DNA of 63,979 nucleotides, the filler included, from Polymyxa betae A26-41 (taxonomy: Eukaryota > Protista > Endomyxa: Phytomyxea), in NCBI GenBank assembly GCA_003693705.1. It is 5 parts of 5 records of this genome, joined end to end, with 100 filler letters (N's around TTAATTAATTAA, not from the genome) between each part and the next. Parts side by side here need not be neighbours in the genome. Positions count along the whole stretch, not along the records: positions 1 to 10,217 come from RBZT01000835.1; 4 more parts are not named here. One strand, 5' to 3'. Under the pieces are notes generated by a model, which made no database searches, was not told where the DNA came from, and saw nothing but the letters and a program-made list of their open reading frames with translations. Below, one piece after another: positions 1-63,979 of this stretch; the first letter of the stretch is position 1, and each line of letters opens with the position of its first letter. A program made the position numbers and the translations under genes.

Positions 1-107
1 TGTTTCCCCATACTAAAACTGTCGGTTTAAGATTGCCGCAACTGTAAGAAAATGTAAAAGGAAAGTGAAATAAAGGAAGTACTTGGTAACGAATGGAATG
101 AGAGAAT

Positions 108-535
108 ATGACAATCTTCATGATTGGTGGTGGGCCTATATCGTGGGCGAGTCGAAGACAAGAGTGCGCAGCCCTGTCGACGACGGAGGCCGAGTACATA
201 TCTCTCTGCGCGGCCACCAAGGAGGAGGTGTGGTTGCGTGGCCTCCTAGGTTTTCTGGGCCTCAAGCAGCAGATGGCGACTACAATTAAGCAGGATAACC
301 AATCAACCATAGCTCTGGCGGAGAACGAGTCTCTGTCCAAGAGGTCCAAACACATTGAAGTACGATATCACTACACCCGGGATAAGATTTCTGACGGGGT
401 GATTCTGCTCGAACACTGCCCAACTTCAGAAATGGTCGCGGATGTCCTGACGAAGGCCGTTCCGCTCGAAGTGTTCTCAAGACTGAGGGGCAGGTTTATG
501 TCGACGAAAATGTTCCCCGAGTCATCGGGCGGGAG
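108..535 (+). mobile_element. Ty1/copia retrotransposon 3' end (RNase H), 5'-truncated
   Basis: ORF 108..623 reads GGGPISWASRRQECAALSTTEAEY...QDNQSTI...RSKHIEVRYHY...MVADVLTK, the copia RNase H signature. A purine-rich tract (GGGCGGGAG) directly precedes the LTR. Confidence 0.92.
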
Positions 536-807
536 TGTTAGAGTGGCGCTGACCCTGGGAGCTGCAGCGGGCTGCGCCGGGGGTCCCAGTGACCCTTCAT
601 CGTACTGTGGGGCTGGCTGCTGACAACTGGCCACGTGGGCTGGCAGCCCAACCTGTCCTGCGTCCTGAATATATATAAAACCTCACTTGGTTCTTGTGTC
701 CTAATCCACCTAGATCTCGTTATGACAGCCGCCACCGATCCACCCCAAATCGACCGCAACGCGACAGATCCGCGCCGAAACGCTGGCTCCACGGAATCCA
801 ATTCTCA
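536..807 (+). mobile_element. Copia 3' LTR (TG...CA), abutting and truncating copy 1 of the secreted repeat gene
   Basis: Starts TGTTAGAG after the PPT, contains ATATATAAA and ends TTCTCA. It is homologous to 7847..8130. Homology to gene copy 2 (about 4437 onward) resumes immediately after base 807. Confidence 0.85.
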
Positions 808-1694
808 TGCCTTTCAATAGATCGCGACGAAGCGTCCGGATTGCGGTTAGTTTCCGATACAAACTGGCTATTAATATGAGCTTTTGTAATGTGCTCTTAG
901 ACAGAGCGATCTCCGTGATTTCATGTATGATAATATTGGTGACATTCAGGTCCACTGTTAATGGCTTCTTGACTCTCTTAGTAAAATCCACTACAGCGAG
1001 AAGATTGCTGAGAGAGAGCTTGCTCTTCTTTGGCATTCGGCTCCTTGTCCTGAGAACCATTTAATACAGCAGACTTCTGATAGAATTTGTTTTTACCAGA
1101 AACTGACATAGACTATCATAGTCTGTAATATCAGCAATATTATGATTCAGAAGAAAGTCCAGATTCGATCGCGGAAATGAAGCTGTTAATTGTTGCTCTT
1201 CAGGTAGTGTAGCGGTTGATGTGTGAATAGAACCCCCTAATAACAGATTCTCATTGCAGAAATCCTGAAAATAAATCTCAGTCATGAAGTGGGCAACGAG
1301 CTGCATCACATCATACAGAGGAATTTGATAACGTCTCATATGGCTCCTGAGCAGTATAATTTAGCCTGAGATATTCGCAGGATACAGCCCGTCTTACATT
1401 CAAATCGAAATCGTGAGGGAAAGAACTTCGTCTTTCAACGCCGATCTGGTCCAGGAAATTCCGGGCCTGATTGTTATGGAAAAGAGGCTGAATATCGGTA
1501 TCTTGAGCTGGTCGGTCGCTCAAAAACTATCCATTTCCCATTAATGACGAATCGACGACTTGGAGCTGATACAGAACGAGCGAGACTACATCGGCTGGCT
1601 GCTCCATCGGACATGTGATAAAATGCCCCATAAATGTCTCATTGGTAGCGTCGCATATCAGCAGTATCACGAGGAAGATGAAGGAAGAAAGCAT
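808..1694 (-). pseudogene. Secreted Cys-repeat protein family, copy 1 (3'-truncated by copia)
   Basis: ATG at 1694 gives MLSSFIFLVILLICDATNE (signal-peptide-like). Later exons give ITDYDSLCQFL and TLQKLILIASLYRK. Colinear with 4437..5340. Confidence 0.75.
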
Positions 1695-1838
1695 CTTGTG
1701 CATGACGACGAGTTTGACGAATCAATGACTCGATGAAGACCGGGGCGGCGTTTGCGCAAATATCAGTGAGAGACTTTGCGCTGATTCTGCCGATTTTGTA
1801 GTAACAGAACTCTGAGGGTGGACGAAGCAGGCAATTAT

Positions 1839-3036
1839 GGGCAAATCTTTCTGTTTGTCGACAGATAAGACGGGCAATTCAGCCTGTCCATGATTTTGCT
1901 GTTGTTTTGGCCCCTAGCAAAAGCAGCAGAAAGCGTGGCAGACCCCATTACGATGCGTCATTGCTCCTCCTGACCATATTTTTTTTATGTAGAATCAAGC
2001 GACGGACATAGAAGCGGCAGGAAGTGCCAGGAACATAGAGAGGTTGGAAAGTGGCAATGGATGAAAAGCGTCCTGCAATACCTCTCATTACCAGTAGTTG
2101 ATCACAGAAAGTGTTAAATACATAATCCACATCAGAAATAATCAGTGCTCGATGTTAAAATTTGGCGATATACAGTCCTCCCTCTCTATAACAACACTTT
2201 ATAACGACATCTCCATAGCAGCCCGAACATGTTGCAGGCCTACCTCTCTATAATGACACTCTTTATACCGACATCTCCAGAGAAGCCCGATAATGTTACC
2301 TTGAACGGATATTGTTCTATGGATTCTCTACAACCACATTGATGACATGGCGGCGCGGCCCCTCTCTGTCAGATGAGATTATTATGGGGCTCTTTGATTG
2401 TCATCTCGATCCTTAACAATACAAACTTGGTTTTCTACCTTTGCCTCATCACTCATAGACTATCAAGCTGTGGAAGGGTTAGCTTGCGTCTGGCGCTCAG
2501 ACCCGATATCAACTGGTCACTTCCACTTCGAGAAAGTGAGTCGTTCGGGATAGCCGAGAAACAGATTTGCCGAGTGTACAATGATAACATTACAGAGAAA
2601 AACTAGAATCGATGAGCTGGGTTCTGAGAGATTGGGTTATTGGGTCTGCCGCTCGACTATATTTCTAGCAGTCTAATCAAGTAAGCAAAGTGACGCTAAC
2701 GGCGACAAATCGAAGCGCATCGAAATTTGCTAAGCACTTTTAGGGATAACCCCCCAAGAACTGCCAGAAGAACTTCTTGAAGTCTCTAAAGCATTACTTT
2801 TGTATCCATTCGAGAAATGAACCTTAAAGATCACGATTCCTGTAATTGTTGCGAATTAATATTTACAAATGGTCCATAGCCCGTTAGGAACCCCATATAT
2901 TTTTATAACGAACAGTGTCGTCATAAAGACAGAGTCTTTGTAGAGAGCCAAGACTGCAGATCGACTGCTAATGACGGGCAGCATCTGCCGACAGCAGCAG
3001 CCCTTCTTATCTGCCGACAGACAGGAAGATTTGCCC
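1839..3036. mobile_element. Non-autonomous Mutator-like TIR element with 9-bp TSD
   Basis: TIRs GGGCAAATCTTTCTGTTTGTCGACAGATAAG / CTTATCTGCCGACAGACAGGAAGATTTGCCC. Flanks are GGCAATTAT (1830-1838) and GGGAATTAT (3037-3045). The paralogous empty site near 8470 has a single GACAATTAT. Confidence 0.8.
2171..2958. mobile_element. pogo/Tc1-type MITE nested in the MULE-like element
   Basis: Left end TACAGTCCTCCCTCTCTATAACAACAC with internal ATAACGACATCTCCA repeats. Degenerate inverted match at about 2915-2958. The left part recurs at about 5852-6097. Confidence 0.55.
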
Positions 3037-3163
3037 GGGAATTATGATTCTAGCGTTGTCAGCAGCAAGTGCGGTGATAACAATAAAAGCGTTTATGTAA
3101 ATAACAGCGTTTCAATGATGTAAAAAATGAGATACTGACAGTGTTATCAGACTTGTGTGATGA

Positions 3164-5340
3164 TTAGTTCATTTCTGGGATTTCAGCCGTCATTTGACAT
3201 AGAGCTGGACATTGTTCTGACAATCCAGAACAATATTTCCATCGGAATTGATCGTGGTCGATTTGATCTCCGAAAGTCTTGATAAAAAGCTCCACATCGT
3301 TATTACAATGATATTGAAGGCAGTTCAATATGGGATCCACAATATCAGTTATAAAAGCGAGTAAACTGGGGCACCATTTCAACTTTTGTTGCTGAACTTT
3401 ATCTGACAGGACTCGAATACAGTGAAGAAAAGACCTCTGAGAGATAATTAAAATGGAACAAAACCATTCCGAGTTATATCATACTGTTTGAAAACCTTTG
3501 ATTTGATATCTAAGTAAACAATCATAGAGATTGTGGTGAACAGAATTTCGAACAATTCGGATAGCACCAAGGCCATTGGTCTCTGCAATCTGCTTTTCAA
3601 ATCGACAAAGTGAACCTTCATTGATGTTGTTGGAACATTTTTGATGAAATCTGGAATGAGGAAATGGGTTTCCCCATCGAGACTGAAAAGTTTTCAGATC
3701 TTTCTGGCAGCAGAAAGTGAGACAGCATAAAATCGGGACACACAGAGCCTCCCAGGTACATCCATTAGTAGTCCATCCGTTCTCGCGAGCCCATACAAAC
3801 TTCTTGTAAAGGCGGCAAATTAGAATGAGCTTCTGCAAAGTATTCGTAGCTTGAGAAATTTCGATGGTTTCGGTCAGCTGATGCTCGGCACCATTAACAA
3901 TGATAATCAACGAATTTTTAAAACCAGAAACAGATTCATCTTTAGGTATGCAAAAACGGAGGTCTGTGAGGAACGCGCGTTCTTCTGCATCAGGCATTTT
4001 GTTCTGCAGAGAATTTAATAAGCACAAAGAGAGCGAATACGGAACCTACCAGAAAGGAGCAGAGGCTGTCGTAGTCCGTGATATCGTCTATATCGAAGTT
4101 CAGTACCCTCTGCAAATATTGTTTTCGTTTTCGGCCTGTTTCAAAATGCAGCAATCGGCGGCGTTTCCGGGATTCTGTATCCGTGAGAGCAACATTCGTA
4201 TCAGTTTCTGTAGATGTAGCAGGACGCTTTAGATGAAGCAGAGATTTTAGAGGAGAGCGAATCTGGATCTGATCATATCCACATTGATCTCCGGAGCATC
4301 TCATACTGAATCGAGAATGTGAGAACGGATTCCCCCAACGGGACTGGAATATCTCGAGATCTTTCGAGCAGCAATGTATGAGACAGCGAAATACTGGAAC
4401 ACAGACACCATTCCTCCACTCCGCCATAGATCGATTGCCTTTCAAAATATCGCGACGAAGCGTCCGGATTGCGAGTAGTTTCCGATACAGACTGGCTATT
4501 AATATGAGCTTGTGTAAAGTGCTCTTAGAGAGCGCGATCTCCGTGATTTCATGTATGATAATATTGGTGCCATTCAGATCCACTGTTAATGGCTTCTTGA
4601 CTCTCTTAAAAAAATCCCCTCTACAACCGGACAATTGCTGAGAGAGAGCTTGCTCTTCTTTGTCATTCGGTTCTTTGTCCTGAGGAATTATTTTAGAACA
4701 GCAGCCTACTGATAAATAAAAAGATGTTGTTACCAAAAACTGACATAGACTATCATAGTCTGTAATATCAGCAATATTATGATTCAGAAGAGCGTCCAGA
4801 TTCGATCGCGGAAATGATTCTGTTAATTGTTGCTCTGCAGGACGTGGAGCAGTTGATGTGTGAATAGAACCCCCTAAAGACAGATTTTCGTTGCAGAAAT
4901 CCTGAAAAGAAAATTTCAGTCAAGAAATGGGCAACATGCTGCATCACATCATACAGAGGAATTTGATAACGTCTCATATGGCTCCTGAACAAAATAATTT
5001 AGCCTGAGATATTCGCAGGACACAGCCCTCTTACATTCAAATCGAAAGCGTGAGGGGAAGAACTTCGTCTTTCAAAGCCGATTTGGTCCAGGAAATTTCT
5101 GACCTGATTGTGATGGAAAAGAGGCTGATTATCGGACTCTTGAGCTAGTCGGATATCACTTTCACTCAAAATCTATCCATTTCCCATTATTGACGAATCG
5201 ACGACTTTTTGCTGGTACAGAACGGACAAGCTTACCTCGGCTTGCTGCTCCATCGGACTATTGATGGATTGCCCCAAAAAGGTCTCATTGGTAGCGTCGC
5301 ATATCAACAGTATCACGAGGAAGATGCAGGAAGAAAGCAT
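3164..5340 (-). CDS. Secreted multi-exon protein with three Cys-rich repeat domains (copy 2, most complete)
   Basis: Exon 1 reads MLSSCIFLVILLICDATNETFLGQSINSPMEQQAE|gtaag, followed by short introns. ORFs 3990..4736, 3479..4027 and 3164..3382 each carry a P[IV]xxCLxx[CH]CxxD...[WF]G..[FI]xH..F...CS unit. Exon boundaries are approximate and intactness is not confirmed. Confidence 0.75.
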
Positions 5341-6097
5341 CTTGTGCACGACGACGATTTTGACGAGTCAAGGACTCGATGAAGGCCGTGGCGGCGTATT
5401 GCGCAAATATCAGTGAGAGACTTTACGCTGATTCTGCTGATTTTGCAGTAAAAGAAATCTGAAGGTGGACGAAGCAGGCCATTTTTGGCAAATCTTTCTG
5501 TTTGTCGACAGATAAGACGGGCGATTCAGCCTGTCCATGATTTGGCTGTTGTTTTGGCCATTAACAAAAACCAGTAGAAAGCGTGGCAGGCCACATTACG
5601 ATGACAGAATCCGATCTGCTCTTGCGAATTTCCTAATGCAAGAAACGCCGGCCGTCATTGTTCCGCTTGACTATAATTTAATGTAGAGTCAAGCGACGGA
5701 CATAGAAGCAGCAGGAAGTGCCCGAACAAAGAGAGATTAAAAGCGACAGTCGCTGGAAAGCCTCCTGAAATACCTCTCATTAGTTGATCACAGAGAATGT
5801 TACAGAAACCACATTGTTACTAGTCAGTGCAAAATGTTAACATTTGCCTATATACATTCCTCCCTCTCTATAACAACACACCTTATAACGACATCTCCAT
5901 AGAAGCCCGATAATGTTACTATGTACGGATATTGTTCTATGGATTCTCTATAACCACATCAATGACATGGCGGCGCGGCCCATCTCTGTCAGATGAGATT
6001 CTTATGGGGCTCTTTGATTCTCATCTCGATCCTTAACAATACAAAACTGGTTTTCTACATTTGTCTCATCCCTCATAGACTCTCAAGCTGTGGAAGG
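4437..6097. repeat. Tandem segmental duplicate of 808..2478 (gene 5' half, upstream region, left part of MULE and MITE)
   Basis: Colinear high similarity by eye over about 1.65 kb. Confidence 0.85.
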
Positions 6098-7138
6098 TGG
6101 AAAATCGAGACTGCAATTCATTACAGTCGTGACGGAATTTTTTGGCTGTTTCTTTTACTTTTTACCTTTTATTTATTGTACTACTTTACAGACCCTTTAT
6201 AGCTTTAAACTTCTCCATGTTATTTTCCGACTCAATTTTTATCGTTCTTGGTATGTGAACTGGCCCGATTATGTCCTGTTCGGACTCTTTGAGAAGAACA
6301 GTATTTGCAGTCTCAGCGGTTTTCAGAATCCTCGACCTTGCATTCATTGAGTTGTGCCTTTACGACCAGATCTGTGGGTCATGATCGATTTCGTGGCCGG
6401 TTGTTGCACCTTTCTTGCAAGGTCATCTGATTGGTCCCATTCTTGGATTTCGTTCGAGTGACTCGGGATAAAATGCCGCTCTACAGTAAAGTCTCGCTGG
6501 AGCTCAGCAAGTTTGTTGGTGATTCATTCATAGTTGAGCGCAATTCACAAGGGTCTAATCTCTCAGCAAAAATTGTATTTAAAACCCTAACCGCAAGAAA
6601 ACTCCTGGAAACCAGTCGACTATTTCAACGAGTGCAAAATATAAACGATGATTCTGGTTTAAGAGAGATTCCGTGAAATGTGTTGTTTGAGCAGCATTAA
6701 CAGCAGATAGAGCAGGATATTGTCCAGTATGTCCAGGACAGTATTTCAGTTGAAATTGATAATGATCTATATGACCTCCAAATATATGCGAGAAAGAATT
6801 TTCAGTATCGGAATAAAAACTCCGTTATACATTGCTGTAAATGAATTCGTCATAAGCTTTATAAAAACCTTTAAAGCCATTAAAACGGTCTTATGACCCC
6901 GGATCTCAATTTCGGAGAGTGATCTGTGATTTCAAATGCTTTATAACGAGGTCAAAATTGGACGTCGCATCCAATTCTCGGAGGAACCCTTAGGTCGAAT
7001 TTGGCGCTGAATGAGGTTGAACAGGATTTGAAGACAGAACTTGAGGAAAAGGATTTGTTGATGAGCGATGACCACTTTATTGATTTTTATAATCCGAATA
7101 ACCATATTTATGGTATTTATGCCCTTTAGAAATTTTCA

Positions 7139-7246
7139 AAGGGTTGCGCCTGACTCTTCGTTGGAGTGAAAGTTTAAAGGGTTGCGCCTGATTCTTCGTT
7201 GCAGTGAAATTTTTAAGGGTTGAGCCGTATTCTTCGTTACAGTGTG
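7139..7246. repeat. 38-bp minisatellite, about 3 copies
   Basis: AAGGGTTGCGCCTGA(C/T)TCTTCGTTG(G/C)AGTGAAA... repeated head-to-tail with no spacers. Confidence 0.8.
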
Positions 7247-7846
7247 ATAACGTGGGTGGCGCCTCCTTATCATTGACATTACATAGATAGAGACACTCCT
7301 CTGTTTGCACTCCATATTGGCATCATTAACATACACATGGCATGGCGAGCACTGCTGCCGAACGTAGACACGGATGGCGACCAGAGCATCGAGAGGCTTT
7401 TCGACAATACATGTTCCAGAATGACGATTTGAAGGCGCTGACAGGCGGTGTTGTGAAATCGAATTGTCAGATCTTGGCAAATATTGATACGAACTTTTTA
7501 GGCGGACGTGTTCACTCGATCAGAGAGAACCTTTTTAAGGTTAATGTAATTTAAAATCGTATTTATGGCTTCTTTGAATGCAGTTTATAGAAAAGGGTTC
7601 GAATATCGCATCGGTTTTGATCATGGAGCAAGGAGCTCCTGAATGCGACAACAATCAAATGTCCAGAAAAGGGCAAGGTCATCATTACACTATACAGCTG
7701 GGTAAGCCTGTTGCAATTAACCCTGTCAAGCGAGCAATTAAGGGGCCCAATGAAGAAACTGCTCGAACCGAAATTTTACTCACAGTTCGAAAACGATAAT
7801 GCTGACTAAATGGAATCACTGTGATTTGGTATCTGTATGTAGTTGC

Positions 7847-8130
7847 TGTTAGAGTGGCGCTGACCCTGGGAACTGCAGCGGGCTGCGCCGGGGGTCCCAG
7901 TGACCATTCATCGTACTGTGAGGCTGGCTGCTGACAACTGGCCACGTGGGCCTGCAGCCCAACCTATCCTGCGTCCTGAATATATATACAATTTCACTTG
8001 GCTACTTTATCCTAATCGTTTGTATCGCGATCGTAGACAGCATGAGCGACAACGAAGCGAACAACACGGGAGCGGATCAGCGATCCGGTTCGAACCACGG
8101 CTACACGCAATCTACAACATCACCTTCTCA
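7847..8130 (+). mobile_element. Solo copia LTR with near-perfect 5-bp TSD
   Basis: TGTTAGAGTGGCGC...TTCTCA, homologous to 536..807. Flanked by GTTGC and GTTTC. Confidence 0.85.
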
Positions 8131-8189
8131 GTTTCAATAAAAGTGTACAACTTTTTGAAATGTTACTGTGTAATGGAAATTTCACTTTT

Positions 8190-8334
8190 CTCGCGACATC
8201 CGTTGAACTTTCCTCACCTTCCTGGTACAGAACGATCGAGCTTAGCTCGGCTGGCTGCTCCATCGGACTATTGTTAAATTGCGCCACAAAGGTCTCATTC
8301 GTAGCGTCGCATATCAGCAGTAGGAAGAAAGCAT
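8190..8334 (-). pseudogene. Secreted Cys-repeat family, copy 3 (exon 1 remnant only)
   Basis: Matches the exon 1 and first-intron region of copies 1 and 2, with a deletion in the signal-peptide region. Confidence 0.65.
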
Positions 8335-8599
8335 CTTGTTCATGACTGACGAGTTTGACGAGTCAATCACACGATGAACTCCCGGCCCCGTATTGAGCAG
8401 AAATCAGTGAGAGACTTTCCGCTGACTCTGTCGATTTTGTAGTAACAGAACACTGAAGTAAGACGAAGTAGACAATTATATTTTTTGCGTTGTCAGCAGC
8501 AAGTGCGGTGATAACATCAATAAAAGCGTTTATGTAAATAACAGCATTTCAAAGATGCAAAGAAATTGACCTGACAGTGCTATCAGACTTATGTGAAGA

Positions 8600-9968
8600 T
8601 TAGTTCATTTCTGGGAGTTCAACCGTCATTTGACATAGAGCTGGACATTGTTCTGACAATCCAGAACAATATTTCCATCGGAATTGATCGTGGTCGATTT
8701 GATCTCCAACAATCTTGGTAAAAAGCTCCACATCGTTATTACAATGATATTGAAGGCAGTTCAATATGGGATTCACAATATCAGTCATATAAGCGAGAAA
8801 ACCGGAGCACCATTTTAACTTCAAAATCCAACAAAACCAATCCGAGTTATATCATACTGTTTGAAAACCTTTGATTTGATATCTAAGTAAACAATCATAG
8901 AGATTGTGGTGAACAGAATCTCGAACAATTAGAATACCACCAAAGCCATCGGTCTCTGCAATCTGCTTTTCAAATCCACAAAGTGACCATTCAGTGATGT
9001 GGGAACATTTCTCAAAAAATCTGGAATGTGGAAATGGGCTTCCCCATCGAGATTGAAAAGTTCTCAGATCTTTCTGGCAGCAGATAGTGAGACAGCAAAA
9101 AATCGGGACACAGAGAGACTCCCAGTTCCATCCATTACCAACCCATCCGTTCTCGCGAGCCCATATAAACTTCTTGTATAAGCGGCAAATTAGAATGAGC
9201 TTCTGCAAAGTATTCGTAGCTTGACAAATTTCACTGGTTTCTGTCAACTGATGATCGACACCATTAACATTGATAATCAACGAATTGCTGGAACCAGGAA
9301 TAGCTTCATATTTCGATATGCAAAAACGGGGGTCATTGAGGAACGCGAATTCTGCTGCATCAGGCTGTTTGTTCTACAGAGAATTTGAAAAGCACAGATG
9401 AGAGCGTATCCGAAACCTACCAGAAAGAAGCAGAGGCTGTCGTAGTCCGTGATATCATTTATATCGAAGTTCAGTACCCTCTGCAAATATTATTTTCGTT
9501 TTCGGCCATTTTCAAACCAGACTCGGCGGCGTTTCCGGGATTCTTTATCCGTGAGAGCAACATTCGCATCAGTTTCTGTAGATGTAACAGGACGCTTTAG
9601 AGGAAGCAGAGATTTTAGAGGAGAGCGATTCTGGGTCTGATTATATCCACACTGATCTCCGCAGCATCTCAATTTGAATCGAGAATGTGAGAACGGATTC
9701 CCCCAACGGGACTGGAACATCTCGAGATCTTTCGAGCAGCAATGTATGAGACAGCGTAATACTGGAACACAGACAGCATTCCTCCACTCCGCCATAGATC
9801 GATTGCCTTTCAAAATATCGCAACGAACGGTTCGGATCGTGAAATGTTTCCGATACAGACTGGCTATTAATATGAGCTTGTGTAATGTGCTCTTAGACAG
9901 AGCGATCTCCGTGACTTCATGTATGATAATATTGGTGCCATTCAGATCCACTGTTAATGGCATCTTGA
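8600..9968 (-). pseudogene. Secreted Cys-repeat family, copy 4 (5' part cut by an LTR insertion)
   Basis: ORFs 9490..9963, 8852..9280 and 8600..8824 are paralogous to copy 2. Homology stops exactly at the LTR boundary 9968/9969. Confidence 0.8.
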
Positions 9969-10213
9969 TGTAACGTATTTCAGCTGGGGCTGGTAGGTTT
10001 TTAGCTGGAACACGAATTCCACTAGGAAAGTTGGTGAAATCGAATTGGTAGTAATAAATCCGATTTTATTATGAATAAACACAGCACACACATTCTCGCT
10101 ACGAACGCCGTGGATGTCGTGCCTCAGCCTCGTTGATGGTCAGGTCGTACTGGACCGGACTGGGAGTCACGACAGCAGCCAGTCAGAAAAGAGGTACGCC
10201 TCACTCCCCCCCT
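9969..10213 (-). mobile_element. 3' LTR plus polypurine tract of an LTR retrotransposon
   Basis: On the minus strand: AGGGGGGGAG (PPT), then TGAGG...GTTACA (10203..9969). Abuts the broken gene copy 4. Confidence 0.7.
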
Positions 10214-10217
10214 AGTC

Positions 10218-10317
10218 NNNNNNNNNNNNNNNNNNNNNNNNNNNNNNNNNNNNNNNNNNNNTTAATTAATTAANNNNNNNNNNNNNNNNNNNNNNNNNNN
10301 NNNNNNNNNNNNNNNNN
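10218..10317. other. Assembly gap spacer (N44-TTAATTAATTAA-N44)
   Basis: Identical 100-bp spacer occurs four times and has stops in all six frames. Confidence 0.97.
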
Positions 10318-11846
10318 GGTCGGCTGGGCGGCTGCGAGTATTGTCATGCTCAATGGGCATGACACAACAAAAATCCGCAAAGATTGGGTTTTAAACTCGA
10401 TTGGGTTCAGCTTTCTTCCGTCGATGATTTCAACAGGAATTTTAGAACGGGTTGGTAACATGCGTATATTGATCGACTTGGTATAATTGATATCTATAAA
10501 GATAGCAGAAGCTCCAGAATCAATTAAGGTCCTTGTTTGAAAGTTATTGTCCGCGAACGAGATCGTGACCCCTAGGACAATAGGATGTTCAAAATGATTC
10601 GAAAATGTCAACTTTTGGGCATTCGAGACGTAAAGGGCGAAATCCTCGGGTTTATTGCGTTGCTTGTACTCCTGGTTCGCGCGCAAAATCGGGAAGTTCA
10701 GAGCGATATGGCCTTCGTTTCCACAATAATGCAAAGTCCGAGTCGGAGACGGCGTGCGCGTTCTTGTTCCGAGAGTCGGTCTCGGTGGGATGTTTTGCTA
10801 CCGGTAGCGGCGTCGATCACCATAGCATCACTGGAATTTAAAGGGTTGGTAGGCGGTGCGGTGGTTGGGATGCGGACTTGCGGTCCAGTACGACCGGGAG
10901 CGCTCCATGAGCCGCTGATCGGCATGGTTTGCTGTAGTGATCTGCTCCTGCAAGGTGTCCCTAGCTGGAATAGCTAACAACAGGTCTTGGACATCGGGGT
11001 TGAGGCCCTGTCGCATATGCTGAAGCCGCCACGAGGCGTGTTGAGGCCGAAGTGGGTCACCGAGCAGGTTCTTCATTGCCGAAATACCAGACTCAAAATC
11101 ATCAGAAGCGTGTCATCATGCTCAAACAGTGGTGAAAACCAGTCCAAAGCGGGACCGGATAGTAGACTGCCGACGAATAGAACACGTTGACGGTCACTGG
11201 TGTAGGTTCTTGGCTGTTGTTGGATTACCAAACGGACCTGGTTAATAAATCCTCGTAATCGGTTTCGAGATCCATCTAACGGCGTTGGATTTTGGACGCG
11301 AGGTTCCACAGAATTAGACGGGAGAATGACAGGAGCGGATAATTGCGGTAGACGTTCTAATTGATGTAGTCTTGCAAGTAAATCTTGATTCTGCTGAAGA
11401 AGAGCCTGGATCTGAAGTTGTTGTTGTTCGGGGACTTCCGGAATGCGGTTAGACTCCATGTGTAACAATGTTCAACTTGTCGAAGTGAAAAGAAACCAGT
11501 CTTGACACAACTTTGACAGTGTTTGGCTGGGATTCCGATTTCACTGTTAGGGTCTGGTCCAGTATGATACGGTTGGTGTCGAATGTCAGGGCAGACACTA
11601 TCGGAGAGTCAGAGGCAGGAGACGAAGCGATGTCAGTGATGTTGTTTATGAAAGGAGATTATCGGAATGAAGGGATTCTGGCCTGGAGAGGCCTTTATAT
11701 ACTTGCTGGGAGGTTCTAAGAATGTTCCAGCTTCTAGTAGGAAAGTCCGTGGAAAGTCCGTGGGCTAGTTAACCTGATTCTCAGAATCAATACTGTGGAA
11801 GCAGGAAAGTCTTCCAACTGGAAAATGCGTTACGCATTAAATGACA
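10318..11846 (-). mobile_element. Ty3/gypsy 5' part: LTR, gag, zinc knuckle, aspartic protease (frameshifted)
   Basis: Gag: EPRVQNPTPLDGSRNRLRGFINQV...LLSGPALDWF. Knuckle remnant: HYCGNEGHIALN. Protease: TLIDSGASAIFID. Putative LTR about 11631..11846 with TGTCA/TGACA ends and a TATA box. Confidence 0.88.
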
Positions 11847-11910
11847 CGGCAGTTTCGCAACACTTTTTGCGATCGTTTTTCCGTACGCAGTATTCAATGG
11901 AATTATTGAT

Positions 11911-11966
11911 ACTCTCTCATAACTGATGGGGACCACTTCTCGCGACCATATCAGTTATGAGAGAGT
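11911..11966. repeat. Perfect 17-bp inverted repeat (probable minimal MITE remnant)
   Basis: ACTCTCTCATAACTGAT, 22-bp spacer, ATCAGTTATGAGAGAGT; TA dinucleotides lie at or next to both ends. Confidence 0.7.
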
Positions 11967-12394
11967 GTACGGTATTATGTCACTATTGGAAGGTCGTTAG
12001 CTGGCACTGTCTGCGAAACCCTAGTTTGCAGTATTCATATTTCGCTCTAGTCAAACTCCGTAGAAGTTTGGGTGACGCCGTCGATCAGTTTCGATGTTTT
12101 CCATATCCACGCACTTTGTGATACATTAGTGGTAAAAAATTGACCCGAGGCCAATAGGACCCTCTGTGGCGCGGCCCGTGACGGTCCCCGTCCTGCCAAT
12201 GGTTTCTGACTGGCGCCGGACGCCAAGTCCTTATGGCTAGACAGGGGTCAAGTCCAGCTGACGACTGGCCATGATGCGGATGCGATTTAACTCGGCTGGG
12301 ACCCTGTCCAGACCACGACTGGCGCCCTGTCAAAAATTAGAAACCTTTTTTCTTTAGCAACTTGTCTGAACGAATGGCGAATATAAGTTTTTTT

Positions 12395-13115
12395 TGGTGA
12401 AACGAAAAGTCCGTCATGGACTCAGTGACATTGGCCGTACTCGCTCTTAACGATTGTGCCCACGCAACTCCTGTTTTAAAGGGAACTTATCTTGTTTCAA
12501 CAGTAACTAAAGTCCGTGATAATCTGTGACACGGGCAGTTTTGACTCTTTTGGACGGTGCCGAGCAACTCATTTTGTGAAAATAATAAATTGCATTTTTT
12601 CAAGTGTAACGTAATGATGGGTGGTACTCGCCCGCCCGCATGGCAACCTCCTCCCGATCATACCACCCCAGTGGCGAATTTTGTTATTTTTTGAGTGTAA
12701 CGTAAAGTCGGCGGCAGGCTCCATGACACGGGCCGTATTGACACATTTGGACGGTGTCCGAACAACGACTCTCGTGAAAAGAGGAATTTGCATTTTTCAA
12801 GTATAACGTAAACATGGGTCGTACATGACCGCGCTGCAGCCTCCTCGCGATCATACCACCTCAATGACGAACTTTTCAGTTTTGGAGTGTAACGTAAAAT
12901 CCGTGGCGGGCTCCTTGACACCTGCCGCACTGACAGACTGTGTCCGTGCAACTCTTCTCTTGAAAAGAAAAAGATTTGCATTTTTCAAGTGTAACGTAAG
13001 GATGAGTCGTACTCGACCGCGTCCCGATCATACCGTATCCCAATGACAAACTTTTTTATTTTTTCAGTGTAACGTAAAGTCCGCGACGAAGTCCGTGACC
13101 AGGTCGTAGCGCCCG
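12395..13115. repeat. Tandem array of about 8 degenerate ~95-bp units, arranged as ~190-bp dimers
   Basis: GTGTAACGTAA-like motif near 12400, 12503, 12605, 12697, 12802, 12889, 12990 and 13069. TGCATTTTTCAAGT recurs at about 12591, 12789 and 12977. Confidence 0.85.
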
Positions 13116-13857
13116 CTTCCCAGTCGCCATTACGACAGATGCGGTACAATTTTTGGTGCCCCACGATAGTTCTTTAAGGTACACAAGTATATAATTGTTA
13201 GAACAACAAACGTACACACTGTACGTGCGTTACCCATTCACAGAACAAACGTTGTTGAAAAACCGAACCCACCTTGGCCAGGCGTACGCACGCTGCCCCA
13301 CGATTGGTCGTTAAGGTAAACAAGTACCTAATCATTAGAATCACAATCGTACACACGGTACGTGCATGATGAAGAAGACACCGATACAAGCGCCGCCCAT
13401 AAGGCTACCAATTCAAAGACGTAACGTCGAAACCAATCTTGTCAAATTGGCAAACTTGTCAACCTATTGAGGCCGAGCTCGCAAAGACCCATTCAATGCA
13501 ACACCTGTAAAGCGGCAAGTTCAGATTTTAACAAACCGGTGGGCCGATGCTGTTTTGGGGGGATTGTACGCACAATAACCTACGTGATGTCACAAGGTTA
13601 AACACGGAAACCGACGTAACCCACAAAGCGTAGACATGGTCCGTGTGTGACAACGACGTCGATCTATGCCTGGCCGATCGTCATTCACGCCTGCAGATGC
13701 CTTTAATGCCATTCAATTCACAAACGTATGCGTTCGTACTGCAGCCATTCGACAAACCAGGTCCATCTTCCATCAACAAACCAGTGGAAGAATTGGGTAC
13801 TTTTTGAACGCCCACAGGGCTTAACAATTCGAACGAAAGACCCTCCGAGGTCGCCTC

Positions 13858-15357
13858 ATGGTTGCCCAGGTGGGAATCCCAGAATTTTCTGGAGATCTGT
13901 CTGAGCACGATTTGCATTGCAGACTAATGAATTTTCGGCTATGGGTGATGGAAACGTATTATAATGACCGGCGTGGAGCACCGGAAGCTGCCGCCCAAGC
14001 TCAACTTACCATTGCCAGGCTGTATTCCAAAGTAATTTCTGGAGAGCATACGGAAAAGGAGCCAATTCAGCTGTGGTTCTCTATCCAACGATTTCCATGC
14101 ATTGTATTGAGGTTGACAATAGGGACGAGAACGTACAACTGGCGGTCGTTAAACAGTTTCTGGAATCGCGAAAAACGCTGGGTGCATCAGCAAACACGAT
14201 GCGGAAACTCACGCACAACTTGCTTCTGTTTAATGAGTGCGTTGGCGAAAACTTGGACGACCCCTCGCGGGTTCCTTTTAGGGAAATGTTAAAATCACAG
14301 ATGGGGCGTCTGCGTGATGGCTTCTGTAAACTAGTGAACGACGCACGGAAACAGATGACCTCGCACAACGGTAACTGGATCAAGTTGAACTGGACTGGAA
14401 TTTGATGTTTGTGCCCTTAGGTTTGCACACTGCGGTCGGTGCGCCGGCACCTCGGGATGCGCGAAATCTGAAAATCCTACCGCCCCCCAAATATCATAAA
14501 GGACATTCTCCGGCAGGCCACACAGGACGCTAGACCATCATTACAGTGTTTGATGGAGCGGAAATATTCACAGATAAACGACCATCGGTTGCTGTATCTC
14601 AACAATATGCTGCTGGTAATGTTGCAGGTATACCCGACGTGCACTGCGTTTCCTTCTGTCTTAACGAAATATCTGTAGGTTTATTCGATCCAAATTCGCA
14701 GCGAGGAGCGTCTGTCCATGGTCGTAGGAGATGTACAGCAGATTGAAAGGGCCAATGGCCTATGGGTCAACACGGCTGAAAAAGACAACAAAAATAAAGG
14801 TATAATCGTGGCATCGGCAGGGATATCAATCGATCAGACTCTCATGCCCGTTTGTTTTAGATCGGCCCGCGATCAGAACTCACACACCGGCAGGAATCCA
14901 AATTCTATTGTTGTATAGGGATGAAATTCGTCCTGCAATGATGGCAAAATTTCCCATGGCTCGTGCGCACGCTGGCGATTCTCTATTCGTTACCAGTAAT
15001 GGTAGAATGAGTCGGCAATATCACTCTACTGTTCCTTTTTTAACTGGTCATCCATTACCACGGATGAAGCGAACACAATGTTCTTATTCGGCTTGTAGTT
15101 GGACCGCTGAATATCACATCAAGCCGCAAACTATCAGGCAATTGCATGACACGCTGATACATCAGAACGTCACGGACACAAAGCAACGCCAGCTAATGTT
15201 TGAAGCTTCAGGACATACCGAGAAGGTAGCGCTGCAGTATTATGCATCCGAACAGGAGACCCGCAAATCAGCGGCCATCGTAGAGCTGTTTGTGAAACAT
15301 GTACATTCTTATATCGGCGAGCTGGAGTGGACGCCACTGCAAAATACAACAATATAA
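13858..15357 (+). CDS. Intron-containing tyrosine recombinase (possibly degenerate)
   Basis: Core-binding-like LGASANTMRKL; QIRSEERLSM (catalytic R region); KDNKNK; SLFVTSNG; IKPQTIR; SGHTEKVALQYY (H...Y nucleophile). Likely introns near 14371-14420, 14616-14678 and 14800-14860. Confidence 0.65.
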
Positions 15358-15385
15358 AATGAAAGCAACTGCATTAATATATTTA

Positions 15386-16081
15386 TTATTGCCTGGAAAA
15401 GCAACCGTCTTTGCCACACAGGCAAACCATGTTGTTATCAGCAAAATACTGGCGGCTGTAATCGAATGTGAGTTCTTCTCCCAATTTGATGTCGACAATT
15501 GCAAAAATGCCAACGCGGCTTTCCCCGGTTGGCATGGACCACGTTTCAGCCCGACAGTTAGGTTGACAGCTATGATTGATGAAACGGGCGTATCCTCCAT
15601 AGTCCTTGGCATCGATAGACATGCTGGCATCGACTTTAAGTACATATCCCGCTTTCTTCTGATCTTTCGACACAGTCCCGTCATCGTAAATGGCTCCAAG
15701 ATACTCGGCAATATAGTTATCGGCCGCGATTGGCTCGCCTGCGAACAGCCCGTAACCTCGATCTGTTGTTGGTTGAATGGAAACCTTAGCGGTCCGACGC
15801 TGTTGGATACGCTGGTTTCTGCAAAGGTTTCCAGCTCGACAGTATCGTGGATCACATTCATGGTACGTCTCGCGACCCATACGAGTGGTTCTGTCGCCGC
15901 ATTGTGATTTGTCATCACATTCACAGCAGTTGTCATCTGGTTCCTTGAATGGTTGTACAGCACCAACGTATATGTTAGAAACAATGGGCGTGTACATAGC
16001 ACACTGTTGCCAACGATAGACAATCAACGCCAGCGGAATTGATTGCCCCCAAATTGCGTGTTTGGACTGCAATCTGCGCAC
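15386..16081 (-). CDS. AWS-SET-postSET lysine methyltransferase (Set2/ASH1-like)
   Basis: Cys-rich AWS (ECDPRYCRAGNLCRNQRIQ), RGYGLFA, IAEYLG, ARFINHSCQPNC, GEELTFDY, post-SET CLCGKDGC. Uninterrupted ORF; true start uncertain. Confidence 0.93.
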   Translation of the reverse strand: MRRLQSKHAIWGQSIPLALIVYRWQQCAMYTPIVSNIYVGAVQPFKEPDDNCCECDDKSQCGDRTTRMGRETYHECDPRYCRAGNLCRNQRIQQRRTAKVSIQPTTDRGYGLFAGEPIAADNYIAEYLGAIYDDGTVSKDQKKAGYVLKVDASMSIDAKDYGGYARFINHSCQPNCRAETWSMPTGESRVGIFAIVDIKLGEELTFDYSRQYFADNNMVCLCGKDGCFSRQ

Positions 16082-16559
16082 GAAGACGGCAGGAGCCGCA
16101 TACGACTACAAAGCTCTGGCTATCAGTGGGAAGGATTACGCAAGCAAAAGAAGCTATTGAATAAAAGACTTGTATTTATTGACGTTATAGGAAAAAATTG
16201 GTAGCTTAGACGAATAATATTTGATGAAAAAAATCGGTTGACATGGACCACGTTTCAGCCCGATAGTTAGGATCTTTTTTCTTCTTAGCCATCTGCTGTG
16301 CAATTGTTAAAACCACGACTATGAATCCCCCGGCGGACCGGTACGTCGTATGAACCCGCGCGGAACCCCGTTGCCCCCTGGGCGCCGTACTTCCCCGTCA
16401 CGGACCCCGCCACGGAGTCCGCCTAAGCGAAACGTTGCCCAAGTCGCCCGACGACTCGCCCCAGTCGCCGACCTGCGCGACTGGGCTCTCAAACACTATT
16501 TTCTTTATTATGTAAGTAACTCTAAATCTTGATTTTCCACAAAAGTACGTACGCAGTAA

Positions 16560-16815
16560 CATGAACAGCGTACGCAATACTTGTCGATGACTGACGCAAA
16601 GATCTGATGAACAATAATAATGCGAACCTGAAGGAGGAATGAATCTATCCGTTAATAATATTGGGCTCGACTTCTAAGAGGTCCGCACGGATGCCGTACG
16701 GACCTGAGCTGCTGGAGATGGGATTCGAGCCTGGAAATAAATCCGAATTCCTTACCGACTGACGAAGTCTTGTCAAAACTTGTAGTACTATATCGCGATT
16801 TGAAGAATCCGCTCC
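16560..16815. repeat. Dispersed repeat with GC-rich hairpin, copy 1
   Basis: Similar to about 38515..38780. Hairpin GGTCCGCACGG-ATG-CCGTACGGACC at 16680-16704. Confidence 0.7.
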
Positions 16816-16844
16816 AGGTTGAAGACTTTTGCATGATGACACTG

Positions 16845-17070
16845 AAGGCTGACAAATCCTGTAAGTGTCCTGTCGCTTGGTTAAAACAGCAGACTGAGCG
16901 GTTCTCGAAATTAAGTCTGCTGGCGCGCGATATTTTAATGATAATGGGGTCCTCAGTTGCTTCATAATCTGCCTTTTCCGACAGCGGAGATCTTGTCACT
17001 TCAGATCGATGCTCGCTTTGAAGAGAATATATGCGAAATGATGAAACTCCGATCATGGAATCGTTTATTT
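16845..17070 (+). pseudogene. hAT transposase C-terminal dimerisation domain remnant
   Basis: PVAWLKQQTERFSKLSLLARDILMIMGSSVAS*SAFSDSGDLVTSDRCSL matches the hAT dimerisation pattern. Confidence 0.8.
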
Positions 17071-17183
17071 GTTATTTTGATTAAATACTGTAAATTTTGC
17101 GTAAAATGAAATATCCGCGATGTTTCCATGTCCGATTGTCTCTCTCTATCTAGAAATATCGCAGCAGTATTTCCTGCGTTGCG

Positions 17184-18228
17184 ATGGCGATGACAGCCCC
17201 TGATAGCGGCCATCTCTCCCTTGAAGCAGGCGTTAATAATGGTAGTCGTCCCCCAACTCTTTCTAGCTCTGTTATCCAGAATGAACGCATTAACATCGAC
17301 GAGTTATACCGTCTGAAGCTGAATGCACTGGTGAAACCTTACAAAAACGCCCAGGCGCGTTCTGGAGTGGCATTGGGAGTAATTGATATCAATATATCTA
17401 CTCTTGAAGCATTTCGAACAGCCGTTTTCGACGTAGCCTCATACCATGTGGAAGGTATCGCGGTGCATGAAAACCATGAATTTTCCATGAGAGCCCAGGA
17501 GGTTTCATGTGACGATTTGGAAATGCTAGTTACTTTCAAGCATCGCAACCACTTTTATAATATTGACAGTAAGTTAATGTACTGTATGGATTAGTGTTAA
17601 CCTGTTTGGCTCGATTATGAGATTCATAGGCATTTCTACATCAATACAGCGAAACTGGACCGCTAGAGGCCATACTGTTGATTTCTTCATATACAAATAT
17701 GGCGTGAATGTGCAGACCTCTGCACATTATTCTGATTTCCTTGCAGCTGTGTTGCAGCCAGCCGAGGTCGATCGAGCAGGAGCCGCATCTAATGAAGTGA
17801 TGTCTTCGATCGTCAATCAGCTTCGAAACCGTTGGGGCACCACCTACGTTTCACAAACCATAAATTGGCAAATCTGGGGCAATTCGATATCCACCGAACC
17901 CACTCACAGTCATGCTGCTTCGATGAGCCAACCACCACCCATGGAAATCGTTCATTTGTTTCGACGTTCCCCTACAAATGGAGATGCTGTGCTCTCTTCC
18001 TTGCGGCGAGATAATACTACATCGTTGGCGATTCTGGATGATATTCTCCAGCAAATAGGGGAATTTGAAGAACACATTAGTTCACGCCTGAATCGTCTGC
18101 GAGATAATCTCGAGCGCCATCAACGAACAGCCAGAGCCCTCAGGAACGCTCTGCACCCAGAAGAAAGGCCAGACAGATCTGCAATTTTTTCCGAGATTCC
18201 AAATATGCCTGATCTTGACCATGACTGA
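17184..18228 (+). CDS. Uncharacterised protein convergent with the DD34E transposase (probably two exons)
   Basis: ORFs 17184..17594 and 17617..18228 are separated by a GT(AAG)...AG intron candidate from about 17569. Contains AEVDRAGAAS...RWG...INWQIWGN and a C-terminal coiled coil. Confidence 0.6.
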
Positions 18229-19408
18229 TGATCGTGCTTTTATAAAATTGGATATACTTAAATCCTAGTGTTTGCATGTCTATAGAACTGGGATAAGCTT
18301 TTCCCGGATTGAATCGGCCTGATGGAGAATATCCACAATGGACGAACACTTTGCGTAGTGAAAAATCATTGAATCGGTCAAGCGCTGTTGAAACAAGCTG
18401 AATCAATTTTTTATGGGCGATCGAGCATTCTGGGTACGAGCGGCGCATGAGCTTCTTGACATAACCGAAGAAGAATTCTATAGGGTTGAAGAACGGGCAG
18501 TATGCTGGAAGAAACACAGGGAAGATCCCTATTGAACGAAGGAAATATCAGGAATTCGGATGACAATGAAGTCTAGCCCCGTCCAATATCCAAACCGATC
18601 GCCTGCCAGGATGTAGCTGTACATTCTTGGAAAGCGCGAAATCTCTGCAACAGGAAACGAATCGAATTCGATCAAAAGTTCCATCAGTCACGAAAGTCTC
18701 GACAAGACCATCACAATCGATAAATCATAGTAAAGAGATTCGAGGCATTCTGTTAAATTCTCCACGGTACAGAAGGGTATGTCCCTGTTGAAAGTATCTC
18801 AGCAAGAGCTTGGTTCGAGCCAAATAAATGAAGATACTTTGACAGCGTACCCTCGTCGGCGAAGCATTCCTCGATGGTCGAAGGACATTCGTCAAGAAAT
18901 ATCAAATTTTCATGGGTCCAATGTAAAGAGAAGAGCTCCCTAAAAAATCGTAGGATATCTTTCACCAATATGTGCATTGCCCGCCGCTCGATACACTATA
19001 TATGCAAAGTCATTGAGGGATTCCTGCATCGCACAGCCATATAAAAACCTTGTAGGAAAGATTTGATTCTCGCATGAGGCGCCACACGCTAGACGTGCTA
19101 ATGCTGAGGTTCCAATATAACATAAAGGCCCGTCTGGTTTCATCAAGGAACGGTACAGGGTGTGCCATTATATACCGAACTATCCATTGCCGCTGCTCTA
19201 ACGAAAATTTCACTTTGGACCCACTTGATGATCGCCGTGAAATGTCTCCTTCATGCTTGTATCTATCAATCCAGCGCGCTATAGTGGCTTGTCCCTTTCG
19301 GTATATAGTGGCAATGCGTGCTATGTTGAAGCCTAAGATAAAATATGCATAAACAGCATGCTCTTTTGTATTTAAAGAGGCCTGCTGGCCGTCCAGAGTT
19401 GCCAACAA
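18140..19408 (-). mobile_element. IS630/Tc1-mariner-type DD34E transposase pseudogene
   Basis: N-terminal HTH (IATIYRKGQATIARW), LIFLDE, WILDGARLH and FLPAYCPFFNPIE, with 34 residues between the second D and E. Contains stops and frameshifts. Confidence 0.88.
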
Positions 19409-19559
19409 ACCAAGTCCTTGCCTCGCCTCTCCTTCATGCTGCGATCTATATCGGCGGAGCCTCCCAATTTTAGCGGAGTGCGAAATTTAGCTATCGCGTT
19501 CTTCCATTCCAACTAAGAATCACAGTAAAGCAAGAAAAATCAAGATTACGACTTTCAGA

Positions 19560-19662
19560 AATTAACCGGTTAAACTGCGGGTAACCGATTAATTAACCGG
19601 TCTAACCGGTTCGGGTATATCGTTGAACCGGTAAACCGTTAACCGAAATGTGGCCACCCTTA
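19560..19662. mobile_element. hAT-like terminus with AACCGG subterminal repeats
   Basis: Dense (T)AACCG(G) repeats in both orientations, ending GTGGCCACCCTTA. Truncates the 5' end of the adjacent YR element. Confidence 0.55.
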
Positions 19663-22600
19663 TAACCGGGAGCCGTGAACTTGCAGAAAATTCGCTTAAA
19701 CAGTATGGTTTTATTTTTAGATCTTTTAAAAGTTGTCTAAAGGGTATTGGCGAATTTTCTTCGTTGCTTATGTTGGATGAAAACGCACCCAAAGAATTTT
19801 GCCCGTCTTTAAGCGCTGATTCGATCATCGCCTACATTGATTACAAAGTTCTTCCAGAGGGGGCACCTCTTGTTATTCAGGCGGAGTCGTATTCGGATCC
19901 CGGATTTATTGGTCCCGTTATTGAGATTTTCACAAAGCAGCAGCTGGCTGACTCAGGAGGTGGGGCGCACCGGCGTCCTACAATCGGTTTCTTTCAGCAA
20001 TAGCAACTCATCACAGCGCCCATGCACAAACGGGCCAGTATCAAGACCCTTGCCTGCGATGCATTTTCCCAGTAGTGGGAAAATTCGATGGGCTGCAGGT
20101 TTCATCCAGATTTTGCCCAATTGTGGCGAACTGGCTATCCTCCTAATCTTGAGAATGTCAAAAAGAGATACAGCAAGGTCACTAAAACGGATATTCCAGA
20201 TTATGTACCCCAAGGTAACTCCCCCATCCATCCTCACGATGTAATTGCTGCTCGCAATACTTGGCTCAGCAGAAACGACCGGGCAGCGATGCGTCTTTGA
20301 GTCATGATTTTTTACTTTCATATTCAACCTGCTCTTACGATCTGCAGAGGGTTGCTCTCTTGCGTTTCAGGATTTTGTTCGCTTCGGCTTCCGCTATCCA
20401 TCGCTTCCGTATCCGCACCAGCGGAGGTTTCCGAGTTTGCAATCGAGCCAACTACCAACTATCTGCAGCTATGCAGTTCACAAGAGCCCACGAGGATTCC
20501 CAATCTAGAATATGGATTTTTTTAAAGTAAAGCTTACAATAATCATACGATGCATTTAGCACCGGTGCCGAGGACCAGATTAACTACGTGCGCGCCTCGG
20601 ACAAACTTTGTGTGAAAACCCCGTGGACTCTTCCTCATCGCCAATGTTTTCTAACAATTTTTTTTACAGCTCAAAACGCCTTAAAGAGACAATTTGATAG
20701 GAGCCACGGGGATTTTTATCAGTGGTGGCACAAATTGGCTGTTCATTGCTTTCTCTCTGTTAATCGATAGATCTCGAGGAGATAAACAAAATTACAGCAA
20801 CAGCAATAAAAAAAGATAAAACCTGACGCTCCTGATACTGTCCGAAGCTATAAAGGCGGAGAGGTTCTTGAATCATGTCATTTTTACGGCCGCGCATTTT
20901 CCGCAAGACTAACGCACTTTTGATTTTGGCTCGCGCAGTTTTGTGCGCAGCGTCCTCGCACAATCCTGTGCGCCGGTGGACAAAGGATTTGAAAGAACGC
21001 GGTCAATGGGATTTTCTTTACTTCAGTGAGCCAGAGTGCTGCTGAGCTAACCTCCCGACTTAAAACAAAAACCCAAGGGCCTTCTAACATTTGTTTCTTT
21101 GGCTTTTGTTCCTTTGGCTTTTGTTCCTTTGGCTTTAAGCAGCGTAGGTATTGCTCAGATTTGGCGGATTGCCCGCAATTGTTATTCTCATAATGGACGC
21201 TTACCGCTTAAAGGGTAACGGAGGTAATTCTTTGACTCCAAAGCAAATTGAAGTTGCTTTCAACAAGTACAAAAGCCATCGTCGATTTTCAATGCTAATG
21301 TGAATAACTTGAAAATAAACGTGGATTTCTGGAAAATCCAACGAAAAATTTGGACAAAATTTACGGACTTTTTCGGAACCAAATTGAAACACTGTCCTTT
21401 TAAGTTGTTTTGAGCTGTATTCTTTGACATCTGTAGATCCTGTCACAAAACAAAGTGGCAAGAGTGGTTAAATACCTCAAGGGAAAGTCAGACGATTCGT
21501 AGAGGCATCTGATGGTCTGGAGAAACGAAAAAGTCCCGGAATTCTGCCTGGTACGTCATCTGGCTTGGGTTCATATTTTAGGGAAGGACTCTGGATACCA
21601 CTTCCCTGATCATCAGGGGATTCCCATGTTGACTACAATATCTTCAACCATCAGTGTGTATTGATGTATTGTTGAAATTTATATCGTGTTGAACGGCAAT
21701 CGAATTCAGATTTCAATCTCTTCTTGAGAACGTTTTGGGAAGGAAGATGAGTGTTTGGGACGCATTCGTTAAGGAAAACAGGATACTGGATGGCAATATG
21801 GTGTGGCGGCGCAGTGGGGCACATTATGCTGTCTGCCCGCCATTTTACAATAGCCAGTGCCCAAAAATATTATGAAGACGCAGCAGCGCTCCTTCAAATG
21901 GCACGAGTTCAACGGTTTGCTTTTGTGTCCTTTTTTAAATGTCCTTCGCTGAAAGCAAAACAGTGAAAATGTGCTTTCAAAGTGCGCTTCTCATTGGAAG
22001 CCTATTCACGTTTTTATTCACTTTTCTAATCCCTGTGCAATGTTTGCCCTCAATTTCAACCTACCCGATCGTCCAAGCATTGCATTCTACGCTGGTGAGT
22101 TTTTCAAGGTTTTGTTTACCATCAGATTGCTACACCGAAACAATCCACGAAACGTTATCGAAATAGCAAGTGCTATTGTGAAGCTAGAGGACGAGGAAGA
22201 AGTCTATAAATAAATTGATGATGTGCTGTTACCGTTACAGCACGCAGGTCTTGGAGACGTCAGTCACGAACTTCTTCGATTGGTATGAAGAAAGATGGCC
22301 TCCCAGACCGAAAGCGTCGAGAATAGCAACCGAGAGTTTGGAGAGAATCCAGAGGAGAAAGGCGCCGATTAACCAGCATTGGTTCGCAATGATCCACTAG
22401 CAGCTCCAAAAAAAAACGACGCATCGATGGAGATTTCGATTTCAGTGACCGCGATCCCTTAAACTGACCGATACTAGGACCAAGCTGACGAAAATTCTTC
22501 ACATATCTCAGCAGTCGGCTGGTCATAGGGTTGCTGACTTCTCATCATCGTCCAGAACAACTCATTATTCTGTGGCTGCTCCAATTTTGAAATGTTTTCT

Positions 22601-22740
22601 CGAAGCATTGTGATAGTGACGAGAACGAGAATATTCGTCGTTGGGGCAACAATTTTCCTCACAGCGATTAGAAGAAGAAAAAATGTCCAGTAACAAATTG
22701 TCAATCAGCAGGTCAGTGCGGTTTTAAGGAATCTCAATAA
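19663..22740 (+). mobile_element. Crypton-like tyrosine recombinase element (degenerate, interrupted)
   Basis: In order: LAENSLKQY; FNLLLRSAEG (catalytic R); ~1 kb insertion; LKGKSD (K); EFCLVRHL; GTHSLRKTG (HxxR); SARH...AQKYY (H, Y); C-terminal Cys-rich domain ending at TAA 22740. Confidence 0.8.
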
Positions 22741-23598
22741 ACTGTTCCAATTTCTTCATTGCCAAACTCGTGATGCCAAACTGATAGTAATATCACTTGC
22801 CATCAATAATTTGCTTTCGAAATTTTTTTACCTACCCTTCTCCTACCCCCGCCATAAAGGTATATTCTGTAAAGTTATGCGCATGACCGTGGGCGCGACC
22901 CTATCAGTGCGGCGTCATTGCTGTGTTGTAATTCGCCCCTTCAACAGTAACGCCTATAGGGGGTTTGGGTACACCGTCGATCATAAAACGGAGCTCGGTA
23001 AAAATTTCCCTAACGCCATTGTGAACAGATCGGCCAAGTTGTTCGCGGTTAAGATGTATGTGCAGACGACTTTAATTTGTGCAACCAAAACTCGAATGAA
23101 GTGCTCTCTCAGTGCGATATGCTTCATCTTCGAATGGTTGAATTCACTTGCGCAAAACGCTATTGATCCCATGCTGTCCTGGAACAGAGCAGTTGGCAAG
23201 TCTTGCTCGAACCTGAACTCCCGGAGGACTGTATGTAGCCATAATGGCTCGCATCCAGCCTGCAATCCTGCAATGGTCTCAGCTTCGCACGATGATAACG
23301 CTGTGCTGGTCTGTTTCTTAGTCCGGAAGGAGATGGGACATCCATTCAGAAAGAGTATGTAGAGAGATGTCGATCGGCGTGTGTCCGAATCGCTTGCCCA
23401 GTCAGAGTCAAAATTCCGAGTTAGAGCATCTCCACCGCTACGGCTATTTCTATTGCTATATATATCCGCAGGAGGGAGTACTATTTTAGAAATAGCATAC
23501 AACACGATGTATTTCCACAGCGGTATCGACAGTTTGTCAGGTTAAGCGTTGTTTGTAGTGCGTGGAACTCCATTGTTTAGTTACAATTTGTATTCATC

Positions 23599-24957
23599 AT
23601 GCAAACAGCTGATTGGGTTCTGGAATTTCTCTACGAGGGCGCAGCTGAAGATGAGGCATATATGAGCATTCTCATTAATGATATGCCAATGATGATCGGC
23701 GAAGCTGGACGCGAAGGGTCACACCCCTGTGGGAAACCCAATAAACGTCGCGATTATTTGGGTCGTCATGAAAAAGTGCTTTTGCAGTATTTCGTAGAAA
23801 ATTCGATATACGACGAGGTGGATTTTCCTACAGAACGAACGAACGGCTATTTTCGCGAATCGCTAACGACGTTTGTCTCTATGATGAATATTTTCAGCAG
23901 AAGCCAAACGCAATCGGTCAGCTTGGAATTCCTGGTCTGCTAAAAGTTACTGCAGCACTCAGAGTTTTCGCATATGCAAATTCTGCAGATTCTCTGGACG
24001 AGAACCTCGAAATGGCTGTATCTACTATTTTGGAATCGCTGAAGCGATTTTGTGAAGCAGTGAACGCCCTCTATAGCGAGGCGTATCTTCGTGATCCAAC
24101 AGAGGATGATATAGAGCGTTTGCTAAAAACGAATGCTAAACGAAGCTTTATTGGAATGCTAGGCTCAATTGACTTCATGCATTGGCAGTGGAAAAAATGC
24201 CCTGTCGCATTAGCAGGACAGTACAAAGGAAAAGAAAAAAGCCAACAGTCGTACTTGGGGCATGGGCCGATAAAGAATTATGGATTTTGCATTGCAACTT
24301 TGGGTCGCCAGGCTCATTGAATGACATCAATATTCTCGATCAATCGCCAGTGTTTCAGAAAATTCTGCAAGGCGAAGGTCCAATGGTCAAATTCAAAATA
24401 AACGGTAGCGTCTTCCAATGCAAATGTTGAAAAAAACTCTCACCATTGATTATCCAAACATAGGAAATGAATATGACATGGCTTACCTTTTAGCAGATGG
24501 AATTTTCCCCCATTGGCCAGTTTTCATCAAATCAATGGAGAGACCACAAGGACTGAAGAATCAGCATTTCAGCAAATGTCAAGAGGAATGTCGGAAAGAT
24601 GAAGAGCGCGCCTTCGGTGTACTTCAAGCACGATGGCGAATCATCGATACTCCATGTCGAGTATGGTCCAGCGACTGCATGGCCACTGTGATGAAGGCTT
24701 GCATTATCTTGCATAAGATGGTAGTTGAAGATCAGAGATATGATGTGATTCAGGATGGGCATGCTCACCTGTTTCAACCCGAAAATCAGCCAGGAGGAGT
24801 TCCTGTATGGACAGTGTCACGTCCACCAGCAGAGCGACGTCCTGTGACTATTGATAGTGTAATTGCTGCTTCGAATCGGCGGCACGATACCCGTCGCTAC
24901 AATCGCCTTCGCGCCGATATCATTGAACACGTGTGGATGCTCCATGGTGATGTTTGA
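23599..24957 (+). pseudogene. Harbinger transposase (frameshifted)
   Basis: GMLGSIDFMHWQW, GSPGSLNDINILDQSP, YLLADGIFP, RKDEERAFGVLQARW, ACIILH. Confidence 0.9.
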
Positions 24958-24975
24958 CAATTCTCTTCAATGTAT

Positions 24976-25811
24976 TCAGTTGGGTTGGTCAGTAGCAACC
25001 ACTTCACCTTGATCTTCGTATCCTGATGTAGGCTGCACCGTTGAGATGCCCATTTCGGCCTTTAAGCGAGCTTGGGCCTTCATCTTTCGCAGCTCAAGGT
25101 ATTGGTGGGCGATATCGTCTGTAGGATCGGTTATCATGCTGAACAGATTGGGTTCAATCTTCTCCTGGGCGACCTTGACTCTCTCCTTTGAGCTTGTAGC
25201 TAGCGCTTCTGCAGCTTGGACTTGGCGATTTTGAAGCGATAGAGATATTTTTTGCATTTTCGCCTTTTTCATTCCAATTGGACGCTTGGCTTCTGTCTCT
25301 TCACCGCTGTGATTGCTCTGACTGTTGTCTGCTTCGGCAACCTGAGCAGGATCGCGAGCTGCAGCTTTCGTAGCAGATCGTGATCTTTTTGTTGTTGCTG
25401 TCGAGCGTTAGGAGTTGGAGGACCGCCAAGCACCCCATTTAACAGATTCACGCAGGATATACCAACATGAAATGTATTTAAAAACTGATTTATGCTGAGA
25501 AAGAAATAAATCTAAAGCATCTCGCTTTTGATCATCCTCGGTCGTCCAGCTCTGATTTAGAACTTTAATCTGTTCATAGTATCCGATGAACTTAGACACG
25601 TCATGGGATATTGTCTGAAAGCGCGAAGACAGACTAGAACAAACTCGTTCGCAAACACACAATCCCTCTCTTCTGAGATTGGCGTCACAAACCTCCTTTA
25701 CGTTTCAGTAGAACATCTCGGACGTTTGATTCGTCCCCACCGAGCTATCGGAACTGACAGAAATCCAAGCAACACAGAGAGCCTTATCTTCATCGGGCCT
25801 GTAGTTCACGC
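24976..25811 (-). pseudogene. Harbinger Myb/SANT-like accessory protein (degenerate)
   Basis: SLSSRFQTISHDVSKFIG...FKYISCWYILRESVKW; paralogous to 31156..31883. Confidence 0.8.
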
Positions 25812-28068
25812 ATTTCCTAGGTTTGCGAGCGATTATCAGAGCTTCAGCTGCGCTCATATCGACTGCTGAAAAAAGGCTATAGCGCGAAATACAAAAGATA
25901 TATTCCCAGCCAAAATATGGCCGGGGATTTAGCTGCGAGGTCAGCCCCTATTCTGAAAAAGCTCAATTTGTGGTCGCGGTGGAAGACGCTTTTCTATATT
26001 CGTACATAAATATAGCTTTAGCACGGCGTTTTATGGTTGCGGTGGAGATGCTCTTAGCAAGTGATTCGTATGTCGTTTGTACAGTAGGACATGCGAAATC
26101 GTCCCTCGAAGATACCTCAAAATACGCCTAAGGGTTACGTAATGTGCAGGGCCAGGATTTTAGAGGTATTGAGCGACTTCACCTACTGCATAAGCCAGAT
26201 CCGGCCATGTATGCAATGGCCAAATTTGATGCCCTACCGCGGCTCTGTAATCAAGGCGACGGCTTTCGTTCAGGACGGATTCACGGTCGGCGTCGTTCTG
26301 GGACACATGTCTGTAGAAAGTTTTGTTTCGGAGCAAGCCAGAGTGGGGACTGGCTTGCTTCCCATCATATCATTCTTCTCTAGAATGTAAGGAACATATT
26401 TTTCCTGTCCAAGGAATACAATGTCTGCATCAGCATCACAGGATATGCTGATTACAATACATGACCGCAGATAACCGAGGTCGGTCATTTGGAATCGCTG
26501 TAACAGCGCCCCCTTGAGCTCTTCAACTAATCAGGGTGACAGATAATGGGCAAGTCATCGACATAGATTCCGGTTTTCACAGTACGCCCAAGCTCGTTTT
26601 TATTATAGTATAGGCAGGTGGTGGTTCGACTGCTATAAAACCTAACCTGTTGACGAAGAAGCCGCAAAGCACTCTGTTCCACTCATACGGGGCCTGCTTG
26701 AGTCCATAAAAGGATCGCAGAAGTTTGACGAACTTGGTACGAGACAGCAAGCCTTGCGGCGAGTCCATGTAGATCTGCTCTGTGAGATCAGTGTTCGGGA
26801 AAGCGGTGAGAGCATCCAGGTGCTGAGTCACGAGTTCGCTGTCCTGAATAGACAGGGCATCATTAGGCGGATGATGTCGATTCGCATGACCGGTGCAAAT
26901 GTTTCAGTATATCGATGCCTTGCCTTTGGCGATATTCTTTAATAGCAAGTCGGGCCTGGTATCTGGTGGACGAGCCGTCATTAATGTGCTCAAGTACCCA
27001 ATAAAAATCCATTGGGATCTGGTCTGTTTTGATCGTTTTAAGCTTGAACAGCCATCTGCATCCAATCGCTTTGCGGTCTTCAGGTATTTTCTCAACTTCT
27101 TGCCAAGTTTGGTGTTTTAAAAGAGTGTTGGGTTCTTCAGCTACTGCCCGCATCCAGTAAGGATTGCTCTGCGCTTCTTCAAACGCTTGCGGCGCTAGCT
27201 CGATGGCATCTGTTGCAACCGCTGCGTTAATCCATCCATGATGCATCGGGTCTCCAAACCGCTGCGACGCTGTCGCTGCATCTGAGGGGGTTGCTCACCA
27301 TGTTCCCCGTTGCGACGGAGCAATCAGAGTATAGTCATCATCGGATCGGGAGTTGCCTGTTGCAGCCTCGAAATCTTCGTCTTGTTCGTTTTCTGGCTCG
27401 GATGGTTCAGAAAGAGCTTGGTCGGATGACAGTCCTCCAAAGCATAGAAGAAAGTGATCAAGGAATGGAAATTTTCCAGTTCAAGCTTCAAGATTTACTC
27501 CTTGGTATCAATCCACTAATGCCCCATGTTAGCTTTGACTAAAGCACTGAAGGCCGTTTGCATCAAGATCTTTTCAGAACGTTGATGAGTATCGCCTTCA
27601 TGTAAAATCATGTAATGCAGGTCCCGTGAAACCCTTCTCAAGATTGAATTTGGGCAAGCACACAATTTTCTCTTTCCCATAGCATCATTTTAGGCTCATT
27701 ATGTACTTACAGACAGTTGGCTGTAGCAACTGCTGGGGAATCTACAAGGTAGGTAGAAACATTTCAAGTTTCCACATTTGATAGTTGAGATTTTGATCGC
27801 ATCTGGCTACACTGCTGCCGCAGGAGAACATTGGTTTCAGATTTTACTGAAGTTTGCGGGTGTCTTTAGATTAATAGTATCGAATATGCTCTCATTCCAA
27901 ACCATTTTATAATATTATTCTGAAAATTGGTTGATAATTAGTTCAATAAAGTTGATTGTTCACATTGTAATGCCTGATATAGCTTACCAATTGGCCGTTT
28001 AGGCGAAGTACCCGTTACGAGACGAAGAATGTACAGAGGTATACTGTTCAGGTCTCGAGCGAAAACGA

Positions 28069-28353
28069 GTGTTACAAACCTGCAAACATCTAATGCAGAT
28101 TACAGTAGCCTCTGATGAATCATCGAGGTCAAAAATCTGGTTCGTTGCTGCGATATTCTTTGTTTCTTTCCATATCAAGAACGATATGCTACCGATGGAT
28201 TTGGCGCTTGTTCATTGGTACCCATCACCGCAGTCAGAGAGCGCTGGATATGTGTTGGACGAAGAGACGATCCTTCCTGTAGCAACGCCAATGACAATGG
28301 CTGAGTCAACACATGGTCAAGTTGGGTGTTTATGGATAATGTGGAGCCAGTAA
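28069..28353 (+). pseudogene. Possible transposase C-terminal fragment (CACTA/Plavaka-like)
   Basis: IWFVAAIFFVSF...DLALVHWY resembles the C-terminal beta-rich region of such transposases. Weak, by eye only. Confidence 0.25.
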
Positions 28354-29920
28354 ACATTATGGTCGGGAAGCATGCTGGAGTTAAAGGATATTTCATGATC
28401 CGAATGGGGCGAAAGGAACAGCTTGAATAAATCCAAAACAATTTACATTTCTAATACAATTATTGGAGAAAATCACCACTCAACAACGACTGAAAGAAGA
28501 CACCAGCAGATGTTCTCGCTGATACAAGGTTCACATAGATGAAGGCAACATTCCACCAGGCGCTCTCTCATCAGAATGTGCTTTATTATATTATCCCTGA
28601 TCCGTATATAGTGTATAATATACACTTTTACGGAGTTCGCAATTTTTGCCCCCAAATCGTTAAAGTGTATATTAAACACTTTAACAGCTGGAAAATGGTC
28701 AACTTTGATAAATTCTATAAAATCAACCATTAATCTAGAATCGATGAAATTTTGCAATCATATCAGGAATGACCCAAACCCTATCCCGCAAAAAAGTTTG
28801 CGCGAAATTCGTGTTCTGGACCTCGACATTGCTTGCTGGGTTTCCTTACTGTTTTAATGGCGTCCCTGGAAACGTTTCTCGATATACACGATGATACAGC
28901 GTCTAATATCTGGAAAGACGATACTGAGGATGATCCCATACAGTTGAGTCATGCTCAGCTGCTCAAATAGACCAATTTTCTGTCGTAACGAAGTCGCTGG
29001 ATGGAAGTTTTACGACGACGCTGTTGGTGATTTTCGAACAGTTCCAGCAATGCCGAGGTTACCTGTGTTTTCATTGTGAACTGTTTTTTACTTGGTAACC
29101 TCTTTAATGCCGTTCGAGACAGGTTACCATCAAGTAACGTTACCAACCCTAAACCCTAAACCCCCAAAAAGACCTGAGGCTATTTATGGAGCGATCGCTT
29201 GCGCCTCAAAGTGAGCGAACATGACGGCAGCGAAAGAGTCCAGAACAGGACTCCTCTGCACAATCGCAGTCTCGAACTCGATGTCGAAGAGCTCATTAAA
29301 CACTGTTCTCTAATTGTGTATATTATGCACTATAAGGCATTTCCCCAGTCGTTGCGTGGCCCCGCAAACCTTAAACCCTACCACGCGATTGCGAAGGCTC
29401 TCTTTGAGCTATCATAAAACTTTTTACATAGGCATGTAGAGCATTACAGGAGCGGCATCAATATAGAATTGATTGGGGCTCATGAGCTCCCTCAGAGGTT
29501 TCACAAATCGTTGAAAACGAAAGTGCATAATATGCACTCCACGGAGTGCGGATCCGGGTTAGTGAGATAGGTGTCAGCAAAAGGACCCGGCAAAGTACGA
29601 TTCAAAGTTTATTGCAGTTTGATCCCAACAAATTTGAATTAAGAAAAACACACCAAGTTAAGAGAAACAAAAAACAAAAATTAAACAATAATATTTAGAA
29701 TTGCGACGTTTCAAACCAAAACAATGAAAAGCAGAGCAAAAGCCTCAACGGAAAAACAATCACCATGAAAACTTATGTGCTTGAAAACAAAATATTGAGC
29801 CATAAACTAGCAACGATGCTCATTTTAAAGGTGTTGGTTTTCTCGCCCGGTGAGCGGCTACGATTCAGAACGATGTGAACCGAACACAATCAATAAGAGA
29901 ATGAGATGTATTAGAAGTGA

Positions 29921-30020
29921 NNNNNNNNNNNNNNNNNNNNNNNNNNNNNNNNNNNNNNNNNNNNTTAATTAATTAANNNNNNNNNNNNNNNNNNNNNNNN
30001 NNNNNNNNNNNNNNNNNNNN
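29921..30020. other. Assembly gap spacer
   Basis: N44-TTAATTAATTAA-N44. Confidence 0.97.
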
Positions 30021-31155
30021 AACACAAACTGATTAAACGAAAACGATTCAGGAATCAGAGAGAGAAATACGAAGAATTTGAAATTCCCAATAAGCTCTAA
30101 TACACACACGAAACATTCATGGCCAAATACCTGGCCTGCGCACACAAGAAAGGCTGCCTTATATAAGGACGATATTATACTGGGAAACCAGTAGGGGAGT
30201 ATTAGAGACTCTCACAGGTCCTGCTGATAGGGCCGAGTTGCCACCCATCAGACCCTAAAACCCTAAAAACCCGGTCACCAGGATTCGTAGTAGGATTCGA
30301 GTCCTACTATGATCATATAGGAGTATATAGCTCCAATATTGGTAGTTGCTGCACTGATAGCTGTCAAGGCAATGCCAAGATACTATTGGCCTATCGCTTT
30401 GGATATCGCGCCTTCTGTTGGCGAAATCAACGAACTAAGACAAAATCCAATCCAATTGTACCTATACAGGCAGTGTTGGATTCACAATTCGTGAAACCAA
30501 ATCTACATGTTCAACAGCATCGTCGGCCGCGTATCCAGAATTGTCGTAATGGACTTAACCAGACACATTCGTATAGCCATCAGAATCGACATACGCATTG
30601 ACAGCGAACTCGATTTGCGAAAATTTGACCAAACTTTGATGACGTGAACGATGACTGTTGGATTATGTCGATGTTGGGATTTGTCTATTGCTGCTTACAG
30701 TGTGCGATGTTGAATTTTGCCTAATTTTTTAGCCTGATGAAACATTACACATTTGTTCGGGGTCATAACATAGACGTAGTCCATAACAACATTGCAGGTC
30801 AAACTTGTGTATGAAATTGCTGATGTCTTTGCTTGGCGAGGGAGCGATTAGCACTATCAAACAGCAATCGCTACGGTAGATTCCCAAATTCAGATTGGCG
30901 GCAATTGCGAAAACAGAGAGATTTGACGGACAAATTTTACGGACATTTTGATAACACCGAGCGACATGCTAAGAGCATCTCCACCGCGGACCGAAAATGC
31001 CGCGGTAACTGTAATTTTCAGTAAAAAATACAGATTTTTGGTTCCCCCGCATGACGGAAAACGGTAAAATTTTTACAGCGATGTAAACTGCGAGGGTAGG
31101 ACTGCAAAACGAGTGGGTTTTCCGTTGCGACGGCAAATCATTCTTGCTAGCAGAA

Positions 31156-31883
31156 ATGTCTCAGAAACGTCAACGGGGATCGAACTTCTCATCTGCTGAA
31201 GAGTGCCAACTGGCACGATCATGGCTCAATGTGTCTCAGGACGCTTCGACAGGCGTTGGTCAAAAGGCGGCCACATTCTGGGAGCGGGTCGAGGCCCATT
31301 TCAATGAGCAAATGGGTGAAAACTCTTCTGTTCGCTCAGCCAGATCTCTTGCTACCAAATGGGGCACGATCCAACATGATGTCTCTAAATTCGTAGGTTC
31401 GTACGCTGCTATCAAGGATTTGAATCCAACTGGAGCCAGTGAAGAAGATATGATAAAAAAGGCATTGGAACTATATAAATCAACGAATTCTGATCAGAAG
31501 TCATCTGAATTTACTTTCATCCATGTCTGGTATATCCTTAGAGACTTTCCTAAGTGGCAGGACTTGAGGTCCAAGCAAGACCTGCCCTCAAAAGCGGTGA
31601 AGCGTCTGAAGCTGGACGAAAACGACGAAGTCGTGGAAGTGATCGACGAGCCTGGCACCGAAAAAAAAACAGGGTTCCAAAGCTGCAAAAGAGCAAAAGC
31701 AATTGGCGTTCGATAATTCGCGGGCTGCGAGAGGTTTGGCAGACGCTCAACAAACCAAAGCAAAGGCGATGCAGTTGCAAGCGCGAATGGACGAAGACGC
31801 CAAGCAGTTCTTCAAGCTTGCTCGTGCTGAAATCCTGCAATCGATGAAAAAGCAGCAAAATGACACTGACGAACAGAAATGAT
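31156..31883 (+). CDS. Harbinger Myb/SANT-like DNA-binding protein (one frameshift near an A-run)
   Basis: RGSNFSSAEECQLARSWLNVSQDASTGVGQKAATFWERV...RSARSLATKWGTIQHDVSKF...FTFIHVWYILRDFPKW. Confidence 0.88.
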
Positions 31884-31921
31884 CGAGCATATATTTCAAA
31901 AGGTTGCTAAACCCCACAATA

Positions 31922-33306
31922 TCATTCCTCACCTTTCCGTTGCCACATTTCTTCCACAATGTCGTCCCGTAGGCGAAAGTACGATGCTTCATTCGTTGCC
32001 GTTTTTGAAGCTTCTACCAGTTTCTCAAAGGTGAAAGGATGTCGCATTCTTTCCTGAACGTCAGCTCTAACAAACTCTTGCTTTGCGAAGAGGCACTCTA
32101 ATCCACGCTCGCGTTCGTCTTCGATAATCATATTGTGCAGAATAACGCAGGCGGTCCAGAAGGTAAGGATTGTCTGTCTATCCCAAAGACGACATGGGTT
32201 TTTCAACATTGCGAATCGTGCTTGTATCACCCCAAAAGCACGTTCGACATCCTTTCGAACAGCTTCTTGTTGCTTCGCGTAATACTGTCGCTTCAGACCT
32301 TGTGGGTGGGATATGGTCTTCAGGAAGATGGGCCAATTCGGATAGATTCCGTCGGCGAGCAGGTAGGCCATAGAATATTCGTTTCCATTGACAACAAACT
32401 GTACATGAGGGCTACTCCCTTCAGTAAGCGGTTCATCAATGGTGACCGGTCAACGATATTAATGTCGTTGTTGGATCCTGGACTGCCAATAAAGGCATGC
32501 CAAATCCATAAATCGCGGCTGGCGATAGCCTCCATTACAATTGATTTGTTCCCTTCCCTATCTAAGTACTGCCCATGTTCTGAAACAGGGCATTTGTCCC
32601 AGGTGAGATGCGTGCAATCCAATGAGCCAAACATTCCTGGAAATCCACGCTTTGCGTTTTGTTGCAGGTTCCGTTCAACATCGTCTACAGTGGGCTCACG
32701 AAGATATTCAGCTCCAAACTTCTCTACTATTGCGGCACAGAATCGCTGATGATCGAGATTCAAAATCAGTAGTTTCTGGATCCTATAAAAGTCTCACCTT
32801 GAACGACAGTAATGCTGTTGATTCTCCAATTCGAACGTATTCTTCGACACCATCAGCTGGTAAACTGTAGCAAAGCATCCGATGAGCAGCAACACATTTC
32901 TGAACAGTAGATAATCCTGGAAGTCCTAACGCGTCGACTTTTTGCTCGAAATAATCATCAACTTCCACAACTCCTCTCATTATCCTTTCAAATAGGGTGC
33001 GCCTTTATCAAAACAAAATAAATATTGCCCAGAGGCCAGCAAACAGTAAGCGAACCTCATTCTGAACCGACGACGGAACATGGTATTAGTGAAAACAGGT
33101 CGAGGGATGAAATAGTCCTTCATGATCCGCTCGTGACCGGAAACTCTGTCTCTATCCAAGTTCACGGCACGTCCAAGGACAGAACCTCCTCGTGTCGTTG
33201 GTTGAGGCTCAACCAGATCGGCAAAGAATTGTTCAATATCGTCATCCGAATCGGATTCAGCCCAAGATTCGATATCAAGGAGCAGTCGCTGTCACCAAGC
33301 ATCCAT
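31922..33306 (-). pseudogene. Harbinger transposase, two introns, nearly intact
   Basis: FRRRFRMR, GLSTVQKC, GFPGMFGSLDCTH, GSPGSNNDINI, YLLADGIYP, RKDVERAFGVIQARF, CVILHNMIIEDER. Defects: TGA at codon 5 and one frameshift at a C-run near 32410. Confidence 0.92.
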
Positions 33307-33587
33307 TATAGAAGAATCGAGAGCTAGCACAGGCGCAGACAGCAATATAGCGGTTGTGTATAGTGTATACCGTCGTGGTGCGGTGCAGAAATTTTAGAGA
33401 TGGCGCTAAAAGTTTTAGCGCCATCCCAATGCTGTACGCAAAACATCCAATATACAGTAGAGTTTACAGTTCTGCAGTGGAGATGCTCTAACACGGTAAC
33501 ACCATGATGCGAAGGCGTGGCCCGCTTGCGTGTGATAGAAAGTGGTTATGCCGGTTATTGGCTGCGAAGTATTTCCCGTATAGAGAG

Positions 33588-34684
33588 ATGTTCGACCAAC
33601 TCCCCGATCCCATCCATCTGCAAATCTTCAGCTATCTGGGCCCGTACTGGACCCGGATTGGACAGCTGGTTGATTCCAGGTTCTGCAACTTAATTCAAAG
33701 CTCTGAATATACGAAAGTTTGTCTTGGCGAAAATCCGGATGTGGCGTCTATTCAGCATTCGGCTGTGCTGGTAGATGCGAATAAAGGCGATATCGTTCGG
33801 ACTTGGATAGCCGATCTACGAGAGCCGCAATATCTGTACTTAAATCTAACTATGAGCCGGTATATCATTGGAGTATCTAGCCCCAAGCGAACCTGTTATC
33901 ATCGCTATCATTGTTTTGACACACGATCTGATCGTCACGGCAATAGTGCAGAATCCGTTATCCCCGACTATGTTAATGGACCTTTAAACTTAGCTCCAGG
34001 CGACATCTCTATGATAACATGCCAGAATCACGCTGGACGATCATCGTTTGTCGTTTTCGATCACCACAGAATCGAAAAGATGAGATTCTGGTCCGTGACA
34101 AATCGCACTCCTTTTCATGGCTATCTCTTAGATCGGAAACAGACAGCAGGCCGTATCTACTGTCACAAAGTCACTGAAAAAGGTGCTCGAAAGCGCCCTC
34201 AGGCGAACAATCCGGAACCGGCCGGGCCAGTACGCCGACCGGCCCGTGGACGCTTGAGACCTGCTATCGTTGTCAACGAAGGGAGCATTGGGCAGGAGAA
34301 TGTCCCAGACGATCTGCCTCCGGATCGGTCTCGGATGATGACGATGGCTGCTATCGATGCGGTCTTTCAGGGCACTGGATCGACGATTGCGGTGCGAGTT
34401 TTCACGTTGACGGGCGTCGCCTTGGTTGAAAGATTATTGTTAAAAAGAGTTGTTTTGTTCAACAAATCTATGCGGTGACGAAATAGGCAGTGACTTTCTC
34501 ATCAAAGTTTTGTCAGCAGAATCTGACCACGAAGATGTTTGTGGTCATCATGCAGAACGCGATAGACAATGACGATTGTACTGGCCGACATTGTCATAGT
34601 TCCGATTTCGAATCTGTTTACATGATGGTTTGGTCGCGTGCTGAAGATTTTGCGCAATCCACCATTATAGATTTAAGTGAATAA
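33588..34684 (+). CDS. F-box protein
   Basis: N-terminal MFDQLPDPIHLQIFSYL...LVDSRFCNLI is an F-box motif in a long ORF. A last intron near 34475-34517 is inferred. Confidence 0.72.
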
Positions 34685-36169
34685 ATATTTTACTACATCA
34701 AGATGCAAGATTGAAGAAGCTGCATCTGCACGGACAGCCACCCTTGTTCACCATAGTCCTGCTCTGTGACTGTTTAAAATGAGTCTTAGATGAGAGAGGA
34801 TAGATTCGTCGCCGCATCGTCATCAACATTCTGCATCCACAGACAACCAGTTACAAATCCCTTTAATGCAATCTGTAGTAACATAAACAAATCGCTTAAT
34901 TGCAGATTGTATTCAAGGAAGTTGGTCACTGAATGTAGAGGCGAACTCATTAACAATCAGAGAAAAGAACCAAAACGAACCAAAATTTTCATGACTGGGC
35001 CATGTCAGAGAAATTTTACCGTAGTCAGGTTTTCCAGAGTGCGACGCAGTCACAAAGGCCGCAACCTCAAGTTTCTGTGTAAAGGCCTACAGAAGTTATC
35101 TAAAATTGACCCATTTTCATAGAAATGATCTACAAAATGATATTCGCAATGCATCTGCAGAAACACTTTTGAAAAAATCCCACAAAACGATGCTCAACAT
35201 GAGATTCAAAAAGCAAGATATCGTCTACGATTATTTCCCTCCACCGTCTTTCCATAACGGCACAGCCCAAGCACAATCAAAGGCTGTATGGAAGGCGAAT
35301 CAATGAAGATAAACTCGAACAAATACATCAATTTATGACCGACATCTCAAGCTTGAAAAGCTTTATTCAATCCGAACGGATGGTTGATTTCGTCCAAATT
35401 ATTTCTTATGATCGAAGATCTTCGCCTTTTTAATCTATCTGTTCGCCTGTAATTCCACAATCGAGCCGAAATCATACAACTTCACGGCATCGCCTTCCTC
35501 TAATTATATCTCATTACAATAAAATAATAAACTCCAAACACCATGCTGTTTTTGAGCACTGGAATTCGCATCATTTTCCTCAATCCTCAAGTTCAATGCC
35601 TTGATAAATTACACGAAGAATGCCATTTGAGCAAATCAATTGATTGTATTCAATCTCATTTGCGATTCCGTTGACGTCTGCTACGTCGAGACGATTTCGA
35701 ACTCCGTCCTCCTCTCATCTTGTATTGACTGGATATCTTGGACTTTTTTGATCTGTTCAAAGATGGACATGTCGTGATGCAAGACTCTATACAATACGAT
35801 GGGTATCAGAAAACGGAAAATAATGCGAACAGAAGAAGCCTGTAAATACCTGATTGTTGTGATGGATTGTCATTGGTAGATATCTGATGAATATTGATAG
35901 GAGTATTAATATGAGATGATGATCTGTATGATGATGTTGTATCATACTGACAAAGTTCCTCATTAAATTGATAATCCACAGTCATACTCCAATCAAGATC
36001 TGTATAGAGATCTAATTGAAATGGATTATTTGTATCATGACACCAGCATGCAGCTCCATTTCGCTTTCGGCATTCTCTGCAAAATTCGCTTTTAGTGATA
36101 CAATGTAACAGTATGCAAATATAAAGTTGAATAAAAAGACAAAGATGAACTATGAAAATGTGGAAATTG

Positions 36170-36655
36170 TTACTTTGCATTGTGTGATGCGAAATTGTTC
36201 GAATCTGTGATATTGTTCTTATGGATTTGAAGGGTATTGATTAGGTCTGTATGAGAATTTGGTGTAATATGACAGAGAGATGTCTGACCACGATCTGGTT
36301 GAATATCGTTCAGAGAACGGAATCGTCTCTGTATATCAGGAGTCCTGAGGTCGGAGCTTCTGGACGGAGCTCTGTACGATGATGGCGGACGCCGAAATGA
36401 TGATGTTACATACCTAGAAGGCGGGCGGCGAAAGCCTGAAGACGGAGTCCGAAACGCTGAAGGTGAGCTCCGAATGTTTGTATTGGAAGGTCGAGGTTGG
36501 AGGACGCCCTTGATCGGATGTATCTCCCGATCATGTTCAGATCCGGATTGTGAGCGCCATGATAGAGATTCAGATCTCGAATGAGCTGAGGATCGGGCAG
36601 CAGTTGGCGATGTTCGCCACAACATCGCTTCATGAACAGGTTGACGATACATCAA
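36170..36655 (-). CDS. Ser/Arg/Pro-rich low-complexity ORF, function unknown
   Basis: 161-aa ORF with repeated S[AGS]FR[RT]P[PS]S units. Gene model uncertain. Confidence 0.3.
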   Translation of the reverse strand: MMYRQPVHEAMLWRTSPTAARSSAHSRSESLSWRSQSGSEHDREIHPIKGVLQPRPSNTNIRSSPSAFRTPSSGFRRPPSRYVTSSFRRPPSSYRAPSRSSDLRTPDIQRRFRSLNDIQPDRGQTSLCHITPNSHTDLINTLQIHKNNITDSNNFASHNAK

Positions 36656-36879
36656 AGGAGATTAACAATGACGGCAATCATGACTGTAATATTCAGTAAA
36701 CTTGTTGAAGATATTTTACCGTCTATCAGCACAATCTATCAACAATTATTAAGCCCCTATAAATTGTCAGCTTACTGAAAAGGATAGGAGAACCTGTATA
36801 GAAAAGGCTGTTTAAAAGAGCCAAATAACAAGGAATGCTTATTGAAAACGAGCAGAAAATCCAACTGTGCAATGGATGA

Positions 36880-37812
36880 CTAATTGTCAGGAGTGTGATC
36901 GAGCCTGTAATAACAATCACTGAATATCTTGTAGAGAAACGATTGAAGGCGGACAGATCCGCCAAATAGTCGATCGGCGGACCAAACGTTGCATGTTCTC
37001 ACAATGTGACTGAGAACAGATCGATTCCAATGCAGATTGATTTCCAGTACGACATTTCGGAACAGCTCGGAGAATTCCACATCTGTGATGTCGCACTGGA
37101 AATCGATTTTTCCGACGTCTTTTTTATGAGAAATTTGTCGAGTCACGTAACAATAAACAGCAATCAGCTGCCAGAACCTGTCCGCGGACGGCAATTTCAT
37201 GATATCTTGAAATTTTTTTAGCTTGGAAAAGTCACAGAGCGCGTCGATGTTTTCTGCGATGTAGTTTTTCACAGCGTGAAACGTTTTTTCCAGCGGATAT
37301 TTCTGACAGAAAATGGCCACATCCAGCGCATTCTCCGAATCGAACGCGATCGAGCTCAGAATGTCATCACCCGATTTCATCATCGTATCGCATACAAGAT
37401 AATCGGAGATTTTGGCCATGACGAAGATATCTTCCAAGCAACGACCATCAAGGTCGCTCAATCCGTACAGAATTTTCAGGAATTTCTCGAAAAAGTCCGC
37501 AATTTTGAACGCTCTCCAGCTCTTGAAGGGAATCGCGACATCAATATCCGGAATAGGAATTTGTATCCGCGGTTTTGAGCCGTCTTGTGAGACCGTATTA
37601 TCGAAGGTCGATGGCGACGGGTATAGAAACCGTTCCACCAGCCGACTGCCGGGGGCCAGTACGGCCCGATGCCCGAAGAACTTGACCCCGTTGACCATGA
37701 GAATCAGGTCGCTGCTGGACGCTTGATTGAACAGCGCCTGGACGGTCTTAACAGCATTGAAGACGGAGTCCGGGTGTCCGGATAGGTTGCGAGATTCGTT
37801 AATGTTACACAT
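36880..37812 (-). CDS. BTB/POZ domain protein
   Basis: SDLILMVNGVKFFGHRAVLA...F.KFLKILYG...ISDYLVC...ENALDV...YIAEN: BTB followed by BACK-like helices. Confidence 0.85.
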   Translation of the reverse strand: MCNINESRNLSGHPDSVFNAVKTVQALFNQASSSDLILMVNGVKFFGHRAVLAPGSRLVERFLYPSPSTFDNTVSQDGSKPRIQIPIPDIDVAIPFKSWRAFKIADFFEKFLKILYGLSDLDGRCLEDIFVMAKISDYLVCDTMMKSGDDILSSIAFDSENALDVAIFCQKYPLEKTFHAVKNYIAENIDALCDFSKLKKFQDIMKLPSADRFWQLIAVYCYVTRQISHKKDVGKIDFQCDITDVEFSELFRNVVLEINLHWNRSVLSHIVRTCNVWSADRLFGGSVRLQSFLYKIFSDCYYRLDHTPDN

Positions 37813-38332
37813 GGGGCGACGCTCGTTGTGGAGGAGTGACGGTTCACGACGGCGAGATTCTACGGACTTGGATCAGCCCCCTCTGACAACAGTTAAGTTC
37901 CATCCATGCTACATGCGAGCATGGAGGTGGGCGGGCTGCTCCCCTATTAGGGTTTGGTGACTGATGCCACTGTAAGGAGAACCGTCATACAGCTTCCTGT
38001 TTGAAAATATCTGAAGCGCTTGTAAGGCCTTTTAAAAGCAAAATATGACAGCAGGCTCTCTCCGGTATGGTATCAAACATGGATAAAGACTGCAGCAATG
38101 ACTCCGAAATCTCAAGAGCCTTTGACAGATTTCATCAATAAAAGTCATTCATTATTCGATCATCTGGCGATTTTGCTATGAATACATAGAGCGATGGCAG
38201 CTTCTTCCATACAGACTTGCAGACAAATCCGATTCTGGAAAATTACGCTCTCTTTCCAGAACGGATTTCGATCATGTCGAAATCCTTTGGATTGATGATT
38301 CCATCTTTCATCGGTCGAACGTTTTGTCCACT

Positions 38333-38432
38333 NNNNNNNNNNNNNNNNNNNNNNNNNNNNNNNNNNNNNNNNNNNNTTAATTAATTAANNNNNNNNNNNN
38401 NNNNNNNNNNNNNNNNNNNNNNNNNNNNNNNN
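38333..38432. other. Assembly gap spacer
   Basis: N44-TTAATTAATTAA-N44. Confidence 0.97.
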
Positions 38433-38514
38433 TAAAATGAGGACATATTTTGAGGAGGGGAGTGTATCAGATTTATTAAAATAATAATATAAAATTCTGA
38501 ATTCCCAAAAAAAC

Positions 38515-38780
38515 AGCGTACGCAGTTTGACGAACTGCGCACGCAATGGCTCCTGATGACGGACGCATAAATCTGATGCATAACAAAGATGCGAACCTGA
38601 TGGAAGTATGACGACGTACCTTAATATTAATAGGCTCGACCCCCGAGAGGTCCGTACGGATGCCGTACGGACCGAGCTGGATTTGGGTCCTGGGATTCGA
38701 GCTGGAATAAATCAGAGTTGATAACGAGCTGTAATTCGTGTGTGTCAATTTAGTAGCGTATCGCGATTGGAGGATCCGCT
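38515..38780. repeat. Dispersed repeat with perfect 11-bp hairpin, copy 2
   Basis: GGTCCGTACGG-ATG-CCGTACGGACC at 38649-38673; flanks similar to 16560..16815. Confidence 0.7.
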
Positions 38781-39627
38781 CCAAACGGCCCCGGTTTTCA
38801 AAATTTCGAAATTCTCTCGCAGTTTTAATGGTTTTTCGTTGTAAGGAGACCGTCGGTTTGCACCAATAGGCGCACATTTAGGTTTTTCACCGAAAAAATA
38901 AAGTCCGTCGGTGCAGGCCAAAATATGCGCAGTCAGAAAAGTCCGGTGACGGCGCATTTCATTTTGGACATGGTACAAATCATCCACGTGCGGTGCGGCC
39001 TACTTCAATCGTTTGGCATGCCACGAACACGAAAGCGTTTCGCTCACCTGGCTCGAATGAACGTGGCAAGAAATATCAGGGCTTCTGAGGGCGGCGTCGC
39101 TGCTGCTATTATTGCGAATTTGATTTCATTGCAATGTTTTGGGGTGCTGTTAAACTCTACACACGTTTGCATTGCAATTTTTCTTTTAAAGGTTTGGTCA
39201 AAATTACACTTTGCTTTATCTTCTGTTTCCATTATCCAGATTCGCCGATTTGCTCGAAAATGCTTTAGGTTGGAAATTTTTGGCATAATGATATTTGTTT
39301 GCTTAACTGTTCATTACTTTTGATCTATGGATGCATATCGGGAGAAAATGGAGAGTTTAACAGTTAAAGATTTGGAGCGTGCTGTCCGCAAGTTCAAAAG
39401 TCACCGAACGAATCCGTTGTGGTGATATAGAGAGAACTTTTAGATAAAAACTGGGATTTTGCGATCGCAATTTTTAATGCGCACTCACGCAAAATGTTTT
39501 TTGCGAACGCACTTTTGGATTCAGTTTGCACCATCCCGGTCAGTTTATGACTGTTAAAATGTCCGCGACGGTATATGCAAAAATGTACATTTCGTTACCT
39601 TGACATTGTTTTCAGGCCGAAGTCATT

Positions 39628-40418
39628 GTGGCTGGTTATACCTCCAAGCTGCAGGTACTTGATGTAGGTATTAACCGACCGTTTAAATTCCACTTTCAAC
39701 AGAAGCATACCGAGTGTCTTATCAATCGGACAGCGCCGAATGAGAAACCTCGTCGGCAGGACATCGCTCACTGGGCGTTGTACGCCTGGAGCCAGGTATC
39801 GACTGCCGCAATTGTTAACACATGGAACCATGTGGGAATTAAGGCTGCCTCACAAGAGTGACAGTGTTTTTTATTCTAATAAAGGAATAGCATCCAGGAT
39901 CACGCACCACGCCATTCCACAATTTCGGGCATCTTTTCGACGTTTGTGGGAATTATCGGAAATGGAATATAATTCTACCACCTGAGCGAACTTCCCAACA
40001 AATCGCTCGCGAATAGGCATGCAGCTCTTGGGGAGGAATGCGACACGACAAGATTCGTTACCGCTGATTACTGCATGGGCGGCCACTGCTTCTTCGATTA
40101 AACCATTCCCTAGTTAAGAGAATCGTGTAAACAGGGGTTAATGCTTATAGAAAAAAATTGGAACAGCTACTCTCAATGACTGTGAATTTGAACCGCAACA
40201 GCGTGCCGACACCGACTACCACCCCACAGGCCTCATGCAGCTCACACGAGCGCCCATTCTCAGGCTTTCGAAGGCCAACGAACTCAGCGTTGGCTTGCGA
40301 CATTTTTCCTCTCTTTGCACCGACGATAGAGATGCTGAAATTCCGTAACGAGCGCAATAAAAATGTGCACCATTGGGGCTATTTGGGCAAAGGGGTTATT
40401 CCGGCAAGAATTACGGTA
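39628..40418 (+). mobile_element. pogo/Tigger-family element, right-hand remnant
   Basis: GYTSKLQVLDVGINRPFK...AWSQV...IVNTW is a DDE_1 C-terminus. The right end reads TACCGTAATTCTTGCCGGAATAACCCC on the minus strand (TA plus TIR-like). Confidence 0.75.
39871..40303 (-). CDS. Intact two-exon 123-aa accessory protein inside the pogo element
   Basis: Removing the GT-AG intron at 40170..40110 joins MSQANAEFVG...GRSCELHEACG in frame to EEAVAAH...CRVAFLP...KFAQVVELY...RNCGMA. Confidence 0.75.
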
Positions 40419-41919
40419 AAGAAAGAGAGGCAGAAGAAAACATTGATCAAGCGACCAGTGGAGCAAATCATGCCGAAATGACCCTGGGGCCAGGAACGGG
40501 TGGGGTAGGGCAGAATCCTGGGCGTCGTCGGAAAAATCAGAGCGCGACCCGATACAGGATAACAGCCAAAAATTACAAATAGTTGTAACTTGTAGACTGG
40601 AAATCCAACTGGATTGTAAAACTCTCTTCCATCATGCTGCCGCCAGGAATTCGAGTAGCTTTTGGAGGCTCGTCATGTTTTCATCCAGGTGATAATGGGT
40701 TACTTTGGGATCAGATTTTGCTCCAGAATGAACTGTTTCCTCTTAGGGACTATGGCACTCCTTCTTTGAAACATTTTTAAGTCCATAAGACTAACAAGAC
40801 GTCTCAGGAATAAGTTTCTAATCACATGTTACAATGGTGATGAATGTCGTCAGGTATGGTGGCGTCAAACCGTCCTGGCCTCAAAGCTCACCCTGCTGAA
40901 CTCCGGGAAGCTTCGCTGTAATTATCGGGCAATGGCCGCAAATTTGGTCGACATTCAGGGAGGCAGAGCGGCGGGGCACGGAGCGGATTGGAGAGAGAGA
41001 GACGGAGGCGAGCGGTGAGAGGATCGGAGCGGAGCGCAGGTGTGGGCAAACCTCTGAATTTTGGAATTGATCGGAATAAACCCGAGAGGGGCGCCGTTCC
41101 TCACCATTCATAATTGGGAGCCGGGACCCGCTCCCCTATTAGGATGTCAGCTGGTGTGCAGCCCACTGCGCAGCCCCTCGGGGCGACTGCGCGTACTGTC
41201 ATGCTCAGGGTGCATGACTGATGACATTTAATAGTAGTCGCTGGTCCCTCAGGGCCTTGTCGATCTCTCTGCCATCGAATTCGCTCTGCGTCTGGGGAAG
41301 CCATCTTAACCCCCAACGGCCAACATACCGTATTCGGATTTGGACGCGTCCAGTACCTTTGGGACAATATAAAAAATTGATGCAAAATCCGTGGCAGAAA
41401 TGACAGTCTAGCAATAGTTGAGCATCTGGAGAAATTTAGGGTTTAGGTTTCGCGTCAAGCACGCAAGCCAGCAATGTTTTTCACTGTCGCACAGCAATCA
41501 GTGAAGCCACACCGCAGGGCCTTGATTGCGGTCCTCCAATGCTATCAGCTGAGCATGCCATGCTTTGCCTGATCTGCGCCTATGATCGCTTCGAGTTGAT
41601 GCCGCCGGCAGCCTCGATCGTGAGTCCGCAATTTCAAGCCGAGCTCGATATCATCACGTTCCAATTCATCCCACCTCAATCGATCCGTGTATTGAAATTC
41701 TTGATGTCCTTCTACAATTTCCAGTACGGCCATGCAGTAGTTGGTCCGAATCGTGAACTTTGTCGTAATGGTGACGGCCGCGAGAACCTGAACGCCGTCT
41801 CCCCAAAAGCAAACGCTGATACACCAGCCTGATCCAGGTCGTACTGACCCCCGTCTGATTCGCCTGCGCCTTCATCATCTGCATATTGTGAGATATAGTT
41901 CAACTTTAAACCATTTATG

Positions 41920-42381
41920 TCATAATGTTACACAATTATCTACAGATACATTTGTAGGGTTCATCACGACTTGAGAGTTGTGAAGATGTTCTGTATTAAG
42001 TACGGATCGGTCTCGGCGCTGTATATACAGCAAGAAGCCGATGGCTGCCACCCAGACGGCCCAGAGAACCAGTAAGGGATGGGCAACGCTACCCGGCAGG
42101 ATATGTTCGCATAGTAACGGGATCACATAGGCTGGAATATAGTGCAGTGCGAAGAGCACCAGATTGAATATGACACGGATTATGCATTTCTGGCCAGGGT
42201 TTAGGGTTTGATTAGGAAACGCGCTGTCATTACGTACCTTTATGTCTCGGGTAGTGACCCCAATAATGCAGTAGACAATATAGAGGATATAGAGGGATAT
42301 AAGAATGATACTGGCAATATCTGGTATAGTATGTGTGATCCATAAAGGGAGAACTATAAAAGGAAGCAAATCAAACAGCAC
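41920..42381 (-). CDS. Small multi-pass membrane protein, function unknown
   Basis: 153-aa ORF with about four hydrophobic segments. Confidence 0.45.
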   Translation of the reverse strand: MLFDLLPFIVLPLWITHTIPDIASIILISLYILYIVYCIIGVTTRDIKVRNDSAFPNQTLNPGQKCIIRVIFNLVLFALHYIPAYVIPLLCEHILPGSVAHPLLVLWAVWVAAIGFLLYIQRRDRSVLNTEHLHNSQVVMNPTNVSVDNCVTL

Positions 42382-42657
42382 TGCAACAGTCGTCGGGATA
42401 TTAGGCTATCAACAAATCAGCATGAAAGTGACCTTAATAAAATGCCAAAAACAACAAAAACTGGAATTCTTGAAGCTCAATTTGCAAAGATTTTGGTAAA
42501 TCCAGAGAGCAGTGACGAGCAAAGAGTGGATTGAATAATCGGTACGCACAAGATTTACTAAAAGTTGATCTGGAAGCGGGACCTCCTGTGAGCAATTAAT
42601 ACCGCTGTATCAAGCCCATAGAATATCTTCGTAGATTTACCTGGCCAAAAAGTGGTT

Positions 42658-43294
42658 CTAGAAGGTCCGATGATGTCTATCATAAACCGATTTAGAAGTA
42701 GTCCAATATGACATCAAATAAGCATGAACCTGATGGAGGAGTCCGGGTGATTGATGATCCCGCAAATTTTGACGATATTCAATACTAAGATCGATCAGGT
42801 TCTTGTACGACCACCGCTCTAAATCACGCCCTGACCAGACACGGAAAAACACCGTCACCAAAATCTGAATGCGAAAAAAGCCACGAAAATCAGCCTCTAA
42901 AATACCTGATATCTGATCAAAAAGTTCAACGGGCTCAAGACGAGAGAACTCCTCATTGTCTGGGCCAGTACGTCCTGCAGCCACACCAACAACAGGATGG
43001 CGCGGACCAGCACGTGTGCTTTCGGTTCAAGCGGCATTCGACCCGGATGATGGGTGCGAGTGAGGAACGGTTTGGCACGGCTTCATACAAAAGCCGTGCG
43101 CAGCCCCTTCCTTTGTCGTCCGCCGCCGATTTGTGCGACAATCTCGCCTCACATTGGCCGACGAGGAGGGGCATGTTTTCCAGGTTTCGTGGGAGGACGC
43201 TTCCAGCCCAGAAAGAGACCGCATGAGGATCGAACATGCGGAAGCAGCATGGGCATACTGCCCCCGGAATTGCATCCCTGCGGATGAAATCCAT
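42658..43294 (-). CDS. Cys-rich hypothetical protein (frameshifted or spliced)
   Basis: Adjacent ORFs 42953..43336 (CPCC, CxxxxxHxC) and 42658..42984, in a locally GC-rich stretch. Confidence 0.3.
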
Positions 43295-44219
43295 AATAGC
43301 AATGATATTGACGTTTCGAAGGCAGGCGATTATCATATCTATTCATTTGCTTAGAGCGATGAAGGCTCACGAATATTTGCGAATAGATTTGGTGAAAATT
43401 CGCGTCATTATCCCTGACGAATTCGATTCTCTTGATTCCGCTAGACCGGGTACACAAAATTATGTAGCAATAAGCTAGAAAACTTTGATATGTAATTTGC
43501 TTGTTTTCGTAATGGAAGTGGTATCAGAAAAGAATCGAAGGTCTCCCAAGAATATCAAACGAAAATGCCCAGTGAGAAATGAGTTTCTGCGTTTATAATA
43601 AACCAGCGCACCTACCTCAATCAGAAACTTATAGCATAAATTCCATAAAAACGTTCCCCCATGACCTTCACGAGGAGAATGAGCGTACGGGACTCTCGCG
43701 GATTCGTCAAATTCATTCCTTCAAGAGTTCATGAGATGATCAAGCTCAGCAAGAATGGCGATTAAAAGGATCCAACATCATGAATGAAGGATTATTTCCC
43801 CGATGTAAAGGATAAATGGACGACTCGCGACCTACAAAAACTTGCACAAAAAACTGTCGACATACCTGCAAGCGGATGGTGATAATTTCTCGGATGCTAA
43901 TACGTCTGATGCATGTAAATATTGGTTGGTAAGATCTTTAATTCAGAGTCCCGAGATCTATCTGGATGGTGAAATCCGTAAACGAGAGGTATTGTCAGTT
44001 CCATGGTGTTTTTGATGACAGCTATAATACACAGGAACAGGCTGGTCGCTTCTCGTGCTCTGTGCCACCAGATTTTGAACGCCCAAATGTCGAACCTAAT
44101 ATGGTACTTTGTCTCTATAATCATTCGAGCTGGCCCACGCCCTGCACGCTTTCTGTCAAAACTTTATTTATCGTTTATGCGTGACACATAGACGAGATGA
44201 ATTTGCAAGTTTCCTTTGC

Positions 44220-44430
44220 TTTTAATGGACTACTAATTCGGTGCCTCGATAGCCCAAACTAACTATTTCGCCTCAGAACTGAACCAGTCCTGCACGACGT
44301 CCTGCAGATAAACATCCTGTTTGCTTTGCCTCTGTTGGCGTTAAAACTTTCGCTTTAAGTTTCATATTGTGCATAGGGATCTGCAAGTGCTTTTCGTCAA
44401 AAGAAGGCTCTGGATGGTGCTGCAAACACA
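44220..44430 (+). pseudogene. Possible MULE transposase remnant (SWIM finger)
   Basis: WTTNSV followed about 150 bp later by CKCFSSKEGSGWCCKH (CxCxnCxH). Confidence 0.4.
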
Positions 44431-45144
44431 GTCATTCCGATGAGCAGCGGAACCTGTTCCGTAATTATAAGCCGTCATGTTTCACAGACTTCCCGCATTG
44501 ACTACAAACGGCTCTCCTCTCTACCACCTGATGAGCGAATTGTCAATGACGCTTCAGATTATAAAGCTTTGGAAACCTGTGTCAGCATAGCTAAGGTGTC
44601 AGACCATTGTTATTCCTAGGACGGATTGTCTTTGAGCACAGAGCCGCGCTCATATTTTCGAATTCGATAGTAACTGTGAGATTGGCGCATAAAACCCATG
44701 GCAGTTGACCTCTCATTAAAACAAATCGATTTATGGTAGTTTTTTCTCTTTCGCAAAATCTTACAGTTACCTATACTGTATAACTCAAAAGTTGAAACTC
44801 TCTAGGTAGATTTCTATAAATCATGATTTTCAGCAATTATATGTTATAGGATGGTCTCTTTCAAATAGCATTTCAATGCGTCTTTTCTCAAATTTATTTT
44901 CGTTTCTGAAATATTTTATTGGGTTTGGCTTTTGACTTTAAAGTGAAACGACTTTCTATACGCATTCGGCATTTCTACCATCTATTTTAGAAATTGTTTG
45001 AATTATTATGGAACTATATGCACAACTCGGCGTTCATCGGAGTAGAATATATGTTCACCGATTTCCACAAATTGGGCGTTCATCGGAGTAGAACTGATTG
45101 TTCCAGATAAATGCGTATGTAGAATTTCATATACATATTTAGAG

Positions 45145-45540
45145 ATGGAGGCGCGAGGGTTCCAGGACCTAAACTGCGATGAGAACCCCGAAGACGAGTC
45201 CACAATGGTGCGGATCGCGATTCGGTTCACGAACGACACGACTCCTGCCGAAAGGTCGGCTGCTCTTACCACTATGCTGGCCTTCGCTGACACCAGCACT
45301 CGCCGGCCACTTCGCATTGTCAATGGACGCCCTGATGCTCACTTTCCAAGCCCCCTACCAGATCCAGGCGCTGGAGGGGAATGCGTTCTGCATTTCGCAT
45401 CTGGAGTTCAGGCGGCCGAGTTTGAGCATTGGCTGGCGCGGCATGGACATCAGCATGGCGGCCTGCAATCCGCAGGACCCCGTCGGCACACATATGACAT
45501 CATGATTGACAGCCATCCTTGGCATTCAGTCCATACCTGA
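45145..45540 (+). CDS. Hypothetical 131-aa protein, tandem copy A
   Basis: Intact ATG-to-stop ORF; paralogue of identical length 707 bp downstream. Confidence 0.65.
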   Translation: MEARGFQDLNCDENPEDESTMVRIAIRFTNDTTPAERSAALTTMLAFADTSTRRPLRIVNGRPDAHFPSPLPDPGAGGECVLHFASGVQAAEFEHWLARHGHQHGGLQSAGPRRHTYDIMIDSHPWHSVHT

Positions 45541-45851
45541 AGCCACTTCAATAACATACAGCAATTATGAAGAATTGCGATGCAAATTTGATTTTTACAA
45601 ACTTTTATCAGGAGTTGAAGGCGGAAAACAGGTTGCATACCAACAGCAGCACTTTCCATAGGCATTTCTACCATCTTTTCTATTTTTTTTTCAAAAACAT
45701 CAGTTCACCATGGATATTGGAATGTTATCAGTTCGGCGTTCATCAGAGTTAGATAGTCTGTTCACCATGGCATTTTATCCACAAATTGGGCGTTCATCGG
45801 AGTAGAGCTATTTGCCCAGAAAATAGCCAAAAATTTCACATATAATTCAAA

Positions 45852-46247
45852 ATGGAGGCGCGAGTGTCCCGGGAGCTTAACTGCGATGATAACCGCGAAG
45901 ACGAATCCAAAATGGTGCGGATTGCGATTCGGTTCACGAACGACACGACTCCTGCCGAAAGATCGGCCGCTCTTACCACTATGCTGGCCATTGCTGATAC
46001 CAGTACAAGCCGGCCGCTTCGTATTGTCAACGGACGACCCGATGCTCACTTCCCAAGTCCCCGACCAGATCCAGGCGCTGGTGCCGAATCCGCTCAGCAT
46101 TTCGCATTTGGAGTTCAGGCGGCAAAATTCGAGCAGTGGCTGGCGCAGCATGGACTTCAGCAAGGCGGCCTGCAATCAGCAGGACCCCTTAGACACACGT
46201 ATGACATCATGATTGATAGTCATCCTTGGCATTCAGTTTATACATGA
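45852..46247 (+). CDS. Hypothetical 131-aa protein, tandem copy B
   Basis: Intact ORF, highly similar to 45145..45540. Confidence 0.65.
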   Translation: MEARVSRELNCDDNREDESKMVRIAIRFTNDTTPAERSAALTTMLAIADTSTSRPLRIVNGRPDAHFPSPRPDPGAGAESAQHFAFGVQAAKFEQWLAQHGLQQGGLQSAGPLRHTYDIMIDSHPWHSVYT

Positions 46248-46479
46248 AGTCATTAATATGCAGCCATTATAATGAATTATGTCAATTGGATTTTTGGATT
46301 TCGATTTTTTGGAAAATGACGAAGAGTTGATAGCAGGTGCTGCTGCCAGCATCCATGTTTCAGATCCTAACCCACACAGCTCCATAATTATAACATGATT
46401 TTCATACAAGATGGAAAGTAAAAATCGCCACTTCCAATTATGAGAACCGAACTTCGGCACAGGGTACTGACAACCGAAG

Positions 46480-46770
46480 ACGTACGAAGTTATCATAGAG
46501 CGTGAACTAAAACAGGCTCTGAAAGCAGCCAACAACCGGACGGCACCGGGACCAGACAAAATTTCTGAAAGAAATTTGAAATCAGCGAGCGAAACCCAGG
46601 ATTTTTTTGGATCTAATATTATGCGCAATTAACCATATAAAAACTGGGGACTACCCCACTGAACTCAAAACTGCTCGAATTGTCGCACTACCAAAAGACA
46701 AGCCAAGAGACTTTCGACCAATTAGTCTCCTTTCCAACATCTATAAAATCACTGAATACATAATCCAAAC
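46480..46770 (+). mobile_element. Non-LTR retrotransposon reverse transcriptase N-terminal fragment
   Basis: ELKQALK...TAPGPDKI; GDYPTELKTARIVALPK...DFRPISLLSNIYK. Confidence 0.85.
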
Positions 46771-46809
46771 ATTCCCATGGTTCGATAAATCCACTTTTCA
46801 ATCTCAAGC

Positions 46810-48562
46810 ATAAAAAAATGAAGCTTCAAGGCTCTGATAGGACTGAGTGAAATTTGCCATTGTTTTACTGATTGACAACTTTTGCTCGAGTTTACTGGAT
46901 TTGGACAGAGTATTTACTTTTGTCACTGGCATTGAGTGTCTCATAACCGCACTCTGTATTCTTGCCATTATGCCTAGAACAAAGCAAATGAAACCGACTA
47001 TGCGGAAACGGATTTCCCCATCGAGTTTGAAACATCCGAAGATCGTTCTGACAGCATAATCGAAGACATGAAAGTACTGGGTAACATGTTCGCTGTAGCC
47101 AGTGCTCACAGTCTTCACGTTTCATGTTCAAACTCGGGTCGGTAATCTTGCCCCGAACTATTTTCAGACATAAACTGGCCACCAATATCAACTTCTGTAA
47201 CGTGGTCTCCGAAGAGGACATTTCCGAGGTTTCCGTCAATATGATCTCATCATCGAGAACTTTGATAATAATGGGGCCTTTCGCAGCGTGTTTTCTGGCA
47301 TTTGATGGGAACAATATGTTTGTATCAGTAAGAAACGAGTACTCGTCATCATCAGGCTTCTTTTTCTGAATTACAGATTCAGTGTAAGATTCCCCATTCA
47401 ATAGGAATAAATCTCACCAGAAAAGCACACAGAGTATTGTAGTCCGTGATCTTTTCGACATCAAAATTAAAGAATCTCAGAACTTGAGGCAGAGAGCTAA
47501 ACACAGGCAGATTGAGTTCTTTTGGTGGTGAACTAAACTTCATCCGTTTCAAGCACGGATTTTCATCGTTTTGAAGATCAGGACGGTGAATAGAGATGGA
47601 AGAACTATCTCGGAACAGATTCATCAAATGATCAGCAGCTGACAGCTTCGATCGGCATTCATCTCCAGAGCATTCTTTATGAAGGTTCCGATGATTGAAT
47701 GGATTCCCCCAGAGTGTCTGAAATATCCAGAGATCTTTCTGACAGCATTCCATGACACATCGGAGTATACAGCCATTGACAATAATTCCCATCAACATTC
47801 TTCCAAGAAAATTCATACTCCTGGGAGGCCCAGATCAATTTCCGATACAGATTCGCAATCAGAATCAGCTTCTGTAATGTGCTCGGGGCATAACGGATTC
47901 GTTTGATTTCGCTCACATCCAGATAATGTCCTTTCACATTGATAATAAATTGCGACTTTTTCTTGGAGAATTGAACTGCATCATCATCGGACTCTGAAGA
48001 CAGAGAATGAAGTTCTTCATCATTCGGCACTTTGATCTATATTCTACAATCAATATACAGAGGGACAAAGCGCTCCTTAAAATTCACCAGAAACTGGCAG
48101 AGACTGTTATAATCACAAATATCAGTAACATCATGATCGAAGGAAGACAGAAAGTCGGTTCGCCATGGTGTCTCGTCAATACGAGAACGTTTCCGGGAGA
48201 TAATTCCAACTGGTTCATCATTCTGGTTATGAAAATATCAGATTCGTCTAAACATGAGACTTGATAAGGAAACATTACATTGATAGTTTCATGAATGGAA
48301 CGAAGAGATGAACTATTGTCTGTATGATGAAATAAAATGTTGATGTTGCAATATCAGGTAAATAAGATGTGAATTCATTCTGACACAGAAACCCTACTCC
48401 TGTGTCTGTGAGATCGGGATGATAGACCTCATTGAGATCGGGAGGATAGACAGTAACATGAGAGTTTTCCAAAGCGTCTGTAACATTACTTGACTCTAGA
48501 AGGAAGGCAGCGAAGCACTGAGATAGGCTCAGTATCAGGGGGGGAATCGCTGCCCCCACCAT
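46810..48562 (-). CDS. Secreted Cys-repeat protein family, diverged member
   Basis: MVGAAIPPLILSLSQCFA N-terminus; two TLQKLIL...CCQ[KN]DL..FQT[LR]WGNPF.H units; ITDYN[ST]LC.FL linkers ending at GT donors. One frameshift near 47800. Confidence 0.75.
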
Positions 48563-49410
48563 TTCCAGGCAAAAGAGAATCTGATCGCCGGACTTTGGCC
48601 CAGTGAAACTTTTTCGTAATATAGCGGAATACAATTCTGCGCTCAGTTTTTGCTGAATACTAAAAAAGGGTGGCCGTATTTATAATGTTTCAAAGTACTG
48701 TAGGATGGAATCGGGACGAGTGGATGAGTTTGAAGAACTCCGCACACTTCTTCGTCCCTTGATGCAAAAGGTTTTGATATTTACAGAATCGAAATAATGA
48801 CTTGCATCACTCTCAAAAAGTCTGTTTATAAAAAAGTGCGCCGCAGTTCCTCTTGAATCTCACTGCAAAATCAAGATAAGAAAACAGTGTGAAAGTTTTC
48901 ATCCCGGTTTTTCGATTTGCAGTGTTTTGCGGCCAAAGTAAAATTCCAAAACCATTTTGCGTAAAAAGTAGGATGAGTTTACGGCCAACCTTTCTGATTT
49001 ATCACATTGATGCGGAAAGCAGATCTAATAGAGTAGATTGCGTTGCGAAGCGAAAAAGCCATAACAATCTCGAAGATGCTTGTCACAACTCATTATGAAT
49101 AAATGAAATGGTGATGGTAGCACATAGCGGGACCCCCTGGACATGATCTCTGGGAAAAATGGCGAAACTACAGAGACGCAGTTTCATATGGTAAAAGTTT
49201 CTCAGTGTTAATTAGAAACTCACTTCTTGCATCATACTCGAACCTTGTAGCGGGTTTATTACGATAAGACTACGATCAGGCGTGAGATTAAGAGGGATTT
49301 GCCTGCTGAACTAGATCGTTGGTCCGCGATCATCTCTGATGGCATTACTGTAGGAGACAGCTCTCTGCTGAAATTCAGAATCGAGAGGAGCATTTTGGGA
49401 TTCGAGTATC

Positions 49411-60491: not shown

Positions 60492-63400
60492 AATCTCTCT
60501 GTACTGATATATACAAGTTTTCTTCTTAGATTAATACATTTACAATCGAAGGTATTTTTCTCTGTAGTTTATTGTTCTGATATCTGTTAAACATTCTACC
60601 ATTCCCTTCGTAGAGAACTTGTTATTACTTGCTTGAATTTGAAGGAATACGACTTTGTTGCTGATACTGGAATTGGCAGCAAAAATTCCAACATCCCAGG
60701 CAATGTTGTTTCATTGAAAAAAGCTGATTGCTAAGAATGATGCATTTCTATGTACATTGGAAATCAACAAACGTTGAACATGTTCGTTCCGAAGCGATTC
60801 CCTATTCAGTTTACAGGAAAGTGTCTTTCATACTTGTTCCGGTGATTGAAATCGGCGAAGACCGCCATTGACAGCGTGGTGAGGGTGACCATCCAAGCGA
60901 GGCAAAGGTAGGATGTTTTCCTCACAAATCGAATTTCCTGCGGCTGATTGGGCAGTACGACACGATTATCTAGACGTTCGGTAAGTTGGAGTTGTAGATA
61001 AAACGGCTGCGGTAACATTACATTCGACAGAATGAAAAGCGGCGACGAATTCATGAAGGCGGTCGGCTTCATTGAGCTGTTGTCTATCTAGAACCGCTAC
61101 AGAATGCTTAGACGCGACATTTCACATATCTACGAACACTTACCTTGATCTTGATTGTTTGGCAGCTCTGTTTAATAAGGTCAACATTGATTCAGGCGGC
61201 AATGGTCGAACAGTACCAGCAGGGGTTCTATACAAAGAGGTGATGATGATAGCGATCGCTGCAATGAAAGCGCAGGCAGCAAAGTTCATGTTCTAAATCC
61301 AGACCCCCCAAAACCTTGAATCTGATTCGAGAAATCGAGAGATATGGGGGAGGGAACCCCGCCACGGACCTACTGGATCGGGGGCAAGCCCAATCACTTA
61401 ATTCGATGATCGTCGGAGCGACCAACTTGTCCATCAATCGCCTTGAGCGAATCAGGTTTCGTTTTCTTTCGTCATCCGATCTGCTTTTATTAATCTCGTA
61501 GATTTGCGTGATCGTTTCACGATGCTGATAGAATCGTCAATGCGGTTTGAGCCATGGCGCAGCCTGCTATCGCAGCAATCATCATGTTGCATAACTTTTC
61601 GTTACAGAGCTACCATCACCAGCGATCTAAATTATTAAAAGTCACTTTTCTTTCGTTCTGTTTGTGTTTCTTCTTTCACTTTTTTCTATTATCGCTCTTA
61701 CTGTCGGTGGTGATCGCGACGGTTCACGACCTCAGCACGAAAGTCACCAGGCAGCTGCTGGTTCTGGACCGTCCGCCGACCGCCGCGTCGTGCTGGACGG
61801 CGCCTGCGGCCTGTTGTTTATAAAAAGCCGTCCGACGAAGCTGTACCATCGGCTCGAATGCAACATCTTTATAGGGACGACGACCCAAATAGTTGCGAAA
61901 CTGAAAGTGCACATCTGGCAAAAAGTGAGGACAAAAAAGGTTAAAGAGGATACACAGATAATGTCTTCGTTATTCTGAGGCTTTGAAATCTCAATATCTT
62001 CGGCATACTGCTGATCTGCTTCATTTTTATGGGACAATCCCCATCGCGAGTAAATGTAGCCCAATATTGATCAATCAGGGTTAGGGTTTCAATAGTTTAG
62101 CAAGTGGTACAAGTCGTAAAATTCAAAGCCTGTTTGCCCTCCATGCACCCCATAGCACCCCATTTGGGGCTCTGCGATGCAGTTACAGCGGATTTGACCT
62201 TCAAACATCTTTTGCTCAATCTTTTCAATAAAATTATGAATTTTAAAGTAAGGTTTAAGAAAAACCAGTTTGCAGAAGGCAAGGCTTCAATGATCTTAAA
62301 GACGAACTATTTCCCTATTTGCGAGATATCAGCTACTGCGCCATTTCTGTCTTTATCGCATCTTTGAGAATCTCAATACAATTTAGGCTGGGCTCTGTCC
62401 AATCCAGACCGTCTCATGAGCTTAGATACACAGAGGTCTTGTCTCTGTAAACCTCAGTTTCACCTGCCCTAACCCTAATCGATTTCAGCTCCAGATTTGG
62501 CTGGCCTTCTACGCAACAGAAGTTCAGCTTAGTTTTCGTATTCTGTAATCGTTTCTCTCAGGCATCGTAGCGAGACCCTCATCACGATATTTTTCGGTAT
62601 TCAGTCTATCGCGTCTTTTGCAAATTCTCATCCAATCTCGGGCGTCGCTTCGCCTGCTATTTTGACGTTATATGTCTTTGAATCTCTGATTCAGAAGCCC
62701 ATCTGGTTCGTCTGCTTTCAAAGCATTTCCCCGGAATGTTTGAAGGCGACACCGAAATTCGGATTGTAACGCTCGCGCCGTTTACCATCACCAGGCGCCT
62801 AACAGTTTTCTCGTCTCTCTACGGTTTCAGTGTGAAGCAACACGATGAGTAGAAAGAAGCTGTAAACAGCTCGACTCCTATTGAACATTCTGATCATTGA
62901 TTACCCGCTGGTTTCTACAAGCGATTCATCTCAGCGTCTTCATCAATGTGTCTTATTGTGCTGTTGTGCTGTTCCGATTCAGTTCAGCTGTTCGGATATC
63001 TGCGCGTATGGGCCAATCTGCATCCGAATCTGCTTGTGGTAGCTGCTCAATAAACTTTGTAGATTCTTGGTGGTGTTTTCGCCAGCTAGCGAGGTCTGTT
63101 TTGAGAACCTTGCTCGAGAGAATTTGCCAAAAAACCCAGCTTGTTTCGAGGGGAATTGTGTCTGATTGAGATTGCAGACGACATTCGCAGCAACGATGGT
63201 CGTGAAGACGTTGGGCGCCTCTGATATGAATGGCAGCTCAACGAAGAGGAGAAAGGTCGCATGACTCATTCGATTTGGTAGCGAAAGTACAGTGTATTTC
63301 GGTCTAATTTCAAATTACTCTTCAATACTTGAAAAACTTCAAATTTTCCAGCAATTGGTTCTTGTAATCAACTCAGCGCTGATTCAATGTTTGGCTCGAT

Positions 63401-63559
63401 TAGAATGTAAACAGTTCGTCGCGGGTCTTTCTAGATGAGCAATCATCACTTCATCGTGTTTTGCTGACAAAGGTGGCTGATCTGTTCGGCTTGGTTCCTT
63501 TTCTACACAGGGTTTTTGAGATGCTCTCCACTTCACAACACAAGTTTCCCAGGTTGCGC

Positions 63560-63979
63560 TTATTGCTTCGTATCAGAGGCGAGGAGTTCGAGCTACAGGT
63601 TAAGTACCACCGTTATCATTGCAGCTGCAATGATATTCTTGCTGATATGTGAATGCTTTAAAGGAAATTACCAAGACGGTTAGAGCCTAAAAATGTTTCA
63701 ATTCAAACAAATAAAAAGACAAATCAACAAACCTGATTACGAATCACTTTAAGACGGGAATATCCGTCATCCTGTAAGAAGACGAGCGTATTTCCAACTG
63801 CAAACATCCTTGCTTTGAGCTGCCTTGAGAGAAACACATCCAGAGGCACAACGATCCCGTCGTAATATCGAATACGGAATTGTTCATGAGACAGTCACAT
63901 AGTGAACCCAGTCTATCGAAGGCGGACCAGTTACAGGACGCCCAGCGCTGCTGATCGATCTGAATAAGATCCATAATAT
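63560..63979 (-). pseudogene. Myosin motor C-terminal/converter region, pseudogene (probably extends further left)
   Basis: LGVL*LVRLR*TGFTM*LSHEQFRIRY...FAVGNTLVFL matches the myosin GVLExIRIxRxGFPxR...FxxRY...GxTKVF pattern. A degenerate IQ-like motif is in the next exon. Confidence 0.7.

Follow-up and report, generated by a model that had tools for sequence, protein, structure and literature searches.

Tandem repeat units of a predicted secreted protein family in Polymyxa betae are homologous to the C-terminal domain of Crypton-like tyrosine recombinases

Crypton transposons have supplied protein domains to their hosts: the yeast genes Gcr1, Msn1, Hot1 and Cbf2/Ndc10 derive from the C-terminal GCR1_C domain of CryptonF (PMC3212892), and vertebrate DUF3504 genes derive from the Crypton tyrosine-recombinase (YR) domain (Kojima and Jurka 2011, PMC3212892). 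In oomycetes and a diatom, CryptonS elements carry a 'conserved C-terminal region' distinct from GCR1_C (PMC3212892). The plasmodiophorids responsible for clubroot and powdery scab, and those that vector rhizomania, rank among the major parasites of crops, and hardly anything is known of their effectors; a secretome study based on structure reported no large cluster of effectors for P. betae (PMC12503489). Here we followed up a first-pass annotation of one window, a stretch of 63,979 nucleotides of P. betae DNA, which had proposed that a signal-peptide-bearing repeat protein encoded at 3164..5340 was built from the C-terminal domain of a Crypton-like transposon.

Comparison of RNA-type contigs with a DNA run revealed a spliced seven-exon gene at window positions 5340..3164 on the minus strand, hereafter paralogue B, with a complete coding sequence of 1863 nt and 620 aa. 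Its first in-frame ATG is at 5340, with an in-frame TGA upstream at 5368-5370, and its stop codon occupies 3164-3166, in exact agreement with the limits given by the annotation. The joints of six GT..AG introns were found in contigs from runs X3 and X8, which come from two studies, and are absent in DNA run X1. Neither X3 nor X8 is labelled as RNA, their RNA origin being deduced from the canonical splice joints, and both are catalogued under organisms that differ from the DNA source; the splice evidence was pieced together from several contigs, none of which covers every exon. A raw polyA RNA run, X23, yielded no reads for this comparison. Excising the six introns gives one open frame of 620 aa in which the signal exon is joined to the repeats. 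RNA-type contigs connect exon 1 with the units, so that the annotation's supposition of such a link, on which its proposal depended, held. Paralogue B is thus an expressed gene, represented by spliced contigs in two runs from two studies.

All six introns are GT..AG and, like the exons, are given here on the minus strand. Intron 1 (5173..5235, 63 nt) connects the signal exon with exon 2, its joint 5172|5236 being crossed by contigs of X3 and X8 whose shorter sides extend for 109 and 139 letters. It is followed by intron 2 (4985..5034, 50 nt), intron 3 (4902..4954, 53 nt) and intron 4 (4680..4733, 54 nt), the last lying after a first DITDYDSLCxFL motif. Exon 5 (4050..4679, 210 aa) constitutes repeat unit 1 and comprises a Cys/His domain, a linker, a basic stretch and a second DITDYDSLCxFL motif. 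Intron 5 (4004..4049, 46 nt), whose joint 4003|4050 is present in two X3 contigs and in X8, separates it from unit 2, which is exon 6 (3485..4003, 173 aa, domain core 3626-3919). Intron 6 (3437..3484, 48 nt, joint 3436|3485 in X3 and X8) precedes exon 7, or unit 3 (3164..3436, 90 aa plus stop, core 3212-3382). Both repeat-unit strings quoted in the annotation are present at this site on the minus strand, the third unit, VDPILNCLQYHCNNDVELF, lying within 3212-3382.

The encoded protein combines a signal-like N-terminus, basic stretches resembling nuclear localisation signals (NLS) and three helical Cys/His domains of ~110 aa, bearing out the tandem multiplication that had been proposed, with the unit occurring three times per gene. 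The first 16 residues (5293..5340, minus strand) consist of a short n-region, which in paralogue B carries no positive charge, a 10-residue hydrophobic core and C-D-A before the likely cleavage point. A signal-like first exon, hydrophobic and with an A-x-A-type end, is kept in divergent paralogues of 40-50% identity, and one was found at the expected distance in 12 of 22 loci, compared with 2 of 22 for the control strand. We regard the N-terminus of paralogue B as a putative signal peptide, from which we infer secretion. A bipartite basic stretch of the form RKRRR-x8-RKRK (4122..4169, minus strand) is NLS-like in sequence, and a K/R-rich stretch ahead of the domain is common to family members and YR tails. 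The unit 1 core (4257..4613, minus strand, 119 aa), supported by alignment, an AlphaFold2 model and hhalign to YR tails, has the conserved pattern C-x5-C-x3-C-C ... W-G-x-x-F-x-H ... C-x4-10-C, whilst unit 3 is the divergent one and retains the C-x3-H-C form of the tails.

The proposed kinship with a YR tail had been drawn by eye, and it was upheld by HMM, hhalign and reciprocal genome searches. Aligned with hhalign, the family matched local YR tails of the same genome with a probability of 96.9% (E 1.4e-10) and 79 tails from public data with a probability of 98.95% (E 1e-17, 96 of ~115 columns). An HMM built from family units alone, the check that the annotation had put forward, matched the tails at C834 (29.8 bits) and C816 (18.6 bits). 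In single-sequence searches of the whole genome the C816 tail retrieved unit 3 of the window (E 4.8e-4), and reciprocally unit 3 retrieved six YR tails (E 1e-5 to 2e-4). The tail originally quoted was located in the same genome at G000:C893:~12160-12400 and does need one frameshift, as had been noted; unbroken copies exist at C834, C816 and C637. The case for homology rests on these intact copies, because the broken C893 copy alone scores 8.7 bits. On sequence comparison, the homology of the repeat unit with the C-terminal domain of Crypton-like YR proteins is statistically firm.

The domain is not the GCR1-type domain that had been suggested. GCR1_C (PF12550) gave no match at E <= 1 in family units or YR tails and none at E <= 0.01 in full-length YR proteins, and in a Pfam scan of all exons, YR pieces and public relatives no family was matched by the domain. 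DUF3504 (PF12012), the domain of CryptonA, was likewise absent from the hmmscan results for full-length proteins and YR pieces; a search for it across the genome also gave none, with controls that were uninformative. The unit 1 core was modelled confidently by AlphaFold2 (pLDDT 84.2, pTM 0.79). Foldseek against the PDB, VIA-align wide on both the family and YR-tail models and an ESM Atlas shape search yielded nothing above background, the best Z scores in fold searches with the two models were 5.1 and 4.2, and a protein-atlas feature search gave no usable match. Function cannot therefore be read from the fold, since both confident models match no solved or Atlas structure. Across 176 domains from outside the family we observed a C in 99%, an H four residues on in 97%, further C residues in 91% and 84%, and an additional H in 60%; a test for zinc ligands accordingly showed a four-member Cys/His set conserved across domains. 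In Polymyxa units 1-2 the H four residues on is replaced by C, another zinc ligand, and a diatom protein that also contains the domain gave a sub-threshold match to the CHC2 zinc finger model. The conserved C-x3-H ... C-x-G-x(n)-C set is a probable zinc-binding site, and the domain, as part of the transposase, is likely to bind DNA or to mediate assembly. What emerges is a domain, as yet without a name, that is modelled with confidence and belongs to a Crypton-like lineage of wide distribution.

Outside the family, the Cys/His tail forms the end of YR proteins of ~600–1000 aa (590-1004) in Plasmodiophora brassicae, in a chytrid and in numerous sequences from metagenomes; most of the matches to YR tails are metagenomic and unassigned to a taxon, and a bacterial MAG is the source given for one cluster member. 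In a full-length alignment of 19 tail-bearing proteins, among them chytrid proteins and a P. brassicae protein named 'Tyr recombinase domain-containing' by NCBI, R298, K333, R435-H436 and Y445 are invariant and H410 and R413 nearly so, and the tail itself has invariant P, C, H, F and C residues. Identity across the whole of the full-length proteins is 24-30%, and their matches to integrase and Cre in Pfam and PDB profile searches are weak, those to Cre being sub-significant (E 0.17-0.7). In P. betae, the H-x-x-R ... H ... Y box is seen in the C893, C816 and C637 copies, and at C637 a 48-nt GT..AG stretch separates the YR exon from the tail exon that comes after it. No Pfam match to RT, RNase H or DDE domains was found in the 590-1004-aa proteins or in the C637 and C816 ORFs. 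The C637 and C893 elements measure about 2.5-3.3 kb and are flanked by unrelated transposons, and the element is dispersed and multi-copy, with 25 DNA matches on many contigs and at least 12 loci with long tail matches; copies in this genome are mostly decayed. By its YR catalytic set, the lack of RT and its dispersed copies, the tail-bearing element is Crypton-like as judged from sequence. Six further YR loci matching PF00589 (C723, C946, C641, C978, C829 and C18) have no such domain within ±5 kb and belong to other YR families, distinct from the element quoted in the annotation.

The signal-bearing family comprises about 100 often clustered, fast-evolving genes in the 27-Mb genome. Searching the genome with unit 1 gave 310 first-look candidates and 150 scored matches, all with E <= 3.5e-19, and unit 3, which occurs once per gene, gave about 100 matches (E <= 2e-8); a word-indexed protein search with exon 5 gave, within the length window of the tool, one match, a metagenomic fragment. 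Within the window, paralogue A (710..1703, minus strand) retains only the part from exon 1 to midway through unit 1 and is truncated beside a retrotransposon fragment; it forms direct repeats with paralogue B at 87-92% identity, also recovered by tblastn. Paralogue C (8600..10217, minus strand) contains units 3, 2 and 1, its 5' exons lying past the contig end; at 9490-9492 an in-frame stop codon interrupts the linker that follows its unit 1. A lone signal-peptide exon remnant with upstream sequence lies at 8246..8323 on the minus strand (repeat 8219-8479). Between close paralogues dN/dS is 0.4-1.0 or more, dropping to about 0.4 at deeper divergence. The Spongospora subterranea protein A0A0H5REK9 (639 aa) has the same three-unit architecture and a signal-like start, and is included in a SignalP-based secretome (supplement 1, PMC12503489). 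Given such signal-bearing three-unit orthologues, the family is not restricted to the P. betae genome and, from their sequences, predates the Polymyxa/Spongospora split. The predicted structure of the Spongospora orthologue has a mean pLDDT of only 55.9 (PMC12503489), for which reason the family may have escaped notice.

Several other readings of these data were weighed. That two short Cys-rich motifs came to resemble each other by chance or convergence deserves mention in that the original match was made by eye, over a frameshift, to a copy scoring 8.7 bits, but it is refuted at the sequence level by hhalign (E 1e-17 over 96 columns) and by reciprocal genome-wide matches; together with the same helix order in two independent high-confidence models, and nine PDB chains common to the top-50 lists of the family and YR-tail models, this leaves it a probability that we regard as practically nil. 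The three-unit genes could also belong to a repetitive mobile element, as its cargo or its ORFs, rather than being host genes, as their many copies and the retrotransposon fragments adjoining copies in the window might indicate. We consider this extremely improbable: the copies differ by 50-60% in protein yet conserve the seven-exon structure, DNA repeats are confined to local tandem paralogues, transcripts are spliced, dN/dS goes down to about 0.4 at deeper divergence, and another genus has orthologues. As to the direction of transfer, capture of a transposon domain by a gene, as the annotation had supposed, is favoured because full-length YR proteins of distant eukaryotes terminate in the tail, whereas the three-unit family with its signal-like start is known by name in only two plasmodiophorids. 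A domain tree (about 100 columns, quick search, midpoint or arbitrary rooting) placed all family rows together with Polymyxa-type YR tails, inside the wider spread of YR tails, the key branch having an SH-aLRT of 86; the nesting of secreted copies among transposon copies that had been anticipated is thus seen as a grouping, but an unrooted tree alone gives no direction. That point, and the fact that transposons do capture host fragments, would suit the opposite course, in which a Crypton-like element acquired the domain from a pre-existing host gene of the family. Such a course fits poorly with a tail kept at the end of YR proteins of 24-30% identity from P. brassicae, a chytrid and metagenomes, with a named family confined so far to two plasmodiophorids, and with the state of the Cys/His set: the C-x3-H form that is universal in YR tails (97% H) persists in units 2-3 of Spongospora and in unit 3 of Polymyxa, and relative to it Polymyxa units 1-2 are derived. 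We judge it to be quite improbable. Other multi-unit proteins group with different YR tails in the tree, and similar proteins elsewhere seem to have arisen separately.

Taken together, we think it likely that a transposase tail was recycled into a triplicated candidate effector family whose members would be secreted and directed to the host nucleus. In the ancestor of Polymyxa and Spongospora, the tail and its basic nuclear-targeting stretch would have been copied into a host gene, triplicated and then set behind a signal peptide, with strong later expansion in Polymyxa. The secreted proteins would reach the host cytosol, since the parasite plasmodium sits directly in the host cytoplasm, and then, via their basic stretches, the host nucleus, where they may act as chromatin- or DNA-directed effectors. 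P. betae is an obligate biotroph (PMC6328671), and the spliced contigs in two runs accordingly indicate expression during infection. The candidate secreted effector family of the annotation thus stands as regards its signal-like exon, expression and homology, whilst zinc or nucleic-acid binding and an effector role are what we infer. The proteins might instead act inside the parasite, in the nucleus, ER or nuclear envelope, regulating chromatin or restraining Cryptons, with the N-terminus serving as an anchor or ER-entry signal and offering no route to the host. The usual fate of domesticated transposase domains is to become nuclear regulators (PMC3212892), the NLS-like stretches would be inherited from the transposase, and the Crypton copies seen are decayed; yet an A-x-A-type signal exon is kept in paralogues of only 40-50% identity and in Spongospora, and ~100 copies, clustering, dN/dS up to about 1 and pseudogenes suit an effector-type family better than a housekeeping regulator, so that we find action inside the parasite rather unlikely. 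Building on the preferred reading of a recycled, secreted tail, a more speculative extension, which we consider possible but doubtful, is that the tail serves a widespread Crypton lineage as its DNA-recognition module and was made into secreted DNA- or chromatin-binding effectors directed to the host nucleus (three modules each, ~100 diversifying Polymyxa paralogues), with independent co-options in plasmodiophorids, in a eukaryote of the GROS21 metagenome and in a diatom fusion to HA domains.

Like the known Crypton-derived host genes, the P. betae family would represent a domain of a YR DNA transposon re-used by its host and, like the yeast GCR1_C genes, re-use of a C-terminal, non-catalytic domain. 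The domain itself is a different one, matching neither GCR1_C nor DUF3504, and whereas the known derivatives are single-copy nuclear regulators, this family is triplicated, carries a predicted signal peptide and numbers ~100 genes. A transposase accessory domain thus appears to have been amplified as a candidate secreted multi-domain family, not as a single nuclear regulator. CryptonS elements resemble those described here in being YR-only with a conserved, unnamed C-terminal region, and the Cys/His domain likewise turned up in a diatom protein; that the two C-terminal regions are the same is no more than a lead. CryptonS elements occur in oomycetes and a diatom, whereas the tail-bearing elements occur in Rhizaria and a chytrid. 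Among candidate effectors, the EKA (AVRk1/AVRa10) family of powdery mildew derives from LINE ORF1, and its proteins are not known to carry signal peptides and remain linked to the element. Both EKA and the P. betae family are very large candidate-effector families of obligate biotrophs with transposon-protein descent, but EKA stems from a retrotransposon ORF, whilst here a DNA-transposon tail would reside in a normal gene that has several spliced exons and encodes a predicted signal peptide. At ~100 genes, or roughly 1% of the 27-Mb genome, with predicted signal peptides and nuclear-targeting motifs, the family offers a new candidate set. In design it recalls modular effectors of filamentous pathogens that are targeted to the nucleus, such as Crinklers, which carry an NLS, and tandem (L)WY effectors (the latter mentioned in PMC12503489), in which a signal peptide is followed by repeated or modular helical units, a likeness of design only, with no sequence or detectable fold relation.

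Four public runs were aligned to positions 3100-5500, around paralogue B of a family of proteins with a signal-like start and three Cys/His units. In contigs of X3 and X8, runs from two studies whose listed organisms differ from the source of the DNA, six short stretches are missing, all reading GT..AG on the minus strand: 5173-5235, 4985-5034, 4902-4954, 4680-4733, 4004-4049 and 3437-3484. DNA run X1 covers 3100-5500 and contains none of these joints. X3 and X8 carry no library label, and because the joints are canonical we infer that they are RNA-derived. Removal of the six stretches leaves a single open frame of 1863 nt (620 aa), from an ATG at 5340 to a stop at 3164, preceded by an in-frame TGA at 5368-5370 that lies within the transcribed part. 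The joined protein served for this frame check and for comparison with other loci of the genome, while database searches and structure prediction used its exons one at a time. No one contig covers all exons, but every neighbouring pair is linked by overlapping contigs; exon 1, which encodes the signal-like peptide, is therefore joined to the repeats, contrary to the outcome that the first-pass annotation had named as fatal to its proposal. One X8 contig also skips 82 nt at 4394-4477, inside unit 1, with non-canonical TG..GT ends; rather than an intron, it probably reflects two paralogues fused during assembly.

The paralogue B protein begins with a 16-residue signal-like peptide (hydrophobic core, C-D-A end), followed by around 130 poorly conserved residues that end in a DITDYDSLCxFL motif directly before intron 4. 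Unit 1 corresponds to exon 5 (Cys/His core 4257-4613, minus strand), and contains a bipartite basic stretch in its linker (4122-4169, minus) and a second DITDYDSLCxFL motif. Units 2 and 3 correspond to exons 6 and 7 (both minus), unit 3 being shorter and more divergent than the other two. The plan of basic stretch, DYxSLCxFL motif, intron and unit is repeated across the family. Of 22 loci with enough flanking sequence, 12 carry, 690-950 nt before the first unit, a hydrophobic first exon that starts with ATG and has an A-x-A-type end; some of these paralogues share no more than 40-47% identity in the domain. The control strand yielded any such candidate in only 2/22.

Positions 1-10217 are one entire contig of the assembly searched (1,001 contigs, 27,085,814 bases); the published P. 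betae draft has 1,001 contigs, 27,085,946 bp and 45.1% GC (PMC6328671). On its minus strand, paralogues are arranged head-to-tail: a truncated paralogue A (710-1703), the complete paralogue B (3164-5340), an isolated signal-peptide exon remnant (8246-8323) and paralogue C (from 8600 to the end of the contig), interspersed with copia-like fragments. At 108-623 (plus strand) we recognised by eye, without a Pfam hit, the RNase H region of a Ty1/copia-type pol 3' end, and the sequence downstream of it is present twice (536-706 and 7847-8017, 92% identical). As both copies abut a truncated piece of a family gene, retrotransposon insertions or recombination are suggested to have broken up the array. 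In-frame stops occur in several close paralogues, namely C (9490-9492) and loci L003 and L005, so that part of the family is pseudogenised; dN/dS between paralogues C and B is about 0.9-1.3.

Searching the genome with the unit 1 core gave 310 first-look candidates, of which all 150 scored had E <= 3.5e-19, typically paired about 690 bp apart. Unit 3, which occurs once per gene, matched about 100 places at E <= 2e-8, which puts the family at roughly 100 genes and pseudogenes, with several often grouped on a single contig. dN/dS was 0.4-1.0 for the closest paralogue pairs (>1 for the short unit 3) and about 0.4 for more distant pairs, values that indicate a fast-evolving family with residual constraint.

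The first-pass annotation had aligned the repeat unit by eye with the C-terminal tail of a Crypton-like tyrosine recombinase (YR). We located the quoted tail on contig C893, at about 12160-12400, around 500 bp downstream of a YR box (G-T-H-S-L-R-K-T-G ... A-R-H ... Y-Y), where it is indeed broken by one frameshift. The surrounding region (L044, C893:5000-14999) is a transposon graveyard, its ORFs all assigned by eye only: Tc1/mariner-like (2824-4092, minus), PIF/Harbinger-like (8283-9641), a copia-like piece (7665-8189, minus) and an adjoining SET-domain-like ORF (70-765, minus). Intact tails were found on C834 (90% DNA identity), on C816, whose YR box ORF is immediately followed by a tail ORF of 277 aa, and on C637, in a family only 30% identical in protein whose tail ends with the same motif. 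In C637, YR and tail exons are 48 nt apart, and the intervening GT...TTTCAG stretch looks like an ordinary intron; the tail is therefore an integral part of the YR gene. This copy also has one true frameshift. Further YR genes, which pass the Pfam Phage_integrase cut-off, form a second group without the Cys/His tail (C723:14456-14755, C946:6828-7127 and C641:58301-58600; loci L031-L033 and L037-L039), so the genome holds at least two YR element lineages.

Profile and reciprocal searches bore out the homology of unit and tail. An HMM built from family units only scored the C834 and C816 tails at 29.8 and 18.6 bits, respectively, and hhalign matched 41 family units to three local tails (probability 96.9%, E 1.4e-10, 86 columns) and the family units to 79 tails from public data (98.95%, E 1e-17, 96 columns). 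As single sequences against the whole genome, the C816 tail retrieved unit 3 of the window at E 4.8e-4 together with dozens of family members, and this unit 3 retrieved six YR tails (E 1e-5 to 2e-4). AlphaFold2 models of unit 1 (pLDDT 84.2, pTM 0.79) and the C816 tail (pLDDT 88.6, pTM 0.78), compared through the hhalign register, have a common helix order; their top-50 lists, out of 48,161 chains, share nine chains, with all matches at background level.

Out of 1.84 billion proteins, a profile of local tails matched 206 at E <= 1e-3. In many of these, with lengths of 590-1004 aa, the matching part is the extreme C-terminus. Among them are P. brassicae proteins named 'Tyr recombinase domain-containing' by NCBI, proteins of the chytrid Zopfochytrium polystomum, and clusters of ORFs of ~700 aa on metagenomic contigs of 2-7 kb, some annotated in the source data as 'integrase'. 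In one such cluster (P0190, ~706 aa, 38 members), one copy is assigned to a bacterial MAG (Fimbriimonas sp.); either the binning is at fault or this hints that the lineage extends beyond eukaryotes. Full-length alignment of 19 of these proteins (24-30% identity) retains the R, K, H-x-x-R, H and Y set, with the tail P, C, H, F and C invariant. Across 176 non-family domains the signature reads, in order, a K/R-rich stretch; G-x-[FN]-D-L ... R; E-K-L; L-T-x-x-A-R-x-F; P-[IV]-x-x-C (99%) -L-x-x-H (97%); D-x-x-x-F (94%); W; F-x-H-S-x-F; C (91%) -x-G; and C (84%). In Polymyxa units 1-2 a C replaces that H and two Cys are added, while the H is kept in Polymyxa unit 3 and Spongospora units 2-3.

S. 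subterranea shares the signal-bearing, three-unit plan, as seen in A0A0H5REK9 (639 aa) with its signal-like start, DYDSLC motif and three units. This protein is in a SignalP-based secretome with a mean pLDDT of 55.9, which may be why it was left unclustered there; in P. betae, its authors reported finding no effector cluster of large size (PMC12503489). In a quick maximum-likelihood tree (216 rows, 101 columns), all family rows join the Spongospora units and Polymyxa-type YR tails in a single clade (SH-aLRT 86), amid a far broader range of YR tails. This tree is weak and has no root, and would by itself accommodate a plasmodiophorid family as donor of the YR tail. That direction, however, would make a plasmodiophorid gene ancestral to the Cryptons of chytrids, of Plasmodiophora and of many unknown eukaryotes. 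Despite the weak tree, we therefore consider the transposon-to-gene direction, as originally proposed, very likely.

Other multi-unit proteins sit in the tree with different YR tails: a two-unit signal-bearing protein, and the GROS21 and Seminavis robusta proteins described next. The eukaryotic GROS21 metagenome scaffold L061 (ENA; 471-4062) has three adjacent, apparently intronless genes, two of which (472 and 469 aa) combine a signal-like start with three Cys/His units, the middle gene encoding 238 aa; they adjoin SNAPC3, an ABCG-type transporter and a hybrid histidine kinase, and seemingly represent a second, independent secreted multi-unit family in another eukaryote. A Seminavis robusta (diatom) 'helicase', CAB9497490.1 (P0169 / P0145), has two HA (helicase-associated) domains and two Cys/His units, one with a sub-threshold match to the CHC2 zinc-finger model (17.3 bits; cut-off 24.9).

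The C-x3-H pair on a helix and the C-x-G-x(n)-C knuckle form a ligand-like set and the H-to-C change keeps ligand chemistry, which together point to a structural zinc site, in the region that is least confident in both metal-free models. Placed downstream of the catalytic core in the transposase, a basic stretch with a zinc-stabilised helical domain after it would most plausibly act in nuclear import and in binding to DNA or the synapse. P. betae, the vector of rhizomania, parasitises sugar beet roots as an obligate intracellular organism, and its plasmodium, as in plasmodiophorids generally, lies directly in the host cytoplasm. The signal peptide, inherited NLS-like stretches and three domains of the family suggest export from the plasmodium into that cytoplasm, and then import into the host nucleus. 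As to function, the main rival is that the proteins act inside the parasite itself, for instance by regulating chromatin or controlling transposons.

Taken together, the observation in the first-pass annotation was confirmed, and its interpretation stands as to homology, exon joining and favoured direction; its likening of the domain to the GCR1 type does not, as Pfam searches of units, tails and YR proteins identified neither GCR1_C nor DUF3504. That effector families can derive from transposons is known in principle from the mildew EKA family, which arose from LINE ORF1. Cryptons and their domestication are likewise known, fungal Crypton GCR1_C having given rise to yeast transcription factors and the Crypton YR domain to DUF3504 genes (PMC3212892). 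The unnamed 'conserved C-terminal region' of CryptonS may correspond to the present domain, of which, as of the family, we found no description in the searchable literature. New here are the domain, its occurrence in triplicate after a signal peptide, the extent to which the family has expanded and the host lineage (Rhizaria), with a hint that co-option of the domain has been recurrent.
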